64,000 nucleotides of DNA. It comes from Anaeromyxobacteraceae bacterium. GTDB lineage: Bacteria; Myxococcota; Myxococcia; Myxococcales; Anaeromyxobacteraceae. Below are positions 1 through 64,000 of the stretch, in pieces (within the stretch, counting starts at the first letter, position 1; each line of letters begins with the position of its first letter). The DNA is taken from positions 49,816 through 113,815 of the forward strand of contig DASRRJ010000018.1 of assembly GCA_035656915.1 (NCBI GenBank). The letters are read 5' to 3'. The position numbers and the translations under genes are program-made. A model generated the notes under the pieces. The model was given only the letters and a program-made list of their open reading frames with translations. It had not been told where the DNA came from and did not search any database.

Positions 1-438
1 CGCACCGGCGACATCGCCCGGCGCGACGCCGACGGCTATCTCACCTACGTGGGCCGGGCCGACGACGTCTTCAAGAGCTCCGACTACCGCATCAGCCCCT
101 TCGAGCTGGAGAGCGCGCTCATCGAGCACGAGGCGGTGGTGGAGGCGGCGGTGGTGCCGAGCCCGGACCCGATGCGCGGCGCGGTCCCCAAGGCCTTCGT
201 GATCCTGCGCGCCGACCGGCTGCCGGATCGCGCGCTGGCGCTCGACCTCTTCCGCTTCCTGCGGAAGCGGCTCGCTCCCTTCAAGCGGGTGCGGCGCCTG
301 GAGTTCAGCGACCTGCCCAAGACCATCTCCGGCAAGATCCGACGGGTGGAGCTGCGCGAGCTCGAGCAGGCCCGCCGCGCCGCGGGTGAGCGGGGCCCCC
401 AGGAGTACTGGCAGGAGGAGTTCCCCGAGCTCGTGTGA
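1..438 (+). CDS. AMP-dependent synthetase/ligase (acyl-CoA synthetase family), C-terminal fragment; 5' end lies outside the window
   Basis: The reading frame is open from nt 1. The C-terminal region (...RTGDIARRDADGYLTYVGRADDVFKSSDYRISPFELESALIEHEAVVEAAVV...LPKTISGKIRRVEL) matches the conserved C-terminal domain of adenylate-forming enzymes, including the GKI/V-R lysine motif. GC3 is high. Confidence 0.8.
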   Translation, partial: RTGDIARRDADGYLTYVGRADDVFKSSDYRISPFELESALIEHEAVVEAAVVPSPDPMRGAVPKAFVILRADRLPDRALALDLFRFLRKRLAPFKRVRRLEFSDLPKTISGKIRRVELRELEQARRAAGERGPQEYWQEEFPELV

Positions 439-442
439 GCCC

Positions 443-1798
443 TCACCGGGCCCGGGCGAGCGCGGCGTTCACCGTCACCACGTCGACCAGGCCGAGGGCG
501 CCGTAGAGCGCCGGGATCACCGCCTCGGGCGGGTGGCGGCGACGCAGCTCGGCCACCTTGTCGGTGCCGGCCCGGTAGGCGGGCAGGTACATGCGGCCGA
601 GGAGCGGGTGGGGCGCCCAGCCGCCGGCGAGCTTCCTGGCGCGCTCCTCCGAGCAGAGGTACTCGCGCCGCAGCGTGCGGGCCACCTCGGGCGCGGGCGC
701 CCCGTCGTTCCAGGTCAGCCACGCGGCCTGGTTCTTGGCGTCGTCCTGGAGCAGCGAGAGCAGCACCCCGAGCTGCAGGTCGGGGTCGGGGAGGTCGGCC
801 ACCTCGGTCACCCCGTGCGCCAGCAGCAGCGCGTTGTTTGCGATCCCCTCCGAGAGCGCCGCGCCGCGGGTGTTCATGGTGAGGACGGTGGCCTCGAAGC
901 CGAGCGCGCCGGAGAGGTGGCCTGCCTGGAGCAGCGCGAAGGTGCTGACGTGCCCCGGCACCACCTCGTGCGAGACGAGGCTCGCGAGCTCGGGCACCGA
1001 GATCTCGAGGGCGGCGTTGACCTCGTAGGTGGCGTCGTAGAGCGGCCGGCCCGCGGGCGTGCGGGCCCGGCCGAGGTAGTTCATCGACCCGGAGAACCAG
1101 GCGTCGGCGATGGTGAGGAAGCGGACGTTCGCGAGCGGCACGGCGCGCAGCGCGGGCGGGAGGTGCGGGGTGACGTGCCGCGCCGTGCCGGCCTCCAGCT
1201 CGGCGATGAAGGCCTGGGCCAGCATGGGGATCGACTTCGCCGGCACCTTCCGCTCCGCGCGCCAGGCGTCGACGGCGGCGAGGAGTTCCTCCGGCGCGCG
1301 CGACGGGTGCCCGGCGCAGGCGAGGAGCTCCTTCACCCGCTCCAGCTTCTCGGCCGGCCGGGAAGGCTCGGGCGGCTTGCCGGTGGAGGCCTCCACGCAG
1401 CGCGCGAAGGGGACCGGGGGACCGCGCCCGAGCCGCTCCTGCGAGAGCTCCCACATGACCTGCAGCGAGGTGACGAGCCCCTCGAGGTAGGCGCCGCGGA
1501 GGCCGCCCAGGGCGCGGGCCGCCCCGGACACCGCCGCCACCGCGCCCGGCACGTCCACCGCCGAGAGGTAGGCGTCCACCGCGGCCAGGTCGGGCGCGGC
1601 GGCGGAGACCCCGCCGCCCTGGCGAAGCGCTGCCGCGGCCGGGTGCGTGTAGGCGGCCGGGAGCGGCTCGTCGGAGAACCAGGAGTCGGCGATGAAGCGG
1701 CCGGCGCCGGAAGGGTTCATGACGTCGCCGCCCCAGAGCGTGTCGAGGCCGAGGACGGCGGTGGCGAGGGCAGGGGCGAGCCGGGAGTCGGTGCTCAT
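443..1798 (-). CDS. DUF885-like protein (putative metallopeptidase-like, HEVVPGH motif)
   Basis: 451-aa ORF with high GC3. An HE..PGH motif (SHEVVPGHVSTF) resembles the conserved motif of the DUF885 family. No signal peptide is obvious. The family assignment is from memory. Confidence 0.5.
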   Translation of the reverse strand: MSTDSRLAPALATAVLGLDTLWGGDVMNPSGAGRFIADSWFSDEPLPAAYTHPAAAALRQGGGVSAAAPDLAAVDAYLSAVDVPGAVAAVSGAARALGGLRGAYLEGLVTSLQVMWELSQERLGRGPPVPFARCVEASTGKPPEPSRPAEKLERVKELLACAGHPSRAPEELLAAVDAWRAERKVPAKSIPMLAQAFIAELEAGTARHVTPHLPPALRAVPLANVRFLTIADAWFSGSMNYLGRARTPAGRPLYDATYEVNAALEISVPELASLVSHEVVPGHVSTFALLQAGHLSGALGFEATVLTMNTRGAALSEGIANNALLLAHGVTEVADLPDPDLQLGVLLSLLQDDAKNQAAWLTWNDGAPAPEVARTLRREYLCSEERARKLAGGWAPHPLLGRMYLPAYRAGTDKVAELRRRHPPEAVIPALYGALGLVDVVTVNAALARAR

Positions 1799-1894
1799 GC
1801 GAGCGGTATAGCGCGGCGCGAACGTCGAGTCCTGCGAGCGTGGATCGCGGGATCCGAGGAGGCTGATCGCGGCGCGTCCAGGCGAGGCGGTGCT

Positions 1895-2494
1895 TCACCC
1901 CTGCCGCAGCGCCGGGCTGGGCCGCTCGCGCAGCGCGAGGCCGAGCGCCACGCCGGCGGCGAGCCCGCCCAGGTGGGCGGCGTTGTCGATGTAGCCCGAC
2001 ATGAACCCGAGCCCGACGTTGAGGGCCACCACCCAGCCGACGTCCTGGAGGATGAGCCGCCGCGCCTGCGGCGTGAGCCGGCGCCGCGCGCGCACCGCGA
2101 AGCCGAGCAGCGCGCCGAAGAGCGCGAAGATTCCGGCCGAGGCGCCCACCGAGGGGTTGGGCACGAAGGCCACGCTCGCCGCCATGCCCACCGCGCCGCC
2201 CCCGAGGAAGACCAGCAGGAACCTGGGCCGGCCGTAGAGCCGCTCGATCGACGGCCCCACCGAGGCGAGCGCCATGGAGTTGAAGGCGAGGTGCGCCAGG
2301 CCGCCGTGCAGGAAGCTGGCGGTGACGAGCCGCCAGACCTCGCCCGCCAGCACCCGCTCGTTCACCTTGGCGAAGAGCGCGAAGAGCCGCTGCTCCGGGT
2401 CCAGGCTGGTCGCCAGGAAGGCGACGATGAAGAGGCCGATGAGCGCGTAGCTCGCCGGGCCGTCCTCGATCCGCTGGCGGAGCGTGGGCGGCAA
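1895..2494 (-). CDS. Rhomboid family intramembrane serine protease
   Basis: 199 aa, polytopic. It has a GASAG (GxSG) catalytic serine motif, a downstream AHLGG catalytic histidine and an N-x-x-A/L motif in TM2. All are typical of rhomboid proteases. Confidence 0.85.
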   Translation of the reverse strand: MPPTLRQRIEDGPASYALIGLFIVAFLATSLDPEQRLFALFAKVNERVLAGEVWRLVTASFLHGGLAHLAFNSMALASVGPSIERLYGRPRFLLVFLGGGAVGMAASVAFVPNPSVGASAGIFALFGALLGFAVRARRRLTPQARRLILQDVGWVVALNVGLGFMSGYIDNAAHLGGLAAGVALGLALRERPSPALRQG

Positions 2495-2498
2495 GGCG

Positions 2499-3164
2499 CT
2501 ACTTCGTGCCGGGCGCGGCCGGCGGCGGGAACGGCGCCACCGGTCCCCGCGGCGCGCCGGCGGCGTCGAGCCGCTGCAGCGCCTGGCGCGCCTGGAGGGC
2601 GATGGGGCTCGCGGGCTCGGTCTCCAGGATCTTGTTCCAGGCCTTCTTCGCCTTCTCGGGCTGCTTCAGATCGTCGGCGTAGACGATGCCGAGGTTGAAG
2701 AGGCTCTGCATGTGGCGCGGGTCGATCTTGTTCGCCTTCTCGAAGTTGGCGGCCGCCTTGTCGAAGGCCCCGAGCTCCCGGTACATCACGCCCTGGTCGG
2801 TGAGGACGTTCGGGTCGTCGCCCTGCAGCGCGAGCGCCTTGGCGTAGGCATCGATCGACTTCTGCCGCTGGTGCGTGTCGAAGTAGGCGTTGCCGAGCTC
2901 GACCCAGCCCTGGCGGTTCTTGGGATCCTGTGCCACGAGCGCCTGGGAGGCGGCGATCTGCTGCTCCATCGCGGCGGCCGGCGGCTGGGGCGCGCCCTGG
3001 AGGCCCGTGGTGGGGGCGATGGGCGCGGACGAGGGCTCGTTGATCTTCGAGACCACGATGTAGCCGACGAGCAGGGCGACGACGACGCCGACAGCGAAGC
3101 CGAGCACGGTGTTCCGATCCAAGGTGCTACCTCCTCTGGCGGGATCCTCCCGCGAGGGGCGCAT
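2499..3164 (-). CDS. TPR-repeat protein with N-terminal membrane anchor
   Basis: The long ORF 2499-3785 was trimmed to Met208 (ATG at 3164), which precedes a hydrophobic anchor (VLGFAVGVVVALLVGYIVV). It is followed by TPR-like repeats (GWVELGNAYFDTHQRQKSIDAYAKALALQGDDPNVLTDQGVMYRELGAFDKAAANFEKANKIDP...). The upstream part of the ORF is low-complexity junk. Confidence 0.7.
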   Translation of the reverse strand: MRPSREDPARGGSTLDRNTVLGFAVGVVVALLVGYIVVSKINEPSSAPIAPTTGLQGAPQPPAAAMEQQIAASQALVAQDPKNRQGWVELGNAYFDTHQRQKSIDAYAKALALQGDDPNVLTDQGVMYRELGAFDKAAANFEKANKIDPRHMQSLFNLGIVYADDLKQPEKAKKAWNKILETEPASPIALQARQALQRLDAAGAPRGPVAPFPPPAAPGTK

Positions 3165-3208
3165 TGTCGCACGACTCCGGGCGGCCGCCCATCCGTGAAG
3201 TGGCGCCG

Positions 3209-4198
3209 TCAGCGCGGGCGGACCTTCATCCCCTTGCACGGGTCCTCGCGCTCGGCGCCCGGGGTGAAGACCACGTAGTCGAAGGGGAGGGCGGCGGCGG
3301 TGTAGTCCTTGGCGTAGGCCTCGGGGGTGCAGCCGTCCTTGAGGACCTCCACCAGGGCCACCGACACCAGCTTCCGCGCCCGGGCCGCCGGCGGCAGGTA
3401 CCACGGGACCCCGCGGTCGGTCCGGACGTGGCCGGTCCCGGCGATGAGGATCACCGGGCGGCTCGCGCCGGCGGTCGACAGGCTCTCGGCCAGCTGGGCG
3501 TCGCGGGCGCGCTGTCCCAGCACCATCGGGTCGAGGAGCGGCTCGGGGAGCTTGCCGCAGTGCGACTCGGCCATCTCCTCGCGCATCTCCCGGAGCGCCT
3601 CCGGCTCCATGGGCGCCTCGACGGCGCGGCGCAGGTCGGGCGAGAGCGCGGCGGGCCCCTTCGTCACCACCTCCTGCACCTCCTTGCGGACCAGGTTGGC
3701 GGCGATGAGCGGCAGGTCCTCCTCCACCGCGGCGGCGAAGATGGGCCGGTAGAGGGCGAAGGCGGGCCAGCCGCTCTTGTCCCACTGCACCGCGGCCCCG
3801 ACGGCGTCGGCGCTGGCCGGCTTCTTCCGGGCCGCGGCGTCGAGGGCCGCCTGCTTGCCGGTGTCGAGCATCTCGAAGGCGATCGCCGGGTGGCGGCCGG
3901 AGGCGGCGGCGGCGCGCACCAGCCTGGCCTGCAGCAGGTGGTGGTCCGGGTTGTCATGGGTCTCGCCGAGCAGCGCGAAGTCGGCGCCAGCCACGGCCGC
4001 GTCGAGAGCGGCCTGGTCGACGAAGCGCGCCTGCTTCACGTCCCAGATCCTGCCCACCAGCGGGTGGTCGCGGTGCCGCTCGCTCTTCCAGTCGAGCGCG
4101 AGCGCGGGGGCGCCGGGGAGCGGCTTGCAGTGCTGCTGCGAGGCGCAGCCGGCGACGAGCGCGGCCGCGAGGGAGAGCGCGAGCGGGAGGGTTCTCAT
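3209..4198 (-). CDS. ChaN-family (haem-binding uptake, Tiki-like) lipoprotein
   Basis: The signal peptide has a lipobox (LVAGC). Conserved LLGETHDNPDHH and GTGH motifs are typical of the ChaN/Cofac_haem_bdg family. 329 aa. Confidence 0.6.
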   Translation of the reverse strand: MRTLPLALSLAAALVAGCASQQHCKPLPGAPALALDWKSERHRDHPLVGRIWDVKQARFVDQAALDAAVAGADFALLGETHDNPDHHLLQARLVRAAAASGRHPAIAFEMLDTGKQAALDAAARKKPASADAVGAAVQWDKSGWPAFALYRPIFAAAVEEDLPLIAANLVRKEVQEVVTKGPAALSPDLRRAVEAPMEPEALREMREEMAESHCGKLPEPLLDPMVLGQRARDAQLAESLSTAGASRPVILIAGTGHVRTDRGVPWYLPPAARARKLVSVALVEVLKDGCTPEAYAKDYTAAALPFDYVVFTPGAEREDPCKGMKVRPR

Positions 4199-4230
4199 CG
4201 CGCAGTGACATAGCCGCTCCGGGGCGGCGG

Positions 4231-4380
4231 GTCACCCCCTCCCTGGCCCTCCCCCTTCCAGGGAGAGGGGGAAGAGGCGGGCCGCGCGGCACCACCTCGC
4301 GGAGGCGCAGCGCTGCTCTCCCTCCCCGCCGCGCCGACGGGCCGCGGCGCCGCTCTCCCTCCCCGCCGCGCGGGGAGGGG
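4231..4380. repeat. GC-rich intergenic region with imperfect inverted repeat (CCCCTCCCTGG...CCAGGGAGAGGGG), 20-bp direct repeat (GCTCTCCCTCCCCGCCGCGC x2) and hairpin CCCTCCCCGCcgcgcGGGGAGGG
   Basis: Read in the sequence. It lies between the ChaN-like gene start and the small RG-rich gene end. Confidence 0.6.
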
Positions 4381-4421
4381 CGGCCATGAGGACCGCGCCG
4401 CGCCCCGGCGAAGCCGCTGCG

Positions 4422-4724
4422 CTACTGCGGCCGCTTCGGCCAGGGGGAGGCTTCGCCGCGCTCGTCCACGCGGACCCGCTCGTGGCCAGGGCCGCGCCAG
4501 ACGCTGCCGGCGATGACCCGGCGCGGCAGCCAGGGCCAGCTGGCGCGGGCGGCGTCGGAGGTGAAGACGGCCGGGGAGGGAGGGATCTCGGGCGTGCCGG
4601 TGAGCGGCTCGGACACGGGCGCGGGCGCGCGCGGTCCGCGGTTACGCCGGCGGCCGCGGCGCGAGCCGCCACCGCCGCCGCCGCGCGAGCCGGAAGAAGG
4701 GGAGATGAAGTGCAGGTCGTCCAA
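4422..4724 (-). CDS. Small Arg/Gly-rich hypothetical protein (100 aa), TTG start
   Basis: GC3 is about 88% in this frame, against mixed GC3 in the overlapping + ORF. A perfect AAGGAG Shine-Dalgarno sits 7 nt upstream of the TTG start. The ORF starts 17 nt downstream of the tgt-mnmC-like stop on the same strand. Confidence 0.5.
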   Translation of the reverse strand: MDDLHFISPSSGSRGGGGGGSRRGRRRNRGPRAPAPVSEPLTGTPEIPPSPAVFTSDAARASWPWLPRRVIAGSVWRGPGHERVRVDERGEASPWPKRPQ

Positions 4725-4743
4725 GATGCGTCTCCTTGCGAGG

Positions 4744-6741
4744 CTACTCCGCGCCCGCGGCGAGGGCCGTGGGCGCGGTGAACTGCGGGTGCGCGCGGAT
4801 GAGCTCCAGCGCGTCGGCGGAGGCGTCCGCCGGGAACGGGGAGGAGGAGCGGGCGAGCCGGGCCAGCCAGCGCGCGTCGAGCGGCCGCACCAGATCGTCG
4901 CGCGACGTCGCCGCGGCGGTGGTCTCGGCCTTGGGCCCCGAGGCGTCGCCCGCGCCCACGAAGAACCCGGCCAGGAGGAGCGCGCTCCGCACCGCGGTGG
5001 CGGTGCTGTAGGTGAAGAGGGTCGCGCCGGGCGCGCAGCGCAGGCGGACCGCGCGGAACGCGGCGGCTGTCCAGAGCGCCGGGTTCTGCTTGGGAGAGAA
5101 GGGATCCCAGAAGACGAGATCGGCCCGCGCCGGCTCGCGCGCCAGCGCCTCGAGGGCGTCGCCCTCTACCAGCCTCCAGCCGGCGGCCGCCTCCTGGTGG
5201 CGTCCGGTGGCGAGGATCGCCCGGGCCGCGGCGAGGTCCTCGCCGGAGAGGCCGAGCCGGGCGGCGCCCTCGTCGGAGGTCGCGAGCGAGAGCGCGCCAA
5301 GGTCGCGCTCGAAGCTCACCAGCTCCAGCCGGCGCGCGCCGGGCGGCGCCGCGCGGGCGGCGCGCAAGGCGGCGAGGGCGTTCGAGGCGGCCCCGAGCCC
5401 CACGTCGAAGAGCACCAGGGGAGCGCCGCGCTCCGTGAGGCGGGCCGCGAGGCGCGACTGGGCCACGTAGAGCTGCTCCGACTCGGCGGTGGGGCCGATG
5501 ACCGGGTGCATCACCTCGCCCACCACCCGGTCGCGAACCGCGGCCGCGCCCTCGCTCGTCTGCACGATCTCGAAGCGGTCCGGCGGCGGCGGCACCGGGA
5601 CTCCCGGCTGGCGCCCCTCGGGGTCGTGCTCGTGCCGGTCGATGGCCGCGAGCGTCTCCCGGGCGAAGCGCTCGTAGCGCCCCTCCTCGATGGCGGCGCG
5701 GATGCCGCGCATCAGCTCGAGGTAGTGGTGCAGGTTGTGGACGGCGAGCAGCCGCGGCCCGAGCGGCTCCTTGCACTTCATGAGGTGGTGCAGGTAGCCG
5801 CGCGGGTGGGCGCGGCAGGTGGGACAGGCGCAGACGGGGTCGAGCGGCTCCTGCGAGAGCCGGTGATCGCCGCGGGTGAGCCGCACCCGGCCGGTGGAGG
5901 TGAAGGCGGTGCCCTGCCACGCCATGACGGTGGGGATGACGCAGTCGAACATGTCCACGCCGTGCGCGACCATCTCCAGGATGTCGGGCGGGGTGCCCAC
6001 GCCCATCAGGTAGCGCGGCCGGTCCTCCGGGAGCAGCTCCGCCGCGCGGGCCACCACCTCCGAACGTTGGGCGCGGGTGTCGCCGACGGCGAGCCCCCCG
6101 ATGGCGAAGCCATCGAAGGGGTGCTGGGTGAGGAAGCGCGCCGACTCGGTCCGGAGCTCGGGCGAGAGGCCGCCCTGGACGATGGCGAAGAGGGCCTGCT
6201 CCGGGTCCTGCCGCGCGGCGAGGCTGCGCAGCGCCCAGCGGTGGGTGCGCTCCATCGCCTCGCGGATGGCGCTCGGCTCGGCGGTGGAGGGGAGGCAGAT
6301 GTCGAGCACCATCATCACGTCGGAGCCGAGCGCGGTCTGCACCTCGATCGACCGCTCCGGGGAGAGGTGGTGGTAGCGGCAGTCGACGTAGCTCTTGAAG
6401 CGCGCCCCCTCCTCGGTGATGGTCCGGTCCTTCGCGAGCGAGAAGATCTGGAAGCCGCCCGAGTCGGTGAGGATGGGCCGGTCCCAGCCCATGAAGCGGT
6501 GCAGGCCACCGAAGTGGCGCATCGCCTCTGGACCGGGCCGCAGCAGCAGGTGGTAGGTGTTGCCGAGGACGATCTCGGCGCCGAGGCCGCGCAGGTCCTC
6601 GGGCGTGAGGCCGGTGACGGTGGCGCGGGTCCCGACCGGCATGAAGGCCGGGGTCTCCACCCGCCCGTGGGGGGTGGTGAAGGCGCCGCGCCGCGCGCGG
6701 GTCCCCACGTCGCGGGGGCCTGGGTGGAAGCGGAAAGGCAT
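4744..6741 (-). CDS. tgt: Queuine tRNA-ribosyltransferase (Tgt) fused in-frame to an MnmC-like (DUF752) SAM methyltransferase domain
   Basis: The ORF was trimmed to Met140 (ATG at 6741; MPFRFHPGPRDVGTRARRGAFTTPHGRVETPAFMPVGT...). It has the Tgt motifs LTDSGGFQIF, AIVQGGL and the C-terminal Zn site CxCxxC...H. There is no stop before a roughly 280-aa C-terminal extension with DLVFWDPFSPKQNPALWT, which is typical of the MnmC N-terminal methyltransferase domain. 665 aa in total. Confidence 0.75.
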   Translation of the reverse strand: MPFRFHPGPRDVGTRARRGAFTTPHGRVETPAFMPVGTRATVTGLTPEDLRGLGAEIVLGNTYHLLLRPGPEAMRHFGGLHRFMGWDRPILTDSGGFQIFSLAKDRTITEEGARFKSYVDCRYHHLSPERSIEVQTALGSDVMMVLDICLPSTAEPSAIREAMERTHRWALRSLAARQDPEQALFAIVQGGLSPELRTESARFLTQHPFDGFAIGGLAVGDTRAQRSEVVARAAELLPEDRPRYLMGVGTPPDILEMVAHGVDMFDCVIPTVMAWQGTAFTSTGRVRLTRGDHRLSQEPLDPVCACPTCRAHPRGYLHHLMKCKEPLGPRLLAVHNLHHYLELMRGIRAAIEEGRYERFARETLAAIDRHEHDPEGRQPGVPVPPPPDRFEIVQTSEGAAAVRDRVVGEVMHPVIGPTAESEQLYVAQSRLAARLTERGAPLVLFDVGLGAASNALAALRAARAAPPGARRLELVSFERDLGALSLATSDEGAARLGLSGEDLAAARAILATGRHQEAAAGWRLVEGDALEALAREPARADLVFWDPFSPKQNPALWTAAAFRAVRLRCAPGATLFTYSTATAVRSALLLAGFFVGAGDASGPKAETTAAATSRDDLVRPLDARWLARLARSSSPFPADASADALELIRAHPQFTAPTALAAGAE

Positions 6742-6849
6742 CTGGTTCAGGGGAGCGGCGCGCCGAATAGAGCACGGTTCGCGCGCGCCGTCACGCCGCT
6801 GGGGCGGAAACTTCGACGCCGGCGGCTGGTTCGTGCTTTGCTTCGGGAC

Positions 6850-7227
6850 GTGAAGACCACTCGATTCGGCAAGGCGCTCTGGTTCCTGGCTGTGCTGCTC
6901 GTCGTCGCCGTCGCCGGCCTGGCCCTGTACACCTGGGGCACGCTGAGCTTCAGCTACTCCAGCGGCGATCGGGTCGGCTACGTGCAGAAATTCTCGAAGA
7001 AGGGCTGGATCTGCAAGACCTGGGAGGGCGAGCTGGCCATGGTCACCCTGCCCGGTGCCATCCCGGAGAAGTTCTACTTCAGCGTCCGCAAGGATGCGAC
7101 CGCGAATGAGATCAACCGGCTGCTCGGGCGGCGGGTCAAGCTCCAGTACTCGCAGCACCGCGGCGTGCCGACCACCTGCTTCGCCGAGACCGAGTACTTC
7201 GTGGACGACGTGAAGCCGGTCGACTGA
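6850..7227 (+). CDS. Small membrane-anchored hypothetical protein (GTG start)
   Basis: This is the tail of a long shadow ORF. An in-frame GTG precedes a TM helix (ALWFLAVLLVVAVAGLALY) and then a compact hydrophilic domain (YVQKFSKKGWICKTWEGELAMVTLPGAIPEKFYFSVRKD...). GC3 is high. Confidence 0.5.
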   Translation: MKTTRFGKALWFLAVLLVVAVAGLALYTWGTLSFSYSSGDRVGYVQKFSKKGWICKTWEGELAMVTLPGAIPEKFYFSVRKDATANEINRLLGRRVKLQYSQHRGVPTTCFAETEYFVDDVKPVD

Positions 7228-7323
7228 GAGAGGGAGCGGCTCGCGAGATCAACCCGCCGCTCCGCGGGGTTGTTCCGCGCCGAGCCGGGAGCCGCTCGGC
7301 GCCTCGGGCGGAGCGGCGAACGG

Positions 7324-7560
7324 CTAGCGGATGAACCGCGCCGGCCGGTGCCCCGCCGGCCGCGCCTGGACCAGCTGGCCCGCGCAGTCGGCCGACGCGA
7401 ACTCGACCGGGCCGGCCTGGACCGGTGGTGGCCGCCGCGAGGTCTCCGCCACGAAGCCGGCGCCGAGGGCGGCGCAGAAGGCGAGGACGGCGAGGCCGCG
7501 CAGGCCGGCGAGGCGGGACGGAGTGGGGAAGTGCACCGCGGGGGCGGGGGTGGTGGTCAT
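7324..7560 (-). CDS. Small membrane protein downstream of an ECF sigma factor (possible anti-sigma/regulator)
   Basis: 78 aa with one TM segment (LAGLRGLAVLAFCAALGAGFVA) and high GC3. It lies immediately downstream of the ECF sigma gene on the same strand. The overlapping + ORF is Arg-rich and low-complexity. Confidence 0.4.
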   Translation of the reverse strand: MTTTPAPAVHFPTPSRLAGLRGLAVLAFCAALGAGFVAETSRRPPPVQAGPVEFASADCAGQLVQARPAGHRPARFIR

Positions 7561-7632
7561 GTCGGAGTTCCTCCTGACGTCTGGACAGGAGGGCGGCGCG
7601 GATCCGACGGATGGGATCCGGTCACGGTCGGG

Positions 7633-8229
7633 TCAGTCGAGCAGCCCCTGCTCCCTCGCCAGTCTTGCCAGCCGTTCCTTCAGCCGCTCGAAGCGCTTGG
7701 AGACCGCGTCGGGGGTCGGCGCGCTCCCCTCGGCGGCGACGACGCCGGCGATCTCGGCCCAGGAGAGCTGCTGGTCGAGCCGCAGCGTGAGGAGCGACTG
7801 GTCCTCGGCGGAGAGGCTGGCGCGCAGGCTGGCGAGGGCGTCGCGCTGCCGCTCCACGCGGATCGCCGTGCCGGTGCGGACCTCCTCGGCGAGGGCCGAG
7901 GCCTCGCCGGTGGCGAAGGGGCGCGCCCGTCGGCGCCAGGCCTCGTCGCGCAGGTTGAGCGCGGCGTCCCAGGCGATGCGGTAGGCCCAGGTGCGAAGCC
8001 CGGCCTCGCCGCGGAAGCGGGGCAGCCCCTTCCACAGGTTCTCGGCGAACTGCGAGAAGGCGTCGCGCGCGTCGGCCTCCTCGCGCAGCACCGCGCGCAG
8101 ATAGCGCAGGATCTGGGGACCGAGCGCGCGGATGGCCGCGGTGGCCGCGCCCTCCCCGTCCCCGGCGCCGAGGAGCGCTCGCACCCGCGCCTCCAGCGTC
8201 TCCAGCTCGCCCGGCCCGGCGTCGCTCAC
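7633..8229 (-). CDS. ECF-type RNA polymerase sigma-70 factor
   Basis: Sigma-70 region 2 (ILRYLRAVLREEADARDAFSQFAENLWKGLPRFRGEAGLRTWAYRIAWDAALNLRDE) and region 4 (LSAEDQSLLTLRLDQQLSWAEIAGVV) are present. The start was set at a GTG (VSDAGPGELE...) that overlaps the upstream kinase stop as GTGA. The longer ORF start would overlap the kinase extensively. Confidence 0.75.
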   Translation of the reverse strand: MSDAGPGELETLEARVRALLGAGDGEGAATAAIRALGPQILRYLRAVLREEADARDAFSQFAENLWKGLPRFRGEAGLRTWAYRIAWDAALNLRDEAWRRRARPFATGEASALAEEVRTGTAIRVERQRDALASLRASLSAEDQSLLTLRLDQQLSWAEIAGVVAAEGSAPTPDAVSKRFERLKERLARLAREQGLLD

Positions 8230-11171
8230 CGCGCCGGCTCCTGCGGACCGAGCCGCCGCCGCAGCGCCTTCACCTCGGCCAGGTAGGGGGCGTCGGCATC
8301 GGCGCGCGCCCAGAGGCGGAGGAGGTGGTCCGCCGCCTCCCGGGCCCCGTGGCGCTCTCCCAGGCGCTCCCGGGCCAGCGCCTCCAGGTAGAAGCTCCGG
8401 GGGTACATCCAGCTGCGCGCCACGCCGCCCGGCACCCGCCGGAACCGCTCGAGCGCGGCGGCCGCCTCCGCGTCCCGTCCGCTCGCGAGGGCCCACTCGC
8501 CCAGGAGCCAGAGCGCCGGCCCGCGCACGTCGAGGCTGGGGCGCTCCGCGAGGGCCCGCACCGAGCCCAGCGCCGCGGCCCGCTCGCCGCGCCGCCACGC
8601 CGCCGCCGCGTCGAAGAGCTGCCGGCCCTCGCCGGGCGGGAGCTCCGCCGCCGCGGCCTTCGCCTCCTCGGCGGCGCCGCTGAGCTCGAGCGCCAGCGGC
8701 AGGCCGCCCCAGTGCGGCTTCGGCGCCTTCCAGAGCCGGAGCGCCTCGGCGCGAGCCGCGTCCTGCGAGCGGTCGCCGAGCAGAAAGGCCAGGCGCTGCG
8801 CGGAATGCTCGGGGGTCATGGGCAGCTCCCGCGGCAGGCCGTCGAGGGCGCGCTGCGCCTCGCGCAGCCGCCCCTGGTAGGAGAGCTGGTTCGCGAGCAG
8901 ATAGAGCCCCTTGATCCGCTCCAGCCCCTGGCCGCGCTCCGCCGACGGGCGGACCAGGGCCTCGGCCTCGGGGTAGCGCTCGGCGAGGGCCAGCGCGTCC
9001 GCCAGCGCGGCGCGGGAGTGATGGCCGCCGTCGAGCTCCAGCGCGCGGCGGTCGTCGGCGACGGCGTCCTCCATCCGACCCGCGGCCTCGGCCCCCTGCG
9101 CGCGGGCGCGCCAGGCGGCGGCGCTCGCGGGCGCCTGCTCCACCCAGCGCCGGCTGCGCGCCTCCAGCTCGGCGCCGCGGCCCATCGAGAAGAGGCTGTC
9201 CATCAGGTGGAGCAGCGCCGGTTCCCAGGTGGGGTCGAGCGCCAGGGCCCGCTCGAAGAGCGGCAGCGCCTCCTCGGTCCGGCCCTCGTGGAAATAGAGG
9301 TCGGCCGCCATGTAGAGGGCGTCCTTGTCCTGCGGGTAGGCGGCGACGGCCTGTGCGTAGAGCCCGTGCGCCTCCTCGTTGCGCCCGTCCATGTGCGCCT
9401 TCCAGGCGCGGATGAGGAGCCGCTCCTTCTCCGGCGCCCGCTGCGCGTCACGCAGCGCCTCCTCGATCTCCGCCTTGCGGGTGGCGGCGTCGAGCCCGGT
9501 GAACTCCCCCAGGTAGGCGATCTGGTAATGGGCGAGGCTGAAGGAGGGGTCGGCCGCGATGGCGCGCCGGAACCCGGCGAGCGCCTCCTCGTACCGGGTG
9601 GCGTCCATGGCCTGCTCGCCGTGGAAGTAGGCAGAGTAGGCCTCGAAGCTGCCGGTGGTGGCGGCGGCCACCTGCACCCGCGAGGCCTTCACCTCGGCCG
9701 GCGTCTCGCGCAAGAGCGTGCGGGTCCGCTCCGAGAGCCGGTCGATCATGCCGGGGACGCTCGCCTTGCCGCGCCCCTCCTCCTTGAGCGTGAAGAGGTA
9801 CTCGCTCGTGTCGGGGTCGAGCGCCTTGAGCTCGATGGCGTAGAGCTGGTCGAAGCGGTGGATGGTGGCGAGCACCAGGGCCCGCGCCCCGGCGCTGCGG
9901 GCCACCTCCCGGCCGAGCGGCTCGTCCACCCCGCCCGCGCTCTCCTTCCCGAGCTGGCGGAGGAGGTCGAGCATGCGCACGCGGGTGAGCACCGCGAGGC
10001 GGCGCGACTGCTCGAGGGAGGTGATGAGCATGCCGGAGAGGCCCGACAGCTCCGGGTCGCCGGTCTGGTTCACGAAGTCGGCGACCGCCACGGTGATCCG
10101 CTCGGACGGCACCGCCGCCAGCTCCCGAGGGGGGGCGACGCCGCGGCGATAGGCCAGCCCCAGCGCGAGGCCGGCGACGAGCAGGAGCGCCAGGGCCACG
10201 GGCCACCACCGGGCGAGCCTCCGGTGGGCTCGCACCGGGCCGCCGGGGGCGGGCGGGGTGCGCTCGAGCTCGCCGCGGAAGGCGGCCAGCGCCGCCGCCA
10301 CGTCGCCGGCGTCGCGGGGGCGGTGCACCGGGTCCTTCGAGAGCATGCGGGCGATGAGGGTGCCCACCGCGGGGACGCCGGGCACCTCGAGCGCCGGCGG
10401 CGCCCGCACCCTGCTGGCCGCCTTGCCGCGATCGCCCTCGGGGAAGGGGAGCCGCCCCGAGAGCAGCCGGTAGAGCATGACCCCCAGCGCGAAGACGTCG
10501 GTGCGCTCGTCCTCCGGTGCCCCGCGCCACTGCTCCGGGGCCATGTAGGCCGGGGTGCCGCCGTCCACCCGTCGCCGGCCGAAGGCGTGGGCGAGGCCGA
10601 AGTCGAGCACCTTCACCTGCCCGTCGGGGCAGAGGAAGACGTTGCCCGGCGTGAGGTCGCGGTGGACCACGCCCTGCCGGTGGGCGCAGGCGAGCCCCTC
10701 CGCGACCGCGTGGGCGATCCGCAGCGCCTCGGCGATCCCGAGCTCCCCCTGCCCGAGGCGCGCGGAGAGCGTCTGACCGCGCAGGAGCTCGAGCACCAGG
10801 TAGGGCCCGGCCTCGCAGCGCCCGACGTCGTAGAGGGTGACGATGTTGGGGTGGGAGAGGCGCGCCGCCGCCTCGGCCTCGCGCAGGAGCTGCTCGTCGA
10901 CCGTGCCGCGGTCGGTGCTCGCGCGCACCGCCTTGAAGGCGACCCCGCGGCCGAGCTCGGTGTCGCGCGCCTCCCAGACCTGGCCGAAGCCGCCACGGCC
11001 GAGCTCCGAGAGGAGCTCGAACCGGCCGACGATCGCCCCGGGCCGGAGCACCTCGTCCCAGGCCGAGCCGCGCGCTCCCTCGGGGAGGCGCGCCAGCTCG
11101 TCCAGGATGGATGACAGCCCTTCGGGCACGCGGGCCTCCGTCGGAAGCACCGCGTAGCCTAACCGGGGCAC
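8226..11171 (-). CDS. Ser/Thr protein kinase with TM segment and C-terminal TPR repeats
   Basis: The Hanks kinase motifs are present: GRGGFGQVW, AFK, HRDLTPGNV, DFGLA and APE. A single TM follows (WWPVALALLLVAGLALGLAY), then roughly 600 aa of TPR-like repeats. The exact start is uncertain (GTG at 11171 is followed by a rare TTA codon). Confidence 0.85.
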   Translation of the reverse strand: MPRLGYAVLPTEARVPEGLSSILDELARLPEGARGSAWDEVLRPGAIVGRFELLSELGRGGFGQVWEARDTELGRGVAFKAVRASTDRGTVDEQLLREAEAAARLSHPNIVTLYDVGRCEAGPYLVLELLRGQTLSARLGQGELGIAEALRIAHAVAEGLACAHRQGVVHRDLTPGNVFLCPDGQVKVLDFGLAHAFGRRRVDGGTPAYMAPEQWRGAPEDERTDVFALGVMLYRLLSGRLPFPEGDRGKAASRVRAPPALEVPGVPAVGTLIARMLSKDPVHRPRDAGDVAAALAAFRGELERTPPAPGGPVRAHRRLARWWPVALALLLVAGLALGLAYRRGVAPPRELAAVPSERITVAVADFVNQTGDPELSGLSGMLITSLEQSRRLAVLTRVRMLDLLRQLGKESAGGVDEPLGREVARSAGARALVLATIHRFDQLYAIELKALDPDTSEYLFTLKEEGRGKASVPGMIDRLSERTRTLLRETPAEVKASRVQVAAATTGSFEAYSAYFHGEQAMDATRYEEALAGFRRAIAADPSFSLAHYQIAYLGEFTGLDAATRKAEIEEALRDAQRAPEKERLLIRAWKAHMDGRNEEAHGLYAQAVAAYPQDKDALYMAADLYFHEGRTEEALPLFERALALDPTWEPALLHLMDSLFSMGRGAELEARSRRWVEQAPASAAAWRARAQGAEAAGRMEDAVADDRRALELDGGHHSRAALADALALAERYPEAEALVRPSAERGQGLERIKGLYLLANQLSYQGRLREAQRALDGLPRELPMTPEHSAQRLAFLLGDRSQDAARAEALRLWKAPKPHWGGLPLALELSGAAEEAKAAAAELPPGEGRQLFDAAAAWRRGERAAALGSVRALAERPSLDVRGPALWLLGEWALASGRDAEAAAALERFRRVPGGVARSWMYPRSFYLEALARERLGERHGAREAADHLLRLWARADADAPYLAEVKALRRRLGPQEPAR

Positions 11172-11199
11172 CAGCGCCCCGGCAGGCCATGTGGGGGCT

Positions 11200-14100
11200 C
11201 TAGAGGAGGCCCGGCTTCCCCTGCTTCCAGCGCTCGAGCTCGGTGGTGAGCAGGGCGACGTGCTCCTGCTCCTCCGCTGCGAGCTCCTTGTAGAGCTCGC
11301 GGGCGGCCGAGCCGGCCGGAGCCTTCTCGACGTTCTCGGTGAAGAACTTCACCGCGCGCTGCTCGAAGAGGATGGCGATCTGGAACAGGCTCGCCGGGTC
11401 CTCCGGGCGGTGGTCGAGGCCGGCGAAGATGGCCGCGGTGCCGATGCGGAAGCCCGCCGAGGGGGGCGGGACCTCCACGTGGTAGCGCCGCTGCAGCGTC
11501 GCCATGTGCTCGGTCTCCATCCCCGCGAACTTGCCGAACAGCTCGCGCAGCACCGGGTCGGACGCCTCCTTGGCCGCCTTCGTGTAGAAGGCCATGCCGC
11601 CGAGCTCGATCTCGAAGGCCACCCGCACGGCGTCGAGGGCGGCGCCCTCGACCTTGCGGTCGTCGAGCGGCGCGAGCTTGCCCTCGCCGCAGATCGGGCA
11701 GAGGCCGTACGGGAAGGCGAAGCCCTCGCTCACCTTGGCGCACTTCTCACAGCGCCAGGACACCTGCGCGGTGGCGCAGCAGATGTACTCCTCGTCGCCC
11801 TCGAGGGGGCGGTGGCACTTCGGACAGGTGCGCACGGGCTCCTCCAGCGCTCCGGCGAGCGCGGTCGCGCCGGCCGGCGCGGGCTTCACCTGGACGGGCG
11901 GCTGGAAGGCCGCCGCCTCCTCGGCGGTGACCGGCCAGCTCTTCTTGCCCTCCTTGAGCCAGGCGGCGATGGAGCGCGCGGCGCGGCGGCCGGCGCCCAT
12001 GGCCAGGATCACGGTGGCGCCGCCGGTCACGATGTCGCCGCCGGCGAAGACGCCGGGCAGGCTGGTGGCCTGGGTGGACTGCGGCTTGCCGTCGTCGGCG
12101 GCGATGTTGCCCCACTTGTTGAGCGCGAGGCCGGGGGTGGACTCGGTGACGATGGGGTTCGCCTTGGTGCCGAGGGCCGAGATGACCGTGTCGCACTCGA
12201 GCGTGTGGAACTCGCCCGTGCCGACCGGCTTGCGGCGCCCCTTCTCGTCGGGCTCGCCGAGCACCATGCGCTCCACCTTCATGCCGGTGACGTTGCCGTC
12301 GTCGTCGGCCAGGATGGCGATGGGGCCGTGGAGGAAGAAGAACTCGATCCCCTCCTCCTTGGCGTGCCGGATCTCCTCGATGCGGGCCGGGGCCTCGGCC
12401 TCGGAGCGGCGGTAGACGCAGCGCACCGTCGGGGCGCCGAGCCGCTTCGCCACGCGCAGGCAGTCCATGGCGGTGTTGCCGGCGCCGATCACCACCACGC
12501 TCTTGCCGAGGCGGATGGGGGTGTCGAGGTAGGGGAACTTGTCCCCGCCCATGAGGTTCACGCGGGTGAGGAACTCGTTGGCGCTGTAGACCTGGCCCGC
12601 GTTCTCGCCGGGGATGCCGAGGAAGGCCGGGGCTCCGGCGCCGACGCCGAGGAACACCGCGTCGTAGCCCTTCTCCTCGAGGAGCTGCGGGACGGTGAAG
12701 GTCTTGCCGATGACCTTGTTGGTCTCGATCTTCACGCCCGAGTCGCGCAGCTGCTTCACCTCGCGGGCGATGATGTCGCGCGGGAGGCGGAAGGACGGGA
12801 TGCCGTACTGGAGCACGCCGCCCACCACGTGGAGCGCCTCGTAGACCGTGACGTCACAGCCGAACTTCACGAGATCGGCGGCGGCGGCCAGGCCGGCCGG
12901 GCCGGAGCCGCAGATGGCGACCCTGCCGAGCCGGTCCTGCGCCCGGAACACCGGCGGGGAAGCCTTGGGCATGGCGGCGTTGTCGCCCACGAACCGCTCC
13001 AGGCGGCCGATGCCCACCGACTCCATCTTCTTGTTGATGATGCACTGCGACTCGCACTGCGTCTCCTGCGGGCAGACGCGGCCGCAGACCGACGGGAAGG
13101 CGTTCGACTCGCGGATCACCGCGGCGGCGCCGTCGATGTCGCGCACCAGCAGGTGGCGGATGAAGCGCGGGATGTCGATCGACACCGGGCAGCCGGCCAC
13201 GCAGGTGGGCTTCGCGCACTGGATGCAGCGCTCCGCCTCGCCGAGGGCGTCCTGGAGCGAGTAGCCCAGGTTCACCTCCTTGAAGTTGCGGGCGCGCTCG
13301 TAGGCGTCGCGCTCCGGCATGTGCGCCTGCTTGGGCGCGAGCTCCTTCAGCTTCTTGTAGTTGCGCTTCTCGTCCTCGAAGAGCTGCTTCTCGAGGTTGC
13401 AGACGTGCGCGTAGTCCTGGTTGGCGGCCGCCTCCTGCTCCTTGAAGCGGCGCTGGCGGGCGATGAGCTCCTTGAAGTCCACCTTGTGGCCGTCGAAGTC
13501 AGGGCCCTCGACGCAGGCGAACTTGACCTTGCCGTCCACGGTGACGCGGCAGGAGCCGCACATGCCGGTGCCGTCCACCATGATGGCGTTGAGGCTCACC
13601 ATGGTCTTCACGCCGAAGGGGCGGGTGGTCTCGACGCAGGCGTTCATCATCGGCAGCGGGCCGATGGCGACGACCAGGTCGGGCTTGTCCTTCTCGCAGA
13701 TCTCCTTGAGCGCCTGGGTGACGAAGCCGGGCTTGCCGTAGCTGCCGTCGTCGGTGCAGACCACCAGGTCGTCGCAGTGCTTCTTGAACTTGTCCTCCCA
13801 GAACACCAGGTCCTTGTTGCGGAACCCGATGACGCCGGTGGTGCGGCAGCCGGCCTCCTTGAAGGCGCGCAGCTGCGGGTAGACCGGGGCGACGCCGAGG
13901 CCGCCGCCGACGAGCACCACGTGGCCGAGCTTGCCGACGTGCTGGGGCAGCCCGAGCGGACCCACGAAGTCGGCGAACTCGTCGCCTTCCGCGTAGTTGG
14001 TCATCATCTCGCGGGTCGTCTTGCCGAGCGCCTGGATCACCATGGTGATGGTGCCCTTCTCCCGGTCGAAGTCGGCGACGGTGAGCGGGATGCGCTCGGA

Positions 14101-14223
14101 GCCGTCGTGCAGACGCAGCATCACGAAGTGCCCGGGCTGGGCGGCGCGGGCGACGTCGGGGGCGTCGACTTCCCAGAGGAAGGTGGTGTCGGAGAAGGCT
14201 TGGCGGCGGACGATCCTGGTCAT
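11200..14223 (-). CDS. Multidomain oxidoreductase: NfnA/SudB-like FNR module + NfnB/GltD-like FAD/NAD(P) + 2x[4Fe-4S] module + Zn-ribbon + rubrerythrin/ferritin-like diiron domain
   Basis: The ORF was trimmed to Met30 (ATG at 14223, GAGGA about 10 nt upstream; MTRIVRRQAFSDTTFLWEVDAPDVA matches the sulfide dehydrogenase/NfnA N-terminus). The FAD/[2Fe-2S] part ends with CGSCRV...C. Ferredoxin-type CxxCxxC...CP motifs follow, then Rossmann GSGPAGLAAA and GAGNTAMD motifs typical of GltD. The C-terminus has CPKCH...CEKC and CPICGEG zinc ribbons. Paired E..EH motifs (FAGMETEHMA, ELAAEEQEHVALL) are diagnostic of a rubrerythrin-like four-helix diiron domain. Confidence 0.75.
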   Translation of the reverse strand: MTRIVRRQAFSDTTFLWEVDAPDVARAAQPGHFVMLRLHDGSERIPLTVADFDREKGTITMVIQALGKTTREMMTNYAEGDEFADFVGPLGLPQHVGKLGHVVLVGGGLGVAPVYPQLRAFKEAGCRTTGVIGFRNKDLVFWEDKFKKHCDDLVVCTDDGSYGKPGFVTQALKEICEKDKPDLVVAIGPLPMMNACVETTRPFGVKTMVSLNAIMVDGTGMCGSCRVTVDGKVKFACVEGPDFDGHKVDFKELIARQRRFKEQEAAANQDYAHVCNLEKQLFEDEKRNYKKLKELAPKQAHMPERDAYERARNFKEVNLGYSLQDALGEAERCIQCAKPTCVAGCPVSIDIPRFIRHLLVRDIDGAAAVIRESNAFPSVCGRVCPQETQCESQCIINKKMESVGIGRLERFVGDNAAMPKASPPVFRAQDRLGRVAICGSGPAGLAAAADLVKFGCDVTVYEALHVVGGVLQYGIPSFRLPRDIIAREVKQLRDSGVKIETNKVIGKTFTVPQLLEEKGYDAVFLGVGAGAPAFLGIPGENAGQVYSANEFLTRVNLMGGDKFPYLDTPIRLGKSVVVIGAGNTAMDCLRVAKRLGAPTVRCVYRRSEAEAPARIEEIRHAKEEGIEFFFLHGPIAILADDDGNVTGMKVERMVLGEPDEKGRRKPVGTGEFHTLECDTVISALGTKANPIVTESTPGLALNKWGNIAADDGKPQSTQATSLPGVFAGGDIVTGGATVILAMGAGRRAARSIAAWLKEGKKSWPVTAEEAAAFQPPVQVKPAPAGATALAGALEEPVRTCPKCHRPLEGDEEYICCATAQVSWRCEKCAKVSEGFAFPYGLCPICGEGKLAPLDDRKVEGAALDAVRVAFEIELGGMAFYTKAAKEASDPVLRELFGKFAGMETEHMATLQRRYHVEVPPPSAGFRIGTAAIFAGLDHRPEDPASLFQIAILFEQRAVKFFTENVEKAPAGSAARELYKELAAEEQEHVALLTTELERWKQGKPGLL

Positions 14224-14375
14224 TGTTCTAGGGTCCTCGCAGTAGCCCCGAAACGGTCCAATTCCCGCTCGGGGTGAACCTTCGTACGCGAACACGCCGG
14301 CTGTGGTCAAATGGGCGTAAACTGGACGGGAAAGGTCCGGTTAGAGACCCGCGATTTCACTCCGAGCGGGAGCGG

Positions 14376-15461
14376 TCACCAGCGCTCGTCAGCCCCTTTT
14401 GGGGCTAGCGGCCAGGGAGGCGCGGAACGGCCGTTTATCGTCGTCCCTCCGTGGAAGAAGGGGGCGCCGTTGGCGATGAAGTCGGCCGGGAAGTCGAGCC
14501 GGGGGGCGGTGAGGGCGTCGAGGCGGGCCACCTGTCCGGGGGTGAGCCGGACGTCGGCGGCGCCGAGGTTGTCGTCGAGCTGGGCCAGGGTGCGGGCGCC
14601 GATGATGGTGGAGGTGACCCCCGGGCGGCCCTGTACCCAGGCGATGGCCACGCGCGACACGGTGGTGCCGAGCTCGGCGGCGATCTCCCCGAGCGCGTCG
14701 AGCAGGTCGTAGGTCTTCTCGCCGAGGTTGCGGGTGGCCCAGTCGCCCCGGCCGGCCTGCTGCCGCCCGTGCTCCTCGCGCCGGTACTTGCCGGAGAGCG
14801 CGCCGCTCTTGAGCGGCGACCAGGGGGTGACCCCCATCCCGAGCTCGCGCGCCATCGGCACCAGCTCGCCCTCGACGGTGCGCTCCAGCAGCGAGTACTC
14901 GACCTGGATGGCGACCAGCGGGGACCAGCCGTGAAAGCGCGCCAGCAGCTGCGCCTCGGCGCACTTCCAGGCGGGCGTGTCGGAGAAGCCGACGTAGCGG
15001 ACCTTGCCCGCGCACACCAGGTCGTCGAGCGCGCGCATCGTCTCGTCGATGGGCGTGGTGGCGTCCCACGAGTGCATCCAGTAGAGGTCGACGTAGCCGG
15101 TCTGCAGCCGGCGCAGGGACTGCTCGCAGGCGGCGACGAGCGACTTCCGGCTGGCGCCGCCGCCGTTGGGATCGCCGGGGTAGAGGTTGGAGAAGAACTT
15201 GGTGGCGAGCACCACCCGGTCGCGCTTCTCGGGGTACCGCCCGAGGTGGTCGCCGATGATCTTCTCGGAGTGGCCCTTGGTGTAGGCGTTGGCGGTGTCG
15301 ATGAAGTTGCCGCCGCGCTCCAGGAAGCGGTCGAGGATGGCCTCGGAGTCGGCCACGCTCGAGCCCCAGCCCCAGTCCTCGCCGAAGGTCATGGCGCCGA
15401 GGCAGAGCGGGGAGACGCGCAGGCCGGAGCGGCCCAGGGTGACGTAGTGGTCGAGGGGCAT
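14376..15461 (-). CDS. Aldo/keto reductase family oxidoreductase
   Basis: 361 aa. The N-terminal LGRSGLRVSPLCLGAMTFG, IDTANAY...GHSE, GKVRYVGFS and the substrate loop are typical of AKR (Tas/YghZ-like). Confidence 0.9.
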   Translation of the reverse strand: MPLDHYVTLGRSGLRVSPLCLGAMTFGEDWGWGSSVADSEAILDRFLERGGNFIDTANAYTKGHSEKIIGDHLGRYPEKRDRVVLATKFFSNLYPGDPNGGGASRKSLVAACEQSLRRLQTGYVDLYWMHSWDATTPIDETMRALDDLVCAGKVRYVGFSDTPAWKCAEAQLLARFHGWSPLVAIQVEYSLLERTVEGELVPMARELGMGVTPWSPLKSGALSGKYRREEHGRQQAGRGDWATRNLGEKTYDLLDALGEIAAELGTTVSRVAIAWVQGRPGVTSTIIGARTLAQLDDNLGAADVRLTPGQVARLDALTAPRLDFPADFIANGAPFFHGGTTINGRSAPPWPLAPKGADERW

Positions 15462-15517
15462 CCGCGTTGCCTAACCGCGGCCGGCCGCGCGGCGCTTCCC
15501 TGTCGGGGGCGGCGCGC

Positions 15518-16135
15518 CTATCCCCGCATCCAGGCCTTGAGCGCGGGGACGGTCTTCTTCGCCCAGCCGCGTCCAGCGCGCACCTCGAGGAAGTCCCCCG
15601 CGAGCGCGTCCACGACGGCGGAGAGCTGCTCGACGAGGTGGAGCCGCTCCTGCAGGCGGTCGTCCTCCTCCTCGGTGAGGAGCTCGGGGAGCTTCGCGCT
15701 CCGCACGTCGAGGAACTCGGCGTCGAGCGTCGCCTCGTACGCCCGCTCGCCGTGCGAGAAGCGCAGCCGGGCCTGGTGCACCAGCAGCCCCTCGTCGAGC
15801 GCGTGCTTCACCTGGGCCGAGTAGGGGGCCTGCGCGCCGCGGGCGGCGACCTCGACCACGTCGCCCTGCACGCCGCGCAGGAGGAGCTTCGAGATGAAGA
15901 GCACCGTCACGCCGGTCCCCTCGAGCTCGACCAGCGGCTCGCCGGCCTCGGAGCGCCAGAGCAGCCAGGTGAGGAACTCGCGACCGAGCCAGGCGCGGTT
16001 GCGAATGAGCTGCTCGCGCGCCTTGCCGCGCTCCACCTCGGCCTCGTCCCGCTCCTCGCGGTCGGTGGCCTGGCCGTCCACGCCGACGTCGCCGCGCAGG
16101 AAGGCGGCCTCCTCCCTCGCCTCACGCCTCGCCAC
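15518..16135 (-). CDS. Hypothetical protein (possible C-terminal part of an RdgC-like protein; GTG start)
   Basis: 205 aa, acidic, with high GC3. It overlaps the upstream ORF by 14 nt in a different frame. The RdgC-like assignment is a weak similarity impression. Confidence 0.4.
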   Translation of the reverse strand: MARREAREEAAFLRGDVGVDGQATDREERDEAEVERGKAREQLIRNRAWLGREFLTWLLWRSEAGEPLVELEGTGVTVLFISKLLLRGVQGDVVEVAARGAQAPYSAQVKHALDEGLLVHQARLRFSHGERAYEATLDAEFLDVRSAKLPELLTEEEDDRLQERLHLVEQLSAVVDALAGDFLEVRAGRGWAKKTVPALKAWMRG

Positions 16136-16766
16136 GGTCCACCTCCGCTCCCGAGAGCTCCACGCCGAGCAGCGCGCCGGTGGGCGCGAGCGACTTCCCT
16201 TCGAGGCCGGCCGCGCCGGCGAGCCCGGCCAGGTTCCGCGGGGAGAGCGAGGCCTCGAAGGCCGACTCGATCGCCTCGGAGATCTCGTCCACCACGCCGC
16301 GCGAGGCGGCCCACACCTGCACCGCGCCGGTCTTCCAGCTCAGGCTCACGTCGTGCACCTTGCTCGTCGGCGGCGTGCGCTGGCGCAGCATGCCGCGGAT
16401 GGCGTCCTTGGCGTGGGCCTTCTCCCCCCGGGTCGCCTTGCGCCCGTGCTCCTGCTCGAACTTCGCGAGCCAGCGCCCGAGCTCCGCCTTGAGCTGGGGG
16501 GCGGGGATCTTGATCTGGTCCACGCGCCAGCCGAAGAGCGCGTACTCGCCCTCGAGGCCGGCGCCGGCGGCGAAGGTGGTCGAGTCGTGGTCCTCCAGCT
16601 CGACGAAGCCGGCGGAGCGGTCCTCGGCACCTGCGGCCGGATCGAGCGGCTGGAACGCGCCCTGCTTGAGGGCGCGGGAGAGCCAGCGGCGGGTGTCGGT
16701 GGAGGCCGTCTTGGGCAGCTCGGCCTGGAAGCGGGCGAAGGTGACGGTGCCTGCGAGGAGGGGCAT
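16122..16766 (-). CDS. Hypothetical protein (possible N-terminal part of an RdgC-like protein)
   Basis: The ORF was trimmed to Met100 (MPLLAGTVTFARFQAELPK...). The upstream 99 codons are Arg-rich junk. 214 aa. The gene ends by overlapping the next ORF. Confidence 0.4.
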   Translation of the reverse strand: MPLLAGTVTFARFQAELPKTASTDTRRWLSRALKQGAFQPLDPAAGAEDRSAGFVELEDHDSTTFAAGAGLEGEYALFGWRVDQIKIPAPQLKAELGRWLAKFEQEHGRKATRGEKAHAKDAIRGMLRQRTPPTSKVHDVSLSWKTGAVQVWAASRGVVDEISEAIESAFEASLSPRNLAGLAGAAGLEGKSLAPTGALLGVELSGAEVDRGEA

Positions 16767-17365
16767 GGGGGCGGGCAAGATGGGGGAGAGCGGGGCCCGC
16801 GTCAAGCGGGAGCGCGGCGAGGCTCGAGGGCGCCCGAGCGCGGGCCGGTGGGGTGGCCGTGGGGCCGTCCCGCCGATGCGATCGTCGCCGCGCGCCGGCG
16901 GGAGCCCACCGCTGCGGTGCTCGCTCCAGCGGCTCCGCCGGGCGCCGATCATCCGGCGGGTCCGGGGGCGCAGAGCGCTCGACCCCGCTGCGGAGCCGAT
17001 CCTGTGACGGTGCGCGGCTCTGATCCTGGCATGGATGGGCGGACCGGGTTGCCGTCGTGTCACGCGGTCCGATGCCGGACGGCGGCCCGCTTGCGCTGCG
17101 CTCCTCGGGAGGGCTCTCGCCGGCGATTGGGGAGCGGCGTGGAGCCGGCGCGCGCGGATCGGGGCCGCAAGCGTCGCAGCTGGAGCGCGCCGAGGGGCTT
17201 CGCGACGCGAGTCAGCAGCAGCGTCGGCTGTTCGTCGGCGCTCTCCGCGGCCAGCCGTTCACCCGCAGGGGCGCGTTTGCCCACGGGGAGGAATCGGCCG
17301 GAAGAGCGAGCACGGCGCCTTGGCGATCGGCGATTTCGGCTGCCGGAGCGACCCGTCGTCGCCTT

Positions 17366-18688
17366 CTAGTGGCGCCGGCGGCGGCGCCGTCGGTGCGACG
17401 GCGGAGCGCCCTCCGCCCCGGGCTCCTTCGGCTGAGCCGTGCTGGGTCGCCGCTCGCCGGGGGCGAGAGGGTGCGCGGACGCGGGCGCGGCCGGGAGGCG
17501 CGTGACGTAGGTGACGACCGGGCCGGTCGGCTCGCGGCGGGGGGGATGGCGCGGGGCGGTCGCGCCTCCCCGGCCGTTACCACGCGATGGGGCTGCTGGA
17601 GGTGGCGGGCGGCGCGAGGGCTGCGAAGCGGGCGCGCCGCCCCGGACCTGTTCGGGCGGCCGGGAGGGCGTGGCCGCTGGGGGCGGCGTGTGGTGCGGCG
17701 GCGGGTGCGGCTTGGTGGCCCCTCCCCGGCCCTCCCCACGCGGTGGGGAGGGAGTGACGGCGCGCTGCTGGCCACGCTGCCCGTGCTTTTCGCCGCGCGC
17801 GCGCTGCTCGCCCCTCGGCTCCTGGCGCTGACCGCGCTGTTCGCGCTGCTCGCCCCTCGGCTCCTGCCGCTGACCGCGTTGTTCGCGTTGCTCGCCCCTC
17901 GGCTCCTGCCGCTGACCGCGCCCGCCCCGATGCTGCGGCTCCGGCGCCGGCCTTCCGCTGGGCACGAAGTCGGGGGTGAGCTCGCGGCGCACGTAGGCGC
18001 GCCAGATCTCGCGGGCGTCGCCGTTGGCGGCCTGCACGGCCGGGTCGAGCGGCGCGAAGAAGCGGCGGAGGGTCTCGAGGTCGCGCTCGAAGAAGCGTTC
18101 GGCCTGGCTGTTGTGCGCCGCGCCCACCACCTGCGGGAAGTCGATGATGGTCGGGCCGTTCCAGGCCATCAGCACGTTGTAGGGCGAGAGGTCGCCGTGG
18201 ATGAGGTCGCAGGCGAGCATCCGCACCACCTGCTGGCGCAGGTCGGCGTAGTGCTCGGCGGCGCGCTCGCGCGGGAGGACGGCGTCCACGAGCCGGGGCG
18301 CGGCGTGCCCGTCGGCGTCCACCACCGCCTCCATGAGCAGCACCCCTTCGTAGAACATCACCGGCCGCGGCACGCGCACCCCGGCGGCGTGGAGTGAGTA
18401 GAGCGCCTCCGATTCCTTGGCCTTCCAGGCCTCCTCGGCGGCGCGCTGGCCGAAGCGGCTGCCGCGGACCATGGCCCGCTGGGTGCGGCTGTCGCGCACC
18501 TGCCGCCCCTCCTTGTAGGCCGCGTTGTTGTGGAAGCTTCGCGCGTGGAGGTCCTTGTAGACCTTGGCGGCCACCACCTCGCCGGCGTGCTGCACCAGCC
18601 AGATGTCGGCTTCCTTGCCGCTCTTGAGGCGCGCGACGACCGCTTCGATGACGCCGTCGGCGAGGAGTTGCTGGAGAGGATCGGACAT
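17366..18688 (-). CDS. RIO-type atypical Ser protein kinase with long low-complexity Arg/Pro/Gly/Gln C-terminal tail
   Basis: The ORF was trimmed to Met21 (ATG at 18688). It has a GKEADIWLV nucleotide-binding region, LIHGDLSPYNVLM (catalytic loop) and IIDFPQ (metal-binding DFxQ), which are hallmarks of RIO kinases. The C-terminal 190 aa contain (QEPRGEQREQRGQR)x3, encoded by a 42-bp tandem repeat. Confidence 0.75.
   Translation of the reverse strand: MSDPLQQLLADGVIEAVVARLKSGKEADIWLVQHAGEVVAAKVYKDLHARSFHNNAAYKEGRQVRDSRTQRAMVRGSRFGQRAAEEAWKAKESEALYSLHAAGVRVPRPVMFYEGVLLMEAVVDADGHAAPRLVDAVLPRERAAEHYADLRQQVVRMLACDLIHGDLSPYNVLMAWNGPTIIDFPQVVGAAHNSQAERFFERDLETLRRFFAPLDPAVQAANGDAREIWRAYVRRELTPDFVPSGRPAPEPQHRGGRGQRQEPRGEQREQRGQRQEPRGEQREQRGQRQEPRGEQRARGEKHGQRGQQRAVTPSPPRGEGRGGATKPHPPPHHTPPPAATPSRPPEQVRGGAPASQPSRRPPPPAAPSRGNGRGGATAPRHPPRREPTGPVVTYVTRLPAAPASAHPLAPGERRPSTAQPKEPGAEGAPPSHRRRRRRRH
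17803..17923. repeat. 42-bp tandem repeat, about 2.8 copies (gctgctcgcccctcggctcctg[g/c]cgctgaccgcg[c/t]tgttcgc), inside the RIO kinase 3' region
   Basis: Read directly in the sequence. Copy 2 differs from copy 1 at 2 positions and copy 3 is truncated. On the minus strand it encodes the 14-aa repeat QEPRGEQREQRGQR. Confidence 0.85.
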
Positions 18689-18841
18689 GGTCTTGGCCCG
18701 CGCGGGGGCGGGAGGCGAAGGACTAGAGGACCGCTCGGGCCGGGTCAAGGGCGCTGCGGCGCCCCTTCGCGAGCGCTCCCCGTCAGGCGGGTGGCCGATC
18801 GCGTGGCCGGGTGGGAGCTTTGGCTACAGGGAGGTGGAAAA

Positions 18842-19117
18842 ATGAAGCCGGCGGCCCTGGCCTCGCTGTTCGTCGCCTTCAACGCCGTCGACGCGGCCAC
18901 CACCGCCTGGCTGGTCGGCCACGGGGCCGTCGAGGCGAACCCGCTGATGGGCGCGGTCCTCTCGCTGGGGGTCGTCTCCTTCTTCTGCGTGAAGCTCGGA
19001 GTTGCCGTGCTGGTGGCGGCGCTCACCGCCCGCTTCGCGATCCGGGCGCTCCGCGCGCTCTGCGTGGCCTTCGCCGGGATCGTCGCCTGGCAGGCGGCGC
19101 TCTGCCTCACCCTCTAG
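18842..19117 (+). CDS. Small membrane protein, DUF5658-like
   Basis: The ATG at 18842 has a strong SD (GGGAGGTGG) 5 nt upstream. It is 91 aa with two to three TM helices. An NAVDAATTAWLVGHGAVEANPLM motif resembles the DUF5658 family signature. The upstream part of the enclosing ORF is junk. Confidence 0.65.
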   Translation: MKPAALASLFVAFNAVDAATTAWLVGHGAVEANPLMGAVLSLGVVSFFCVKLGVAVLVAALTARFAIRALRALCVAFAGIVAWQAALCLTL

Positions 19118-19127
19118 CCCCCGCCGG

Positions 19128-19790
19128 TCACGGGAGCAGCTCCAGCACCCAGGTGCGCAGCAGCGCGGTCGCCTCGATGTCGGTCGACGAGGGCACCTCG
19201 TACTCGGCGACGTCGCGGGTGCCTTCGCGCGGCGAGTAGGTCCGCCCCGGGTCGCCGGCCAGCACCGCGACGCCCTGCCGCACCAGCCCGCGGAACCAGG
19301 CCAGGCTGCGCTCGGCCAGGTCGCGTTCGTAGAACACGTCGCCGGCGACCACCAGGTCGAAGCCCTCGAGCGGAGCGCCGAGCAGGTCTTCGCCGCTGAC
19401 CTCCACCGCGAGCCCGTTCAGATCGGCGTTCAGCGGGATCACCGCCGCGCAGAACGGGTCTATGTCGACCGACACCACCCGCGCCGCGCCGGCCCGGGCG
19501 GCGGCGAAACCCACCAGGCCGCTGCCGGCCGCGAAGTCGAGGACGCGCCGCCCGCGCACCAGCTCCGGGCGATCGAGGATCCGGCGCGCCAGCGCCTGTC
19601 CACCCGCCCAGGGGAAGGCCCAGAAGGGCGTGTCGTCCCAGCCCTTCAGCTCGGCTGCGGTGGCGTGCCAGAGCGGCGTGATGTCGGAGGCGGTGTAGAG
19701 CGCCAGCTCGGGACAGAGCGGCACCTTGGTCGGCGCGGTCCGCGCGCGGACGAAGGCCTCGAGGTCGGCGCGGGAGGGGTGGGCGATCAC
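19128..19790 (-). CDS. Class I SAM-dependent methyltransferase (Methyltransf_16/protein-lysine MTase-like)
   Basis: 220 aa with a SAM-binding motif I (VLDFAAGSGLVGFAAARAGA), ARVVSVDIDP (motif II) and VVAGDVFYE (post II). Confidence 0.75.
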   Translation of the reverse strand: MIAHPSRADLEAFVRARTAPTKVPLCPELALYTASDITPLWHATAAELKGWDDTPFWAFPWAGGQALARRILDRPELVRGRRVLDFAAGSGLVGFAAARAGAARVVSVDIDPFCAAVIPLNADLNGLAVEVSGEDLLGAPLEGFDLVVAGDVFYERDLAERSLAWFRGLVRQGVAVLAGDPGRTYSPREGTRDVAEYEVPSSTDIEATALLRTWVLELLP

Positions 19791-19930
19791 GGCACATGAG
19801 GCGCCCGAAGCCGGGAAGTGTCAACCAGCCGCCGGGCCGCGGGGCGCACCTACATCGGGCGACCTCGCCTCCTCGCCCGGCGAGCCGCCGGGATGTGGAC
19901 AATCGATCTCTCCGCTGCGAGCATGCGACC

Positions 19931-20434
19931 GTGGGCTCGCTCTCTCCCAGCCACCAGTCCTTCGAGGACCGGAACCGGGCCGTGCTCGAGGACCCGCGCG
20001 CGCTGCGCGACGCCGACCTGCTCCTGTGGAAGGAGGGGCGAGACGCCCTGGCGCGCCGGGCCTTGCAGCGGCAGGGCGGCTCGACGCGCCGCCGCTCGCC
20101 CCGGGCCGAGGCGATCCTCCCCGGCTTCCTGGCCGGGCATGGCGGGGTGTTCACCGTCGACCTCGGCTTCGAGGGGATCTCCCTGCGTGTCTCCGGCGAG
20201 CACCGGCCGGGCCGCTCCGAGGTTGCCTCGGTGCGGCTCCGGGTCGGCGAGCACTCCGTCTACCTGAGCGGGCGGGTGGCCTGGCTGCAGGACGATCGGC
20301 TCGGCATCCACGTCGAGCAGGTCCACCCGGCGGACGAGCAGCTCCTGCACGCGGCGGTCTGCCGGCAGCTGCTCGAGATCCTGCGCGCCGAAGCTCCCAC
20401 CGGACCGCTGCTGGGGAGGCGAGCCGGCGACTAG
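19931..20434 (+). CDS. PilZ-domain (c-di-GMP-binding) protein, paralog 1 (GTG start)
   Basis: RRRSPR...(RxxxR) and DLGFEGISL (D/NxSxxG) PilZ motifs are present. It aligns along its whole length with the downstream paralog. The start was chosen by that alignment (VGSLSPSHQSFEDRNRAVLEDP vs MPLLPLRDQFEVKNRLLLDG). Confidence 0.7.
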   Translation: MGSLSPSHQSFEDRNRAVLEDPRALRDADLLLWKEGRDALARRALQRQGGSTRRRSPRAEAILPGFLAGHGGVFTVDLGFEGISLRVSGEHRPGRSEVASVRLRVGEHSVYLSGRVAWLQDDRLGIHVEQVHPADEQLLHAAVCRQLLEILRAEAPTGPLLGRRAGD

Positions 20435-20465
20435 ACAGCGCCGACACTTCGCCTCACAAAGAACC

Positions 20466-20942
20466 GTGCCGCTACTTCCGCTCCGCGATCAGTTCGAGGT
20501 CAAGAACCGCCTGCTCCTCGACGGCGTGCGCCAGCTCACCGCCGAGGAGCTCGCGATCTGGTCGCACGGCCGGGACTTCCTGGTGGGTCGCGTGCTGGCC
20601 CGCGAGGCCGCGGCCACGCCGGCAGCGGGCTCCACGCGCCGGCGCCACCCGCGGACCCACGTACGCGTCGCGGCGCACCTCGCCGGTCACGGCGGCGGCT
20701 TCACCGACGACCTCGGCTTCGGCGGCCTCGGGCTGCGCACCCACCGGGTCTCTCCGCTCCGCCGCGGGGACGAGGCCTCGGTGAAGCTCAAGTGGGCGGA
20801 GCGCTCCATCTTCCTGCAGGGGCAGGTGGCCTGGACCGAGGGCACGCGGCTTGGCCTCTCCATCACCCGCATCCACCCCCAGGACGAGCAGCTGCTGCAG
20901 GCCCTGGTGTGCGAGCGGCTCGGCGACGTCTGGGAAGGCTGA
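20466..20942 (+). CDS. PilZ-domain (c-di-GMP-binding) protein, paralog 2 (GTG start)
   Basis: RRRHPRTHVR (RxxxR) and DLGFGGLGLRT (DxSxGG-like) motifs are present. 158 aa. The shared C-terminal region (IHPxDEQLLxAxVCxxL) matches the upstream paralog. Confidence 0.7.
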   Translation: MPLLPLRDQFEVKNRLLLDGVRQLTAEELAIWSHGRDFLVGRVLAREAAATPAAGSTRRRHPRTHVRVAAHLAGHGGGFTDDLGFGGLGLRTHRVSPLRRGDEASVKLKWAERSIFLQGQVAWTEGTRLGLSITRIHPQDEQLLQALVCERLGDVWEG

Positions 20943-20946
20943 AGCC

Positions 20947-22005
20947 CTAGTCCGCCAGCCGGCGCCGCCGGACGGCGTCCGCGAGCAGGTCGAGCACCCG
21001 GACGCTGTCCTCCCAGCCCAGGCAACCGTCGGTGATGCTCTGGCCGTAGGTGAGCGGCTTCCCGGGCGAGAGGTCCTGCCGCCCGGCCACGAGGTGGCTC
21101 TCGATCATCACCCCGAAGATGCGCGCGTCGCCGCCGGCGATCTGCCGGGCCACGTCCTCGCAGACCGGCACCTGGTTCTCCGGCTTCTTCTGGCTGTTGG
21201 CATGGCTGGCGTCGATCATGAGCCGCTGCGCCAGCCCGGCCTTGGCGACCTCCTGGCAGGCCGCCTCGACGCTGGCGGCGTCGTAGTTGGGCAGCTTCCC
21301 GCCGCGGAGGATGACGTGGCAGTCCTCGTTGCCGCCGGTCGAGACGATGGCCGAGTGGCCGCCCTTGGTGACCGAGAGGAAGTGGTGCGGCTGCTGCGCC
21401 GCCCGGATGGCGTCGACCGCGTTGCGGACGTTGCCGTCGGTGCCGTTCTTGAACCCCACCGGGCAAGAGAGGCCGGAGGCGAGCTCGCGGTGCACCTGGC
21501 TCTCGGTGGTGCGCGCCCCGATGGCGCCCCACGACACCAGGTCGGCGATGTACTGCGGCGTGATCATGTCGAGGTACTCGCAGCCGGCCGGCACTCCCAG
21601 CTCGTCGATCTCGAGGATGAGCTGGCGGGCGATCCGCAGCCCCTCGTTGATGTCGAAGCTCCGGTCGAGCCGGGGGTCGTTGATGAGCCCCTTCCAGCCC
21701 ACGGTGGTCCGCGGCTTCTCGAAGTAGACCCGCATCACGATCTCGAGGTCCTCGGAGAGCCGCGCCCGCTCCGGCGCCAGCCTGGCCGCGTACTCCTTGG
21801 CGGCGGCGACGTCGTGGATGGAGCACGGGCCGATCACCACCACCAATCGGTCGTCCATCCCGTGCAGGACGCGGTGCACCGCCTCGCGGGCGGAGTGGAC
21901 CACGGCGCTCGCCCGCTCGGTGCAGGGGAGCTCGCGGATGAGGTGCGACGGCGGGGACAGCTCCCGGATGGCCTTGATTCGGAGGTCGTCGGTGCGGAAG
22001 GGCAT
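20947..22005 (-). CDS. aroG: 3-deoxy-7-phosphoheptulonate (DAHP) synthase, class I (AroG/AroF-type)
   Basis: The ORF was trimmed to Met81 (ATG at 22005; MPFRTDDLRIKAIRELSPP...). The KPRTTVGWKGLINDP, GARTTESQ and IDASHANS motifs are diagnostic. 352 aa. Confidence 0.9.
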   Translation of the reverse strand: MPFRTDDLRIKAIRELSPPSHLIRELPCTERASAVVHSAREAVHRVLHGMDDRLVVVIGPCSIHDVAAAKEYAARLAPERARLSEDLEIVMRVYFEKPRTTVGWKGLINDPRLDRSFDINEGLRIARQLILEIDELGVPAGCEYLDMITPQYIADLVSWGAIGARTTESQVHRELASGLSCPVGFKNGTDGNVRNAVDAIRAAQQPHHFLSVTKGGHSAIVSTGGNEDCHVILRGGKLPNYDAASVEAACQEVAKAGLAQRLMIDASHANSQKKPENQVPVCEDVARQIAGGDARIFGVMIESHLVAGRQDLSPGKPLTYGQSITDGCLGWEDSVRVLDLLADAVRRRRLAD

Positions 22006-22180
22006 GACGAGCGAGTGTACCAGACGGGCGGCGCCGGCCGGGGCGGTGCCTGCTGCGCGAGCACCTCGCTGCCCGGCTGCGGGCAGCGCGCCGCCGACGG
22101 GTGCGCGGGCGTGGAGTTCCGGGCGCGCGCGGCGATCGGCACGCCGGATGCTCTGGAGCTCTGGAGAACGGAGGCGCCCC

Positions 22181-22801
22181 TTGCTCGACACCACCCTCTG
22201 GAGGACCATCCCCGCCGCCAACCGGCCGAACCCGCCGCCGGCCACTGCGCAGCTCGCCCCAGGCGAGGGGAGCGCCCGGCTGCTGCGGCTCTCCGGCCAG
22301 CTGGCGCTCGGCTGGATGGGCCGCCTCGTGGCGGCGCTCGCGGCCCGTCGCGTGGGGGTGATCTCGGCGCACGCCCGGCAGGCCGCGCCGCGGCTGTGGG
22401 ACGCCGATTTCGAGCTCGAGCCGCTCGACCCCGCGGTCGACCTCGCCGCCCTCGACTACCTCGCCTTCGCCGCCCTGCAGCCGGCGCGGCCGCCCTGCGC
22501 CGTGCCGCGGCTCCGCTCCTATCGCCTCGAGCGAACCGACGAGGCGGTGCGGGTGGAGCTCACTGCCGCCGACCAGCTCGGCTTCCTCGATGGCATCCTG
22601 CGGGCCTTCGCCGCCTGCGGCCTCTTCCCGCGGGAGATGCTGGTCGAGACGCGCGGCGCAGAGGCGCTCGATTCGTTCGACCTCTGCGGCATCGGCGGGA
22701 GGGCGCCCCCCCAGGCGATCTGCGAGGCGCTCGACGCCCGGCTGGCGAGGCTGATCGGCTCTCCTGCCGCGCTCACCGCGCGCCCGAAGACCTCACGGTG
22801 A
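22181..22801 (+). CDS. Hypothetical protein (ACT-domain-like?); TTG start after GGAGAACGGAGG
   Basis: High GC3 begins at the TTG at 22181, which is preceded by an SD-like GGAGAACGGAGG. The protein has repeats of L..L.G.LA..GL-type motifs (RAFAACGLFPREM...) reminiscent of ACT/regulatory domains. It is divergent from aroG and converges with usp by 29 nt. Confidence 0.4.
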   Translation: MLDTTLWRTIPAANRPNPPPATAQLAPGEGSARLLRLSGQLALGWMGRLVAALAARRVGVISAHARQAAPRLWDADFELEPLDPAVDLAALDYLAFAALQPARPPCAVPRLRSYRLERTDEAVRVELTAADQLGFLDGILRAFAACGLFPREMLVETRGAEALDSFDLCGIGGRAPPQAICEALDARLARLIGSPAALTARPKTSR

Positions 22802-23228
22802 GCACCGGGCAGCCCGCCCGCCGGACCACCCGCTCCGCCGTGGAGCCGAGCAGCGCGTGCGCAAAGCCGGTGCGGCCGTGGGTCCCGACCACCACCAGGT
22901 CGCACCCGCGCTCGCGGGCCAGCTCGACGATCTCGAAGGCCGGCTCCCCGATGCCCTTCTCGATCGTGACCCGCGGGGCGCCCATGCCCTCCGCCAGGCG
23001 CTTCCACTCCTCGAGGTGGGTCTCGGCCTGATCCGCCAGGTCCTGCAGCATCCTGGGGCTCGCCACCACCGAGCCTTCGGGGAGCGTGTAGCCAGGCAGC
23101 TGGTAGGCGTGGAACAGCAGCAGCTCGCCGTCGAACTGCCTCGCGATCTCGGCCGCCGCCTTCATGGCGCCGCGCGCCGGGTCGGAGAAGTCGACGGGGC
23201 AGAGCACCTTCTTCCAGGGAAAGGTCAT
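22773..23228 (-). CDS. Universal stress protein (UspA family)
   Basis: 151 aa. It has MTFPWKKVLCPVDFSD..., LLLFHAY and the ATP-binding motif LVVVGTHGRTGFAHALLGSTAERVVRRAGCPVLTV. Confidence 0.9.
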   Translation of the reverse strand: MTFPWKKVLCPVDFSDPARGAMKAAAEIARQFDGELLLFHAYQLPGYTLPEGSVVASPRMLQDLADQAETHLEEWKRLAEGMGAPRVTIEKGIGEPAFEIVELARERGCDLVVVGTHGRTGFAHALLGSTAERVVRRAGCPVLTVRSSGAR

Positions 23229-23315
23229 GCGACCTCCTGTGAAAGAGCATAGCTCTTCGGGCAGGCGCGGGGGCTCCCAGGAGGGCCCGCTCGCGGGGAT
23301 CCCTCTCGCGCAGGC

Positions 23316-24944
23316 TCAGTGGCGGACGCCGGTCGCCTCCGGCGTCTCGCCGCCGCCGTCCGGGGTCGGCACCGGCCGGGGCTCGTCGAGCGGCAGCTCC
23401 ACCGAGAAGCTGGTGCCCTCGCCCGGGTGCACCTCGACGGCGAGCCTGCCCCCCAGCGCCTCGGCCACGTGACGCGCGATCCAGGGCCCGAGGCCGAGCC
23501 CGCCCCAGGTCCGCTCCGCCACCCCGCGGTCGAAGGGCTGATAGATGGCGGCCACCACCGCCGGCTCGAGCCCGCCGCCGCGGTCGCGGACCGCGAGCCG
23601 CACCGCCGGTCCGGCCCGCTCCACCGACACCGTGACCGGCCGCCCGCGCCCGGCGCGGAGCGCGTGCCGCACCAGGCTGGCGACGACCTGGTCGAGCCGC
23701 GATGGATCCCAGCGACCCACCAGCGAGGTCGCGGCTTCGAGGTGGAGGGAGCAGCCGGCCGCGGCCGCCTCCAGCCGGAGCCGCCGCACCACCTCCCTCG
23801 CCACCGCGCAGAGATCCACCTCGCGCGGCGAGAGCGACACCCGGCCGGTGGAGAGCCGCGCCGCCTCGAGGAGCTGGTCCACCAGCCCCTCCAGCCGGTC
23901 GAGCGCGCGCAGCGAGGCGTCGATGCGATCGCGGCGCGCCTCGCCGTCGCTCCCGCTCGGATCCCGCTCCATCATCTGCAGGCGCAGGTGAAGGGCGGCG
24001 AGCGGGGTCTTGAGCTCGTGCGACATCATGGAGAGGAAGCGGTCCTCCTTCCGCAGCGCCTCCTCGCCCAGCCGCGCCTCGGCGCGGGCCTCCCGCTCCC
24101 GTGCCAGCGTGAGGAAGCGCTCGCGCTCGGCGGCTCGCCGCCTCACCTCCGACGCCTCGACGGCTCTCATCGCGAGGAGCACCTGCACCGCCAGGAGCCC
24201 GGTGGAGAGCACCACCAGGAGCGCCGCCGACTCGACCGGCGAGATGAGGCGGTGATGCTCGAGCAGGGTGGCGAGGGCCCCGAGCCCGAGGGGCAGGAGC
24301 AGGGCGGGCAGGAGCAGCCGCCGGGTGAGGATCCCGAGCGGGCCCCGGTCGGTCAGCAGCCGGACCGCGCGGTGGTGCGGCGTCGCGAAGAGCACCCCGA
24401 GGGCGAGCGCAGCGAAGGAGAGCGCGGTCCAGGGCGACACGCCCCGCAGCACGGAGAGGCCGTAGAGCGGCCGGACCGCGTAGAGGAGCCCCACCAGCGC
24501 CACCAGCGCCAGCCCCAGCACCGTGTGGCCAAAGGCGACGGCGGCCCGCTGCGAGCGGGGCAGCGAGAGCAGCGCGCCGGCGAGGAGCGCCATGCTGGCG
24601 CCGGTCTGGGGAGCGGGCCGACCCAGCCCCGGACCGAAGCGGACGAGCCAGAAGCGCGGCACGAGGTGCTGGTCGAGCGCGGCGCCGGCTCCGAGGGCGT
24701 ACTCCCCGAGCACGAACGCCCCGCAGAGCAGGAGCAGGATCGCGCAGAGCCTCCCCGCGCGCCGGGCGCGGCGGGTGGCGGCGGAGAAGAGGCCGACGGC
24801 GCCGAGCGCGAGGCCGGCGCAGGTGAGCGGGACCATGGGCGGCAGCGACCCGCTCGAGTGCGCGAGCGCGGCGTTTCCGGTGAACCAGCCGGCGAGGGTG
24901 GTGAGCGAGAGCAGCAGCACCAGCCCCGCCGCCGCGAGCGGCAC
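23316..24944 (-). CDS. Sensor histidine kinase with polytopic N-terminal membrane domain
   Basis: The H-box MSHELKTPLAAL and the HATPase N, G1 and G2 boxes (GGLGLGPWIARHVAEALGG) are present. There are about eight TM helices. The ORF N-terminus (about 280 codons) is antisense to the ABC ATPase gene and was rejected. The start at the GTG at 24944 is approximate. Confidence 0.7.
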   Translation of the reverse strand: MPLAAAGLVLLLSLTTLAGWFTGNAALAHSSGSLPPMVPLTCAGLALGAVGLFSAATRRARRAGRLCAILLLLCGAFVLGEYALGAGAALDQHLVPRFWLVRFGPGLGRPAPQTGASMALLAGALLSLPRSQRAAVAFGHTVLGLALVALVGLLYAVRPLYGLSVLRGVSPWTALSFAALALGVLFATPHHRAVRLLTDRGPLGILTRRLLLPALLLPLGLGALATLLEHHRLISPVESAALLVVLSTGLLAVQVLLAMRAVEASEVRRRAAERERFLTLAREREARAEARLGEEALRKEDRFLSMMSHELKTPLAALHLRLQMMERDPSGSDGEARRDRIDASLRALDRLEGLVDQLLEAARLSTGRVSLSPREVDLCAVAREVVRRLRLEAAAAGCSLHLEAATSLVGRWDPSRLDQVVASLVRHALRAGRGRPVTVSVERAGPAVRLAVRDRGGGLEPAVVAAIYQPFDRGVAERTWGGLGLGPWIARHVAEALGGRLAVEVHPGEGTSFSVELPLDEPRPVPTPDGGGETPEATGVRH

Positions 24945-25140
24945 GTCAGCGGGCCAGTCCCTCCGCGGCTTTCGTCCCTCGGCCACGGGGCGAGAGAATG
25001 CCACCCTGCGCGGCCGGCGCGGCGTAGAAGGCGGCCCGCTCCCCAAGTGTCCGGCCACCCCGCCGGGGCCGCGCCTGCGCGCGGTCGCGCTCCCGCGGGG
25101 AGTTTGACAGCGCCCGGGGCCTGCCGGGAGAGTGGCGTCG

Positions 25141-25842
25141 ATGAGCCCGCCCGCACCGGTCGTCCTCCGCGCCGAGCACCTCGGCCGCGTCGCCGACGGC
25201 AGGGCGCTGGTGGACGACGTGTCGTTCGAGGTGCGCCAGGGGGATGTGCTGGCGGTGGTCGGCCCGAGCGGCGCCGGGAAGTCCTCCCTCCTGCGGCTGC
25301 TCAACCGCCTCGACGAGCCGACCGCCGGCGCCGTGTACCTCGACGGCCAGGACGCCCGCGCGCTTCCTCCTCGCGAGCTGCGGCGGCGGGTGGGCATGGT
25401 GATGCAGACCCCCGCGCTCTTCCCCGGCACGGTCGCGGAGAACCTGAGCTTCGGGCCGCGGCAGCGCGGGGCCGCGCTCGGAGACGGGGCGCTGGCGGCG
25501 CTCCTGCGCCAGGTGGGGCTCGGCGGCTTCGCCGAGCGCGGCGTGGACCGGCTCTCCGGAGGGGAGGCGCGGCGCGTCGCCATCGCCCGGGCGGTGGCCA
25601 ACGAGCCCTCCGTGCTCCTCATGGACGAGCCGACCTCGGCCCTCGACGACGTCTCCAAGCGCGAGATCGAGGCGCTGGTGGCCGAGGTGGTGCGGGCGCG
25701 TGGGCTCACCTGCGTGGTCATCACCCACGACCTCGCCCAGGCGGCGCGCGTCGCCGGGCGGGTGCTGGTGATGGAGGCGGGCCGGGTGCGCCGCATCGGG
25801 CCGGTGGAGGAGGTGCTGCGTGCTGAAGGAACTGGTTCCTGA
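25141..25842 (+). CDS. ABC transporter ATP-binding protein (FetA/YbbL-like)
   Basis: Walker A (GPSGAGKSSLL), ABC signature (LSGGEARRVAIARA), Walker B (LLMDEPTSALD) and H-loop motifs are present. The ATG at 25141 has GGAGAG 8 nt upstream. Confidence 0.9.
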   Translation: MSPPAPVVLRAEHLGRVADGRALVDDVSFEVRQGDVLAVVGPSGAGKSSLLRLLNRLDEPTAGAVYLDGQDARALPPRELRRRVGMVMQTPALFPGTVAENLSFGPRQRGAALGDGALAALLRQVGLGGFAERGVDRLSGGEARRVAIARAVANEPSVLLMDEPTSALDDVSKREIEALVAEVVRARGLTCVVITHDLAQAARVAGRVLVMEAGRVRRIGPVEEVLRAEGTGS

Positions 25843-26614
25843 CCCGCTGCTCCTGACGCTCGCCCAGGCGGCGGTGGCCGGAGCGGCGGCGCTGGCGGTG
25901 GCGCTGCTCGCCCGGGCGCGGCGCATCCACGTCGAGAAGGAGCTGGCGATCGCGCTGGTGCGCGGCCTGGCGCAGATCTCCGCCGTGGGATCGGTGCTGC
26001 TCCTCATGCTGAAGGGGCCGGGCTGGCTCGGGGCGCTGGCCCTCGCCGGGATGATGGTCGCCGCGGCGGCCACCTCGGCGCGGCGCGCGCGGCGGGTGCC
26101 CGGCGCCTTCAAGGTGTCGCTGCAGGCCATCGCCGCCGGCTCGGGCTCGGTGATCGCGCTCATGGCGCTCGCGGGGGTGATCGACACCGGCGTGGCGGTG
26201 CTGGTGCCGGTGGGGAGCATGCTCGTCGCCAACGCCATGAACGCCAACGGGCTCGCGCTCGATCGCTTCCGCTCCGACGTGGTGGCGCACCTGCGCGAGG
26301 TGGAGTCGGCGCTGGCGCTCGGCGCGTCGCCGGAGGTGAGCGTGGCTCCCTGGGCGCAGTCGTCCTTCCGCGCCAGCCTCATCCCGGCCATCGACAACCT
26401 GCGCTCGCTCGGGATCGTCTGGATCCCGGGGCTCATGACCGGGATGGTGCTCTCCGGCACGCCCCCGCTGCGCGCGGCGATCTACCAGTTCGTCACCATC
26501 GCCATGATCTTCGCGTCCTCGGGGGTGACCTGCCTCGTCGGCACCACCCTCATCCGCGCCCAGGCCTTCTCGCCGGCGGAGCAGCTGCTGCTCCGGCCGG
26601 GCGAGGGCCGCTGA
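25820..26614 (+). CDS. ABC transporter permease, FetB/YbbM (UPF0014) family (putative iron export)
   Basis: 264 aa with 7-8 TM helices. Its start overlaps the ATPase gene by 23 nt. The topology and length fit FetB-type permeases paired with FetA ATPases. Confidence 0.75.
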   Translation: MLKELVPDPLLLTLAQAAVAGAAALAVALLARARRIHVEKELAIALVRGLAQISAVGSVLLLMLKGPGWLGALALAGMMVAAAATSARRARRVPGAFKVSLQAIAAGSGSVIALMALAGVIDTGVAVLVPVGSMLVANAMNANGLALDRFRSDVVAHLREVESALALGASPEVSVAPWAQSSFRASLIPAIDNLRSLGIVWIPGLMTGMVLSGTPPLRAAIYQFVTIAMIFASSGVTCLVGTTLIRAQAFSPAEQLLLRPGEGR

Positions 26615-26617
26615 CGG

Positions 26618-27025
26618 TCAGCCGCGCCGCCCCCAGCGCCCGCGCAGCACCACCTGGTACTCGCGCACGTCCACGCCCTTCAGCGCCTCGACCTTGCGCA
26701 CGTCGAGCGCGTCCCAGGGCACGTCGTGGATGGCGCCGCTCGCCTCGTCCACGAAGTGGTGGTGCGGCCGCACGTTGGGATCGAAGACCACCTTGCCCTC
26801 GGCGATGACGAGCTGCTTCAGCAGCCCTCGCCGCACCAGCAGGTTGAGCGTGTTGTAGACCGTCGCGCGCGAGATGCGCGGGTTGCGCGCGGCGACCACC
26901 TCGAAGACCCGGTCGGCCGACGGGTGGGCGACGGTGTCGAGGACGTACTCCGCCACCGCCCGCCGCTGCGCCGACGGCTGGATGCCGTGGCGCGACAGGA
27001 GCTGGGCGGCGAGGGCGTGATCCAT
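26618..27025 (-). CDS. Fur-family transcriptional regulator (PerR/Fur-like)
   Basis: 135 aa. It has a winged-helix region (RATVYNTLNLLVRRGLLKQL) and a regulatory HHHF..E metal site. It is divergent from a rubrerythrin operon. Confidence 0.85.
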   Translation of the reverse strand: MDHALAAQLLSRHGIQPSAQRRAVAEYVLDTVAHPSADRVFEVVAARNPRISRATVYNTLNLLVRRGLLKQLVIAEGKVVFDPNVRPHHHFVDEASGAIHDVPWDALDVRKVEALKGVDVREYQVVLRGRWGRRG

Positions 27026-27131
27026 GGCTCTTCACCTAGGGACGATTCACGTCGATTTCAACGCGAGCGCCGGCCGGCGGCGATTCCGGCCTCCGACCCA
27101 AGCGGGCCTTTCGCGGGGTGGCGGAGACGAA

Positions 27132-27146
27132 TTAGACGCTGTCTAA
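27132..27146. promoter_or_regulatory. Perfect 6-3-6 palindrome TTAGACgctGTCTAA in the Fur-family/rubrerythrin divergent intergenic region; candidate operator
   Basis: Read directly in the sequence. It lies 36 nt upstream of the rubrerythrin ATG, in the only AT-richer stretch of the 156-bp intergenic region. Confidence 0.45.
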
Positions 27147-27181
27147 ACCGTAACATCCCCCACGAACCAAGGAGCGCGAAG

Positions 27182-27601
<420 letters not shown>

Positions 27602-27624
27602 CCGGGCCCCGGCGAGAGGTTCAC

Positions 27625-28992
27625 ATGAGCGGAGAGAGCGTGGAGCGGATCTCGTACCGGCCTACCGGGTGGCTCTCCTACGATCCGTCGGAGGAGAAGT
27701 ACTGGAGCGCCGAGGGGCTCCGGGCCGAGACGGTCCGGGCCTTCGAGATCTGTCACGGCTGCCGCATGTGCTTCAAGTACTGCGACAGCTTCCCCACGCT
27801 CTTCTCCCTCATCGACGAGCAGCACGGCGGAGACGTGCGCCGGCTCACCAACGGCGAGGTGGACCGGGTGATGGACGCCTGCTTCCAGTGCAAGCTCTGC
27901 GAGGTGCAGTGCCCGTACACCCCGCGGGACGGCCACGAGTTCCAGCTCGACTTCCCCAAGCTCGTGCACCGCCACGACGCGGTGAAGCTGCGGCGGCGCG
28001 GCCGGCCGACGCTGCGGGACCGCGTGCTGGGCGACCCGGACGGCGCCGGGCGGCTCGCGCGCGCCTCGCTCGGCCTCGCCAACGCGGCGAACCGCTCGCG
28101 GCCGCTGCGCGTGCTGATGGAGAAGACGGTCGGCATCCACCGCGACAAGCTCCTGCCCGACTTCGCCGCCCAGCCCTTCGACGACTGGGCCGAGGAGAAC
28201 GGGTGGGTGAAGGGCGAGCCCGGCGGCGAGGCGGTGCTCTTCCAGACCTGCTTCGTGCAGCACAACGAGCCGCAGCTCGGGAAGGACGCGCTGGAGGTGC
28301 TCGCCGCCTGCGGCGTCGACGCGCGGGTGGTGAAGGGGCTCGCCTGCTGCGGGATGCCGGCCTGGGAGCACGGCGACCTCGAGGCGCTCCGCCGCCAGGC
28401 GCGGCGGGACCTCGATCTCCTGCTCCCGTTCGTGAAGGCGGGGGCAAAGGTGCTGGTGGTGAACCCCACCTGCTCGATGATGATGCGCAAGGAGTGGCCG
28501 CACCTGCTCGAGGGCGCGGACCGGGCCCGGGCCGCCGAGCTCGCCGCGGCGGTGCGCGACCCCTCCGAGTTCCTCTGGACCTTGCGCGACGAGCCCCGCT
28601 TCGTGAAGAGCTTCCAGAGCGTGCCGCCGGGCGGCAAGGTGGCCTACCACGCCCCCTGCCACCTGCGCGCGCAGGGAGTCGGGTTCAAGGGGCGCGACCT
28701 GCTCCGGCGCATCCCCGGGGTCACCGTGGCCGCCACGGTGATGGAGTGCTGCGGCCACGACGGCACCTACGCCATGACCGTGGAGGGCTTCGGCCCGTCG
28801 CAGCGGGTGGGGAAGAAGGCCTTCGACGGCATGCGCGGAGCGGACGCCCGGGTCTGGGCCACCGACTGCCCGCTGGCGGCGCTCCAGTTCGCGCAGCACG
28901 CCGGCCGGCGGCCGCTGCACCCGCTCGCGATCCTGGCGCGCGCCACCCGCAAGAACGGCTTCGCCGACCTCGAGGAGGAGCGCCAGACATGA
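27625..28992 (+). CDS. (Fe-S)-binding oxidoreductase, GlpC/HdrD-like (2x[4Fe-4S] ferredoxin motif + two CCG cysteine-rich domains)
   Basis: It has [15 protein letters not shown] and [12 protein letters not shown] clusters. CCG-type motifs (CCGMP..., CCGHDG) typical of heterodisulfide-reductase-like proteins are also present. Confidence 0.8.
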
Positions 28993-29540
28993 AGATCGCG
29001 CGCGCCGAGATCCTGCGGCTGGAGGAGTACGACGCCCTGCGCCCGGTGGTGCGGGCCGCGGTGCTGGAGCTGAAGCGGCCGCGGCGCGTCCACGCCGGCC
29101 CGCTCACCTTCCTCTTCGAGAACGCCGACACGGTGCGCTACCAGGTGCAGGAGATGGTGCGGGCCGAGCGCCTCTACCGCGACGCCGAGATCCAGCACGA
29201 GGTGGACACCTACAACGAGCTGCTCGGCGGCCCCGGCGAGCTCGGCTGCACGCTGCTCATCGAGCTCACCGATCCGGGCGAGCGCGACCAGAAGCTGCGG
29301 GCCTGGCGCGGGCTGCCCGAGCACCTCTACGCGAGGCTCCCCGGCGGCCGCCGCGTGCGTCCCACCTTCGACCGCCGGCAGGTGGGGGACGACCGGCTCT
29401 CGTCGGTGCAGTACCTCCGCTTCGCGCTCGGCGCCGAGGCGCCGGTGGCGCTCGGGTGCGACCTGCCCGGCCTCCCGCTGGAGGTGGCGCTCACCGAGGC
29501 CCAGCGGACCGCGCTGCGGCAGGATCTGGCGGCCTCCTGA
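28989..29540 (+). CDS. DUF3501-family protein
   Basis: The ATG overlaps the upstream stop as ATGA. 183 aa. [20 protein letters not shown]... and the overall pattern resemble DUF3501, which commonly sits next to Hdr-like Fe-S proteins. The assignment is from memory. Confidence 0.55.
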
Positions 29541-29549
29541 GCGTCCGCC

Positions 29550-30770
29550 TCAGCGCCAGCGCACCGTCCACATGTAGCGCGCGTAGGTGCCAGGCGGCTC
29601 GAGCCGGCCGTCGAAGATGGGCGAGAACCAGAGGAAGAGGGCGGCGCAGCCGGCCGCGAGCGCCGCCGCCGCGGGCCGCGCGGCGCGCTCCGGCAGGAGG
29701 CGCAGGAGCGCCCAGACCACCGCCGGCCCGAGCCAGAGCGAGGCGGGGTAGAAGTAATAGAAGATCTGCGCCCGCGGCAGCGCCGCCCAGAAGAGGAGCG
29801 GCGCCCAGTAGAGGAGGGCGAGGTGCCGGTCGGCGCGGGCGGCGCGCCGCCGCAGCGCGGCGAGCCCGAGCCAGAGGGTGGCCGGCAGGGCGCAGGCGAA
29901 GAGCAGCGGATTCCCGCCGGCCCAGACGTAGCGCTCGCCCGCCGCGGAGCGCTCGAAGTGGTACCAGGCCGGGCGCAGCAGGGTGGGCCACTCCCAGAAG
30001 CGCGAGTGGTACGGGTGGGTGGCGAGGTCCACCCGGCCGAAGCCGGAGAGCATGCGGAGCTGGTAGGCCGGGATGCCGGCGAGCGGGGTGGCGTCCCTCG
30101 CGAGCAGCGACAGCGGCAGGAACGGGACGACGTAGGCCAGGACGGCGAGGGCCACGCCGGCGAGGCGACGCCGAGGCGGCGCGTCCGACCAGAGCACGGC
30201 CAGGACGCAGAACGGGGCCGCCGACCACTTGCAGGCCATGGCGAGGCCGAGCGCGGCCCAGCCGAGCCACGGCCCCCACCCGGCCCCACCGCGCCGCACC
30301 CGGCGCAGCCCCGCCAGCGCGAAGCCGGCCGAGAAGGGCTCGAGCATGGCGGTGCGGCTCTGCACGAACCAGAGGAAGTCGACCGCGGTGAGCCAGACCG
30401 CCGCCTCCGCGGCCCAGCCGGGGAAGCCGAGGTCCCGCAGGAGCGCCCCCACCGAGAGGAGCGCCCAGAGCCCGAAGGCGGCGGTCACCAGCCGGTAGGC
30501 GGCCGGCTCCGAGGCGAGGTGGAGCCCCTCGGAGAGGACGCGCCCGCCGAGCCCCAGCAGCCACTTCGCGAACGGCGGGTGCTCCCAGTTGAGGTCGCCC
30601 GCGAGGTGGGCCAGCGCCTTCGCCGCTGGGACGTAATGGTTCTCGTCGAAGACCAGTCCGGGCGGGTCGGCGGCGTGGGCGGCGAAGAGCGCGCCGAAGG
30701 CGCCGACTACCGCGAGGGGTCCGGCTGCGCGGGCGAGCGTCGCCGGGACGGGCAGCGGGGGGCCGGCCAT
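29550..30770 (-). CDS. Polytopic membrane glycosyltransferase, GT39/PMT (dolichyl-phosphate-mannose protein mannosyltransferase)-like or ArnT-like
   Basis: The ORF was trimmed to Met23 (ATG at 30770). It has about 11 TM helices. An N-terminal DE motif in loop 1 (VFDENHYV) is typical of GT-C PMT-type enzymes. Confidence 0.6.
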   Translation of the reverse strand: MAGPPLPVPATLARAAGPLAVVGAFGALFAAHAADPPGLVFDENHYVPAAKALAHLAGDLNWEHPPFAKWLLGLGGRVLSEGLHLASEPAAYRLVTAAFGLWALLSVGALLRDLGFPGWAAEAAVWLTAVDFLWFVQSRTAMLEPFSAGFALAGLRRVRRGGAGWGPWLGWAALGLAMACKWSAAPFCVLAVLWSDAPPRRRLAGVALAVLAYVVPFLPLSLLARDATPLAGIPAYQLRMLSGFGRVDLATHPYHSRFWEWPTLLRPAWYHFERSAAGERYVWAGGNPLLFACALPATLWLGLAALRRRAARADRHLALLYWAPLLFWAALPRAQIFYYFYPASLWLGPAVVWALLRLLPERAARPAAAALAAGCAALFLWFSPIFDGRLEPPGTYARYMWTVRWR

Positions 30771-30828
30771 GCCGGGGAGTGTAGGCCGGCGGCCGGAGCG
30801 GCGCCCGGCCGTTAGACTCGGAGGCACC

Positions 30829-31929
30829 ATGCCCACCTTCCGCTACGCGAACCCGGACGTGATCCACTGGGGGCCGGGCTGTGTCCGCGAGCAGCTGGGA
30901 GAGGAGCTCCGGCGCGTGGGGGCGAGCCGCGTCCTCCTCGTCACCACGCGGAGCGCGGTCGAGGACCCGCGCCTCGCGCCCGCGGTCGAGGCGGCGATCG
31001 GGGCGCGGCTGGCCGGACGAGCCGTGATCGGGCAGCACGCGCCGGCGCGGGCGGTGGTGGAGGCGGTGGAGGCGGCCCGCGCCGCCCGGGCCGACGCGCT
31101 CGTCTCGCTCGGCGGCGGCTCGCCCATCGACGCCGCCAAGGCGGTGGCCTTCTCGCTCGCGAGCGGGCTCGACCTGGGGGCGCCCGACGCGCCGGCCCGC
31201 GCGCGCGGCGCGGCGCTCTCCGGGGCGCTGCCGCACGTCGCCATCCCCACCACGCTCTCGGTGGCCGAGCTGAACGCCGGCGCGGGCTTCAGCGCCGTGG
31301 GGACGCGCGAGAAGGTGGGGGTCTCCGCACCGCAGCTGCTCCCGGTGGCGGTGCTCTACGACGCCGAGCTGGCGGTGCGCACGCCGCTCCCGCTCTGGCT
31401 CTCGACCGGCCTGCGCGCCGTGGACCACGCCGCCGAGACGCTTTTGTCCGAGGGCGAGCACCCGCTGCCCGACGCCGCCGCGCTCGAGGGGCTGCGACGC
31501 CTCGCGGCCGCGCTCCCGGCGGCGCGCGAGCGCCCCGGCGACGAGGCCGCCCGCACCGAGGGTCAGCTCGGCGCCTGGCTCACCTACCTCCTCCCGGGCC
31601 CGGCTGCGCGCGGCCTCTCCCACCTGCTCGGGAAGCGGCTCGGGTCGCGCCACGGGATCGCCCACGGGGTGACCTCCTGCCTGCTCCTGCCGCACGTGCT
31701 CCGCTACCTCGCCCCGCGCGCCCCCGAGGTGATGGACCAGATCGCGGCGGCGCTCGGCGCGCTCGACGCGCCCGGCGGCGTGGCCGCGCTCGTCGCCCGG
31801 CTCGACCTGCCGCAGCACCTGTCCGCCTGGAACCTGTCCGACGACGACCTGGTCGAGGCGGCGCGGCCGCTCGCGAGCCCGGAGCGCCCGCTGGAGGATC
31901 TGGTGGGGATCCTGCGGGCGGCGCGGTAG
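30829..31929 (+). CDS. Iron-containing alcohol dehydrogenase family protein (maleylacetate reductase-like)
   Basis: GGAGG sits 7 nt upstream of the ATG at 30829. GGGSPIDAAKAVA, and HGIAHG... in the metal site, are Fe-ADH family motifs. Confidence 0.8.
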   Translation: MPTFRYANPDVIHWGPGCVREQLGEELRRVGASRVLLVTTRSAVEDPRLAPAVEAAIGARLAGRAVIGQHAPARAVVEAVEAARAARADALVSLGGGSPIDAAKAVAFSLASGLDLGAPDAPARARGAALSGALPHVAIPTTLSVAELNAGAGFSAVGTREKVGVSAPQLLPVAVLYDAELAVRTPLPLWLSTGLRAVDHAAETLLSEGEHPLPDAAALEGLRRLAAALPAARERPGDEAARTEGQLGAWLTYLLPGPAARGLSHLLGKRLGSRHGIAHGVTSCLLLPHVLRYLAPRAPEVMDQIAAALGALDAPGGVAALVARLDLPQHLSAWNLSDDDLVEAARPLASPERPLEDLVGILRAAR

Positions 31930-31951
31930 CGGCCAAAAACGTACCGGCCGC

Positions 31952-32887
31952 TCAAGCCGCGGTCGTCGCCTCCGCGAGCGACCGCCGCTCGGCGCGGAGC
32001 GCCTCGAGCGCCTCCTCCTCGCCGCAGGCTGCGAAGCGCACCGCGTCGCCGATCCTCGCCTGGGCCAGCAGGCGGAGGTCGGGGCCGATCACGGTGGCGA
32101 TCTTGGCGTAGCCGCCGGTGGTCTGCGCGTCGGCCATCATCACGATGGGCCGCCCGCTCCCGGGCACCTGGACCGCGCCGGGGCAGAGCGCGTCGGAGAC
32201 GATGTCCGGACCGCGGAGGTGGCGGATGGGCGGCCCCTCCAGCTGGTAGCCCATGCGGTCGTTCCGGTTGCCGACCTCATAGGCGGCGCCGAAGAAGGTG
32301 GCGAGCCCCTCGGAATGGAAGAGGTCGTCCTGCGGGCCAGGCAGCACGCGCAGCGTCACCGCGCCGCCGCAGGGCAGGACGAGGCCCGGGGCGAGCGCGC
32401 GAGGGCGCCGCCGCGCCCAGGGGGTCGGGCCGACCGGCAGGAGGTCGCCCGCGCGGAGCGCGCGCCCGCCGAAGCCGCCGAGCGCGCCGCGGACGTAGGT
32501 GGAGCGGCTCCCGAGCAGCGGCGCGACGTCGATGCCGCCGGCCGGCGAGAGGTAGGTCCGGCAGCCGTCGCGGGCGGCGCCGAAGGCGAGCAGGTCGCCC
32601 GCGAGCACCGGGAAGCCGGAGGCGGGAGCGACCGGCGTGCCGTTGAGCCGGGGCTGCATGTCGGCGCCGCAGACGCCCACGTAGCCGGGCCGCTCGAAGC
32701 GGAAGGTGCCGCCGAGCAGCGTCATCTCCAGCGCCGCCGCGCCGGGCGGGTTGCCGGCGAGCGCGTTCGCGAGCGCGAAGGCGAGCCGGTCCATGGCGCC
32801 CGCCACCGGGAGGCCGGAGGCGCGGTGACCCGGGCGCCCGGCGTCCTGGACCGTGGTGAGCAGGCCCGGCTTCAGCACGGCGATCAC
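31952..32887 (-). CDS. pxpC: 5-oxoprolinase subunit C (PxpC; allophanate hydrolase subunit 2 family)
   Basis: The ORF was trimmed to a GTG start that overlaps the pxpB stop (GTGA). It has the cyclophilin-like AHS2 domain (KPGLLTTVQDAGRPGHRASGLPVAGAMD). Confidence 0.8.
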   Translation of the reverse strand: MIAVLKPGLLTTVQDAGRPGHRASGLPVAGAMDRLAFALANALAGNPPGAAALEMTLLGGTFRFERPGYVGVCGADMQPRLNGTPVAPASGFPVLAGDLLAFGAARDGCRTYLSPAGGIDVAPLLGSRSTYVRGALGGFGGRALRAGDLLPVGPTPWARRRPRALAPGLVLPCGGAVTLRVLPGPQDDLFHSEGLATFFGAAYEVGNRNDRMGYQLEGPPIRHLRGPDIVSDALCPGAVQVPGSGRPIVMMADAQTTGGYAKIATVIGPDLRLLAQARIGDAVRFAACGEEEALEALRAERRSLAEATTAA

Positions 32888-33639
32888 GGCGGCGCCCCCA
32901 CGGCGTCCGGCTCGAGCTCCAGCGCCTGGTCGCCGGCCTCCGCCCGGGCCGCGAGCTTCCGGTACTCGCGCTCGGAGCACGGGCGGAAGCGCACTCGATC
33001 TCCGGCTGCCAGGAGGAACGGCGAGGGGGCGGCCGGGTCGAAGAGGCGCAGCGGCGTCCGGCCGATGAGCCGCCATCCGCCCGGGCTCTCGACGGAGTAG
33101 ATGCCGGTCTGGGCGCCGGCGATCCCGACCGAGCCGGCCGGAATCCGCGCGCGCGGCGAGTCGAGGCGCGGCGCGGCGATCCGCTCCGACATGCCGCCGA
33201 GGTAGGGAAAGCCGGGCGTGAACCCCAGCATGAACACCCGGTAGAGCGCGCCGGCGTGGAGCGCGATCACCTCCTCCTCGGAGATCCCGGCGTGCCGGGC
33301 GACGAACGCGAGGTCGGGACCGAGCTCGCCGCCGTAGGCCACCGGGACGCGGACCACCCGCCCGCCTCCAGGCGCCGCGCCGGCCCGCTCGAGCCCGGCG
33401 AGGAGCGCCTCGACGCTCGCCACCAGCCGCGCCCGCGGGAGCCGCAGCGGATCGAAGAGCAGGAGCAGGGAGCGGTAGGTCGGGACCAGCTCCTCGACGA
33501 GGTCCCCGAGCTCGCGGCGGACCGCGGCGGCGAGCAGGTGGACGCGCGCGTTCACCTGCTCGTCGATGCCGCTCCCGAGCTCCACCGCCAGCCCGCCCTC
33601 GCCGACGGTGAGGAACCTCGCCGGCGCCGGGCTCACCCG
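32884..33639 (-). CDS. pxpB: 5-oxoprolinase subunit B (PxpB; allophanate hydrolase subunit 1 family)
   Basis: The ORF was trimmed to a GTG start (VSPAPARFLTVGEGGLAVELG...). The AHS1 domain motifs RVVRVPVAYGGELGPDL and GFTPGFPYLGG are present. Confidence 0.8.
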   Translation of the reverse strand, partial: RVSPAPARFLTVGEGGLAVELGSGIDEQVNARVHLLAAAVRRELGDLVEELVPTYRSLLLLFDPLRLPRARLVASVEALLAGLERAGAAPGGGRVVRVPVAYGGELGPDLAFVARHAGISEEEVIALHAGALYRVFMLGFTPGFPYLGGMSERIAAPRLDSPRARIPAGSVGIAGAQTGIYSVESPGGWRLIGRTPLRLFDPAAPSPFLLAAGDRVRFRPCSEREYRKLAARAEAGDQALELEPDAVGAPP

Positions 33640-34412
33640 GCCGCTCCGGCCGCGGGGAAGGGCCGGACCGCGATGCCCTCGGCCGCGAGCCGCGCCCGGA
33701 TGGCGCGGATCGCCTCGACGGCGCCGGGCGTGTCGCCGTGCACGCAGACGGTGCCGGGCGACAGGGCCACCTCGCCGCCGTCGAGGGCGGCCACCGTCCC
33801 TTGCCGCACCATGCGCACCACCCGCTCCGCCATCTCCGACGGGTCCTCGAGCACCGCGCCCGGCTGCCCCCGCGGCACCAGGGTGCCGGCGCGGGTGTAG
33901 GCGCGGTCGGCGAAGGCCTCCTCCACGAACGGCTGGCCGGCGCGCCGGGCCGCCTCCACCTGCTCGGAGCGGCTGAGGCAGACGAGCACCAGCCCGGGGT
34001 CGACCGCCCGCACCGCCGCGGCGACGGCGTCGGCGACGCGCGCATCCACCGCCGCCAGGTTGTAGAGCGCGCCGTGCGGCTTCACGTGGCGCAGCGGCAC
34101 GCCCTCGGCGCGACAGAAGGCCCAGAGCGCGCCCACCTGGTAGGTGACGTCGTCGCGGATCTCCTCGGCGGACGCCGACAGCGCGCGCCGCCCGAAGCCC
34201 ACCAGGTCCGGGAAGGAGGGGTGCGCGCCCACGGCGACCCCGTGCCGCTTCGCCAGCCGGACCGTGCGCCGCATGGTGCCGGGGTCGGAGGCGTGGAAGC
34301 CGCACGCCACGTTGGCCGAGGTCACGAGGGGCATGGCCGCCTCGTCGCACCCGAGCGTCCAGGCGCCGAAGCTCTCCCCCATGTCGCAGTTCAGGTCGAC
34401 TTCCATCGGCAT
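33633..34412 (-). CDS. pxpA: 5-oxoprolinase subunit A (PxpA; LamB/YcsF family)
   Basis: MEVDLNCDMGESFG..., VACGFHASDP and HVKPHGALYN are diagnostic LamB/YcsF motifs. 259 aa. Confidence 0.9.
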   Translation of the reverse strand: MPMEVDLNCDMGESFGAWTLGCDEAAMPLVTSANVACGFHASDPGTMRRTVRLAKRHGVAVGAHPSFPDLVGFGRRALSASAEEIRDDVTYQVGALWAFCRAEGVPLRHVKPHGALYNLAAVDARVADAVAAAVRAVDPGLVLVCLSRSEQVEAARRAGQPFVEEAFADRAYTRAGTLVPRGQPGAVLEDPSEMAERVVRMVRQGTVAALDGGEVALSPGTVCVHGDTPGAVEAIRAIRARLAAEGIAVRPFPAAGAAG

Positions 34413-34416
34413 GAGA

Positions 34417-35682
34417 TCAGGCGAGCTCCCGCCCGCGCGTCTCCGGCAGCAGGTAGATCGAGGCGGCGCCGCCGGCGAAGGCCACCGCCAGGAAGGTGAG
34501 CGCGCCGCCGAGCCCGTAGGTCGTCGAGAGCGCGCCGACCACCGTGGGCGCGAGCGCGCTCAGCATGCGGCCGGCGTTGTAGCAGAAGCCCACCGCCGAG
34601 CCGCGCGCCTGGGTGGGGAAGAGCTCGGAGATGAACGCGCCGAAGGCGCTGAAGTAGCCGGAGCCGAAGAAGCCGACCAGCGGGCCGAGCAGCATGAGCG
34701 TGGTGACGTCGCGCGTGCTGCCGAAGAGCCAGACCAGCCCGGCCGAGGCGAGGAGGAAGACGGCGAAGGTGGGGCGGCGGCCGAAGCGGTCGGCGATGAA
34801 GCCGAAGCTCACGTAGCCGAGGAAGGCCCCGATCATCATGGGGATGATCCAGATGGGCGCCTTGGCGATGCCGAGCCCCGCGCCGCCCTTGGCGACCGGC
34901 ATGGCGAGGAACCCCGGCATCCAGGTGAAGAGCCCCCAGTAGGCGAACATCACGAACGCGCTGGTGAGGGTGCTGAGGAGGGTGAAGCGCAGGAGCGGCG
35001 GCCTGAAGATCTGGAAGAAGCCGAAGTCGGCCTTCTGCTCCGACGCCGCGGGCGCGCGCTTCGCGGCGAGCCAGATGGCCGGCTCCTCCACGCGGGTTCG
35101 GATCCAGAGCGTGAAGAGCGCGGGCAGGATGCCGACGAAGAACATGGCCCGCCAGCCGAACGCCGGGAGGATCGTCGCTCCGGCCGCCGCCGCCAGGATG
35201 TAGCCGATGGCCCAGCCGCTCTGCATGATGCCCACCGCCTTGCCGCGGTGCTGCGGCGGCCAGGTCTCGGACACCAGCAGAGCGCCGGAGGCCCACTCGC
35301 CGCCCATGCCCAGGCCGAGCACGGTGCGGGCCAGGGCGAGCTGGGTCAGGTTCTGCGCCAGTCCGGCGAGTCCCGAGCAGACGGAGAAGAGGAGCACCGT
35401 GATCATGAGCGCCTTCTTGCGCCCGATCCGGTCGGCCACCGCGCCGAAGAGGATCCCGCCGAACGAGGAGGCGAAGAGCGTCACCGAGACCATGAAGCCG
35501 GCCGTGGCGGGGGAGTTGCCCCACTCCTTCATGATGGTGGTGAGGCAGAACGAGTAGAGCATCACGTCGAAGGCATCGAGCGCCCAGCCCATCTGGCCAG
35601 CGACGAGGGCGTACCACTGCTTGCGGCTGATCTCCCTGTACCAGGGCGTGCCCGCGGGCGGGGCCAGCACCACTTCGCTCAT
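34417..35682 (-). CDS. MFS transporter (co-operonic with pxpABC)
   Basis: The ORF was trimmed to Met37 (ATG at 35682, CAGGAGA upstream). It has 12 TM helices. An MFS motif A (GAVADRIGRKKAL) is present. It stops 4 nt before the pxpA start. Confidence 0.8.
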   Translation of the reverse strand: MSEVVLAPPAGTPWYREISRKQWYALVAGQMGWALDAFDVMLYSFCLTTIMKEWGNSPATAGFMVSVTLFASSFGGILFGAVADRIGRKKALMITVLLFSVCSGLAGLAQNLTQLALARTVLGLGMGGEWASGALLVSETWPPQHRGKAVGIMQSGWAIGYILAAAAGATILPAFGWRAMFFVGILPALFTLWIRTRVEEPAIWLAAKRAPAASEQKADFGFFQIFRPPLLRFTLLSTLTSAFVMFAYWGLFTWMPGFLAMPVAKGGAGLGIAKAPIWIIPMMIGAFLGYVSFGFIADRFGRRPTFAVFLLASAGLVWLFGSTRDVTTLMLLGPLVGFFGSGYFSAFGAFISELFPTQARGSAVGFCYNAGRMLSALAPTVVGALSTTYGLGGALTFLAVAFAGGAASIYLLPETRGRELA

Positions 35683-35837
35683 CGGCGGTCTCCTGAGGCG
35701 GCGGTCGGGATCGAGTGCGGGGGCTGCGCGGCGTCTTCGCGGGGCGCTCGGGTGGGGTGGCCCCGAATCGGGCGCTACACCATCCGTCACCTTTGCAGGT
35801 TAGATGGAACCTTCCAAGCCCCCCTCTTTGGAGCCCT

Positions 35838-36887
35838 ATGCTCGAGCGCAGCGACGACGGAAGGCCTTTCCGGATCCCACGCTGGAAGCTCACGCCGTGC
35901 TGCGCCCTGGGCGCTCACGCCGCCGCGGGCCCTCGCGCCGCCGTCGCACCGGCGAGCGGCAGCCCGGCCGCCGATCCGCCCGCGGCTCCCGCTGGCAGGC
36001 AGTACCCGCCGCCGCCGCCGGCGGTGAGCCCGGTCGAGGGGCTCATCGACCTGCACGTCCACAGCGCCCCCGACGTCTTCGGCCGGGCCCTCGACGACGA
36101 GGACGCCGCCCGCACCTTCCGCGACCGCGGGCTGGAGGCCTTCGCCATCAAGGGCCACACCACGGTCACCGCCGACCGCGCCTGGCTGGCGCGCCGCCAC
36201 GTGCAGGGGATCGGGGTCTACGGCGGCGTGGTCCTGAACGGCGCCGCGGGCGGCCTCAACCCCGAGGCGGTGGAGTGGATGGCCCGAGTCCAGGGCTCGT
36301 ACGGGCGGCTGGTCTGGTTCCCGACCTTCGACGCCGACCACCACGTGCGGCACTTCCGCAACGGGCCGTCGGGCATTGGCGTCCTCGACGCGGAGGGGCG
36401 GGTGCTCCCGGCGGCGCGGCGCGTGCTCGAGGCCTGCGCCCGCCAGACGCTGGTGGTCTGCACCGGGCACCTGTCGGCGGCCGAGTCGCTCGCCGTGGTG
36501 CGTGCGGCGCGGGAGGTGGGCTGCGAGCGCATCAGCGTCACCCACGCGATGATGGAGGTGCCCGGCTTCACCCTGGAGCAGCTGCGAGAGGCGGCGGGGC
36601 TCGGCGCGAAGCTGGAGCTGGCCGCGCTCGGCCTACTCATGGGCCCCGACGCCCACCTCGCCTGGATGCGCGAGTGGCGGCGCGTCACCCACGCCGACAT
36701 GGCGGCGGCGATCCGCGCCATCGGCGCGCGGCACTTCCACCTCTCCACCGACCTCGGGCAGACGGGCAACCCCGTCCCCGCCGACGGCTACGCGCTGCTC
36801 GTCGAGGGGCTCCTGGCCGAGGGGATCACGCGCGACGAGATCCGGGTGATGGGGCGCGAGGTGCCGGGGGCGCTCCTGCTCGGCTGA
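35838..36887 (+). CDS. Metal-dependent TIM-barrel hydrolase-like protein (amidohydrolase-related), N-terminal signal-like region
   Basis: The ORF was trimmed to Met42. It has IDLHVHSAPD (HxH), ...CTGHLS, ISVTHAMME and HLSTDLGQ histidine motifs that suggest an amidohydrolase-like metal site. The family is not pinned down. Confidence 0.5.
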   Translation: MLERSDDGRPFRIPRWKLTPCCALGAHAAAGPRAAVAPASGSPAADPPAAPAGRQYPPPPPAVSPVEGLIDLHVHSAPDVFGRALDDEDAARTFRDRGLEAFAIKGHTTVTADRAWLARRHVQGIGVYGGVVLNGAAGGLNPEAVEWMARVQGSYGRLVWFPTFDADHHVRHFRNGPSGIGVLDAEGRVLPAARRVLEACARQTLVVCTGHLSAAESLAVVRAAREVGCERISVTHAMMEVPGFTLEQLREAAGLGAKLELAALGLLMGPDAHLAWMREWRRVTHADMAAAIRAIGARHFHLSTDLGQTGNPVPADGYALLVEGLLAEGITRDEIRVMGREVPGALLLG

Positions 36888-37079
36888 CGGGCTGATCGCC
36901 GGCTGGCCGCCGTGGCTGGCCCGCCTTCGCCGGCCGCCCGCGTGGCCGCTTGCGCGCTGGTGATCGAGGGGACGCTCCGCCTCCCCGGCTCCCCGCTGGG
37001 TTGCGGCGCTCCGGTGGGGTTTCCATCCTCCTTGCAAGCGGGCCGTGGGGAAACCGGTCCGGGCGGGGGACGGGGGCCG

Positions 37080-37406
37080 ATGCTCGAAGCGAGGTTCGAG
37101 GAGAGGAGGGGTGCACTTCTGGTGACCCCGCTGGCGGCGTTGGACGCCGAGGCCGCGCCGGAGCTGCGGCGGGTCGTCGGGGAACGCGCCAGCGGGAGGT
37201 CGCTGGTCGTCGTCTCCCTGGCACAGGTCCGGGAGGTGGACTCCTCCGGGCTGGCGGGGCTCCTGGCGGTGCTGAAGCGGATGGCGCCCGGCGGCGAGCT
37301 GCGGCTCGCGGCCGTCCCACCTCGCACGCGCGACATCCTGATGGCGACCCATCTCGACGAGGTGTTTCCGCAATTCGAGGATGCGGCCGCCGCCCTGCGG
37401 CGATGA
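37080..37406 (+). CDS. STAS-domain anti-sigma-factor antagonist (SpoIIAA/RsbV-like)
   Basis: 108 aa. VVVSLAQVREVDSSGLAGLLAVLKR carries the conserved phosphorylatable Ser in a DSSG context. Its stop overlaps the GT2 start as ATGA. Confidence 0.8.
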   Translation: MLEARFEERRGALLVTPLAALDAEAAPELRRVVGERASGRSLVVVSLAQVREVDSSGLAGLLAVLKRMAPGGELRLAAVPPRTRDILMATHLDEVFPQFEDAAAALRR

Positions 37407-39250
37407 TCCCGACCGCTCCAGAGACCCGCGAGCGGTGGTACTTCTCGCGCTACGAGGACCGGCTCCCCGCGGAGCCGCTCCGGGTCAGCCCGGCGCGCGA
37501 CTTCGCTTTCCAGGCCCTGGCGGTGCTCGCGACGGCCCTCGGGGTGCACTACCTCGTCTGGCGCTGGGGGTGGTCGCTGAACCCGGACGCCCTGGCCTTC
37601 TCCGTGGCGGTCGCCGTCGCCGAGACGCTGGCCTTCCTGGGCGCGACCCTGTTCTTCCTGTCGGTGTGGAGGATCCAGGATCCGGTGGTCCGGCCGCCGC
37701 CCCGCACGGCGAACGAGATCCGCGAGACGCCGCTCCCGATCGACCGACCCATCCGCGTGGACGTGCTCATCGCCACCTTCAACGAGCCGGTGGAGCTGGT
37801 GCGACTGTCGGTGCAGGACGCCAAGCGGCTCGGCTACCCCCACCCGCTCACGCTCCGGATCCACGTCCTCGACGACGGGCGGCGCCCGGCGATGGCCCGC
37901 ATGGCGCGGGAGGAGGGGGTCGGCTACCTGACGCGCTCCGGAAACCAGGGGTTCAAGGCGGGGAACCTGCGGAACGGCCTCGAGCAGACCGACGGTGACC
38001 TGGTCGTGATCTGCGACGCGGACACCCGCCCGCTGCCCGGCCTGCTCGCCGACACGCTCGGCCACTTCCGCGACCCGAGCGTCGCCTGGGTGCAGACGCC
38101 GCAGTGGTTCTACGACGTCGATCCGGGCACCCCGCTGCCGGAGTGGCTGGCGCGCGCGGCGCGGCTGGGGCGGCCGGGGAGGCTGATCGGGCGGATGCTC
38201 GAGGCGGTGATCGGGCCGGTGGCGGTGGGCGCCGATCCGCTCGCCGCCGATCCGGCCGCCTTCTACGAGATCGTCCAGCGGGGCCGGAACTGGTGCAACG
38301 CCTCCTTCTGCTGCGGTGCCGGGAGCATCCACCGGCGCGAGGCGGTGATGGAGGCCGCGCTCAAGGACTTCGGGCGCCGGGTCACCGAGTCGGTGCGCCC
38401 CTGGACGGCGAAGGTGCGCGACCCGGAGCTCCGCGAGGCGCTGAGGACGGCCTTGGTCGCCCAGGCAGCGCGCCACGCGGAGCTCACCCCCTACCGCTTC
38501 CACGTCTCCGAGGACATCTACACGAGCATCGCGCTCCACGCCGATCCCGAGCGCCGCTGGCGCTCCGTCTACCACCCGCGGGCGCTCACCCGCATGCTCT
38601 CGCCCCAGGATCTCCCTGCCTGGACGGTGCAGCGCTTCAAGTACGCCGCCGGGACGCTCGACATCGGCTGGCGCGACAACCCGCTGCGGCTCCCGGGGCT
38701 GACTCCCTGGCAGAAGCTCATGTACGGGGCCACCATCTACGCCTACCTGGCGCCGCTCTGGACCATCCCGCTGCTGTTCTCGCCGCTCGCCTACTTCTTC
38801 ATCGGGGTGACGCCGGTGCGCGCCTTCGACGCCGCCTTCTTCGGAAACCTCATCCCCTTCCTGCTGGCGAGCCGGCTCGCGTTCGCCGTCCGCGCCTGGG
38901 GCGTGCCCACCTGGCGCGCCGAGCAGTTCCACCTCGCCTCGTGCTGGCTGAACCTGCGGGCGCTGGGGCACGTGCTGGCCGGCCGCCCGCTGCGCTTCGA
39001 GGTCACGCCCAAATCGGGCGCGCGCCGGCGCTCGCTCTCGCTCGTGGCGCCGCACCTGGCGTTCATGGCCGCGGCGGTGGTCGGGATCGCCTACCGCGGC
39101 GCGCGGCTGGCCGCGGACTCGGGCCCGCCCCACGCGACCGCCTTCGCCTCCAACGTCTTCTGGGCCGCGCACACCAGCCTGTGCTTCCTGCCCTTCATCC
39201 TCGCCGCGCTGGCGGTCTCGCTCCGGCGCGAGGGGGGAGGAGCGCGATGA
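37403..39250 (+). CDS. Family-2 processive glycosyltransferase, cellulose-synthase (BcsA/CrdS)-like, membrane-embedded
   Basis: 615 aa. Two N-terminal TM helices are followed by GT-A motifs (DVLIATFNEP, HVLDDG, ICDADT = D, D, D) and a Q(R)xRW-like QRFKYAAG. There are 6 C-terminal TM helices. No PilZ domain is present. Confidence 0.8.
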   Translation: MIPTAPETRERWYFSRYEDRLPAEPLRVSPARDFAFQALAVLATALGVHYLVWRWGWSLNPDALAFSVAVAVAETLAFLGATLFFLSVWRIQDPVVRPPPRTANEIRETPLPIDRPIRVDVLIATFNEPVELVRLSVQDAKRLGYPHPLTLRIHVLDDGRRPAMARMAREEGVGYLTRSGNQGFKAGNLRNGLEQTDGDLVVICDADTRPLPGLLADTLGHFRDPSVAWVQTPQWFYDVDPGTPLPEWLARAARLGRPGRLIGRMLEAVIGPVAVGADPLAADPAAFYEIVQRGRNWCNASFCCGAGSIHRREAVMEAALKDFGRRVTESVRPWTAKVRDPELREALRTALVAQAARHAELTPYRFHVSEDIYTSIALHADPERRWRSVYHPRALTRMLSPQDLPAWTVQRFKYAAGTLDIGWRDNPLRLPGLTPWQKLMYGATIYAYLAPLWTIPLLFSPLAYFFIGVTPVRAFDAAFFGNLIPFLLASRLAFAVRAWGVPTWRAEQFHLASCWLNLRALGHVLAGRPLRFEVTPKSGARRRSLSLVAPHLAFMAAAVVGIAYRGARLAADSGPPHATAFASNVFWAAHTSLCFLPFILAALAVSLRREGGGAR

Positions 39251-40590
39251 GCTTCCTGCGCGGGCTGCTGACGGCGCGCTCCCACCTCGCCTTCCTGGTG
39301 GGGCTGACCGCCGCCGTGGCGGTGGTCCGGATCACCTCGCGGCTGGGCCGCGCCGGGGAGGCGACGACGCTCCGCGAGCTGGTGGCGCCGCTCCCGCGGT
39401 CGCTGCCGCTGCGGGCTCCGGGGCGCGTCGGCGCCCGCGAGCGATCGCTGGCGCGGGCCGCCTTCGCCTACCTGGAGCGCAACACCGATGAGGCCACCGG
39501 GCTGGCGCGCTCGGTGGCCGGGTATCCCTCCACCACCATGTGGGAGGTGGGCTCGCAGCTCATGGCACTGCTCGCCGCGGAGGATCTCGACCTGGTCTCG
39601 CGCGACGGGGCGCGGCGCCGCGCCGCCCGGGTGGTCTCCGCGCTCGCCTCGCTGCCGCTCTGCGACGGGAGGCTGCCGAACAAGGCCTACGACACGCGGA
39701 CCCTCGCGATGGTGGATTACGGCAACCGGCCCGCCCCCGAGGGGATCGGCTGGTCCGCGCTCGATCTGGGCCGCGTCCTCTCCGCGCTCGGCCTGGTGAT
39801 GCGCCGCTACCCTGAGCTCGCGCCTCAGATCGAGCGGGCGACCGCGAGCTGGGACCTGCAGGCGCTGAGCGACGGTGACGTGCTCCGGGGCGCCACGCGC
39901 CGGCCCACCGGCGAGCTGGAGCGCCATCAGGAGGGGCGGCTGGGGTACGAGCAGTACGCCGCGCGGGCGCTCCTGCCCTGGGGGGTCGCCGCCTCGAGCG
40001 CGCTCGACTACCGCTCCCACCTCGCCGCGGCCGAGATCTACCGAATGGCCGTGCCGGTGGACGACCGCCGGCCGGAGGATCACGGCGGGACGCACGCCGC
40101 GGTCCTCTCCGAGCCGTGGATCCTCGCCGGGATCGAGCAGGGGTTCGACGCGGTCAGCGAGGCGCTGGCGCGGCGGGTGCTCGAGGTGCAGGCGCGCCGG
40201 GCCGACGGGACCGGGCGGATCACCGCCTTCTCGGAGGACGCCATCGACCGGCCGCCCGGCTTCGCCTACTCGGCGATCCTGAACGGCGGTCGCTCCTGGA
40301 CCGCCTTCGCGGCCGACGGCTCCCCCGCGCCCGCCACCTTTTCGACCAAGGCCGCGCTCGGCTGGGCCGCGCTCTTCGGCGGCCCCTACTCCGACCGGCT
40401 GCGGGAGGCCGCGCTGGCGCTGGTGGCGCCGGGCGCCGGCGCCTGGGCCGGGCGCTACGACGCCGGCGGCGAGGTGAACCGGGTGCTCTCGCTCAACACC
40501 AACGCGGTGATCCTGGAGGCGCTCTCGTACCAGCTGCGAGGTCCGTTCTCGCGTCGCCCGGTCCGGCTGCCGCGGCAGGTGGCGCGATGA
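39247..40590 (+). CDS. Conserved large-domain protein (DUF3131-like by recollection), paralog A, N-terminal TM anchor
   Basis: Its start overlaps the GT2 stop as ATGA. 447 aa. It shares the motifs GYPSTT/SVW(E/D)(V/L)GS, LPNKAYDT, G(I/W)SALDLGR, EGRLGYEQYAA and NTNAVILE with the downstream paralog. The DUF3131 label is from memory. Confidence 0.6.
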   Translation: MSFLRGLLTARSHLAFLVGLTAAVAVVRITSRLGRAGEATTLRELVAPLPRSLPLRAPGRVGARERSLARAAFAYLERNTDEATGLARSVAGYPSTTMWEVGSQLMALLAAEDLDLVSRDGARRRAARVVSALASLPLCDGRLPNKAYDTRTLAMVDYGNRPAPEGIGWSALDLGRVLSALGLVMRRYPELAPQIERATASWDLQALSDGDVLRGATRRPTGELERHQEGRLGYEQYAARALLPWGVAASSALDYRSHLAAAEIYRMAVPVDDRRPEDHGGTHAAVLSEPWILAGIEQGFDAVSEALARRVLEVQARRADGTGRITAFSEDAIDRPPGFAYSAILNGGRSWTAFAADGSPAPATFSTKAALGWAALFGGPYSDRLREAALALVAPGAGAWAGRYDAGGEVNRVLSLNTNAVILEALSYQLRGPFSRRPVRLPRQVAR

Positions 40591-42569
40591 GGGCGCTGGG
40601 CCTGTCCGCGCTCCTCCTGGCCGCGCGGGTGGCCGGCGCCCAGCAGCAGTGCCCCGCGCCGGCCCCCCCGCCCTCGCCCGAGGCGGCCTCCGTCGCGCGG
40701 GTGGCCTGGACCTACTTCGAGCGCAACTATCGCCCGGAGACCGGCATGGTGGACTCGGTCGAGGGCTACCCGAGCACCTCGGTGTGGGACCTCGGCTCCT
40801 CGATCCTGGCAACGGTCGCGGCGCGCCGGCTCGGCGTGCTCTCCGAGCCGGACTTCGACCGGCGCGTGCGAGCGCTGCTGGGGACGCTCTCGCGGCTGCC
40901 GCTCTTCGAGGGCGAGCTCCCGAACAAGGCCTACGACACCACCACCGGAGGGATGACCGACTACGCGAACAGGCCCTCGCCCGGCGGGATCGGCGTGTCG
41001 GCGCTCGACCTCGGGCGGCTCGCGGCCGCGCTGCGCGCGCTCGCCTGCGCGGAGCCGGCGCTCCGGCCGGAGGTGGAGCGGGTGCTGGCGCGCTGGCGCT
41101 GGTGCCGGCTGCTCGGCGACGGAGAGCTGCACGGGATGCTGCGGGGCGGCGCGGGCGCCGTGCAGGTGGTGCAGGAGGGACGGCTCGGCTACGAGCAGTA
41201 CGCGGCCGAGGGGCTGGCCGGGCTCGGGCTCGACGTCGCTCGCGCGCGCCGCTACGACCGCCACTCCGCCGAGGAGGTGATCCTGGGCGTGCCGGTGCGG
41301 CGCGACGCGCGCGACGCCCGCCGCTTCGGTGCGGTGGACGCGCTCGTGACCGACCCCTGGGTCCTCTCCGCGCTCGAGTACGGCCCCGACGCGGCCCGCG
41401 CGCCGCTGCTGCGGCGGCTCTTCGAGGTCCAGAAGCGGCGCTGGCAGCGCACCGGCGTGGTCACCGCCGCGAGCGAGGACCACGTCGACCGGGCGCCCTG
41501 GTTCGTCTACGACGCCGTCTGGGCGGACGGCGGCGCCTGGAAGGCGGTGACGCCGGAGGGGCGCGAGGTCCCCGAGCTGCGCGGGCTCTCGGTGAAGGCC
41601 GCCTTCGCCCTGGCGGCGCTCTTCCCGATCGACCCCTATGCGCAGGTCCTGCTGCAGGCGGCCGGCCGCGCCTACGATCCGGGGCGGGGGTTCTTCGCGG
41701 GGGTCTACGAGCGCGGCGGCCTGAACCGCTCGGTGAACGCCAACACCAACGCGGTCATCCTGGAGGTGCTGCTCTTCCAGCGCTCCGGCCCCTTGCTGGG
41801 CTGTGGGAGCTGCGCGCAGGAGCCGGCCGGGGCGGCGCTGCGCCTTCCGGCGGGCGCGCGGAGCTGCCCAGCGGTCGCCCGGACGAGCGCGCCGGGCGGC
41901 GGCGCCGGGCTAGAGAGCGCAGCCGGGCTCGGGCCCAAGCCGCCGCTCCTCGCGCCGGTGAGCACCGGCACCCGCTTCCTGCGCCTCGACGGCACCTTCT
42001 TCCTGGGCTACCGCGGCCTCGACGGTCCGACCGCCGGCGGGGTCGCGACCGCCTGGCTCGGCCGCGCCATCTTCCTGCGGCTCGGAGGCGAGGGCACCCC
42101 CAACTCCACCTACGGCCACTCCCGGTTCCTGTGGGGCTTCGGCTACGACGACTGGCGGGACAACACCTTCTTCCTCCACGTGGACAACTGGGGGCCCATC
42201 CGGCTCGAGGACAGCCTCTCGCGCTCGGCCGAGGTGAACGCGGGCTACCGCCTCCCGACCCTCTGCGCGAAGAGCTGGCTCTGCGCCTCCCCGGTCGCGC
42301 AGGTCACCACGCCGTTCGTGGGCGGGCCGTACCTGAGCGCTCGCGTGAACGTCACCTTCTGGAAGGACTGGTTCCTGATGGGCGGGCTCGGCTGGACCGT
42401 GCCCGGCGTGCTGCCCGGTCCGCTCGGCACGCCGAGCTGGCGGGTCATGTACGGGCTCGGCCGCTGGAGCTGGAAGCCCGGGAGCGTCTACGTCACCTAT
42501 TACGACTGGGGGCCCGATTCGCACAGCGGCAACGGGATCCTCGCCATCGGCATCAACTGGGCGTTCTAG
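40587..42569 (+). CDS. Conserved large-domain protein (DUF3131-like), paralog B, fused to a C-terminal putative outer-membrane beta-barrel domain
   Basis: ATGA overlap again. A signal peptide is present (MRALGLSALLLAARVAGAQQ). The region 30-430 is paralogous to the preceding gene. The C-terminal roughly 200 aa are rich in alternating aromatic/Gly beta-strand patterns and end in ...GINWAF, a terminal Phe typical of OM beta-barrels. Confidence 0.6.
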   Translation: MRALGLSALLLAARVAGAQQQCPAPAPPPSPEAASVARVAWTYFERNYRPETGMVDSVEGYPSTSVWDLGSSILATVAARRLGVLSEPDFDRRVRALLGTLSRLPLFEGELPNKAYDTTTGGMTDYANRPSPGGIGVSALDLGRLAAALRALACAEPALRPEVERVLARWRWCRLLGDGELHGMLRGGAGAVQVVQEGRLGYEQYAAEGLAGLGLDVARARRYDRHSAEEVILGVPVRRDARDARRFGAVDALVTDPWVLSALEYGPDAARAPLLRRLFEVQKRRWQRTGVVTAASEDHVDRAPWFVYDAVWADGGAWKAVTPEGREVPELRGLSVKAAFALAALFPIDPYAQVLLQAAGRAYDPGRGFFAGVYERGGLNRSVNANTNAVILEVLLFQRSGPLLGCGSCAQEPAGAALRLPAGARSCPAVARTSAPGGGAGLESAAGLGPKPPLLAPVSTGTRFLRLDGTFFLGYRGLDGPTAGGVATAWLGRAIFLRLGGEGTPNSTYGHSRFLWGFGYDDWRDNTFFLHVDNWGPIRLEDSLSRSAEVNAGYRLPTLCAKSWLCASPVAQVTTPFVGGPYLSARVNVTFWKDWFLMGGLGWTVPGVLPGPLGTPSWRVMYGLGRWSWKPGSVYVTYYDWGPDSHSGNGILAIGINWAF

Positions 42570-42594
42570 AGGTCGAGAGGGGAGGGGCGCGAGA

Positions 42595-43497
42595 ATGAGA
42601 GGGCGTGGCGGGTTCCTGCTGGCGGCGTCGGCGGCGCTGGCGATGGGCTGCGGCCTCATGCCGCCGGAGAAGCCCGGGACGACCCAGCAGTCGACGCCGA
42701 CGCCTCCGCCGGTGCCCGGGCCCACCCAGACGCCGTCGCCCGCTCCGTCCTCGGGGCTGCCGTCCCCGCTGCCCGGCTACCACCTGCTCTGGCACGACGA
42801 GTTCGACGGCGCGGGCCTCGACCCGACGAAGTGGACCGCCTCGACCGGCCCTCGACGCGACGCGACGCTCACCACCGACGCGATCTCGGTCCACGACGGG
42901 CTGCTCACCGTCACCACCTACACCGACGGCGGGAAGCACTACACCGGCTTCCTCACCACCGGCAGCGCCTTCCAGCCGACCTTCGGGTACTTCGAGGCGC
43001 GGATCCGCTTCAACGACGCGCCCGGGGAGTGGTGCGCCTTCTGGCTCCTCTCGCCGACGAACGGGGTCCCGCTCGGAGATCCGGCCACGGCGGGCGCCGA
43101 GGTGGACATCGTCGAGCACCGTGTCACCGACCCGAAGGGCTGGGACGCGCTGCGCGACCTCGTCAAGGAGGAGGTGCACTGGGACGGGTACGGCGCCGAC
43201 CGGAAGGACTCGCCGGAGCACACCGTCCCGCTCGCCGGCGGCGGTCCCGTGCAAGGCGCCTGGCACACCTACTCGGTGCTCTGGACGGACGCGGGCTACT
43301 GGTTCTACGCGGACGGATCGCTGCTCTGGAACTACGACCAGGGGCTCTCGAAGCGGGGCGAGCAGGTGCTGCTCACCTGCGAGGTCGAGGACGGCACCTG
43401 GGCGGGCTACGTCCCGGCCGGCGGCTACGGCTCGCTGGCCAGCAGCGCCACCCACATGGACGTGGACTGGGTGCGGGTCTGGGCGCCGGGGCCGTAG
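42595..43497 (+). CDS. Glycoside hydrolase family 16 lipoprotein (endo-beta-1,3/1,3-1,4-glucanase-like)
   Basis: GGGGAGGGG SD. The signal peptide has a lipobox (LAMGCG) and a Pro/Thr-rich linker. The catalytic GH16 motif EVDIVEH (ExDxxE) and a jelly-roll-type sequence are present. Confidence 0.8.
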   Translation: MRGRGGFLLAASAALAMGCGLMPPEKPGTTQQSTPTPPPVPGPTQTPSPAPSSGLPSPLPGYHLLWHDEFDGAGLDPTKWTASTGPRRDATLTTDAISVHDGLLTVTTYTDGGKHYTGFLTTGSAFQPTFGYFEARIRFNDAPGEWCAFWLLSPTNGVPLGDPATAGAEVDIVEHRVTDPKGWDALRDLVKEEVHWDGYGADRKDSPEHTVPLAGGGPVQGAWHTYSVLWTDAGYWFYADGSLLWNYDQGLSKRGEQVLLTCEVEDGTWAGYVPAGGYGSLASSATHMDVDWVRVWAPGP

Positions 43498-46360
43498 TCC
43501 TCGGAGCCGGCCGCCTACTCCTCCGGCGCGCCAGCGCCGCGGCCGCGAGGAGCCCTGCCAGCGAGAGCGCGTCCCCTCCACCGCTCGAGGCGCAGCCCCC
43601 CCGACCGCCGGCAGCGGCGGAGGCCGGCGTGGGCGATCCTCCAGCCGTCGAGGGCGCGGTGGCCCCCCGGATGACGCCCGAGAGCATGAAGTCGCGCGAC
43701 GAGCTCCCCACGAACACCGGGGTCTCGCACGCCGGCGATGTCCAGGCGTGCGCCGCCGGGTCCCAGCGCTCGAACGCCTCCGGCGCCAGCGCGACGGTCA
43801 CGCGCCGGCTGGCGCCCGGATCGAGCGCCACCTTGGAGAACCCCGCCAGCCGGTGCGGCACCGGGTCGGCCTCCCCGGGGCAGGGTCCCACGTAGACCTG
43901 CGCCACCTCGGCGCCAGCGCGGCCGCCGGTGTTGGCGAGCGTGAACGAGACCTGGGCCGTGCGGCGGCCGGCGGCGTCCACCGTCGCCGGCGCGACCTCG
44001 AGGCCGGAGTAGCCGAAGGTGGTGTAGGAGAGGCCGTAGCCGAAGGGGAAGAGCGGCGCGATCCCCTTCGCGTCGTACCAGCGGTATCCCATGAGCAGCC
44101 CCTCCGACCAGGCGATCACCGGGCCGATCTGGTCCTGGGTGGGCGCGGGCTGCGCGCCGACCGGCGTCTGGTCGAGCGAGCGCGGGAAGGTGAGCGGGAG
44201 CTTGCCCGAGGGGTTCACGTCGCCGAAGAGCACCCGGGCGACGACGTCCCCCTGCCGCTGCCCCGGGTACCAGGCCTGCACCACCGCCGAGACGGCGGGG
44301 AGCCAGGGCATGCTGGTGCCCTGACCGGTGGTGAGCACCACGACCGTGCGCGGGTTGGCCGCCGCCACCGCGGCGATGAGCGCGTCCTGCTCGGACGGGA
44401 GCGAGAGGTCCAGCCGGTCGCGCTCCTCGGTCCCGTAATCCCGCGCGACCACCACCGCCACGTCAGAGGCGGCCGCCAGCGCCACCGCCTCGCGCGTGGT
44501 GGAGAGCACCGTGCCGGCCGGCATCTGCCACCCCAGCTTCAGATCCCCGCCGCGATCGGTCGCCACCCCGATGCTGGGGGCGTCGGCGACGTAGTCCACC
44601 CGAAGGTCGTGCTTCGTGCCGGCGGCGAGCTGCACGGTGGCGGACCTGGAGTCGAGCTCGTGCGAGCCGGAGTGGTCGATGACGAGCGCGCCGTCGAGCC
44701 ACACCCAGCCCTGGCCGCGGTCGGTGAGCGTGAAGGTGTAGGTGCCGGTCGCCGGCGCGGTGAGGGTGCCGTTCCAGCGGGCCGAGATCTTCTGCAGGGC
44801 GAAGCTCTCCGGGAGCTGCGGCTCGGAGGAGGCGTCGACGCTCGGGTAGTCGAAGAAGCCGAGCGAGACCGCCGCCTCGTGGTCCACCCGGATCACCTCC
44901 GCCGGGCCGGCGAAGCTCGGGTTGAGCCAGTACTGCGCCCGCAGGCCGCGGGTCCCGTCGTCGAACCCCTCCGGCGTGAGCACCGAGGAGGGGATGGCCG
45001 GCGGTCCCGGCAGGAGGTGCGCCGGCGAGACCGGGTCGCCACCGGGCGCGAACCTCACGTCCACCCCGGGTCCGGCGCGCTGGCGCAGGCCGTCGAGCGG
45101 AGTCACCGAGGAGGTCGGCTCCACCCGCGCCGCGCCGCCGCCCTGGGCCGCGGCGGTGTCGGCGTCGGCGCCGATGACCGCGATCGAGCGCAGCGCGCCG
45201 GCGGAGAGCGGGAGGAGCCCGTCGCGGTTCTGGAGCAGCACCACCCCCTGCTCGGCGATTTGCTCCGAGCGGTCGGAGTCGTCCGCCTCGGCGAGCGGCC
45301 CCGGTTGCACCGGCTGGTCCATGAGGCCGAGGCGGAACATGGAGCGCAGGATCCGGCGCGCCTTGTCGTCCACCACGTCGCGCGCCACCTCCCCGCGCTG
45401 GACCGCGCCGAGGAGCGAGTGGCCGAAATACTTCTCGAAGGCCAGCTCCTGGTCGAGGCCGGCCGTGGCCGCCAGCACCGTGCCGTGGATCGAGGCCCAG
45501 TCGCTGAGGACGTAGCCCTGGAAGCCCAGCTCGCCCTTGAGGACGTCGGTGAGGAGGTGGCGGTCCTCGCAGGCGAACGCGCCGTTCACGCGGTTGAAGC
45601 CGCACATCACGCTCCCCACCTGGGCGTCGGCGACCGCCGCCTGGTAGGGCCGGAGGTAGAGCTCTCGCAGGGCGCGCTCGTCCAGCTCGGCGTCCACCGT
45701 GAAGCGGTCGGTCTCCTGGCCGTAGGCGACGTAGTGCTTGGCGTCGGCGATCACCGGGTGCTTCTGGATGGCCTGGATGAACGGGGCGGCGAGGCGCGCC
45801 GCCAGGAGCGGGTCCTCGCCGAAGCCCTCGAAGGTGCGGCCGGCGAGCGGGTCGCGCGCGAGGTCCAGGGTGGGCCCGAGCAGCACGTTGTGCCCGGTGA
45901 GGAAGGCCTCGGCACCGAGCACGTCCCCCTGCTCGGAGGCCGCGGTGGGGTCGAAGCTCGCGGCGAGCGCGATGGGCGCGGGGAGCTGGGTGGCCCGACC
46001 GCCGTTCACCCGCTGGTAGGGGATGCGGATGCCCGCCGGGCCGTCGGTCATGGTCAGGGCCGGGATGCCGAGCCGGGCGATGGGGGCGTTGTAGTAGCCG
46101 TAGAGCAGGCAGCGCTCGCCCGTCGCGAGATCGATCTCCTCCTCGAGCGCCATGGCCCCGAGCAGCGCCTCGGCGCGCGCATCCGGCGGCTGGCTGGAGT
46201 CGGTCCAGGGCCGGCTCGCGGGCGGCCCCTGCTCCGAGCCGAGCGTCGGGCCAGGGCAGTACGGCGGTGGCGCGGCGCCGGCGTGGAGCGCGACCGAGGC
46301 GATCACTGCCGCGAGCAGCGCGAGCGCCCCTCGGTCTGCCTGAAACCCGGCGTGGAGCAT
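43373..46360 (-). CDS. Glycoside hydrolase family 3 beta-glucosidase with inserted PA14 domain and MYXO-CTERM-like C-terminal sorting region
   Basis: The ORF was trimmed to Met91 (signal peptide MLHAGFQADRGALALLAAVIASVALHA). The GH3 nucleophile motif GFQGYVLSDWASIHG is present. The PA14 region reads YWLNPSFAGPAEV...TGTYTFTLTDRGQGWVWLDGALVIDHSG. The C-terminal ...GGCASSGGGDALSLAGLLAAAALARRRSRRP resembles MYXO-CTERM. The ORF runs roughly 43 aa beyond it and overlaps the GH16 3' end by 125 nt. Confidence 0.8.
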   Translation of the reverse strand: MLHAGFQADRGALALLAAVIASVALHAGAAPPPYCPGPTLGSEQGPPASRPWTDSSQPPDARAEALLGAMALEEEIDLATGERCLLYGYYNAPIARLGIPALTMTDGPAGIRIPYQRVNGGRATQLPAPIALAASFDPTAASEQGDVLGAEAFLTGHNVLLGPTLDLARDPLAGRTFEGFGEDPLLAARLAAPFIQAIQKHPVIADAKHYVAYGQETDRFTVDAELDERALRELYLRPYQAAVADAQVGSVMCGFNRVNGAFACEDRHLLTDVLKGELGFQGYVLSDWASIHGTVLAATAGLDQELAFEKYFGHSLLGAVQRGEVARDVVDDKARRILRSMFRLGLMDQPVQPGPLAEADDSDRSEQIAEQGVVLLQNRDGLLPLSAGALRSIAVIGADADTAAAQGGGAARVEPTSSVTPLDGLRQRAGPGVDVRFAPGGDPVSPAHLLPGPPAIPSSVLTPEGFDDGTRGLRAQYWLNPSFAGPAEVIRVDHEAAVSLGFFDYPSVDASSEPQLPESFALQKISARWNGTLTAPATGTYTFTLTDRGQGWVWLDGALVIDHSGSHELDSRSATVQLAAGTKHDLRVDYVADAPSIGVATDRGGDLKLGWQMPAGTVLSTTREAVALAAASDVAVVVARDYGTEERDRLDLSLPSEQDALIAAVAAANPRTVVVLTTGQGTSMPWLPAVSAVVQAWYPGQRQGDVVARVLFGDVNPSGKLPLTFPRSLDQTPVGAQPAPTQDQIGPVIAWSEGLLMGYRWYDAKGIAPLFPFGYGLSYTTFGYSGLEVAPATVDAAGRRTAQVSFTLANTGGRAGAEVAQVYVGPCPGEADPVPHRLAGFSKVALDPGASRRVTVALAPEAFERWDPAAHAWTSPACETPVFVGSSSRDFMLSGVIRGATAPSTAGGSPTPASAAAGGRGGCASSGGGDALSLAGLLAAAALARRRSRRPAPRTTAPAPRPAPSPRPCGWRCWPASRSRRPGRSPPRCRPRPRR

Positions 46361-46584
46361 CCGATGGCCGTGCGCCGTGCGGCGACCCCCCTGCGAGCAA
46401 GGGTAGGGCGAGAGGGACGGCAGGCAACGAGCGGGCGGCCGCCGCTCGAGCCCGCGCCCGATGGCCGCGCCGCGACCACGCGCAGGCTCGCGCGCACGAG
46501 AGAGCCCGTCCGGGCGTGGTGCTCGCTCGGCCCGGTGGCTTAAATGGCGGAGATCTTGGAGCGCGGCTGGATCTGGAGGCAAGC

Positions 46585-47604
46585 ATGGCCGACACCATGA
46601 AGGCGTACGAGGTTCCGAAGCCCGGCTCACCCTTCACCCTGGTCGAGCGGCCGGTGCCTCGACCGGCCCCGGCCCAGGTGCGCATCGCCGTCGAGGCCTG
46701 CGGCATCTGCCACTCGGACGCGTACGTGAAGGGTGGGCAGTTCCCCGGGCTGACCCTCCCGCGCGTGCCGGGGCACGAGGTGGTCGGCCGCGTCGACGCG
46801 GTGGGGGACGGCGTGACCACCTGGCGGGTCGGGCAGCGCGTCGGGGTGGGCTGGCACGGCGGCCACTGCTTCGTCTGCGAGGCTTGTCGCGCCGGCGACT
46901 TCATCGAGTGCGCGCGCGGCCTCATCTGCGGCTTCAGCTACGACGGCGGCTACGCCGAGTACCTGATCGCTCCCCAGGAGGCGCTCGCCGCGGTCCCCGA
47001 CGCGCTCGACGCGGTGGCCGCCGCGCCGCTGCTCTGTGCCGGGGTCACCACCTTCAACGCGCTGCGCAACAGCGGCGCGCGCGGCGGCGAGCTGGTGGCG
47101 GTCCAGGGCATCGGAGGGCTCGGGCACCTCGGCATCCAGTACGCCCGCAAGCTCGGCTTCCACACCGTGGCGATCTCGCGCGGCGCCGACAAGCGCGCCC
47201 TGGCCCTCGAGCTCGGCGCGCACGAGTACGTCGACCAGGAGGCCGGCGACGCAGCGGCGGCGCTGCAGAAGCTCGGCGGAGCCCGCGCGATCCTCGCCAC
47301 CGCGCCCAACTCGCAGCTGATGTCGAAGCTGGTGGACGGGCTCGGCCGCAACGGCACGCTGCTCGTTGTGGGGGCGTCGCCGGATCCGATCCAGGTCTCG
47401 CCCTTCCAGCTCATCGGCCCGCGCCGGCGGCTGCAGGGGTGGCCGAGCGGCACGGCCAAGGACTCCGAGGAGGCGCTCGCCTTCAGCGCGCTCAACGGGG
47501 TGGCGTCGCGGAACGAGGTCTTCCCCCTGGAGCGCTGCAACGAGGCCTTCGAGCGGATGACGAGCAACAAGGCGCGCTTCCGGGTGGTGCTGAAGGTGCG
47601 CTGA
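46585..47604 (+). CDS. Zinc-dependent alcohol dehydrogenase (MDR superfamily)
   Basis: GGAGG SD. It has the catalytic Zn (GICHSD...GHE) and structural Zn (C..C..C...C: CFVCEACRAGDFIEC) motifs and a Rossmann GIGGLGH motif. Confidence 0.9.
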   Translation: MADTMKAYEVPKPGSPFTLVERPVPRPAPAQVRIAVEACGICHSDAYVKGGQFPGLTLPRVPGHEVVGRVDAVGDGVTTWRVGQRVGVGWHGGHCFVCEACRAGDFIECARGLICGFSYDGGYAEYLIAPQEALAAVPDALDAVAAAPLLCAGVTTFNALRNSGARGGELVAVQGIGGLGHLGIQYARKLGFHTVAISRGADKRALALELGAHEYVDQEAGDAAAALQKLGGARAILATAPNSQLMSKLVDGLGRNGTLLVVGASPDPIQVSPFQLIGPRRRLQGWPSGTAKDSEEALAFSALNGVASRNEVFPLERCNEAFERMTSNKARFRVVLKVR

Positions 47605-47616
47605 ACGGCGGGTGGC

Positions 47617-47874
47617 TCAGCCGCCGCTCAGCGCCTGCACGAGCTGCACCTCGTCGCCGAAGCGCAGCGGCCGGGAGAGGTCGAAGACCTGCTCGCCGTT
47701 GACGAAGCAGCGGATGTGCGGCCGCAGCCGCTCCTGCTCGTCGATCACGCGGAAGCGGAAGCCGGGGTAATGACGCTCGAGGTCGAGGAACGCCGCGGCC
47801 AGCGTCTCGCCGCGGGCCTCCACCTCCCGCGCCCCGGTGTAGGAGCGCAGCGGGCTCGGGATCAGCACCTTCAT
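47617..47874 (-). CDS. MoaD/ThiS-family ubiquitin-like sulfur-carrier protein (C-terminal GG)
   Basis: 85 aa ending ...LVQALSGG. It has a beta-grasp-like pattern. Its start overlaps the upstream stop as ATGA. Confidence 0.7.
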   Translation of the reverse strand: MKVLIPSPLRSYTGAREVEARGETLAAAFLDLERHYPGFRFRVIDEQERLRPHIRCFVNGEQVFDLSRPLRFGDEVQLVQALSGG

Positions 47875-49082
47875 GCGATACCGTCCAGCTCGGCCGCCTC
47901 CACGGCGTAGATCTCGGGGAGGTGGCGCGCCAGACAGGTCCAGCGCGCGCCCTCGTCGCGGCTCCCCCAGAGCTCTCCGCTCGTCGTCCCGAGGTAGAGG
48001 CCGACCGGGTCGCGCAGATCGCCCGCCATCGCCTGGCGCTTCACCGTCCACCACGCCTGCTCCTGCGGCAGCCCGGCGTCGAGCCGCCGCCAGGTCCTGC
48101 CGCCGTTCCGGGTGACGTAGGCGGCGGCCTTGCCCCCGGGGCTGGTGCGCGGCCAGACGCTGGTGCCGTCCATCGGGAACACCCAGGCGGTGTCGGGATC
48201 GCGCGGGTGGACCACCAGGGGGAAGCCGATGTCGCCGACCCTCTTCGGCAGGCTCCTGCCCACCCGGATCCACTCGCTCGACGGGCGGTCGAGGCGGTAG
48301 GTGCCGCAGTGGTTCTGCTGATAGAGCCGGTCGGGGTTGGCGGGGCAGAGGCGGATGCAGTGCGGGTCGTGGAACGCCGGGTTGGAGACGTCGAACCCCT
48401 CCACCACCTCCAGCCCCGCGAGGAGCGGCGCCCAGGTCTCGCCGCGATCGAGCGACTCGTGCACGCCGCCGCTCGACATGCCGACGTAGAGGTGGGCCGG
48501 GTCGCGCGGGTCGACCAGGATCGAGTGCAGCTTCGGGCCGTCGGGCGTCCCGTCCTGCGGGCCTCCCATCCAGGCCCGGTAGCGGGGGTGGTCGTTCAGC
48601 CCGGAGACCGGCTCCCAGCTGGCGCCGCCGTCGCTCGAGCGGAAGAGCCCGTGCGGCGAGGTGCCGGCGTACCAGACCCGTGGCTCGGTCGCGTGGCCGG
48701 GCGTGAGCCAGAAGGTGTGGTCGACGACGCGGCCCTTCTCGCCCTCAGGCGCCCTGGGGAAGGCGGGAGGCCGCAGGGCCTCCTTCCAGGTCCGCCCGAG
48801 GTCGGTGGAGCGGAAGATCGTGGGGCCGAGGTGCCCGGTCTTCGCCGACGCCAGCAAGGTCCGCCCGTCGCGCGGGTCGAGGACCAGGTGGTTGATGACC
48901 TGGCCCAGGAAGTGGGGCCCGTCGACCTGCCAGCGGCGCCGGGCCGCGTCGCCGCGGTAGACCCAGGCGCCCTTGCGCGTGGCGACGAGCAGGAGCAGAG
49001 GCGGCGTGGGCCGCCGCCGCCTCGAGCGCGGGGGCGTGGCGGGTCGCGGCCTCCGTGCCGTCGTCTTTCGGGTGGTCGCCAT
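47871..49082 (-). CDS. BNR/Asp-box repeat (sialidase-like beta-propeller) protein
   Basis: Five SxDxGxTW BNR repeats are present: STDLGRTW, SDGGASW, SLDRGETW, TRNGGRTW and SRDEGARW. The N-terminus is Arg-rich (possible Tat-like) and the exact start is uncertain. Confidence 0.75.
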   Translation of the reverse strand: MATTRKTTARRPRPATPPRSRRRRPTPPLLLLVATRKGAWVYRGDAARRRWQVDGPHFLGQVINHLVLDPRDGRTLLASAKTGHLGPTIFRSTDLGRTWKEALRPPAFPRAPEGEKGRVVDHTFWLTPGHATEPRVWYAGTSPHGLFRSSDGGASWEPVSGLNDHPRYRAWMGGPQDGTPDGPKLHSILVDPRDPAHLYVGMSSGGVHESLDRGETWAPLLAGLEVVEGFDVSNPAFHDPHCIRLCPANPDRLYQQNHCGTYRLDRPSSEWIRVGRSLPKRVGDIGFPLVVHPRDPDTAWVFPMDGTSVWPRTSPGGKAAAYVTRNGGRTWRRLDAGLPQEQAWWTVKRQAMAGDLRDPVGLYLGTTSGELWGSRDEGARWTCLARHLPEIYAVEAAELDGIA

Positions 49083-49198
49083 GGGCGCTCCTCCCAGTCC
49101 GGGCCTGCTCCGGATGCGTAGGCCGGATCTCTTAAGCCGCCCGGCGCGGCGAGCAACGTGGACGCGCGTGCGCAGGCCGGGCGCGGTAGAACGCTCGG

Positions 49199-49858
49199 AT
49201 GCTCCTCGAACACCGGATGCTCCCGCCCCGGACGCCGTCGGACCGGCCGCCGCTGCTGGTGCTCCTGCACGGGATCGGGGCCGACGAGGGCGATCTGCTC
49301 CCGCTGGCGCTGTCGCTCGACCCGCGCTTCCTGGTGATCTCCGCGCGCGCGCCCCACGAGGCCGAGCCGATGGGCTACCGCTGGTACGCCATCGACTGGA
49401 CGGCCACGCCGCCGCGCGGCGATCCAGGCGAGCTCGCCGCCAGCCGCGAGCTCCTGGCCAGGTTCATCGCCGAGGCGCCGGCGGCCTACGGCACCGACCC
49501 GTCCCGCACCTTCCTCCTCGGCTTCAGCCAGGGGGCCATCATGGCGCTGGCGCTGCTCCTCGCCATGCCGGACCTGGTGCGCGGCGTGGTGGCGCACTCC
49601 GGGCGGCTGGCGCGGCTGCCCGGGCCCGACCCCACGCCCGAGGCGCTCTCCGGCGCGGAGGTGCTCCTCCTCCACGGCGCCGAGGACGAGGTGGTCCCCG
49701 CGGCGATGGGGCGCAAGGCGTTCGAGGTGCTGCGGAGCCTCCTCGGCACGCGGGTGGCGTACCGCGAGCTCGAGGGGCTCGCCCACGGGATCTCGGAGGA
49801 GAGCCTCGGCGAGGCGGCGCGCTGGCTCGCTGCCCGGCTCGACGGCGTCGATCGGTGA
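49199..49858 (+). CDS. Alpha/beta hydrolase, phospholipase/carboxylesterase family
   Basis: LVLLHGIGADEGDL, the nucleophile elbow GFSQGA and an AHG catalytic His are present. 219 aa. Confidence 0.8.
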   Translation: MLLEHRMLPPRTPSDRPPLLVLLHGIGADEGDLLPLALSLDPRFLVISARAPHEAEPMGYRWYAIDWTATPPRGDPGELAASRELLARFIAEAPAAYGTDPSRTFLLGFSQGAIMALALLLAMPDLVRGVVAHSGRLARLPGPDPTPEALSGAEVLLLHGAEDEVVPAAMGRKAFEVLRSLLGTRVAYRELEGLAHGISEESLGEAARWLAARLDGVDR

Positions 49859-49927
49859 GTAGGCGGCCCCGCCGCATCGAGGCCGCCGCCGCTGGCCTTC
49901 CGCGCCCGACTGCGATTAGCTGCCGGG

Positions 49928-50395
49928 ATGGCGCGCGTCGAGATCGAGCTCCCCGACCAGTTCCAGTTCCGCACCGAGATCCCGATCCGGATCGGCGACA
50001 TCAACTACGGCGGGCACCTCGGGAACGACGCGGTCCTCTCCATCGCCCAGGAGGCGCGGGTGCGCTTCCTGCGCTCCCACGGCTGGACGGAGCTCGACGT
50101 CCAGGGCGTCGGCCTGGCCATGGTGGACGCCGCGGTGGTCTACCGCGCCGAGGGGCTGTACGGCATGGTGCTCGGCGTCGAGCTCGCTCCGGCCGACGTC
50201 CGCACCCGCGGCTTCGACCTGCTCTACCGGCTCTCCGACCTCGCCGGCGGCGGGGAGATCGCGCGCGTGAAGACCGGGCTGGTCTTCTTCGACTACGCGG
50301 CGCGGCGGATCGTGAGGATGCCCGAGGCCTTCCGGCAGGTGGTCGCGCCGGCGTCGGGATCAGACGGCGCCCCTGGCGCACCGCGCGGGCTATGA
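49928..50395 (+). CDS. Acyl-CoA thioesterase, hotdog fold (YbgC/4HBT-like)
   Basis: 155 aa. The pattern around NYGGHLGNDAVLSIAQEARVRFL is typical of 4HBT hotdog thioesterases. Confidence 0.7.
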   Translation: MARVEIELPDQFQFRTEIPIRIGDINYGGHLGNDAVLSIAQEARVRFLRSHGWTELDVQGVGLAMVDAAVVYRAEGLYGMVLGVELAPADVRTRGFDLLYRLSDLAGGGEIARVKTGLVFFDYAARRIVRMPEAFRQVVAPASGSDGAPGAPRGL

Positions 50396-50448
50396 TGGCT
50401 CCCCTCGTGCGCCGCCCTATCTGAGCGGCGCGCCCCTCTGGAGGCCGC

Positions 50449-51312
50449 ATGCGACGTGTCGCCGGGCTCTTCGCCTTCTTCCTCGCCGGCTCGCTCGCCG
50501 GGTGCTCGAACCCCGGCACCCCCGCCGGTTACGTGGGATATCTGACCCGGGGGGCCGTCGTCGGGAAGACCAGCTACGTCGGCCTGCAGACCGGCCCCAC
50601 CAGCTTCGGCCTCGGTTGGATGATGAACGTGATGAACGTCTCGGTGACCCCCTTCAGCTACGCGGAGGACTTCACCGGGGACAACGCCGTGCTGGCGCAG
50701 GACAAGCTCATGATCGGGTTCCGCGCCCACACCATCTTCCGGGTGCGCTCCGACAAGGTGAAGGAGTTCGTGGAGCAGTACACCACCATCGAGCAGGGCA
50801 GGGATCAGGTGCAGGTGGCCTTCGGGAACTTCCTCAGGGAGCCGCTCCGGACCGAGATCCGGGCGGCGGTGGCCCACTACGACGCCTTCTCGCTCAACGC
50901 CAGCATCGGCAAGATCAACCAGGAGCTGACGGCCTGGGCCCAGGAGAAGACCAGGGGCACGCCCTTCGAGGTGCTGAACGTGGTGGTGGGCAACATCCAG
51001 TTCCCCGCCGCGGTGTCGCAGGCGGTGGGGGCCAAGCTGGCGGCCTCACAGGACCTCGAGACCCGCGCCACGCAGGTGGAGATCGCGAAGAAGGACGCCG
51101 AGAAGCGCATAGTGGAGGCCGAGGGCATCGCCAAGGCCACGCAGATCATCCAGCAGCGCCTCACGCCGCTCTACGTCCAGCACGAGGCCATCGAGGCGCA
51201 GAAGGCGATGGTCGGGAGCCAGAACCACACCACCATCTACATCCCGGTGGGGCCGATGGGGGTGCCCATCGTCAGCACGCGGCAGCACGGGGACGCCGAG
51301 GGCGTGAAGTAG
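50449..51312 (+). CDS. SPFH/band-7 (prohibitin/HflK-like) domain lipoprotein
   Basis: The signal peptide has a lipobox (LAGCS). The band-7 core and a coiled-coil Ala/Gln/Glu-rich C-terminus (AQEKTRG...QVEIAKKDAEKRIVEAEG) are present. Confidence 0.75.
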   Translation: MRRVAGLFAFFLAGSLAGCSNPGTPAGYVGYLTRGAVVGKTSYVGLQTGPTSFGLGWMMNVMNVSVTPFSYAEDFTGDNAVLAQDKLMIGFRAHTIFRVRSDKVKEFVEQYTTIEQGRDQVQVAFGNFLREPLRTEIRAAVAHYDAFSLNASIGKINQELTAWAQEKTRGTPFEVLNVVVGNIQFPAAVSQAVGAKLAASQDLETRATQVEIAKKDAEKRIVEAEGIAKATQIIQQRLTPLYVQHEAIEAQKAMVGSQNHTTIYIPVGPMGVPIVSTRQHGDAEGVK

Positions 51313-51357
51313 CGCGCCGGCGCCTGCGAGCCGCCTCTCGCGCGAACACTGCCCCCG

Positions 51358-51966
51358 ATGCCGTCCTCCGAACGACACCTCTTCCTCGTCCGCCACGGCG
51401 AGACGGACTGGAACGCCGCTGGCCGCTGGCAGGGCCACACGGACGTGCCGCTCAACGCGACCGGCCGGGCGCAGGCCCAGGCCGTCGCGGCGCGGCTGCG
51501 CGGCGAGGGTGTCCGCGCGATCGCGACGAGCGATCTCTGCCGGGCGCGCGGCACGGCGGAGATCGTGGGCGAGGCGCTCGGGCTGGAGGTGGCGGTGGTG
51601 GATGAGGGCTTGCGCGAGCGCGCCTACGGCGAGTGGGAGGGCCTCACCCGCTGCGAGTGCGAGGTGCGGTATCCGGGGCAGTGGGCGCTCCACCTCTCCG
51701 ATCCGCGGGTGGCGCCGCCCGGCGGCGAGTCCATGGACGCGCTGCTCGCGCGAGTCGTCCCGGCGATCCACCGGGCCGCCGAGCGCCTCGAGGCGCCGGC
51801 GTTGCTCGTGACGCACGGCGGCGTGATGCGGGCGTTCCTCGCCGCCACGCTCGACGCGGCGCCCCTCTCGCCGCCGCGCGTCGTCCCGAATTGCGGCGTG
51901 TGGCGGGTGCGCCTGGTGGCCGGCCGCGTGGCCGGGGCGGCGGCGTTGGACGGCCACGGGCGCTGA
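51358..51966 (+). CDS. Histidine phosphatase family protein (phosphoglycerate mutase-like)
   Basis: LVRHGETDWN (RHG catalytic His), a second His in LLVTHGGVMRA and the overall length of 202 aa fit this family. Confidence 0.85.
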   Translation: MPSSERHLFLVRHGETDWNAAGRWQGHTDVPLNATGRAQAQAVAARLRGEGVRAIATSDLCRARGTAEIVGEALGLEVAVVDEGLRERAYGEWEGLTRCECEVRYPGQWALHLSDPRVAPPGGESMDALLARVVPAIHRAAERLEAPALLVTHGGVMRAFLAATLDAAPLSPPRVVPNCGVWRVRLVAGRVAGAAALDGHGR

Positions 51967-52078
51967 TTCGCTCGCGAAAACGCCGTGATCGACGGTCGTC
52001 GTTCCGTTGGTGGGCGGTTGTCCCACCCCCGGATACAGGGTACAGCGTCACCCACTCCGAACGTGCTACCGCTGTTCG

Positions 52079-52432
52079 ATGCCCCTCAAGATCGCCCTGC
52101 TGATCGCGCTCGCCCTCTCGGCCTGTAACCCCAACAACTGCGATCCGGGCTGCACCGGAAGCAACGGGAGCTGCGAGAGCTGCCCTTCTCCCTACTCCTG
52201 CAACAGCGGCGGGATCTGCAGCAGCGTCGTCAACGGCGTCGCCTGCTGCACCGGAGGCAGCGGCGGCGGCGGTGGTGGTGGCGGCGGGAGCTGCAACGCC
52301 GGGTACTGCGTCTCGAACGGCGCCTGCTGCCCGGCGGGCTCGCCGTACTACTGCCGAGGCTCCTGCTACGTCACGTACAACGACCTGCTCCATGCCGGCT
52401 GCACCACCGCGGTGCAGGGGACCTGTTACTGA
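52079..52432 (+). CDS. Small secreted Cys-rich lipoprotein (22 Cys in 117 aa) with poly-Gly linker
   Basis: The ORF was trimmed to Met25 (MPLKIALLIALALSAC, lipobox LSAC). GC3 is very high. Cys spacing is repeated (C..C...C, CC, C....CC). The central linker is G12S. No SD is obvious. Confidence 0.55.
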   Translation: MPLKIALLIALALSACNPNNCDPGCTGSNGSCESCPSPYSCNSGGICSSVVNGVACCTGGSGGGGGGGGGSCNAGYCVSNGACCPAGSPYYCRGSCYVTYNDLLHAGCTTAVQGTCY

Positions 52433-52553
52433 GCGCGCCGTAGCAGATGGCGGGGGCGCAGGTGACGCCCGCTCGCGCGGTCGCCCGCGGGGCAGGGGGG
52501 CGAAGGTGCGATTCGGGCCCGCACCCCCGGGCCGCGGAGAAGGTGAGTAACGT

Positions 52554-54263
52554 GTGAGCGTGCGCTACCACGCGCTCGCCACGGACTACGACGGCACGCT
52601 GGCGACTGCCGCGCGGGTCGGCGCGGAGACCGTCGCAGCCCTGACCCGGCTGCGCGCCTCCGGTCGCCGCCTCGTGCTCGTGACCGGCCGCATCTTCTCC
52701 GACCTGGCGCAGGTCTTTCCCGAGCACGCGCTGTTCGACGTCGTCGTCGCCGAGAACGGCGGGGTCTCCTGCCGGCCTGGCGCGGCCGAGCGCCTCCTGG
52801 CCGAGGCGCCTTCGCCTGCGCTGGCGAAGGCCCTGCGGGCGCGCGGCGTCCCGTTCGATCAGGGGCGGGTCGTCATCGCCACCCGCGAGCCGCACGACGT
52901 GACGGTGCTGGAGGTCATCCGGGAGCTCGGCCTCGAGCTCGACGTGATCTTCAACAAGGGCGCGGTGATGGTGCTGCCCTCCGGCGTGAACAAGCGCACC
53001 GGGCTCGAGGCCGCCCTGGCGGAGCTTGGGCTCACGGCGCACGAGGTGGTGGCCCTCGGGGACGCCGAGAACGACCACACACTCCTGGCGGGCGCGGAGC
53101 TGGGCGTGGCGGTGGAGAACGCGCTGCCCGCGCTGAAGGAGCGCGCCGACCTGGTCACCCGCGGCGCCAGCGGCGCGGGCGTCGAGGAGGTGATCGCAGG
53201 GTTGTTGGCCGACGACCTCGCCGGCCTGGATCCGCCCCGCCACCGCGTGGCCCTGGGCGAAGGCGCCGCGGGCGCGCTCTCCGTCTCGCCCGCCGGCACG
53301 AGGCTGCTGGTCGCCGGCACCTCCGGCAGCGGCAAGAGCACGTTCGCGAGCGGCGTGCTGGAGAAGCTCGTGGAGAAGGGGTACCAGGTCTGCCTGGTGG
53401 ACCCGGAGGGCGACTTCGAGGGCTTCCAGGGCCTGACGCCGCTCGGCTCCGCGGAGCGGACCCCCTCGGTCGAGGAGGTGGTGGCGCTGCTCGCGGAGCC
53501 GGGCATCAGCCCGGCGGTGAGCCTGCTGGGGCTGCCGCTGCGCGACCGCCCGCGCTTCCTGACCGAGCTCTGGCCCAAGCTGCAGCAGCTCCGCGCCAGG
53601 TCCGGGCGCCCGCACTGGCTGGTGGTGGACGAGGCGCACCACATGTTCCCGCGCGCGTTCGACTCGAGCGCCGCGCTGCCCCGCGACCCGGGCGGCCTGC
53701 TGCTCGTCACAGTCCACCCCGACCGGCTCGAGCCCGAGGTGCTGCGGACGGTGAACGCCGCGGTGGCGGTGGGGGAGGGCGCGGCGGCGACGCTCTCCGC
53801 CTTCTTTCGCTCTGCCGGGCTGCCCGGAGGCGGCCCCGCGGAGACGCAAGCGCCCGAGCAGGCGCTCCTGTGGACCGCCCGTTCCGGCGAGACCGTCGCC
53901 TTCCGCCCTGCCCAGCCTCGCGCGGCGCACCAGCGCCACCGGCGGAAGTACGCCTCCGGCGACGTGCACGAGAAGGCGTTCCGGTTCCGGGGGCCAGACG
54001 GCCGCCTCGACCTGCGGGCGCAGAACCTCGAGCTCTTTCTCCAGCTCGCAGACGGGGTGGACGACGAGACCTGGCGCTTCCACCTCGAGAACGGGGACTA
54101 CTCGCGCTGGTTCCGTGAGGCCATCAAGGACGAGGAGCTGGCGCGCGACGCCGCGGAGGTGGAGCGCTCGGCCGGCGGCGACCCACGGGACACCCGCAAG
54201 CGCCTGCGCGAGGCGGTGGAGCGGCGCTACGTCGTGGAGGACGCGGGGGCGGTCGCGCGCTGA
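52554..54263 (+). CDS. Fusion protein: HAD-IIB (Cof/SPP-like) phosphatase domain + HerA/DUF87-like P-loop ATPase domain
   Basis: The GTG start has GGAGAAGGTGAG upstream. The HAD motifs are I LATDYDGTLA, II LVLVTGR and IV GDAENDHTLL. After about 270 aa come Walker A (VAGTSGSGKST), a VDPEGDFEGF box and Walker B (HWLVVDEAHHMF), reminiscent of HerA/FtsK/DUF87 ATPases. Confidence 0.7.
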   Translation: MSVRYHALATDYDGTLATAARVGAETVAALTRLRASGRRLVLVTGRIFSDLAQVFPEHALFDVVVAENGGVSCRPGAAERLLAEAPSPALAKALRARGVPFDQGRVVIATREPHDVTVLEVIRELGLELDVIFNKGAVMVLPSGVNKRTGLEAALAELGLTAHEVVALGDAENDHTLLAGAELGVAVENALPALKERADLVTRGASGAGVEEVIAGLLADDLAGLDPPRHRVALGEGAAGALSVSPAGTRLLVAGTSGSGKSTFASGVLEKLVEKGYQVCLVDPEGDFEGFQGLTPLGSAERTPSVEEVVALLAEPGISPAVSLLGLPLRDRPRFLTELWPKLQQLRARSGRPHWLVVDEAHHMFPRAFDSSAALPRDPGGLLLVTVHPDRLEPEVLRTVNAAVAVGEGAAATLSAFFRSAGLPGGGPAETQAPEQALLWTARSGETVAFRPAQPRAAHQRHRRKYASGDVHEKAFRFRGPDGRLDLRAQNLELFLQLADGVDDETWRFHLENGDYSRWFREAIKDEELARDAAEVERSAGGDPRDTRKRLREAVERRYVVEDAGAVAR

Positions 54264-54332
54264 AGGCCGCCGAGCGCCGCTGCCCTCGAGCCGGGCGGGA
54301 GCCGGGGGAAGATCTCCCGGCTCCCGACTTCC

Positions 54333-54614
54333 TCAGCTGGCGTGCGGCTGCCGGGTCTCGCGGGACGAGACCTCCCGCAGCGTCCTCCCCGCCGCCGCCT
54401 CCTCCTCCAGATCGGCGACGTCGGAGAGGCTGATCACGCCGGCCAGCTTGCCGTCCTGGTCGCAGACCATGATGCGGGACTTGCGGTGGTCCCGCATCAA
54501 CCGCTCCGCGTCCTCGATCGAGTCGCCGGCGCCAGCACGCGGATCGCCAGGTCGCGATCGTTCAAGGTGCCCACCGGCTTGCCGGGGGAGGACATGGAGC
54601 ACGCGTTCACTCAC
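54333..54614 (-). pseudogene. CBS-domain protein remnant (single C-terminal CBS motif; likely truncated)
   Basis: Only one CBS motif is present (MRDHRKSRIMVCDQDGKLAGVISLSDV), preceded by a non-protein-like N-terminus. It is squeezed between the anti-sigma gene end and the HAD-ATPase gene. Confidence 0.35.
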
Positions 54615-54656
54615 GCGATGGAGATGCAGGGAACGAGGGGCGCGAGGGACGCGGGT

Positions 54657-55757
54657 TCAGGGGGACGACGCCCGGCAGGTCACCGCGGGAGCGCCGCTCT
54701 CGACGCCCGACACGCTGCAGGCGAGTGAGCCCACGGCTCGCTGGAACGTGAAGCGCAGCACGCCGTCGCTCCACCGGAGGTCGCGGAGGTCATCGCCCGC
54801 GGAGGCCTCGACGAGCGCGTCGCCGCCCCGCAGCTCGTCGGCGCGCCAGGACGCGACCACTCCCGGATCGTCGCCCGCGCGCAGCTTCTCGATGACCAGG
54901 ACGAGGCCCGAGTCGGCTCGTTCCTTTCGCGCCCGGTAGAGGAACCCGGCGGCGGTGAAGGAGGCGGTCTCCGGGAGGTTCGCGCCCGCGCGGGGGCCGC
55001 TGCGCGAGGTCGTGTCCTCGGCGCTCGCCCTCGCCTTGGCGGCGCCACGCACGCGGGTCGGGGCGGCATTGCTGCGCTGAGCGTCAACCAGCGGCATCGC
55101 TGGGAGGGCCGCGGCGGCGGAGGGTCCGGCGGATGCTTCGCGCCTGGCCTCCGGGGCTGCGGCCGACGAGGAGGGCGCCGCCATCGCCGTGGGAGGTTCG
55201 GCGGCCGCGGTCGCGCGCGGAGGCTCGACCGCGGGCGCGAGCGGGCGTGGCGGTCTTGCTCGCGGGGCCGGCGCTGCGGGCGCGGTCTGGAGGGCCGGCG
55301 GCGCCTCCGGCAGGTCCGGAGACGACGCTGGAGCGGGCGCCGCCGACTCAGAGCGCGGCTCCAGGGCGGGCGCGGCCGCGCGCGAAACCGCTGCGCTCTC
55401 CTCATCGCTGGCGCGGTGAGCCCCCGGTCGCGTGAGCTGGAGCGTCACGCCGAAGGCGACCAGGGCCACGGCCGCCGCGGCTCCAAACGAGAGCGTCGCC
55501 GGGCGTGCAAACCAGCGCCGCTCCGGGCGCGCCCGCACCGCGCGACGCGCCGCTTCCACGAGCTGGTCGCGGTTGCTCCGGGGCGGAGCGCTCTCGCGGA
55601 GCGCGGAGGCGAGCGCGCGGGTGGAGGTGAGGCGCTGCAGCTGCGGGCCGCAGGTGGCGCACTCCCCGGCGTGGCGCGCGACCTCGGCCGCGGTCGCCGG
55701 CTCGAGCTCGCGGTAGGCCAGGTCCAGCAGCAGTTCTTGCGCCTGCTCGTGCGTCAT
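54657..55757 (-). CDS. Zinc-finger (ZAS, HxxxCxxC) anti-sigma factor with TM helix, Pro/Ala-rich linker and C-terminal periplasmic domain
   Basis: The ORF was trimmed to an ATG (MTHEQAQELLLDLAYRELEPATAAEVARHAGECATCGP) that overlaps the sigma stop as ATGA. It has one TM segment (LSFGAAAAVALVAFGVTLQL). The enclosing 1182-aa ORF N-terminus is antisense junk. Confidence 0.75.
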   Translation of the reverse strand: MTHEQAQELLLDLAYRELEPATAAEVARHAGECATCGPQLQRLTSTRALASALRESAPPRSNRDQLVEAARRAVRARPERRWFARPATLSFGAAAAVALVAFGVTLQLTRPGAHRASDEESAAVSRAAAPALEPRSESAAPAPASSPDLPEAPPALQTAPAAPAPRARPPRPLAPAVEPPRATAAAEPPTAMAAPSSSAAAPEARREASAGPSAAAALPAMPLVDAQRSNAAPTRVRGAAKARASAEDTTSRSGPRAGANLPETASFTAAGFLYRARKERADSGLVLVIEKLRAGDDPGVVASWRADELRGGDALVEASAGDDLRDLRWSDGVLRFTFQRAVGSLACSVSGVESGAPAVTCRASSP

Positions 55758-56350
55758 GGCCTCGCGCTCCTGTCGGTCGCCCGGTGGGCGCCGGCCTCCG
55801 GAACCTCTCCCGCGGCGTCGAGCGCCCTGCGCAGGGCCTCGAGCGCGTACCGCATCCGGCTCTTCACCGTCGGCAGGAGCGCGGCGGTGACCTCCGCCAC
55901 CTCCGCGAACGATAGCCCCTCGTACTCGCGCAGGAGGAATACCTCCCGCTGATCCTCGGGCAGCGCCGCGATGGCGCGCTCGAGCGCCGCGCGAAGGAGG
56001 ACGTCGCCCTCCGGTGCGCCCGCGGCCGGCTCCTTGCCGTCCCGACCCGCCGTGCGCTCCAGCGGCTCGTGATCCCGGTGCGCCGTGCGCCGGGCCGCGT
56101 CGGTCGCCAGGTTGCGGGCCACCGCGTACAGCCAGGTCTTGAAGCTCCCGCTCGCCTTCCAGCGCGGAGCCGCGCCGATGAAGCGCATCCAGCAGTCCTG
56201 CGCGAGGTCGTCGGCCCGGGCGGCGTCGCCGACGAACCGGCGGAGGAACCGGAAGACGCCCTGGCGGTGGCGGTCGAGGAGCGCCTCGAACGCCGCCACG
56301 TCGCCTCGCTGGTAGCGAGTCACGAGCGCCTCGTCGGTGTCGTCGACCAC
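55754..56350 (-). CDS. ECF-type RNA polymerase sigma factor (start uncertain)
   Basis: Region 2 (LVTRYQRGDVAAFEALLDRHRQGVFRFLRRFVGD...DLAQDCWMRF) and region 4 (LPEDQREVFLLREYEGLSFAEVAEVT) are present. I placed the start at an internal GTG; the longer ORF start at 56554 would overlap the divergent gene. Confidence 0.7.
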   Translation of the reverse strand: MVDDTDEALVTRYQRGDVAAFEALLDRHRQGVFRFLRRFVGDAARADDLAQDCWMRFIGAAPRWKASGSFKTWLYAVARNLATDAARRTAHRDHEPLERTAGRDGKEPAAGAPEGDVLLRAALERAIAALPEDQREVFLLREYEGLSFAEVAEVTAALLPTVKSRMRYALEALRRALDAAGEVPEAGAHRATDRSARP

Positions 56351-56507
56351 GCCTCTCCCCGGCTCTCCGCGCCGTTCCTTCCAGGGTGAACGCAACGAGC
56401 TCGGAAATGGATCTGGCACATCCGAGCCGGGGCCGCCAGGACGGCCTGCGCCAGGCGCGTAGATCCTTCTCAGGCCTGGTGCGTTCCACCGGGCAGGAGG
56501 ATTCACC

Positions 56508-57323
56508 ATGCGCCTCACGGCCGTCGCCGCCTGCCTCGCCGTCTTCGTCGCCACTGCGCCGCTTCACGCTTTCGCGAGGGACCTCGCTCCCGGTCGCTGG
56601 GGGAGCTACTCCGTCGAGCTGCTGGACGAGGCGGGGCGGGTGCTGCCCACCTACGACCACGGGGGGCGCACCTACGTCCTCGGCGCGCTCGGCGGGCGCT
56701 ACATGATCCGGGTGGCGAACGGCTCGCCGCGGCGGCTGGAGGTGGTGGTCTCGGTGGACGGCCGCGACGTCCTCGACGGCCGCCCGGCGGAGTGGGGCAA
56801 GCGCGGCTACCTGGTCGAGCCGCACGGCGCCGTCACCATCGACGGCTACCGCCTGACGCAGGAGGCGGTGGCCGCCTTCCGGTTCTCGAGCGTGCCGCGG
56901 TCGTACGCCGCGCTCGAGGGGAACGCGCGCGACGTCGGCGTCATCGGCGTGGCGGTCTTCCCCGAGCGGGAGGTGGCGCTCGCGCCGCGGCCGGACGCGC
57001 GCGCGCTCCGCTCCGAGGCGGCGCCCGCCGCGCCGGGGATGGCCGGCGCCAAGGCGATGCGCCGCAATGGGCTCGGCACCGAGTTCGGGGAGGAGCGCGC
57101 CTCGCACGTGGAGCAGGTCCCCTTCGAGCGCGCCCGCGCGCGGCCCGACGTGGTCCTCTCGCTGCGCTACGACGACCGGGAAGGGCTGCTGGCGGCCGGC
57201 GTCCCCCTCGAGCCGCGCCGCTGCGGAGAGCAGGCGCTGCGCCACGACGCCGACCCGTTCCGCCGCGATGTCGGCTACGCCGCGCCGCCGCCCGGCTGGC
57301 GCGGGGCGAGCGCGCGGGATTGA
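56508..57323 (+). CDS. Secreted hypothetical protein (signal peptide), divergent from the ECF sigma/anti-sigma pair
   Basis: AGGAGG sits 6 nt upstream. The signal peptide is MRLTAVAACLAVFVATAPLHAFA. GC3 is high. 271 aa. Confidence 0.6.
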   Translation: MRLTAVAACLAVFVATAPLHAFARDLAPGRWGSYSVELLDEAGRVLPTYDHGGRTYVLGALGGRYMIRVANGSPRRLEVVVSVDGRDVLDGRPAEWGKRGYLVEPHGAVTIDGYRLTQEAVAAFRFSSVPRSYAALEGNARDVGVIGVAVFPEREVALAPRPDARALRSEAAPAAPGMAGAKAMRRNGLGTEFGEERASHVEQVPFERARARPDVVLSLRYDDREGLLAAGVPLEPRRCGEQALRHDADPFRRDVGYAAPPPGWRGASARD

Positions 57324-57377
57324 GCGCTGCGGCCCCGGTGCGCCTCCTCTGGTAGCCTGCCATCGGGAGGTCGGGCG

Positions 57378-58061
57378 ATGGACGAAAGGACGCGGCAGCT
57401 CCTCGAGCGCATCCGGAGCTTCGCGATGCCGCAGGGGCCGGTGGAGTGCCGAGGGACCTGGCTTCGACAGGTGGGCGAGATGCGGTTCGCGCCCGACCGC
57501 TCCTGGTTTCCGTTCGAGGCGGAGCAGTGGTTCGAGGGAGACGGCATCGACTTCCGCTGGAAGGCCCGCGCGCGGCTGGCGGCGCTCGTGCGCGCCAGCG
57601 TGGTCGACGCGTTCGAGGCCGGCCGCGGCGCGCTCACCGCACGGCTGTTCGGTGTCATCCCGGTCGCCAGGGCCCGGGGTCCCGCGACGGACCAGGGTGA
57701 GGCGCTCCGCGGCCTCGCGGAGCTTCCCTGGCGGCCATTCGCGTTTCGCGAAGGGCCGGGCATCGCCTTTGAGGCGACCGGCTCGGACAGGCTGCGCGCC
57801 ACCTTCGACGACGGCAGGACCCGCGCGACCGTCGAGTACGAGGTCGACGCCGAGGGCCGGGTGCTCGGGGCCGCGGCCTCGAGCCGGCCGCGCGTCGTCG
57901 GCAAGTCGACCGTGGAGACGCCCTGGGCGGGAGTCTTCCGGGAGTACCGTACGTTCGATCGCCTCCGGGTGCCGACCGAGGCGGAGGTGTCCTGGCAGCT
58001 GCCCGAGGGTGCCTTCACGTACTGGCGAGGGCGGGTCGTGGAGTTGAGGATCTTGCCGTAG
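57378..58061 (+). CDS. Hypothetical protein
   Basis: GGGAGG SD. 227 aa with high GC3. No family is recognised. Confidence 0.55.
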   Translation: MDERTRQLLERIRSFAMPQGPVECRGTWLRQVGEMRFAPDRSWFPFEAEQWFEGDGIDFRWKARARLAALVRASVVDAFEAGRGALTARLFGVIPVARARGPATDQGEALRGLAELPWRPFAFREGPGIAFEATGSDRLRATFDDGRTRATVEYEVDAEGRVLGAAASSRPRVVGKSTVETPWAGVFREYRTFDRLRVPTEAEVSWQLPEGAFTYWRGRVVELRILP

Positions 58062-58169
58062 CGAAACGCCGGCGCGCCCTTGCACGGCGGAGACGTTCGC
58101 GCGAAGTAGGAGAGCGCGGCGCGCCGTGCCGTGCCGTGTCGACGAAGGGTCCGCCCAGGAGCAACGAGG

Positions 58170-59195
58170 ATGAGAGTCGTCCATTCCGCACTGCACGCTC
58201 GCCACGACGGGGGCAAGGAACTCTACCGCGGTGAGCTGGTGCCGTGCTTCGAGTCGCCGGCGCGGGCCGACCTCATCCTCCGGGCGGTGCAGCGCGCCGG
58301 CTTCGAGGTGAGCGAGCCTCGCGCCCTCTCCGCGGAGGCGCTCCTAGGGGTCCACGACGCGGGGTTCGTCGAGTTCCTGCGGACCGCTCACCGCGAGTGG
58401 CGGGCCACCGGCAGGGGCGGGTTCATGCTGCCGAGCGCGTTCCCCGCGCGCGGCCTGCGCCGCGATCACGCCCCCTCGGGCATCCACGGGCGGATGGGCT
58501 ACTACTGCTTCGACCCCGGGACGCCGATCGTGGAGGGCACCTGGGACGCCGCGCTCGCGTCGGCCGGGTGCGCGCTCACCGCCGCCGCGCTGGTCGCCGA
58601 GGGCGCCACCAGCGCCTACGCCCTGTGCCGGCCCCCCGGGCACCACGCCGGCCGCGCCGTCTACGGCGGCTACTGCTTCCTCAACAACGCCGCGCTGGCG
58701 GCGCAGCGCCTCCGCGACCTGGGCCTCGGCCGGGTGGCGGTGCTCGACGTGGACGCGCACCACGGCAACGGGACCCAGCAGATCTTCTGGGAGCGCGCCG
58801 ACGTGCTCTACGTCTCGATCCACGGCACCCCCGAGACCGAGTACCCGTACTTCCTCGGCTACGCCGACGAGCGCGGGGCCGGGGCAGGGGAGGGCTTCAC
58901 CCGCAACTTCCCCCTGCCGCGGGAGGCGGCCTGGGCGGAGTACGGCCCCACGCTCGACGCGGCGCTCGACGTCGTGGCCCGGTTCACGCCGGCCGCCCTG
59001 GTGGTCTCGCTCGGCGTGGACACCTTCGCCGGTGATCCGATCAGCCCCATCGCGCTCGAGCGCGAGCACTTTCCGCTCATCGGCCAGCGGCTCGCCACGC
59101 TCCGCGTGCCGACGGTGATCGTCCAGGAGGGCGGTTACGCCCTGGAGGACATCGGGGCGAACGTCGTGGGGGTGCTGAGCGGCTTCGAGGGGTGA
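58170..59195 (+). CDS. Histone deacetylase-family protein (acetoin utilization AcuC / acetylpolyamine amidohydrolase-like)
   Basis: The ORF was trimmed to Met14 (GAGG SD). HDAC motifs are present: PPGHHA, DVDAHHGNGTQ and a Gly-rich loop. Confidence 0.85.
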   Translation: MRVVHSALHARHDGGKELYRGELVPCFESPARADLILRAVQRAGFEVSEPRALSAEALLGVHDAGFVEFLRTAHREWRATGRGGFMLPSAFPARGLRRDHAPSGIHGRMGYYCFDPGTPIVEGTWDAALASAGCALTAAALVAEGATSAYALCRPPGHHAGRAVYGGYCFLNNAALAAQRLRDLGLGRVAVLDVDAHHGNGTQQIFWERADVLYVSIHGTPETEYPYFLGYADERGAGAGEGFTRNFPLPREAAWAEYGPTLDAALDVVARFTPAALVVSLGVDTFAGDPISPIALEREHFPLIGQRLATLRVPTVIVQEGGYALEDIGANVVGVLSGFEG

Positions 59196-59251
59196 GGTGA
59201 CGGGGCTCCCCACGAAGGCCCGGTCCTGACGGGCGCGCGCGGCGCTGCTGT

Positions 59252-59989
59252 CTAGCGAGGCGCGCCGCTGCCGCTCATGGCCATGCCGATGACCAGCTGG
59301 ACGAGCACGGGCCTCCCGGGACCGACGTCTGGCGAGACGCGCAGCACGTAGCCCGGGAGCGCGACCCCGCTCCCGCGCAGCGGCGTGTAGACCGCGATCT
59401 CCGGGAAGACTCGCAAGCTTGGCGTGACCTCCATCGAGACCCCGAGCGTGCCGCCAGCGAAGAGCGCGTCGGGGGCATACCCCGAGTTCTTGCCCATCCC
59501 GCTGCCCCACTCTCTCGCGAGCGTGGGGCCGATGACCACCGCATGCTGACCAAAAGCGCCAAAGCGGGCGTCGCCGAGCAGGGTGAGCTTCGCAAGCGCC
59601 ATCTCCCACGCTTCATCATCGCCATTCGAGCCGACGGCGCCCTGGAGGGCTGGAGCGAGCGCGACGTCGAAGCGGTTGCCGCGAAAGACTTGAACGGTCC
59701 CATTGACCTCGATACTCGAGAGCGTGGTCTTCACGCCGAGGTCCAACCATTCGGTGAGCCCATAGCGCACTTGCGCCTCGAGCCCAGGGGAGAGGCGCGC
59801 CTGCTCGGTGGTGTCGGTCGGCGAGGGGCGCGCTCCGTTCAGGAACGCCGTGGCTCCCGAGACCGGTCGAGCCGTGATCCCGGCCGCCGCGACATCCACG
59901 CGGAAGACGCCGGGGTCGACCGTCCGCGCCTCCTTCAAGCTCGAATACGAAGCACACCCGGAAACGAGGGCGATGAAGACGGTTGGCAT
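59252..59989 (-). CDS. Lipoprotein, hypothetical
   Basis: The ORF was trimmed to Met66 (MPTVFIALVSGCAS, lipobox VSGC). It is 245 aa with a beta-rich pattern. The upstream 65 codons are junk. Confidence 0.55.
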   Translation of the reverse strand: MPTVFIALVSGCASYSSLKEARTVDPGVFRVDVAAAGITARPVSGATAFLNGARPSPTDTTEQARLSPGLEAQVRYGLTEWLDLGVKTTLSSIEVNGTVQVFRGNRFDVALAPALQGAVGSNGDDEAWEMALAKLTLLGDARFGAFGQHAVVIGPTLAREWGSGMGKNSGYAPDALFAGGTLGVSMEVTPSLRVFPEIAVYTPLRGSGVALPGYVLRVSPDVGPGRPVLVQLVIGMAMSGSGAPR

Positions 59990-60306
59990 GAGCCGGCGCG
60001 ACGTCGCCTGGAGCACGTGGGTCCACCTCCGTGCACCCAGAGTGTCACGCCGAGACCACGCTGACAAAGCGAACTCGTCATTGCCTGCTGCGCCGAGTCC
60101 AGGCACTCGACGAACGGCGCCAACTACCCGAACGATTCGGTGTTCGAGTTGCTGATTCCCGGCGAGCGGGTCGCGATCCGCCACGTCTCCGGTCCGCGCC
60201 TCACGCTCACCGTCACGCTCGCGGCGGAGGGCGCGGCGACCGTGCGGCGCTTCGCCGTCCCCCGCGAACGAGGAGAACCTCGACCGGCTCGAGGTGGAGC
60301 TGGACG

Positions 60307-61317
60307 TCAGGGTAGCGCGACGGCGCCCTTCGTCCGTTCGTGGGCGAGCCGTTCACCCCGCGCTGCCGCCACGCCCAGGCCCCACGTCACCGCGAGCGTG
60401 AGGAGGCACGCGATCCCGAGCGCGACGTAGCGGTGCACCATCGCGTGCATGGCCCAGCCGTAGACCTGGGTCAGCTTCGACGGATCGGAGAGCCCGACGC
60501 CCTCGATCTCTCCGAACGGGACCGCGTCGAGGTCCGTGAGGGCCGCCCACCAGGTGGCGAAGGTGTCCACGAAGGCGGACGCGCCGATGACCAGGAACCC
60601 CCAGCGCAGCTGTCCCCGGTAGACCTGCGTGTCGCGCCCGCAGAAGAAGGAACTCATGAGGAGGGTGCCGAGCACGAGGGCTCCCCCGTCGCCTCCGAAG
60701 ACGATCAGCGCCTGCGCGGTCCGCGGGCTCGCGAGGAGGGTGCCCGCGAGCTGGAGCGACAGCACGACGGCGCCTGCCCAGGTCCAGGCCGCCCGGCGGG
60801 CGCGCCGCCCCGCCACGATGAGCCACGCGCCGGCGGCGGCCACGAGCAGCACGATCGGCCACCCGCGCGCCTCGGCCGTGTACGTGACCCAGAGTCCCGG
60901 GAAGGCGGCGAAGCCGCAGAGCCAGGAGGTCACGGCGTGCCCGGACTCGTGCACCATCATCGACAGGAACGTCCGCTGCAAGAAGTGCCCGAGCGGCCAG
61001 TGGTGGAAGAGCGCGGCGAGCGCCAGCGCCGCGGGGACGGCGCCGAGCCGGAGTCGCCACTCGAGCCGGAGCTCGTCGGCGCGCCCGTCGAACGCGGGGC
61101 CAGCCTCGGGGGGCTCCCAGCCTGCCGGCGCGGCGAGGTCGTCCCCAGGCGTTGTGGCCAGGGGTGGCGCGGCGACGTCGTCCATCGGGGCGGCTGGCGG
61201 CCCTGGCGCGACCGCCCCTGCCCGGAGCGCCTCCGCCTTGGCGTAGACGGCGCCACAGGAGGCGCACTTCGGCCCTGGGCCGCGGGGGGCATCGCACCAG
61301 GCGCAGGTCGCGAGCAT
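60307..61317 (-). CDS. Membrane zinc-metalloprotease-like protein (HExxH) with N-terminal zinc-ribbon
   Basis: An N-terminal CxxC...CxxC (CAWCDA...CASCG) is followed by a Pro-rich linker. A polytopic membrane domain carries MVHESGHAV (HExxH) at a TM boundary, suggesting an M50/M48-like peptidase. Confidence 0.55.
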   Translation of the reverse strand: MLATCAWCDAPRGPGPKCASCGAVYAKAEALRAGAVAPGPPAAPMDDVAAPPLATTPGDDLAAPAGWEPPEAGPAFDGRADELRLEWRLRLGAVPAALALAALFHHWPLGHFLQRTFLSMMVHESGHAVTSWLCGFAAFPGLWVTYTAEARGWPIVLLVAAAGAWLIVAGRRARRAAWTWAGAVVLSLQLAGTLLASPRTAQALIVFGGDGGALVLGTLLMSSFFCGRDTQVYRGQLRWGFLVIGASAFVDTFATWWAALTDLDAVPFGEIEGVGLSDPSKLTQVYGWAMHAMVHRYVALGIACLLTLAVTWGLGVAAARGERLAHERTKGAVALP

Positions 61318-61470
61318 CGGGGTCAGTATCTCACGCCATCGTCCGCGCGCGGCCGCCGTAGGTCGCGACGGCGAAGGAGGTCTGCGTGCAGCACCCCAGG
61401 ATCCTCGGCCTGGCCGTGACCTGACTTACGTTACGAGCCGTTTAGCGTCGGGAGGGCAGGTCAAGAAGGC

Positions 61471-61773
61471 TCACCGGGCGCGCCGCACGCGTTGCAGCCC
61501 CACCGTGAGCGCGGCCGCGATGCCGATGGCCGCGGCGAGATGGAGGAGGAGCGACGGGTCACGTCCGAGGACGGCCCGCAGCACGTCGCGGGACGCGAAC
61601 AGCCACGCGAGCGGGACCGCGGCCAGCGCGTCGTCCTGCCATGGCGCGGTCTCGGGCGACCGCAGGGCGCGATCGCGCCGATGCAGGGCCCTCAGGGTGA
61701 AGAACCCGACCGCCCAGAAGAGCAGGGGCACCCCGATGGCCCAAACGGCACGCCACGCGAGCGATTCACTCAT
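61471..61773 (-). CDS. Small membrane protein, hypothetical
   Basis: 100 aa with 3 TM segments and high GC3 from codon 5 onward. Confidence 0.45.
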   Translation of the reverse strand: MSESLAWRAVWAIGVPLLFWAVGFFTLRALHRRDRALRSPETAPWQDDALAAVPLAWLFASRDVLRAVLGRDPSLLLHLAAAIGIAAALTVGLQRVRRAR

Positions 61774-61961
61774 CGGCAGTGCCCTCCGTCGAGGCCGCCC
61801 CGGCCTCCTGCATTCCGGCCGAGCATGCTCCGACGTATAGCACGGCGTAGCGGACCCTCGGCCGCCGGCGCGGCGCGGTCGGTCCGCTTTGGAGTAGAGC
61901 AGCCCAGCGGAGTTGTGCCGCCACCTCTTCGAAGGAATACATCCTTCGCCGGAGGGCAGTC

Positions 61962-62429
61962 ATGAACGAGGCGAACACGATTGCTGCTGGTACCGCTGTT
62001 CACATCCACCAGGACGAGGGCGAGGCATTCCGGCTGGGACCCCTGGAAATCCTCGTGAAGGAGAACGGCGCGGGGACGCGGATGAATCTGGCGGTGGCCG
62101 AATTTCGCGGGAGCTCGTTCCGAATCCCGCCGCACGTCCACACCGAGCACGACGAAACGATCTACGTCCTGGAGGGTGGGATGGGGGTGAATCTCGGAGA
62201 CCAGACGTTCACTGCCACCGCGGGCAGCTCGTTCACGATCCCCGTCAATGTTCCGCATGCGATCTGGAACGAGAGTGGAGCCCGGGCGCGCTTCCTCAAC
62301 ATCATCGTCGCCGCGCGCTACCTCGACTACTTCCGTGAGATGGCTGCGGCAGCGACTACGGGTCTGCCGCCGCCGGGCGTGATCGCGCGGGTCATGGGGC
62401 ACTACGGGCTCCGGCCTGTGACGCAGTAG
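61962..62429 (+). CDS. Cupin-domain protein
   Basis: GGAGGG SD. Cupin motifs are G(X)5HxH(X)3,4E(X)6G (PPHVHTEHDETIYVLEGGMG) and a second His at P..VPHAI. Confidence 0.8.
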   Translation: MNEANTIAAGTAVHIHQDEGEAFRLGPLEILVKENGAGTRMNLAVAEFRGSSFRIPPHVHTEHDETIYVLEGGMGVNLGDQTFTATAGSSFTIPVNVPHAIWNESGARARFLNIIVAARYLDYFREMAAAATTGLPPPGVIARVMGHYGLRPVTQ

Positions 62430-62820
62430 CCGATTTCCGATCCCCTGCGCACGCGGCATGGCGACGGCGGACGCCAGCAGGCCCGCTCGCGCAGACCCGC
62501 GGAGCCGCCATACTTCGCGAGCTGCTCCTCGTGAATGAGGAGCACCTCTTCGACGTCGAGAAAGGCGGGTCGGTCACTTCGCGAGCTTCCGGAGGGTGGC
62601 GTCGTGCGTCGCCATCGCGCGCTGCACGGCGGCCTTCACCCTGGCTCGCTTGGCGCCGCGGATGGGCTCGATGATGAGCCGGGACCCATCCGTGCGCATC
62701 TCGAGCTCGGTCTCGCGGTCGATGGTCCAGGAGCTCGAGGATGGGCTTCTCTCGGGACGCTGCCGTCAGCGGCCTGGCGGGGGTGCGCTGTCCCGCACGT
62801 GCCTGGGCTCTCCGGTCGGG

Positions 62821-62849
62821 TTGACGCATCGCTATGACATAGCTATGCT
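62821..62849 (+). promoter_or_regulatory. Sigma70-like promoter (TTGACG-17 nt-TATGCT) overlapping a perfect palindrome GCTATGaCATAGC upstream of brnT
   Basis: Read in the sequence. The -35 box is at 62821-62826, the palindrome at 62831-62843 and the -10 box at 62844-62849. It lies in a locally lower-GC region, 62 nt upstream of the brnT ATG. Confidence 0.45.
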
Positions 62850-62910
62850 CTGGTCAGTGAAGCTGGTCACCGAACCAGACGTCGCCCCTTGGCTGGGCAA
62901 GCATCCCGCC

Positions 62911-63180
62911 ATGGATTGGGACGCCGGGAACAGCACGAAGAGCCAGGCGAAGCATGGGTTCAGCACTGGCGACGTGGAGTCCCTGCTCGATGCGCCGGTG
63001 CTCTTCGCCGGTCGCATCGTCGAGCCGGCGCATGAGGAGGCACGTTACCTGCTCCTCGGCGTGACCGCCAGCGGTCGCCGTGCGGCCCTGATCTTCGCGC
63101 GCCGCGGCGACACGCTTCGGCCGATCAGCTGCCGCGCGATGCGGAAGAAGGAGAAGGAGGCGTACGATGCAGCGACGTAA
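62911..63180 (+). CDS. brnT: BrnT-family toxin (DUF497 ribonuclease toxin)
   Basis: MDWDAGNSTKSQAKHGFSTGDVESLL...ARYLLLGVTASGRRAALIFARRGDTLRPISCRAMRKKEKEAY matches the BrnT pattern (WD..K...N..KHG.SF.E...; RIISAR...E...Y). An in-frame alternative ATG at 62845 lies inside the promoter, so it is less likely. Confidence 0.7.
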   Translation: MDWDAGNSTKSQAKHGFSTGDVESLLDAPVLFAGRIVEPAHEEARYLLLGVTASGRRAALIFARRGDTLRPISCRAMRKKEKEAYDAAT

Positions 63181-63436
63181 GACCACGGGCGCGCGGAAGA
63201 TGAAGAACGCGGCCACTCACCGCGACGCCACACTGCGCGAGTTCGAGAAGCAGGACCTCGGCGATGACATCGCGGCGGCGGGGACGGCCGTCGTGGTCCG
63301 TCCGCAGCGACCGACGTCCATCCTGCTCAGCGACGAGCTCAAGGCTGCGCTTCGGAAGCGCGGTCAGGAACTCGGTGTCGGGTACCAGACCGCCGCCAAG
63401 ATGATCCTCGCCAAGTACGTCAACGCGAAATTGTAG
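63167..63436 (+). CDS. brnA: BrnA-family antitoxin (CopG/RHH-like)
   Basis: GGAGAAGGAGG SD. Its start overlaps the brnT 3' end by 14 nt. The C-terminal RHH-like region is SILLSDELKAALRKRGQELGVGYQTAAKMILAKYV. The toxin-first order is typical of BrnTA. Confidence 0.7.
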   Translation: MQRRKTTGARKMKNAATHRDATLREFEKQDLGDDIAAAGTAVVVRPQRPTSILLSDELKAALRKRGQELGVGYQTAAKMILAKYVNAKL

Positions 63437-63619
63437 CAGGCTAGAGTCACTTGGAGGCGAGCGCGGCGCCGAGCGTCGGGGTTCGCTCGCCACGGCAGCA
63501 GCGGTCGAGGCTGGCCTTGGTGACGCCGAGGGCCTTAGCAACCTGCGTCGAGAGCCTTCATCGCCGGGGATCGTCCGAAAGGCGGGACCGTTCACAAGCT
63601 GAACGAGACTGCCGGTGCT

Positions 63620-63655
63620 CAGGGACCTCGTCAGGGACCTGCTCCGGTCCCTGAC
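63620..63655. repeat. Direct repeat CAGGGACCT x2 and a perfect 10-bp inverted repeat GTCAGGGACC-tgctcc-GGTCCCTGAC (hairpin)
   Basis: Read in the sequence, in the 500-bp non-coding stretch downstream of brnA. No T-tract follows, so it is not a canonical intrinsic terminator. Confidence 0.6.
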
Positions 63656-63945
63656 GAAATCCCGAGTCGAATCATCACGGTAAATGGTGGAGGCGCCGGG
63701 AATCGAAATTTACTGTACGTGAACGGCTAACCTCGCGATGGTGCACGCCTTTCGTCGGGAAAGCCTTCTCGCTCAGTGAGTATCGGTTGTCGGCGTCGTC
63801 CACGGCAGGCAACGCCAGTCGACGTGGATCGGCCTCGGTCTTGGAGACATTCTGGAGACCATGCGTGATCGGTTAGCACGCCCATCCGCGCTTCAAGGTC
63901 GCTCTGCCGACGTTGGGATCCAGCGCTTCTCGTGAGAGGAGACGA

Positions 63946-64000
63946 TGCCATTTCCGGAGCTGCGCCGCATCGGGGACCTCGCCCAGGAGCGCGGCGACAA
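63946..64000 (+). CDS. Start of an unknown protein-coding gene (MPFPELRRIGDLAQERGD...), truncated by the window end
   Basis: The ATG is preceded by GAGAGGAGA. Only 18 codons are visible. Confidence 0.3.

Follow-up and report, generated by a model that had tools for sequence, protein, structure and literature searches.

The window analysed here, a stretch of 64,000 nucleotides, contains a gene in which a complete bacterial tRNA-guanine(34) transglycosylase (Tgt) and an MnmC2/DUF752-type methyltransferase domain are encoded in a single reading frame (Table 1). The fusion is genuine and was produced neither by the assembly nor by sequencing errors. We consider it probable that the product is a bifunctional wobble enzyme, the two halves of which fold and act independently of each other on a flexible Pro-rich tether. 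Judged by its sequence, the C-terminal domain is a member of the Aquifex-type MnmC2 subfamily.

Table 1. Features of the fusion gene, with positions given in the window.
Feature	Position	Strand	Basis or details
Tgt-MnmC2 fusion CDS, complete	4744-6741	minus	ATG at 6741, TAG at 4744-4746, 665 aa; ORF and translation
Tgt domain, bacterial tRNA-guanine(34) transglycosylase, aa 15-366	5644-6699	minus	Pfam PF01702, E = 1.4e-148
Asp221 at the Z. mobilis Glu235 position (GGLAVGD, not GGLAVGE)	6079-6081	minus	alignment to solved Tgts
Zn site C304-x-C306-x-x-C309	5815-5832	minus	aligned to Z. mobilis C318/C320/C323
Fourth Zn ligand H335	5737-5739	minus	aligned to Z. mobilis H349
Inter-domain linker, aa 374-388, PEGRQPGVPVPPPPD	5578-5622	minus	Pro/Ala/Gly/Arg-rich
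MnmC2/DUF752-type class I SAM-dependent N-methyltransferase domain, aa 390-612	4906-5574	minus	Pfam PF05430 and MnmC2 model
SAM-binding motif I, D446-V-G-L-G450, then N454	5392-5406	minus	sequence reading
Catalytic motif IV, D546-P-F548 (MnmC2 D-x-F), inside DLVFWDPFSPKQNPALWT	5098-5106	minus	sequence reading
Family-specific C-terminal module, aa 613-655, PL..RWL.RL.RSS.PFP.D...HPQF	4777-4905	minus	conservation

The sequence-only reading had described an in-frame fusion with no stop codon or frameshift between the domains, and this description holds. The coding periodicity is unbroken: GC3 in the gene's own frame lies between 0.88 and 1.00 from aa 1 to aa 665, with the linker included. The start methionine is the same in 48 of 48 aligned orthologues, and the JGI protein P0279 is 100% identical to the window protein. 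The comparison with orthologues that had been proposed as a check found both domains in all of the 120 best database hits (620-728 aa) and the same fusion in 26 Anaeromyxobacteraceae loci. In total there are at least 120 orthologous fusions, complete genomes among them. Because more than 120 such fusions exist, six cultured Anaeromyxobacter species included, the fusion is not an artefact. In four close relatives (L012, L021, L032 and L067) the reading frames of tgt and the methyltransferase differ. All four belong to one MAG series, and in L012, L032 and L067 the frame changes inside conserved domains. Their split frames are indel errors or pseudogenes and not the normal state. We therefore rejected a sequencing error or frameshift as the source of the fusion, given the unbroken periodicity, the number of fusions and the indel damage in the split relatives.

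For the N-terminal half the equivalog model TIGR00430 (NCBIfam) gave 453.5 bits over aa 14-369, which is above its cutoff of 306.75. The identity to the Tgts of Z. mobilis, T. maritima and E. coli is ∼47-49%, and in the AlphaFold model this half shows the TIM-barrel fold of Tgt, with a target-normalised TM of 0.92 and an rmsd of 2.1 Å to the Tgts in the PDB. The catalytic residues D93, D147/C149 and D266, which correspond to D102, D156/C158 and D280 in Z. mobilis (Zm), are invariant in 48 orthologues, as are the four Zn ligands. Tgt had been read as complete and equipped with its Zn site; the extent of the PF01702 match and the presence of C304, C306, C309 and H335 confirm both points. The preQ1-type pocket keeps C149 and V219 (Zm C158 and V233; segments LDIC and GGLAVG), and at the third position Zm Glu235 is replaced by Asp. 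The Z. mobilis, T. maritima and E. coli enzymes have the same catalytic Asp, Zn site, Cys/Val pocket and fold, whereas the window protein adds a C-terminal extension of ∼290 aa and carries Asp for Glu235. This Asp occurs throughout Anaeromyxobacter and the main Myxococcota Tgt clade. We considered it as a fusion-tied mark of an altered substrate and rejected it as such, because other fused or adjacent Tgts retain Glu; the alignment shows that it follows the lineage and not the fusion.

The linker between the two halves is long and variable and is predicted to be disordered. In 48 orthologues its length ranges from 13 to 88 aa with a mean identity of 32%, compared with 81% for the Tgt domain and 72% for the methyltransferase domain. 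The AlphaFold model has a mean pLDDT of 85 and a pTM of 0.60; the pLDDT falls below 50 at aa 379-386 of the linker and is ∼90 in the methyltransferase domain, and no fixed geometry between the domains is predicted. In a Foldseek search with the whole model the best 50 matches were all Tgt structures, and the search is therefore not informative about the methyltransferase half.

Apart from TGT, the only Pfam hit of the protein is Methyltransf_30 (PF05430) at aa 520-611 (92 aa, E = 2e-20, 73 bits with a cutoff of 22). The NCBIfam MnmC2 model NF033855 aligns to aa 407-610 with 85 bits, below its cutoff of 136. With 51-94 bits, ten further members of the family also fell short of 136, which is why the NCBI label is just 'MnmC family methyltransferase'. 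The sequence relatives in the PDB are only Aquifex MnmC2 (3vyw) and the MnmC proteins of E. coli and Yersinia. The single window sequence matched 3vyw with E = 4e-15; for the profile of the 39-member family the value was 4.5e-35 (positions 6-229 of 277), and 2e-18 for E. coli MnmC. The alignment to Aquifex MnmC2 takes in the whole catalytic core and with it the G-E-x-[MY]-H...G...E element at the N-terminus. A better match to an unrelated SAM-dependent methyltransferase family, which the sequence-only reading had named as the finding that would overturn it, was not observed: the C-terminal domain matches MnmC/MnmC2 families and structures only. No DAO/MnmC1 oxidase domain was detected in the window protein with Pfam or NCBIfam, and the bifunctional MnmC models NF002480 and NF002481 match the methyltransferase part only, far below cutoff.

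The D, G, G and N of motif I are invariant both in the alignment of the 39-member family and in the 48 orthologues. D546-P-F548 aligns to D193-A-F195 of Aquifex and to D178/F180 of E. coli, and the Asp is invariant across the family; in E. coli the D178A exchange severely reduces methyltransferase activity (PMC3527978). Together with these invariant SAM-binding and catalytic residues, the identity of 72% in the domain as opposed to 32% in the linker shows purifying selection on the methyltransferase. The MnmC signature DLVFWDPFSPKQNPALWT quoted at the outset is present. The methyltransferase part is larger than the 92 aa covered by the Pfam hit: it comprises ∼265 aa from aa ∼390, made up of a complete MnmC2 domain and the C-terminal module. 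This module lies outside the aligned match to Aquifex MnmC2. It is common to fused, adjacent and standalone members of the family, has a mean identity of 66% in the orthologues and is predicted to be helical.

Of the solved structures, the DUF752/MnmC2 protein of Aquifex aeolicus (3vyw) is most closely related to the C-terminal half. Both have motif I and the D-x-F motif IV, and both also contain the KNP.LW segment and, at the N-terminus, the element GE.[MY]HS. Aquifex DUF752 methylates nm5U-tRNA in vitro, and Aquifex tRNA contains mnm5s2U without cmnm5s2U, MnmE/G/A being present and MnmC1 absent (PMC3527978). The enzyme acts without the MnmC1 oxidase, via the ammonium route. It is free-standing and 308 aa long, whereas the domain in the window protein is joined to Tgt and has the distinct conserved C-terminal module. 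In E. coli MnmC (MnmC2-MnmC1; 3awi, 3ps9) the methyltransferase is homologous and the catalytic Asp (D178) is kept. There MnmC2 is likewise combined with a second wobble-modification enzyme, and the two activities are separable. However, the partner in E. coli is an FAD oxidase of the same pathway placed after the methyltransferase, whereas the partner in the window protein is Tgt, which belongs to a different pathway and is placed before it.

The covalent fusion had been called unusual. It is rare but not new, as the linkage recurs across lineages and the architecture was already catalogued, without follow-up, in a 2023 preprint. Three TGT+MnmC2 fusions of 680-696 aa from Verrucomicrobia/Opitutae are listed there (WP_046298500.1, WP_069963108.1 and WP_096055212.1; bioRxiv 10.1101/2023.12.21.572861 Data S3), each of them the sole COG4121 member of its genome (bioRxiv 10.1101/2023.12.21.572861). 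The window protein fits the catalogued architecture, with TGT (COG0343/PF01702) at the N-terminus, MnmC2 at the C-terminus and a length of ∼650-700 aa. According to their catalogue entries the Opitutae proteins have the same two domains in the same order and at similar length, but they come from another phylum, and the Anaeromyxobacter fusion is independent of them and arose from an overlapping gene pair. The genomes in Data S3 were chosen for the presence of MnmA, MnmE and MnmG, a set outside which Anaeromyxobacter falls (bioRxiv 10.1101/2023.12.21.572861). The rows for Myxococcus, Cystobacter and Archangium, and likewise those for Bdellovibrio, Bacteriovorax and Halobacteriovorax, each contain one 'MnmC2 only' protein of 251-283 aa (bioRxiv 10.1101/2023.12.21.572861 Data S3), which is therefore the sole candidate for terminal methylation in those genomes.

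Among the fetched genome loci the two genes were fused in the 26 Anaeromyxobacteraceae loci, and tgt was adjacent to the methyltransferase gene in 13 Myxococcota loci outside Anaeromyxobacter. For L013, L029, L038 and L042 the genes overlap by 4 nt (ATGA/GTGA). In Bdellovibrionota and many other genomes the methyltransferase gene is not near tgt. We also found the fusion architecture in P0121, P0158, P0173, P0208 and P0252. The P0158 group is fused and has relatives with adjacent genes. Fusions occur in unrelated organisms, with 48% as against 74% GC; P0208 comes from the organism with 48% GC, and its nearest relative is unlinked. The P0173 fusion has PVC-like neighbours and a methyltransferase of the same family as the window protein; P0192 was unusable as its unfused sister because the frame is open up to the contig edge. 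In the methyltransferase tree the fused forms made up one clade in 0 of 200 bootstraps. They are not monophyletic, and the Anaeromyxobacter fusion is therefore an independent event. Read from these sequences, the fusion arose independently in at least three lineages, namely the Anaeromyxobacteraceae, the P0158 group and the P0208 organism. At the N-terminus some members of the family have other additions, for example AMIN in P0143.

When the ORFs within 5 kb were clustered across 80 loci, nothing recurrent was found but tgt, so that no conserved third partner emerged. None of the ∼40 Pfam-annotated genes in the window is a que or mnm gene, and a tblastn search of 939 kb of loci with approximate E. 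coli QueA, MnmA, MnmE and MnmG queries returned one weak MnmE-like GTPase hit only. A DAO-family neighbour of the P0271 fusion was rejected as MnmC1, as it is HpnE/phytoene-desaturase-like. Rfam gave no hit at the gathering threshold in the window, and so no riboswitch (for example preQ1) upstream of the gene, and no small ORF or element in the downstream 500 bp (4232-4743) was conserved in any locus.

The reading that we prefer, a bifunctional enzyme with two separate activities, builds on observed domain identities, intact catalytic motifs, two conserved halves, an evolutionary route and a recurrent linkage. The Tgt half would exchange G34 for preQ1 in tRNAs with a GUN anticodon (Asp, Asn, His and Tyr). 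The MnmC2 half would catalyse the SAM-dependent amino methylation of 5-aminomethyl-(2-thio)uridine-34 to mnm5(s2)U34 in NAR-decoding tRNAs (Lys, Glu, Gln and others). Its substrate would be supplied by MnmE/MnmG through the ammonium route, which would make an MnmC1 oxidase unnecessary. Independent action of the halves is supported by the variable and poorly conserved linker, by its pLDDT below 50 and a pTM of 0.60 despite the mean pLDDT of 85, and by an active site in which no residue is particular to Tgt-linked members. The fusion originated in the ancestor of the Anaeromyxobacteraceae, in which a translationally coupled tgt-mnmC2 pair of the kind that persists in other Myxococcota lost its 4-nt stop/start overlap. 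The advantage may lie in the equal co-expression of two modifications that jointly determine how NAY and NAR codons are told apart in the split NAN boxes. The tRNAs of these boxes all have a U33-N34-U35 anticodon loop. The coupling of the queuosine and mnm5U pathways recurs, as overlapping genes in Myxococcota and as fusions that arose independently in three or more lineages, and this suggests selection for co-expressing two wobble modifications that jointly control the decoding of the split NAN boxes His/Gln, Asn/Lys, Asp/Glu and Tyr/stop. What speaks against two independent enzymes is that the halves would act on different tRNAs, so there is no obvious kinetic benefit from the fusion. The scores of 51-94 bits, below the cutoff of the MnmC2 model, count against this reading as well. 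Linkage to tgt in several unrelated lineages also exceeds the expectation for chance adjacency and is a classic signature of enzymes of one pathway.

Another possible explanation is that the methyltransferase is active on a different amine, in another tRNA or rRNA nucleotide or in a small molecule, and that the link to tgt reflects co-regulation only. We regard this as unlikely. The scores below the threshold of the MnmC2 equivalog model, the conserved C-terminal module beyond the match to Aquifex MnmC2 and the other N-terminal additions of some members would be consistent with it. However, the whole catalytic core aligns to Aquifex MnmC2, no alternative family or structure was matched in Pfam, NCBIfam or the PDB, and the distribution across genomes recorded in the preprint agrees with a role in the mnm5 pathway (bioRxiv 10.1101/2023.12.21.572861).

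The sequence-only reading had instead suggested a Tgt-linked methylation of a queuosine precursor in place of canonical mnm5U synthesis. The tethered MnmC2-like domain would then N-methylate the aminomethyl group of the preQ1 inserted at position 34 by its own Tgt, or the secondary amine of queuosine (Q). In tRNA Asp/Asn/His/Tyr this would yield 7-(methylaminomethyl)-7-deazaguanosine or, once QueA has acted, N-methyl-queuosine. Chemically, the aminomethyl group of preQ1 is an attractive target for methylation, though we give this reading only a small chance of being correct. MnmC2 chemistry is the N-methylation of a wobble-base aminomethyl (PMC3527978), and preQ1 likewise bears its aminomethyl group at the wobble position of the tRNA. 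Also, N-methyl-preQ1 is a natural compound of phage DNA, where the dPreQ1 N-methyltransferase DpdM (DUF3109) makes 7-(methylamino)methyl-7-deazaguanine (PMC10516641). DpdM bears on this alternative only, as its product is the one predicted here; in contrast to MnmC2 it has a DNA substrate, works with the DpdA transglycosylase, binds metal and has a fold unrelated to that of the Rossmann-type MnmC2. Further points in favour are the translational coupling of tgt and the methyltransferase gene in many Myxococcota, the presence of at least three separate fused lineages besides the Opitutae fusions in the literature, since repeated fusion is usually a sign that enzymes belong to one pathway, and again the position of the family under the NCBI MnmC2 cutoff.

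Against this, the nearest relative of the family is the Aquifex enzyme, an experimentally validated nm5U methyltransferase, and orthologues are located away from tgt in Bdellovibrionota and many other genomes. According to the tables of the preprint, the family supplies the sole MnmC homologue in related genomes with MnmA/E/G, and its reassignment would leave them without a terminal methyltransferase. In the family alignment no residues near the active site separate Tgt-linked from unlinked methyltransferases, and the independent Tgt-linked lineages have no change in common there; the only convergent column is a hydrophobic Leu/Phe at aa 486, away from the motifs. The variable linker length and the lack of a predicted fixed geometry also argue against a coupled reaction. 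N-methylation and QueA would compete for one and the same amine. MnmC2 is also fused to the apparently unrelated partners MqnD and YhdJ (bioRxiv 10.1101/2023.12.21.572861), and fusion alone is therefore weak evidence. Methylated preQ1 or Q in tRNA is not reported in the searchable literature, which likewise holds nothing usable on queA or Q in Anaeromyxobacter, Myxococcota or Verrucomicrobia. With an Aquifex-type MnmC2, no convergent change at the active site and a linker predicted to be disordered, we found no support for a replacement of canonical mnm5U synthesis.

It is very improbable that the C-terminal domain has decayed into an inactive remnant or serves Tgt only as a tRNA-binding appendage, or that the fusion stems from an error of assembly or a frameshift, and the artefact is effectively refuted. 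The four loci with split frames would fit such a view, but they come from the one MAG series with indel errors or pseudogenes, and they are opposed by over 120 independent sequences, among them complete genomes from cultured strains, and by the unbroken periodicity, the invariant SAM and catalytic residues and the purifying selection.

If the preQ1 aminomethyl group were methylated after all, this would add a new 7-deazaguanosine derivative to the tRNA modifications and a new substrate class to the MnmC2 fold, and the repeated coupling and fusion of tgt with the methyltransferase would be explained. So far the methyl-preQ1 nucleoside is known from phage DNA alone, in its deoxy form, and there an unrelated enzyme makes it.

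The names in the databases conceal the second domain. The listed Anaeromyxobacter orthologues are called 'tRNA guanosine(34) transglycosylase Tgt' by NCBI, so a name-based census of mnm5U-pathway genes misses the methyltransferase domain in Anaeromyxobacter. In the JGI data the name 'queuine tRNA-ribosyltransferase' was given even to methyltransferase-only proteins and fragments.

The gene at window 4744-6741 on the minus strand was found to be a single open reading frame of 665 aa (start ATG at 6741, stop TAG at 4744-4746), which confirms the sequence-only reading that Tgt and an MnmC-like methyltransferase are joined in frame with no separating stop. The window has an overall GC content of 74% and clearly belongs to Anaeromyxobacter or a closely related organism. 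We measured GC3 for each 40-codon segment along the gene. In the fusion frame the values stayed between 0.88 and 1.00 over residues 1-665, without a break through the linker, and dropped only upstream of the ATG. In a database search with the whole fusion protein each of the best 120 matches was 620-728 aa long and carried both domains. Orthologues were present in the cultured A. paludicola (85% identity), A. oryzae, A. soli, A. diazotrophicus, A. oryzisoli and Anaeromyxobacter sp. Fw109-5, and one JGI protein was 100% identical. We also retrieved 80 genome loci with the methyltransferase part as query; 26 of these held both domains in a single open frame, all from Anaeromyxobacter/Anaeromyxobacteraceae.

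In four further close Anaeromyxobacter relatives (loci L012, L021, L032 and L067) tgt and the methyltransferase were out of frame with each other. As the frame shifts lie inside conserved domains in three of the four (L067 has two) and a single MAG series (MFD* assemblies) is the source of them all, we attribute them to indel errors in the assembly or to pseudogenes rather than to a genuine gene fission. The database names are a separate problem (P0003, P0018, P0034, P0280 and P0365 are among the proteins concerned). NCBI gives fusions of 650-730 aa no other name than 'tRNA guanosine(34) transglycosylase Tgt', so that the methyltransferase is hidden, and JGI applies 'queuine tRNA-ribosyltransferase', a name that seems to have been transferred from the fusion, to proteins or fragments of 245-283 aa in which PF05430 is the sole domain.

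Features of the fusion gene and of the adjoining gap (aa numbers refer to the fusion protein, nt numbers to the window)
Feature	Location	Strand	Evidence
TGT domain PF01702	aa 15-366	minus	Pfam E=1.4e-148
Asp221 in place of Z. mobilis Glu235 (GGLAVGD)	6079-6081	minus	alignment to solved Tgts
MnmC2 domain model match	aa 407-610	minus	NCBIfam 85 bits vs cutoff 136
SAM-binding motif I D446-V-G-L-G450	nt 5392-5406	minus	read from sequence
Methyltransf_30 PF05430	aa 520-611	minus	Pfam E=2e-20
Catalytic motif IV D546-P-F548	nt 5098-5106	minus	read from sequence
100-aa ORF with RGG-rich stretch	4422-4724	minus	inside the 4232-4743 gap

The N-terminal half is a complete Tgt, as had been claimed. It scored above the NCBIfam Tgt equivalog cutoff (453 vs 307 bits), its AlphaFold model superposed on solved Tgts with a TM of 0.92 and an rmsd of 2.1 A, and it retains all bacterial Tgt catalytic features, namely D102, D156/C158, V233, the nucleophile D280 and the Zn site, whose ligands align to those of the Z. 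mobilis enzyme (Z. mobilis numbering). Glu235 of Z. mobilis Tgt controls recognition of the aminomethyl group of preQ1, and the T. maritima Tgt structure also has Glu at this position. The Asp found here is common to Anaeromyxobacter and the main Myxococcota Tgt clade, whereas Glu is retained in the remaining fused or adjacent Tgts; judging from the alignments, the exchange therefore follows lineage and has no connection with the fusion.

From about aa 390 onward the methyltransferase part forms a complete MnmC2-type domain, and behind it lies a conserved C-terminal module (PL..RWL.R..RS..P.P.D...HPQF) common to all family members. The MnmC signature quoted in the sequence-only reading is present and contains motif IV. 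Solved structures of relatives were limited to Aquifex MnmC2/DUF752 (3vyw) and the MnmC of E. coli and Yersinia. A profile built from 39 diverse family members was closer to the Aquifex protein, with a match (E=4.5e-35) that spans nearly all of the catalytic domain and takes in the N-terminal G-E-x-[MY]-H...G...E element, than to E. coli MnmC (2e-18). Aquifex DUF752 methylates nm5U-tRNA in vitro, with the motif IV Asp as the proposed catalytic base; Aquifex tRNA contains mnm5s2U and no cmnm5s2U, and the genome encodes MnmE/G/A and no MnmC1 (PMC3527978). All family members tested, free or fused, scored 51-94 bits against the NCBI MnmC2 equivalog-domain model, below its cutoff, and hence NCBI names the clade just 'MnmC family methyltransferase'. 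Among 48 orthologues the linker varied from 13 to 88 residues, was rich in Pro/Ala/Gly/Arg and was 32% conserved, compared to 81% identity for the Tgt part and 72% for the methyltransferase part. The AlphaFold model of the fusion (mean pLDDT 85, pTM 0.60, linker pLDDT <50) suggests two well-folded halves whose mutual orientation is not confidently fixed.

With the methyltransferase part as query, 1.84 billion cluster representatives were searched exhaustively, which gave 256 clusters at E<=1e-30, mostly free-standing proteins of 270-300 aa. Three states were seen in the genome loci: fused in Anaeromyxobacteraceae; separate with tgt directly upstream in 13 loci of other Myxococcota; and free-standing with no tgt within ~6 kb in Bdellovibrionota, Oligoflexia, some Myxococcales, Pedosphaera, an Akkermansia-like MAG and others. 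In four loci (L013, L029, L038, L042) there is a 4-nt overlap (ATGA/GTGA) between the stop of tgt and the start of the methyltransferase gene, the classic translational-coupling arrangement, and one small indel turns such a pair into a fusion. Further full-length fusions were present in separate 50%-identity clusters (P0158, P0173, P0208, P0252), with only 43-52% overall identity to those of Anaeromyxobacter. P0158 groups with adjacent-gene loci, and in P0142, which is related to it, tgt is a gene of its own ~100 bp upstream; P0208 is from an organism of 48% GC, and P0264, the relative nearest to it, demonstrably does not lie beside tgt; P0173 has neighbours of Planctomycetota/Verrucomicrobiota type. 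In a neighbour-joining tree of the methyltransferase domain, crude in that it uses this method only and gene context is lacking for many leaves, neither all fusions as one group nor the Anaeromyxobacter fusions with P0158 were recovered in any of 200 bootstraps. Even so, no fewer than three independent events of fusion or fission are needed.

The fusion had been called unusual. The architecture was already catalogued: TGT+MnmC2 proteins of 680-696 aa are listed for three Opitutae, without follow-up by the authors (bioRxiv 10.1101/2023.12.21.572861, Data S3), and we found no further mention in the literature searched. The Anaeromyxobacter architecture evolved independently and adds a new member to this catalogued, never characterised type. 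In Data S3 the rows for Myxococcus, Cystobacter, Archangium, Bdellovibrio, Bacteriovorax and Halobacteriovorax also have a single 'MnmC2 only' protein each (251-283 aa). The genomes of that preprint were selected for MnmA, MnmE and MnmG, and Anaeromyxobacter was outside the set. Myxococcales have zeros in Data S4, which we read as absence of YtqA/MnmL, assuming the identity of the column. Neither queA nor mnmE/G was found in the window or the fetched loci.

We think it fairly probable that the chain carries an ordinary pair of activities. The Tgt half would insert preQ1 at G34 of GUN tRNAs, MnmE/MnmG would supply nm5(s2)U via the ammonium route, and the Aquifex-type MnmC2 half would convert it to mnm5(s2)U34. 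This reading, the best supported, draws on the kinship to Aquifex MnmC2, the intact invariant catalytic motifs, the family's position in related genomes as their sole MnmC homologue, and the disordered linker of variable length. In addition, the Tgt-linked methyltransferases show no convergent change at the active site and differ from unlinked ones in one Leu/Phe column alone. Within one set of split boxes, Q-tRNAs read the NAY and mnm5s2U-tRNAs the NAR codons, and the U33-N34-U35 loop is common to the two groups of tRNAs. Given these common features, equal co-expression of both halves may be advantageous, and this benefit may be the reason for the coupling.

The sequence-only reading was partly supported: the fusion is real, but the queuosine-precursor methylation it proposed is disfavoured by the Aquifex kinship, the unlinked family members and the absence of a shared active-site change in Tgt-linked members. 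That the methyltransferase half acts on the aminomethyl group of preQ1 freshly inserted by Tgt would be an elegant piece of chemistry, and the recurring linkage speaks for it; if true, it would yield a new tRNA nucleoside. We nevertheless regard it as improbable, as the family also occurs apart from tgt and is the sole MnmC homologue in related genomes chosen for MnmA/E/G, and MnmC2 is also reported as fused to the apparently unrelated partners MqnD and YhdJ (bioRxiv 10.1101/2023.12.21.572861). Furthermore, we found no report of methyl-preQ1 or methyl-Q in tRNA in the literature; the sole known N-methyl-preQ1 is in phage DNA, the product of an unrelated enzyme, DpdM (PMC10516641).

Several minor observations were made. 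A divergently transcribed gene for an FAD-dependent oxidoreductase with DAO/amine-oxidase Pfam matches lies beside the P0271 fusion (locus L081, 6494-7870, minus strand); we rejected it as an MnmC1-like partner, since NCBIfam gave weak HpnE/phytoene-desaturase-type matches and no MnmC signal. Three proteins of the methyltransferase family, P0143 (504 aa), P0170 (490 aa) and P0236 (505 aa), have N-terminal extensions of ~230 aa that are not Tgt: an AMIN domain in P0143, odd for a tRNA enzyme, and no recognisable family in the other two. Real fusions could account for these, and so could gene calls that run too long in high-GC DNA. In the window, ~500 bp of GC-rich DNA separate the fusion stop from a ChaN-like gene (3209-4198). 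The 100-aa ORF in this gap had no Pfam match and no tblastx similarity in 88 loci and is therefore either lineage-specific or non-coding. At 11203-14340 (minus) a 1046-aa redox protein shows an unusual combination of an NAD-binding/DHODB Fe-S module, Fer4_20, a GltD-like Pyr_redox_2 and C-terminal rubrerythrin/ferritin-like domains. The 570-aa open frame at 52551-54260 (plus) starts with a HAD-type phosphatase (Hydrolase_3/S6PP) and then shows weak similarity to a HerA/DUF87-like P-loop; it may represent a genuine fusion, or stop-to-stop extraction may have run two genes together. Finally, this bacterial genome encodes a RIO1-type atypical protein kinase domain (17369-18823, minus, E=1e-36), and in the same window a TPR-linked Ser/Thr kinase (8229-11171) adjoins an ECF-type sigma factor (7636-8598).

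Follow-up and report, generated by a model that had tools for sequence, protein, structure and literature searches.

Kinase and sigma genes at the locus

The window (the whole stretch of DNA that was analysed, 64,000 nucleotides from an Anaeromyxobacteraceae bacterium) carries the gene of a membrane Ser/Thr kinase, the gene of an ECF sigma factor and a small open reading frame in this order on the minus strand, as shown in Table 1. The kinase and sigma genes overlap by 4 nt. In the junction ...gcg cgG TGA gcg..., the kinase stop codon TGA occupies 8226-8228 and the sigma start codon GTG occupies 8227-8229. Thus, every element of the kinase-sigma pair with a GTGA start/stop overlap, as described in the initial annotation, was found in place. 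GTG is accepted as the sigma start because the homologues are 189-200 residues long, and an NCBI protein of 198 residues from an Anaeromyxobacteraceae MAG is 100% identical to the sigma factor. The overlap is predicted to couple the translation of the two genes. The same overlap was detected in the loci of relatives, in 13 cases with the kinase before the sigma factor and in four cases with the sigma factor before the kinase, and because of this recurrence it is regarded as more than chance. The GC content at the locus is 74%; in this DNA a scan for sigma-70 promoters and terminators gave nothing informative, and when bipartite -35/-10 motifs were enumerated ahead of 79 modules, only GC-rich noise emerged.

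Table 1. Positions of the features in the window
Feature	Position	Strand	Remarks
Ser/Thr kinase gene	8226..11171	minus	981 aa
Kinase N-terminal motif EGLSSILDELARLP	11082..11123	minus	aa 17-30, ahead of the kinase domain
Kinase catalytic domain	10317..11018	minus	aa 52-285; VAFK, HRD, DFG, APE intact
Kinase TM helix WWPVALALLLVAGLALGLAY	10149..10208	minus	aa 322-341; hydropathy scan
Predicted periplasmic sensor region	8913..10118	minus	CsgG-like aa 352-442, then TPR repeats aa ~515-753
GTGA overlap, kinase stop and sigma start	8226..8229	minus	sequence read directly
ECF sigma gene	7633..8229	minus	198 aa
Sigma region 2.2 DARDAFSQFAENLW	8032..8073	minus	aa 53-66; ungapped alignment to AlgU and 7qh5
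Arg-rich sigma2 end and linker RRRARPFATGEAS	7897..7935	minus	aa 99-111; T107 and S111 candidate phospho-acceptors
Small membrane protein ORF	7324..7560	minus	78 aa; downstream of sigma

The catalytic domain of the kinase matches the Pfam model Pkinase (PF00069) with an E value of 8.5e-46. The sequences VAFK, HRDLTPGN, DFG and GTPAYMAPE are all present, as expected of a Hanks-type kinase. In the PDB profile comparison PknA and PknB score best among the solved structures; PknS was considered as the nearest solved kinase and gave no standout match. The hydropathy scan detected only one hydrophobic segment, and about 640 residues follow it. In this part the CsgG-like match is weak (Pfam, E 1.6e-5), a TIGR04510-like match (NCBIfam) covers residues 324-642, and several TPR families are matched in the C-terminal region, where the PDB matches are TPR proteins only. 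These results agree with the proposed topology of one TM helix followed by a long, predicted periplasmic part with TPR repeats. No redox cofactor domain was matched in the sensor region by Pfam.

The sigma factor and its candidate phospho-acceptors

The sigma factor belongs to the ECF (group 4) sigma-70 proteins. It matches the superfamily model TIGR02937 over residues 30-187 (51.7 bits against a cutoff of 42.9) and Pfam Sigma70_r2 (PF04542, E 1e-8), and it consists of sigma2 and sigma4 domains only. The Pfam region-4 models gave no match; the AF2 model (pLDDT 86) shows both the sigma2 and the sigma4 helical bundles. A short insertion is present in sigma4. Among PDB structures, AlgU and RpoE, both ECF02 proteins, match best. 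The search detected 877 homologues, and the family comprises 446 clusters at 50% identity (E up to 1e-30).

The initial annotation had labelled the module ECF43-like. Here, sequence membership in ECF43 was taken as matching the models that are matched by EcfK (PF07638 Sigma70_ECF and TIGR02999). EcfK, rebuilt from published peptides, matches them with 88.2 and 167.7 bits, whereas the window sigma factor and four members of the wider family match PF04542 only, even at E up to 1-10. With hhalign the probability is 0.3%. In ECF43, the DxxD of region 2.2 is changed to an uncharged QTTA with the phospho-acceptor Thr at the third position. In contrast, the window sigma factor retains the acidic DxxD (D53-A-R55-D56, DARD), and S59-Q60 replaces the canonical QE. 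Position 56 is D or E in 147 of 150 representatives of the family; position 55 is variable, with S or T in 13 of them. By these sequence comparisons the sigma factor is outside ECF43, and the label does not hold. A Ser/Thr-containing insertion, which had been suggested for region 2, does not occur at region 2.2. Conserved Ser/Thr residues (S59, T107 and S111) are nevertheless present as candidate phospho-acceptors.

S59 is present in 83 of the 84 close relatives and in 98 of the 150 wider representatives. The alternatives at this position among the 150 are A, G or Q only. As D or E never takes its place, the pattern suggests a structural role of S59. No anticorrelation was observed between S59 and an acidic residue 60 (Fisher p = 0.43). 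Position 111 is S or T in all 84 close relatives, and T107 is kept in 77. Among the wider representatives, position 111 is S or T in 86 and D or E in 25 (together 74%). The S111 region lies in the linker segment that corresponds to T104-S110 of EcfK, and the corresponding figure for the EcfK linker site T106 is 76.9% (PMC13147305). In the AF2 model, S111 is part of the first turn of a predicted helix, which T107 immediately precedes. The exchange of S/T for D/E at position 111 could therefore instead be a preference for helix N-cap residues. Variants with E111 had been predicted to occur without kinases, but this failed: each of the three sampled variants has a Pkinase gene at most about 5 kb away, and one of these genes is directly adjacent.

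Partners of the sigma factor in related loci

The close set consists of 84 related sigma loci, all from Anaeromyxobacteraceae. The commonest sigma neighbour is a kinase of one specific clade (45 of the 84 loci); the gene calls are GC3-based, with a few genes mis-oriented where the antisense frame shares GC3 (e.g. L001), and the counts are approximate. Across paralogues and species the two genes occur in three orders, namely with the kinase upstream and co-directional, downstream and co-directional, or divergent, and both of the co-directional orders include cases with the GTGA overlap. In the kinase domain, the identity to the window kinase is 49% or more for the sigma-adjacent kinases, 42-49% for the pseudokinases among them, and 33-38% for the other kinases of these loci. 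The N-terminal motif, with the pattern pG-[LI]-[ST]-x-L-[LIM]-x-x-[LIV]-A..P, is found in most sigma-adjacent kinases, pseudokinases included, and is missing from those other kinases. The motif marks the sigma-linked clade, and it is a candidate docking element. All catalytic motifs are kept in 37 of 41 cognate kinases, and the four pseudokinases (HRG or HRA, DFS) also adjoin the sigma gene. Many of the partner kinases are tail-anchored or membrane-bound. A fusion of a pseudokinase, an HxxxCxxC motif and a sigma factor was observed in one representative (P0230), which could be a metagenome gene-calling fusion.

The pairwise identities of sigma factors and kinases correlate with r = 0.65, a value reached in none of 2000 permutations; the mirror-tree signal is weak among the deeper paralogues (r = 0.17). 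Five of six distant sigma members sampled have a Pkinase gene adjoining or near the sigma gene, and the kinases of distant members carry other sensor domains (WD40, Tricorn or AAA_16/TPR_12). Among the close sigma paralogues, about one in two lacks a kinase gene within 4.5-6 kb; the Ser/Thr residues are nevertheless conserved in these proteins. The Ser/Thr-kinase/ECF-sigma module is thus conserved beyond the window, and this clade-specific pairing is not due to chance. Several paralogous copies of the module are present per Anaeromyxobacteraceae genome.

The module had been described as having no classical anti-sigma factor. Consistently, no neighbour of the modules matched a known anti-sigma domain in Pfam, NCBIfam and PDB profile searches. 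A classical anti-sigma factor was also sought beside the kinase-less paralogues, but the neighbours there were all housekeeping genes or members of two small-protein families. The window locus therefore shows the context of the ECF43 type, an adjacent Hanks-type kinase gene and no anti-sigma factor.

The start codon ATG of the small open reading frame is preceded by AGGAGG at 7570-7575, 9 nt away, and the third-position GC is 0.96, like that of the surrounding real genes. The 78-residue product has a Thr-rich N-terminus, one TM helix (residues 20-38) and a short Pro-rich tail. As marks of a classical anti-sigma factor we took a cytoplasmic domain of at least about 45-90 residues, the HxxxCxxC motif (ZAS), or a hit with the model of an anti-sigma family. 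The protein has about 19 residues ahead of the TM helix, the HxxxCxxC motif is absent, and neither the protein nor its family alignment matches Pfam, NCBIfam or PDB profiles. It is accordingly not a classical anti-sigma factor (class I/II ASD, ZAS, RskA or FecR), and the suspicion that the small TM protein could be a ZAS or RskA protein was not borne out. A homologue is encoded in A. paludicola, unannotated there (E 4e-12). Matches of the family HMM adjoin the sigma gene in about 16 of the 84 loci, upstream or downstream, mostly together with the kinase. The N-termini of the family are Thr/Ser-rich (MTTT, MTSS, MTHTT) and are followed by a conserved TM helix. The family is absent from the 12 orthologous loci in which a kinase of the 820-aa type precedes the sigma factor. 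The initial statement that only a 78-residue protein follows is correct as to the single-TM reading frame, but 'only' undersells it, since according to the sequence comparisons it is a member of a recurrent, unannotated family of small TM partners. The 78-residue protein probably has an accessory role in the module.

Known systems and the proposed mechanism

ECF43 sigma factors are directly phosphorylated by adjacent kinases (PMC13147305, PMC8999054). In V. parahaemolyticus (EcfP/PknT) and X. citri (EcfK/PknS), as in the window, a transmembrane Ser/Thr kinase adjoins the ECF sigma gene, no anti-sigma factor is present, and a conserved Ser/Thr is located in the linker about 8 residues past the basic end of sigma2 (T106 of EcfK, S111 here). 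The expected logic, from kinase to sigma factor to regulon, is also the same. The two are separate sequence families, as described above. ECF59, ECF61, ECF62, ECF217, ECF267 and ECF283 are kinase-associated by genomic context only (Casas-Pastor et al. 2021, PMC7826278), and like the present family they have a kinase in the conserved neighbourhood and no anti-sigma factor. For these groups a DAED-like motif is reported to be retained, and Ser/Thr occurs within it or close by (PMC8999054). ECF59-62 and ECF217 are planctomycetal and ECF283 is actinobacterial. ECF267, which is likened by description only, is restricted to Proteobacteria, kinase-linked, small (28 proteins) and in a clade with ECF02. 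However, a putative anti-sigma factor of the FecR-like/TPR kind is part of its description, and none was seen among the examined neighbours of the window family. The agreement with ECF267 is circumstantial. In the mycobacterial SigE/RseA and SigH/RshA systems a Hanks kinase, PknB, also feeds into ECF sigma activity, but there the substrate of PknB is a classical ZAS anti-sigma factor, and the kinase gene does not adjoin the sigma gene; no ZAS protein is present here. The Anaeromyxobacteraceae module is a further case among the known kinase-linked sigma factors, and it differs from the well-studied ECF43 type.

We give about an even chance to a module that works with no conventional anti-sigma factor and in which the sigma factor is activated by phosphorylation. 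The periplasmic CsgG-like/TPR region of the kinase would sense an envelope or extracellular cue. The activated cytoplasmic Hanks-type domain would then dock on the co-translated sigma factor, its presumed direct substrate, and phosphorylate a conserved Ser/Thr. T107 and S111 in the linker between sigma2 and sigma4 may be the likeliest sites, and S59 in region 2.2 is less likely. The phosphorylation is presumed to be activating; it would allow a productive interaction with RNA polymerase, and the regulon would be turned on. Two acidic residues are retained in region 2.2, so it is not evident that this sigma factor is inactive by itself, as in the ECF43 logic. The four pseudokinase partners argue for binding being no less important than catalysis.

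These pseudokinases, which still carry the N-terminal motif, also suit a kinase that is a membrane-tethered, anti-sigma-like binder. The motif and the kinase lobe would sequester the sigma factor, a signal or autophosphorylation would release it, and phosphorylation of the sigma factor would be secondary or absent. The tail-anchored or membrane-bound partners and the P0230 fusion point in the same direction, and with the acidic residues kept the sigma factor need not be intrinsically inactive. We consider this reading unlikely, as a pure binder would not need the catalytic motifs that nearly all cognate kinases retain, and P0230 is possibly an artefact of gene calling. In a combined three-part system, which is quite unlikely, the N-terminal docking helix would hold the sigma factor at the membrane, in pseudokinases too, and the Thr-rich membrane protein of about 60-80 residues would act as co-substrate or minimal anti-sigma factor, or would modulate the kinase within the membrane. 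If true, the regulatory design would be neither that of classical anti-sigma control nor that of the ECF43 phospho-switch, and it would have expanded into the several paralogous copies per genome. For the 78-residue protein by itself as a minimal non-classical anti-sigma factor or tether, on whose Thr-rich cytoplasmic N-terminus the kinase acts, the precedent is the phosphorylation of the SigE and SigH anti-sigma factors by PknB (PMC8999054). The Thr/Ser-rich N-termini and the recurrence beside sigma genes, mostly with a kinase, are consistent with it. This role is improbable, because the family is detected in only about one-fifth of the loci and is lacking at the 820-aa-type loci, the cytoplasmic part is far below any known anti-sigma domain in size, and similarity to any anti-sigma family is absent.

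It is also rather improbable that the kinase and the sigma factor are merely co-expressed, with the sigma factor driving the operon, the kinase acting on other targets, and the sigma activity set by transcription or an unlinked regulator. The kinase-less paralogues with unchanged residues fit such an arrangement, Hanks kinases usually have many substrates (PMC13147305), and the phospho-acceptors are candidates. However, adjacency to a kinase of one clade survives shuffling of the gene order, start/stop overlaps and changes of the sensor domain across a large family, which is difficult to account for unless the two are direct functional partners. Joint redox sensing with the upstream Nfn-rubrerythrin fusion gene, raised in the initial annotation, is very improbable. 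The fusion gene is indeed co-directional, with a gap of 28 bp, and this synteny is shared with A. paludicola only. But of 92 related loci just one has the fusion gene next to the module, orthologous and paralogous modules lie in unrelated contexts, and the sensor region is periplasmic and devoid of a redox cofactor domain. The linkage is lineage-specific, and a functional link to the Nfn gene was rejected on synteny.

As genome annotation, the phosphorylation-dependent module proposed here is otherwise an ordinary signalling module. [quoted passage not shown] The present family is suited for study, as it is large and has cultivable hosts (A. paludicola and A. oryzae). Candidate sites (S59, T107 and S111) and a candidate docking motif are available, pseudokinase variants occur naturally, and there is a small accessory protein, so that the family could reveal whether kinase-to-sigma signalling has more than one mechanism.

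Gene organization and the receptor kinase

The initial annotation proposed a kinase–sigma factor pair with a GTGA overlap followed by a 78-aa ORF, and this arrangement is borne out at the coordinates listed in the table. The module genes and the flanking upstream genes all lie on the minus strand, in DNA with a GC content of 74%. The TGA of the kinase gene and the GTG of the sigma gene share GTGA. An annotated 198-aa protein of an Anaeromyxobacteraceae MAG is 100% identical to the window sigma factor, and its homologues are 189–200 aa long. These results support the GTG start. The third-position GC of the 78-aa ORF (0.96) matches that of the genes around it.

Features of the window and of related loci
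Feature	Location	Strand	Remarks
Aldo-keto reductase	14376–15461	-	First gene in the order
NfnB/GltD-type oxidoreductase with rubrerythrin tail	11200–14223 or 14310	-	Roughly 1007 aa (about 1007–1036 aa for 11200–14310)
Ser/Thr kinase	8226–11171	-	981 aa; Pfam Pkinase
ECF sigma factor	7633–8229	-	198 aa
Spacer element	7580–7615	-	CGGATCC...CGGATCCG
78-aa ORF, small single-TM family	7324–7560	-	AGGAGG 9 nt 5' of ATG; recurrent partner of sigma
Small conserved protein	6850–7227	+	About 111–125 aa; N-terminal TM helix
TGT fusion	4744–6741	-	
Small single-TM family member	L001: 8670–8936		
Small single-TM family member	L018: 5702–5926		
Small single-TM family member	L041: 2087–2281		
Small single-TM family member	L039: 1902–2102		
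Small single-TM family member	L040: 957–1151		
Small single-TM family member	L065: 5749–5949		
Small single-TM family member	L055: 6664–6840		
Small single-TM family member	L077: 2000–2188		
Secreted protein	L016: 6742–7890	+	382 aa

Kinase residues 52–285 correspond to Pfam Pkinase (E = 8.5e-46), the nearest solved structures are PknA and PknB, and the motifs VAFK, HRDLTPGN, DFG and GTPAYMAPE are intact. Residues 322–341 form the single hydrophobic helix, and the approximately 640 residues beyond it show a weak CsgG-like match (352–442) followed by TPR repeats. Because the one TM helix comes after the cytoplasmic kinase domain, we infer that the TPR region should be periplasmic. The N-terminal module of the L016 secreted protein, encoded downstream of a kinase-less sigma paralogue, resembles the CsgG/TolB_N-like segment after the TM helix of the kinase.

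The complete Nfn–kinase–sigma order is syntenic in A. paludicola. A redox link of the module to the Nfn-rubrerythrin gene had also been considered. Of 92 related loci, only the one in A. paludicola has the Nfn fusion next to the sigma module, and therefore the redox idea finds no family-level support. The fusion itself consists of a DHOD-B-type electron-transfer module, an NfnB/GltD-like part (Fer4_20 plus pyridine-nucleotide-disulphide oxidoreductase) and a C-terminal rubrerythrin/ferritin-like domain, and its A. paludicola counterpart is 93% identical.

Several other features were observed nearby. In the 72-bp spacer between the sigma gene and the 78-aa ORF, a 7-bp hairpin may form around the palindromic GGATCC sites; a T-run is absent 3' of this putative hairpin. 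The tRNA-guanine transglycosylase (TGT) carries an MnmC-like SAM methyltransferase domain (Methyltransf_30) fused at its C-terminus, and the A. paludicola annotation shows this fusion too (664 aa). The small conserved protein, encoded on the opposite strand in the interval from the TGT gene to the 78-aa ORF, has no family match; its A. paludicola counterpart is 125 aa.

Relation to ECF43 and candidate phospho-acceptors

In ECF43 members, region 2.2 has no acidic DxxD and carries QTTA with a phospho-Thr, and their linker phosphosites lie at T104–S110 in the X. citri member EcfK, of which T106 is critical (PMC8999054, PMC13147305). The EcfK sequence was rebuilt from published peptides, and it matches PF07638 (88 bits) and TIGR02999 (168 bits). 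For the window sigma factor and for four wider-family members, PF04542 is the only match and neither EcfK model is hit, and the profile comparison of the window sigma factor with EcfK gives a probability of 0.3%. According to the ungapped alignment to AlgU and 7qh5, D53-A-R-D56 falls on the canonical DAED, and therefore the acidic residues are kept in the window sigma factor, whereas they are missing in ECF43. Position 56 is D/E in 147/150 wider representatives. The canonical QE pair is lost and replaced by S59-Q60. The ECF43-like label of the initial annotation is thus not upheld. A minor kinase-linked ECF group is the most plausible home of the window sigma factor, and ECF267, a Proteobacteria-only, kinase-linked group of 28 proteins in a clade with ECF02 (PMC7826278), fits circumstantially.

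Among the 84 close relatives, Ser or Thr is found at S111 in all 84, at S59 in 83, at T30 in 79, and at T107 and T119 in 77 each. In the 150 wider representatives, S/T occupies position 111 in 86 and D/E in 25; at position 107 the counts are 96 for S/T and 15 for D/E. Position 59 holds S, A or G, with no acidic residue in any representative. The pattern at position 111 resembles that of EcfK T106 (76.9% S/T/D/E; PMC13147305), and each residue follows the final basic residue of its sigma2 by 8 positions. In the AF2 model (pLDDT 86), T107 lies in the 102–108 loop and S111 in the first turn of helix 109–137, so the S/T-D/E pattern could reflect a preference for helix caps. As further caveats on the candidate residues, kinase genes are also found near sigma factors with E111, and kinase-less paralogues carry the same Ser/Thr.

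Conservation of the kinase–sigma pairing

Relatives of the sigma factor were searched in one genome per species, and 244 were found; the best 80 of these are all Anaeromyxobacteraceae proteins, a single genome often encoding several paralogues. No other neighbour is nearly as frequent as a protein kinase (45/84 loci); further genes that recur next to sigma reflect only synteny within two orthologous locus types. The kinase gene is placed upstream co-directionally, downstream co-directionally or divergently, with a GTGA overlap at 13 kinase>sigma and 4 sigma>kinase loci. The kinases adjoining sigma are at least 49% identical to the window kinase domain (pseudokinases, 42–49%), and most share a motif that lies about 25 residues N-terminal to the glycine loop (EGLSSILDELARLP in the window). 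Other kinases at the same loci show 33–38% identity and do not have this motif. The sigma-adjacent kinases make up a single clade. Pairwise identities of the sigma factors and of their kinases correlate (r = 0.65; 0/2000 permutations as high), and at sigma identity below 0.7 the correlation falls to r = 0.17, so it is mostly orthologue-level. The family comprises 446 clusters (50% identity) at E up to 1e-30. A Pkinase gene adjoins or lies near sigma in 5/6 sampled distant members, and their kinases carry other sensor domains (WD40, Tricorn-type propellers, AAA_16 plus TPR_12).

Modes of regulation

Direct phosphorylation has to be weighed against rival explanations. One is that the kinase and sigma factor are merely co-expressed. 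Another rival is sequestration of sigma by the kinase domain. Four partner kinases, encoded adjoining or near sigma at L063, L069, L014 and L078, are pseudokinases (HRD to HRG or HRA, DFG to DFS) of 307–466 aa without a TM helix, and they keep the clade-specific N-terminal motif. P0230 (611 aa), from the wider-family search, appears to join a degenerate kinase domain, a ZAS-like HxxxCxxC motif and a family sigma in a single chain; this fusion may be genuine or an artefact of gene calling. Together, the pseudokinases and the fusion suggest a role for physical docking between sigma and the kinase.

Control via the small membrane protein is a further rival. The 78-aa protein and the alignment of its relatives have no match in Pfam, NCBIfam or PDB, and the protein has about 19 residues before the TM helix and no HxxxCxxC motif, in agreement with the earlier proposal that no classical anti-sigma factor is present. 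The members of this family (about 58–88 aa) start with a Thr-rich segment, share a conserved TM helix (lCAALaGGFvAev) and differ in their Pro-rich tails, and they are located directly up- or downstream of sigma in about 16/84 loci. A CxxxxC-like pair closes several of the tails. In A. paludicola the copy lacks annotation, and an annotated collagen-like gene on the other strand overlaps it with its 3' end. Kinase-less sigma paralogues adjoin housekeeping genes or other small proteins. In the kinase-less orthologous type (L042, L043, L047, L048, L051, L053, L056–L058 and L060–L062), two proteins are encoded after sigma. The first, of 94–132 aa, has a TM helix at its N-terminus and the conserved motif EHHTxxDRxAIDRIVAEHA at its C-terminus, and the second is rich in Lys and Cys and 101 aa long; either of them might act as an alternative regulator.

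The reading we favour, at about even chances, is that the receptor kinase directly phosphorylates and activates the co-translated ECF sigma factor, with no classical anti-sigma factor. The module would be analogous to ECF43, yet it belongs to a different sequence family, and therefore the mechanistic details probably differ.

Follow-up and report, generated by a model that had tools for sequence, protein, structure and literature searches.

Flavin-based electron bifurcation has its simplest model systems in the Nfn enzymes, which are seen as belonging to anaerobes. In rubrerythrin, electrons enter through the rubredoxin domain. A 2019 review described four Nfn fusion patterns, with the NfnA-NfnB fusion among the known forms (PMC6405883); an Nfn enzyme with a rubredoxin-like/diiron tail is absent from these four patterns. 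Reverse rubrerythrins carry short-spaced rubredoxin domains with a 12-residue spacing (PMC7482061), C. difficile FdpF, built by domain fusion, works as a self-contained NADH:O2 oxidoreductase that reduces O2 without extra partners (PMC6033852), and 'Rub-Bfu' is a predicted complex of rubrerythrin with a bifurcating core (PMC9304861). Here we analyzed a gene that joins an Nfn-like core to a rubredoxin-like/diiron module, located in a 64-kb stretch of Anaeromyxobacteraceae DNA (hereafter "the window"). Our best explanation, to which we assign a probability of roughly 0.45, is that core and module would form a peroxide or O2 reductase fed by NAD(P)H and probably exchanging electrons with ferredoxin.

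The gene occupies positions 11200 to 14223 (minus strand) as one uninterrupted reading frame of 1007 codons, from an ATG at 14223 to a TAG stop at 11200-11202. When opened at an upstream TTG the ORF covers 11200..14310; the ATG is the actual start. The resulting 1007-aa protein matches an annotated Anaeromyxobacteraceae MAG protein of the same length (100% identity) and more than 120 orthologue clusters (approx. 1000 aa, ≥76% identity). One frame kept GC3 values of 0.95-1.0 over the entire ORF, which indicates that a hidden frameshift is absent, so that the single polypeptide proposed in a first-pass annotation of this DNA stands; Pfam matches for the NfnA-like, NfnB-like and diiron domains all fell within the one ORF. 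dN/dS was <1 in every region (0.065 for the ferritin domain as compared to the closest relative), but GC3 near 1.0 compresses dS, and we give these ratios no weight. Neither a scan for promoters and terminators (10900-14600) nor an Rfam scan of the whole window yielded matches.

The first-pass annotation had also considered this architecture undescribed, which proved wrong. Over its entire length, the protein falls into the curated NCBIfam equivalog family NF009413/PRK12775, which bears the name 'putative trifunctional 2-polyprenylphenol hydroxylase/glutamate synthase subunit beta/ferritin domain-containing protein' (1994.4 bits against a cutoff of 1895; residues 1-1007 aligned to positions 1-1006 of the 1006-position profile), the identical MAG protein was already annotated and the family is widespread. 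Searches of other genomes, as had been suggested, recovered the orthologue clusters described above, and the tail module was present in at least 424 species genomes. The model for the fused Nfn 'pattern B' (NF009414/PRK12778) scored 996.2 bits against this protein, below its cutoff of 1103, and a split 791-aa homologue from Betaproteobacteria also scored below that cutoff (1000 bits). No characterisation of any NF009413 family member (biochemical, genetic or expression data) was found in the searchable literature. Overall, the window gene is a typical, previously annotated member of a catalogued family and the result for the window itself is modest; what is new here is the pairing of Nfn-like core and module, the contexts of the split loci, the ligase sister clade, the rubredoxin-like reading of the Cys-rich segment, the COG1633 affinity of the helical domain and the finding that the adjacency to a kinase and a sigma factor is not conserved.

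The Nfn-like core showed Pfam matches to NAD_binding_1 (residues 104-196), DHODB_Fe-S_bind (212-249), Fer4_20 (310-417) and Pyr_redox_2 (434-744). Its NfnA-like module (aa 1-280; 13384..14223, minus strand) combines an FNR-like FAD/NAD-binding fold with a [2Fe-2S] motif made up of Asp and three Cys (D217, C222, C225 and C237), all invariant in 32 orthologues; it matched NF004862 with 390 bits and 5jca_S with 311 bits, with the motif MVDGTGMCGSCRV...FACVEGP aligned. A helical connector follows at approx. aa 250-298 (its end part at 13330..13383, minus strand), placed by alignment and by a low-confidence structure model with a helix at 251-284; H273 and C275 are invariant. The NfnB-like module (aa 299-758; 11950..13329, minus strand) carries FAD/NADPH Rossmann domains and two [4Fe-4S] motifs (C333/C336/C341/C345, and C380/C384/C390/C394 inside CPQExQCE). 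These motifs aligned with those of 4ylf_B (493 bits) and 5jca_L (477 bits). The fusion of NfnA and NfnB recognized by the first-pass annotation was thus borne out, with all cofactor motifs kept as compared to the solved Nfn structures, and the core is 70-87% identical across Myxococcota and Beta-, Alpha- and Gammaproteobacteria.

GenBank records name such proteins NADPH-dependent (homotetrameric) glutamate synthase, and the NfnB-like module does match TIGR01316 ('gltA') above its cutoff (529 bits against 472). However, the closest solved relatives are Nfn enzymes rather than GOGAT small subunits (493 vs 288 bits), and neither a GltB-like large subunit nor an amidotransferase domain was found in the protein or in adjacent genes. 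We consider the glutamate synthase assignment, a legacy of GltD similarity, highly improbable.

To define the association between core and module, we use 80 loci with upstream sequence; three further loci that begin at a contig edge lie outside this set. An Nfn-like gene was located directly 5' of the module in all 80 loci, either fused to it (52 loci; Myxococcota, Thiocystis and Telmatospirillum) or, with the module as a separate gene of approx. 211 aa, split from it (28 loci; Burkholderiales and Rhodospirillales). In the split locus L001, stop and start of the two genes overlap by 4 nt. Module and Nfn-like core hence constitute an obligate genetic partnership, encoded either as a single polypeptide or by two neighbouring genes. 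A metagenome scan with a single module protein returned 8 loci, among them one distant module (34% identity) without a redox neighbour, which suggests that strict linkage to Nfn is limited to the close clade.

Neighbours in the split loci and in other lineages belong to ferredoxin-linked pathways. In 19 loci the module sits between nfnAB and PFOR, accompanied by a DHOD-like gene; four loci have it within a nif cluster, and in Thiocystis the neighbours are Etf/acyl-CoA dehydrogenase genes. The PFOR and nif placements, as well as the fusion of the module to the gene on either side, would also fit a module that carries electrons or serves as a docking adaptor, taking the place of ferredoxin or recruiting it, and that connects the low-potential branch of Nfn to PFOR, nitrogenase-related proteins or Etf. 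We regard such a role as improbable, as no linked partner gene was found in the Anaeromyxobacteraceae loci and the potentials of rubredoxin-type and diiron centres normally lie far above that of ferredoxin. In the window, no enzyme of a ferredoxin-linked pathway was found within the 64 kb, which counts against the peroxide/O2 reductase reading as well.

The first-pass annotation had pointed to a membrane Ser/Thr kinase and an ECF sigma factor beside the gene. Both are present downstream on the same strand in the window, i.e., a Ser/Thr kinase with TPR repeats (8226-11129, minus strand) and a Sigma70_r2 protein (7633-8229, minus strand), but this arrangement is not conserved elsewhere. In A. 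dehalogenans 2CP-1, a kinase/sigma pair occurs approx. 4 kb away, on the opposite strand and with another gene order. No neighbour cluster was shared across 60 loci, and we rejected a functional operon with the two genes.

Core and module are separated by a Pro/Ala-rich linker of approx. 40 residues (aa 759-798; 11830..11949, minus strand), which differs in sequence and length among orthologues and has pLDDT values below 50 at residues 782-797; the gene boundary (stop/start overlap) of the split lineages also falls within this region. It is followed by an eight-Cys segment (aa 799-852; 11668..11829, minus strand) with the pattern CxxC-x11-CC-x8-CxxC-x13-CxxC. In 45 close homologues none of its Cys residues (C800, C803, C815, C816, C825, C828, C842 and C845) varies and, like the diiron ligands, they are mostly kept in homologues as distant as 30% identity; C825, C828, C842 and C845 are invariant even at 22-30% identity. 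The double zinc ribbon initially proposed for this segment held only in part. The Cys pairs are present, but the second half (WRC825xxC828 ... C842PxC845) resembles a rubredoxin-like domain, with a match to PF21349 (RUBY_RBDX) of 22.4 bits, under the gathering cutoff of 26.5, and weak similarity to the rubrerythrin rubredoxin domain (1ryt/1b71 residues 141-181; 1b71 residues 141-177). Moreover, the CxxC-x13-CxxC spacing is close to that of the rubredoxin domains of reverse rubrerythrins. Because this pair resembles the rubredoxin-like domain of rubrerythrin, iron is plausible as its metal, although it could be zinc. C800, C803, C815 and C816 may form a second metal site.

The remainder of the tail (aa 861-1007; 11203..11643, minus strand) models as a ferritin-like four-helix bundle (helices 861-886, 890-914, 945-967 and 973-1000). 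As anticipated in the first-pass annotation, the six diiron ligands are present (E873, E903xxH906, E954 and E985xxH988), and all are invariant in the 45 close homologues. Pfam matches were found to Rubrerythrin (866-914) and Ferritin_2 (945-997); PF02915 (Rubrerythrin) scored 25.9 bits for the full-length protein and 38.9 for the isolated domain (threshold 22.8). The diiron four-helix part of the earlier assignment was thus upheld, but both profile and fold place the domain nearer to bacterioferritin-type and COG1633 proteins than to canonical rubrerythrin; its four helices include a long B-C crossover, and it resembles 2oh3 and 2fzf. In D. vulgaris rubrerythrin, an additional helix-C glutamate (ExxE motif) serves as a seventh, redox-switching ligand; this glutamate is absent from the helical domain of the window protein. 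This absence, the nearer relationship of the bundle to uncharacterised COG1633 proteins and bacterioferritins, and the sub-threshold rubredoxin match with a metal that could be zinc count against the peroxide/O2 reductase reading. A full-length AlphaFold2 model (32 orthologues) reached a pLDDT of 64.8 and a pTM of 0.45, too poor to place the docking of the tail. Iron storage was judged unlikely, since the module has a rubredoxin-like entry domain and is obligately paired with a reductase.

One possible explanation for a diiron domain linked to a reductase could be a small-molecule oxygenase or hydroxylase (cf. BoxB, PaaA, COQ7, MiaE), with the Nfn core as its NAD(P)H-dependent reductase component. 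The domain is, however, only a minimal bundle of approx. 140 aa, against which ferritins, Dps and catalases score as high as or higher than COQ7. Furthermore, conserved catabolic neighbours were not found in the Anaeromyxobacteraceae loci, and PFOR and nif are the dominant contexts elsewhere. Overall, these data make an oxygenase quite unlikely.

In a sister clade, the module is fused to an aryl-CoA ligase of the benzoate-CoA-ligase family, an enzyme that needs no electrons, and this fusion too counts against the peroxide/O2 reductase reading. The occurrence of the same module on two unrelated enzymes (Nfn core and ligase), its flexible linker to the core and its modular distribution, resembling that of a regulatory domain, would be compatible with a sensor of O2, peroxide, redox state or iron that switches its partner enzyme rather than turning over substrate. 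Genes around the locus in Ramlibacter (among them hemerythrin, Crp/Fnr and UbiTUV-like genes) also suggest an oxygen-responsive physiology. On the other hand, catalytic rubrerythrin-type proteins typically show such full conservation of a rubredoxin-like entry site and of every diiron ligand, and in Rubrivivax the ligase fusion directly follows an Nfn-like gene, so that electron supply may be the common factor. To our knowledge, a ferritin-like diiron domain of this type acting as a sensor is without precedent, and we consider a sensor unlikely.

The NF009413 protein is an NfnA-NfnB type iron-sulfur flavoenzyme (FAD, [2Fe-2S], FAD, 2x[4Fe-4S]) linked flexibly to a dedicated partner module, which consists of a rubredoxin-like Cys4 centre, four more Cys and a COG1633-type diiron bundle. 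A role in passing electrons from NAD(P)H and ferredoxin via the diiron site to peroxide or oxygen is plausible, with peroxide or O2 as the likeliest electron outlet of the tail. In favour of it are the full-length equivalog match, the conserved Nfn motifs, the pairing of core and module at all 80 loci, the high identity of the core across phyla, the invariant rubredoxin-like Cys pair, the diiron ligands in a ferritin-like fold, the ferredoxin-linked neighbours in other lineages and the examples of FdpF and Rub-Bfu. Electrons from NAD(P)H would enter the Nfn core, which probably also exchanges electrons with ferredoxin, and part of the flux would pass along the Nfn Fe-S chain to the Fe(Cys)4 centre and on to the diiron site, where H2O2 and/or O2 would be converted to water, the reaction known from rubrerythrins and reverse rubrerythrins. 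The enzyme would bring its own peroxide/oxygen sink and may thereby keep an oxygen-labile, low-potential ferredoxin/NAD(P)H node usable in facultative or microaerobic bacteria such as Anaeromyxobacter. An electron-bifurcating transhydrogenase activity dependent on ferredoxin, as in NfnAB, may also be present; the ferredoxin-linked neighbourhoods of the split loci are its only indirect support.

We also considered an uncharacterised flavin-based class ('Nfn-Rub'), in which the module would sit at the ferredoxin site of the Nfn core and oxidation of NADPH, NADH and/or ferredoxin would be coupled to the formation of water from O2 or H2O2; we view this proposal as rather unlikely. If it were true, the built-in sink would let aerobes and microaerobes keep low-potential ferredoxin metabolism linked to PFOR, nitrogenase and Etf. 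An Nfn subfamily that is always paired with a rubredoxin-like/diiron partner, in facultative or microaerobic hosts and in some cases beside PFOR, nif or Etf genes, offers a concrete, testable idea of how such metabolism may be sustained under oxygen, for which the fused and split forms represent a natural experiment.

Compared to the NF009413/PRK12775 family, the window protein shows the same architecture end to end and no structural difference, the family name being a placeholder derived from domain similarities. With known Nfn enzymes (structures 4ylf and 5jca, and the enzyme of C. autoethanogenum) it shares the NfnA-then-NfnB order and all FAD, [2Fe-2S] and 2x[4Fe-4S] motifs, but it adds approx. 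250 aa of linker and rubredoxin-like/diiron tail; moreover, known Nfn hosts are strict anaerobes, whereas the hosts of this family are facultative or microaerobic Myxococcota and Proteobacteria. The COG1633 ferritin-like proteins (PDB 2oh3, 2fzf and 1vjx) are stand-alone, uncharacterised structural-genomics proteins with neither a Cys-rich segment nor an Nfn partner. Reverse rubrerythrins (revRbr/rubperoxin) of Clostridium and Clostridioides resemble the tail in placing a short-spaced rubredoxin-like CxxC...CxxC domain N-terminal of a diiron bundle. The window protein, however, has four extra Cys before the rubredoxin-like part and a COG1633/bacterioferritin-like bundle with a long B-C crossover, and while the reductase of reverse rubrerythrins is NROR with rubredoxin, that of the window family is of Nfn type and covalently attached or encoded by the adjacent gene. 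FdpF and Rub-Bfu share the concept of uniting, within one polypeptide or operon, a diiron site with a rubredoxin-type centre and a pyridine-nucleotide oxidoreductase, but their reductase folds are unrelated to that of the window protein, and the diiron fold of FdpF is of the metallo-beta-lactamase type, unrelated to the bundle found here. Rub-Bfu is itself a prediction only, to which the putative 'Nfn-Rub' class would be analogous.

The gene at 11200-14223 (minus strand) occupies a single ORF (11200..14310), which the ORF listing of the window opens at an upstream TTG; from the ATG at 14223 to the TAG stop at 11200-11202 it encodes 1007 aa, and the coordinates of the first-pass annotation were exact. 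The ATG start is confirmed by P0121, a 1007-aa protein from an Anaeromyxobacteraceae MAG (280-kb contig) that is 100% identical to the window protein, and is further supported by orthologues of ~1000 aa (>120 clusters, identity ≥76%), among them A. dehalogenans 2CP-1. As GC3 was 0.95-1.0 in one frame along the entire ORF, no frameshift is concealed in the gene.

Pfam matches of the protein were, in order, NAD_binding_1, DHODB_Fe-S_bind, Fer4_20 and Pyr_redox_2, followed by partial matches to Rubrerythrin and Ferritin_2. Compared to PDB entries, residues 2-265 matched the small subunit of NfnI (311 bits to 5jca_S) and residues 299-758 matched NfnB/NfnL (493 bits to 4ylf_B, 477 bits to 5jca_L). 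Alignment to these Nfn structures preserves the D/C/C/C motif of the [2Fe-2S] cluster, the two [4Fe-4S] motifs (CPQExQCE among them) and the glycine motifs for FAD and NADPH, in agreement with the proposed fusion of NfnA and NfnB in one polypeptide. The helical connector between these parts (aa 250-298, about 13330-13476, minus strand) carries residues D270, H273, C275, L277 and E278, which are invariant in 32 orthologues and have no counterpart in separate-subunit Nfn structures. A Pro/Ala-rich linker of ~40 aa separates the NfnB-like part from the tail module, i.e., the final 216 aa, which contain eight Cys (CxxC-x11-CC-x8-CxxC-x13-CxxC, the second half rubredoxin-like) and then a ferritin-like domain. 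The diiron ligands on which the initial interpretation depended (E873, E903xxH906, E954 and E985xxH988) are all present and, like the eight Cys, invariant in 45 close homologues; among homologues with 22-47% identity, the second-half Cys remain invariant at all four positions, and most of the remaining ligands are nearly invariant. Neither of the conditions set initially for refutation, absent diiron ligands or a hidden frameshift, therefore applies.

The suggestion that this architecture was undescribed did not hold, as residues 1-1007 align to profile positions 1-1006 of NCBIfam NF009413 (PRK12775) with 1994 bits (cutoff 1895); PRK12778, the plain fused-Nfn model, scored 996 bits, under its cutoff. 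NF009413 is named [quoted passage not shown], and orthologues are labelled "NADPH-dependent glutamate synthase" in GenBank and JGI; we consider it very improbable that the protein is a true glutamate synthase. A literature search for work on NF009413/PRK12775 found no paper. The four subunit patterns of a 2019 Nfn review include none with a ferritin-like tail (PMC6405883), and the paper on the A. dehalogenans genome goes no further than noting "four rubrerythrin homologs" and a lack of catalase (PMC2330069). The gene thus belongs to a family that is catalogued but uncharacterised, of which it is a typical member and one already annotated; the original observation is confirmed and its interpretation is supported in part.

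In a scan of species-representative genomes the module was found in at least 424 genomes; among 1.84 billion representatives searched exhaustively, it had just 452 relatives. Upstream sequence was available for 80 of the retrieved loci, and in every one of them the module is immediately preceded on its 5' side by an Nfn-like gene that shares 70-93% identity with the core of the window protein. Module and Nfn-like gene form a single fusion in 52 loci (Anaeromyxobacteraceae, other Myxococcota, Thiocystis violacea, Telmatospirillum and one unclassified MAG) and are split in 28 (Burkholderiales, other Betaproteobacteria, Defluviicoccus and Rhodospirillales), where the module is a gene of its own (~211 aa); in one locus (L001) its start and the Nfn gene stop overlap by 4 nt. 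A neighbour-joining tree of the core showed that fusion state tracks clades and that two or more lineages carry the fused form. Anaeromyxobacter oryzisoli SG63 carries the fused gene on two scaffolds of one assembly, with equal match statistics and equal upstream ORF lengths, representing either a recent duplication or assembly redundancy.

Gene neighbours differed among lineages. In 19 split loci from Betaproteobacteria (L037, L044, L054, L056 and 15 others; e.g., L056 5608-12312) the order is nfnAB-like, module, PFOR (1210 aa) and DHOD-like (335 aa), often with fumarate reductase (frdAB) and malic enzyme genes upstream; this conserved operon has the appearance of a pyruvate node linked to ferredoxin, in hosts that are not generally classed as strict anaerobes. 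A nifV-like gene precedes the split pair in four loci from Rhodospirillales, Defluviicoccus and one metagenome contig (L002, L047, L067, L078). In L002 (1-8033), the only one of these with Pfam-annotated gene calls, the pair lies inside a nif cluster (DUF269, ferredoxin, NifQ, HesB-like, NifV-like, NifW) and has genes for a 468-aa FAD oxidoreductase and NnrS after it. These nif-associated placements hint that the pair may supply nitrogen fixation with electrons or shield it from oxygen. In Thiocystis, EtfB-like, EtfA and acyl-CoA dehydrogenase genes follow the fused gene. The Anaeromyxobacteraceae loci compared shared no functionally telling neighbour, and a search of the 64-kb window found none of the PFOR, nif or Etf-type partners of other lineages.

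A Ser/Thr kinase gene with TPR repeats and one predicted membrane span (8226-11129, minus) and a Sigma70_r2 (ECF-type) gene (7633-8229, minus) do follow on the same strand, as reported initially, and overlap by 4 nt (window 7633-11129); the two are probably translationally coupled. In A. dehalogenans 2CP-1, however, a similar pair lies ~4 kb from the orthologue, on the opposite strand and in reversed order, and the adjacency to the fusion gene in the window is treated as incidental. Elsewhere in the window, a RIO1-type kinase gene (17366-18748, minus) encodes a C-terminal tail rich in Arg, Gln and Glu, within which 2.9 copies of a 42-nt tandem repeat (17800-17921, 95% match) code for recurring QREQRGQRQEPRGE units.

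In Ramlibacter, Rubrivivax and other Burkholderiales, a sister clade of the module (>120 clusters, 51-56% identity) is joined to an enzyme of the benzoate-CoA-ligase family, at its N-terminus, in a protein of about 715 aa. The genes for this fusion, an apparently uncharacterised architecture, lie in clusters for aryl- or acyl-CoA metabolism. In a Rubrivivax MAG (L096 9001-11133) the ligase fusion immediately follows an Nfn-like gene and precedes genes for enoyl-CoA hydratase, SDR, a second small ferritin-like protein and acyl-CoA dehydrogenase. In Ramlibacter tataouinensis (L095 9001-11172) no Nfn-like gene was found within 9 kb, and the surrounding genes are 4-hydroxybenzoyl-CoA-reductase-like, hemerythrin, UbiD/X, UbiTUV-like and Crp/Fnr. 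As the same module is borne by this enzyme, two other functions stay in play: the module may be a sensor, which we consider unlikely, or the diiron domain may be an oxygenase with the Nfn-type core as its reductase, which seems less likely still.

The most economical reading, to which we assign a probability of roughly 45%, is that the Nfn core feeds the diiron site of the module, where H2O2 and/or O2 is reduced. The core would oxidise NAD(P)H and exchange electrons with ferredoxin; by homology and precedent, electrons would then enter the tethered or co-encoded module via its rubredoxin-like centre and pass to the diiron site for reduction of H2O2 and/or O2. Precedents for these later steps are reverse rubrerythrins (PMC7482061), FdpF (PMC6033852) and Rub-Bfu, itself predicted (PMC9304861). 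That the module is instead a carrier replacing ferredoxin is somewhat less probable than either function suggested by the ligase fusions. If diiron reduction does occur, the module could shield a redox node that works at low potential and is oxygen-labile, in hosts that are facultative or microaerobic.

The best Pfam match of the Cys segment was PF21349, the rubredoxin-like domain of rubrerythrin, at 22.4 bits over WRCEKC...CPIC (under the gathering cutoff of 26.5), and the rubredoxin domain of D. vulgaris rubrerythrin was matched weakly by phmmer and by the family profile. The 13-residue spacing in the module is similar to that of the short-spaced rubredoxin domains found in rubrerythrins and reverse rubrerythrins (PMC7482061). 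AF2 modelled the module (pLDDT 75.9) as a four-helix bundle whose B-C crossover is long, and a profile search with the module matched 2fzf (5e-13), 1vjx, 2oh3 and bacterioferritins. Given these matches and the model, the initial description of the tail as rubrerythrin-like is right in the broad Pfam sense and in its domain order, which is the same as in reverse rubrerythrin; the bundle, however, is not of the canonical rubrerythrin kind.
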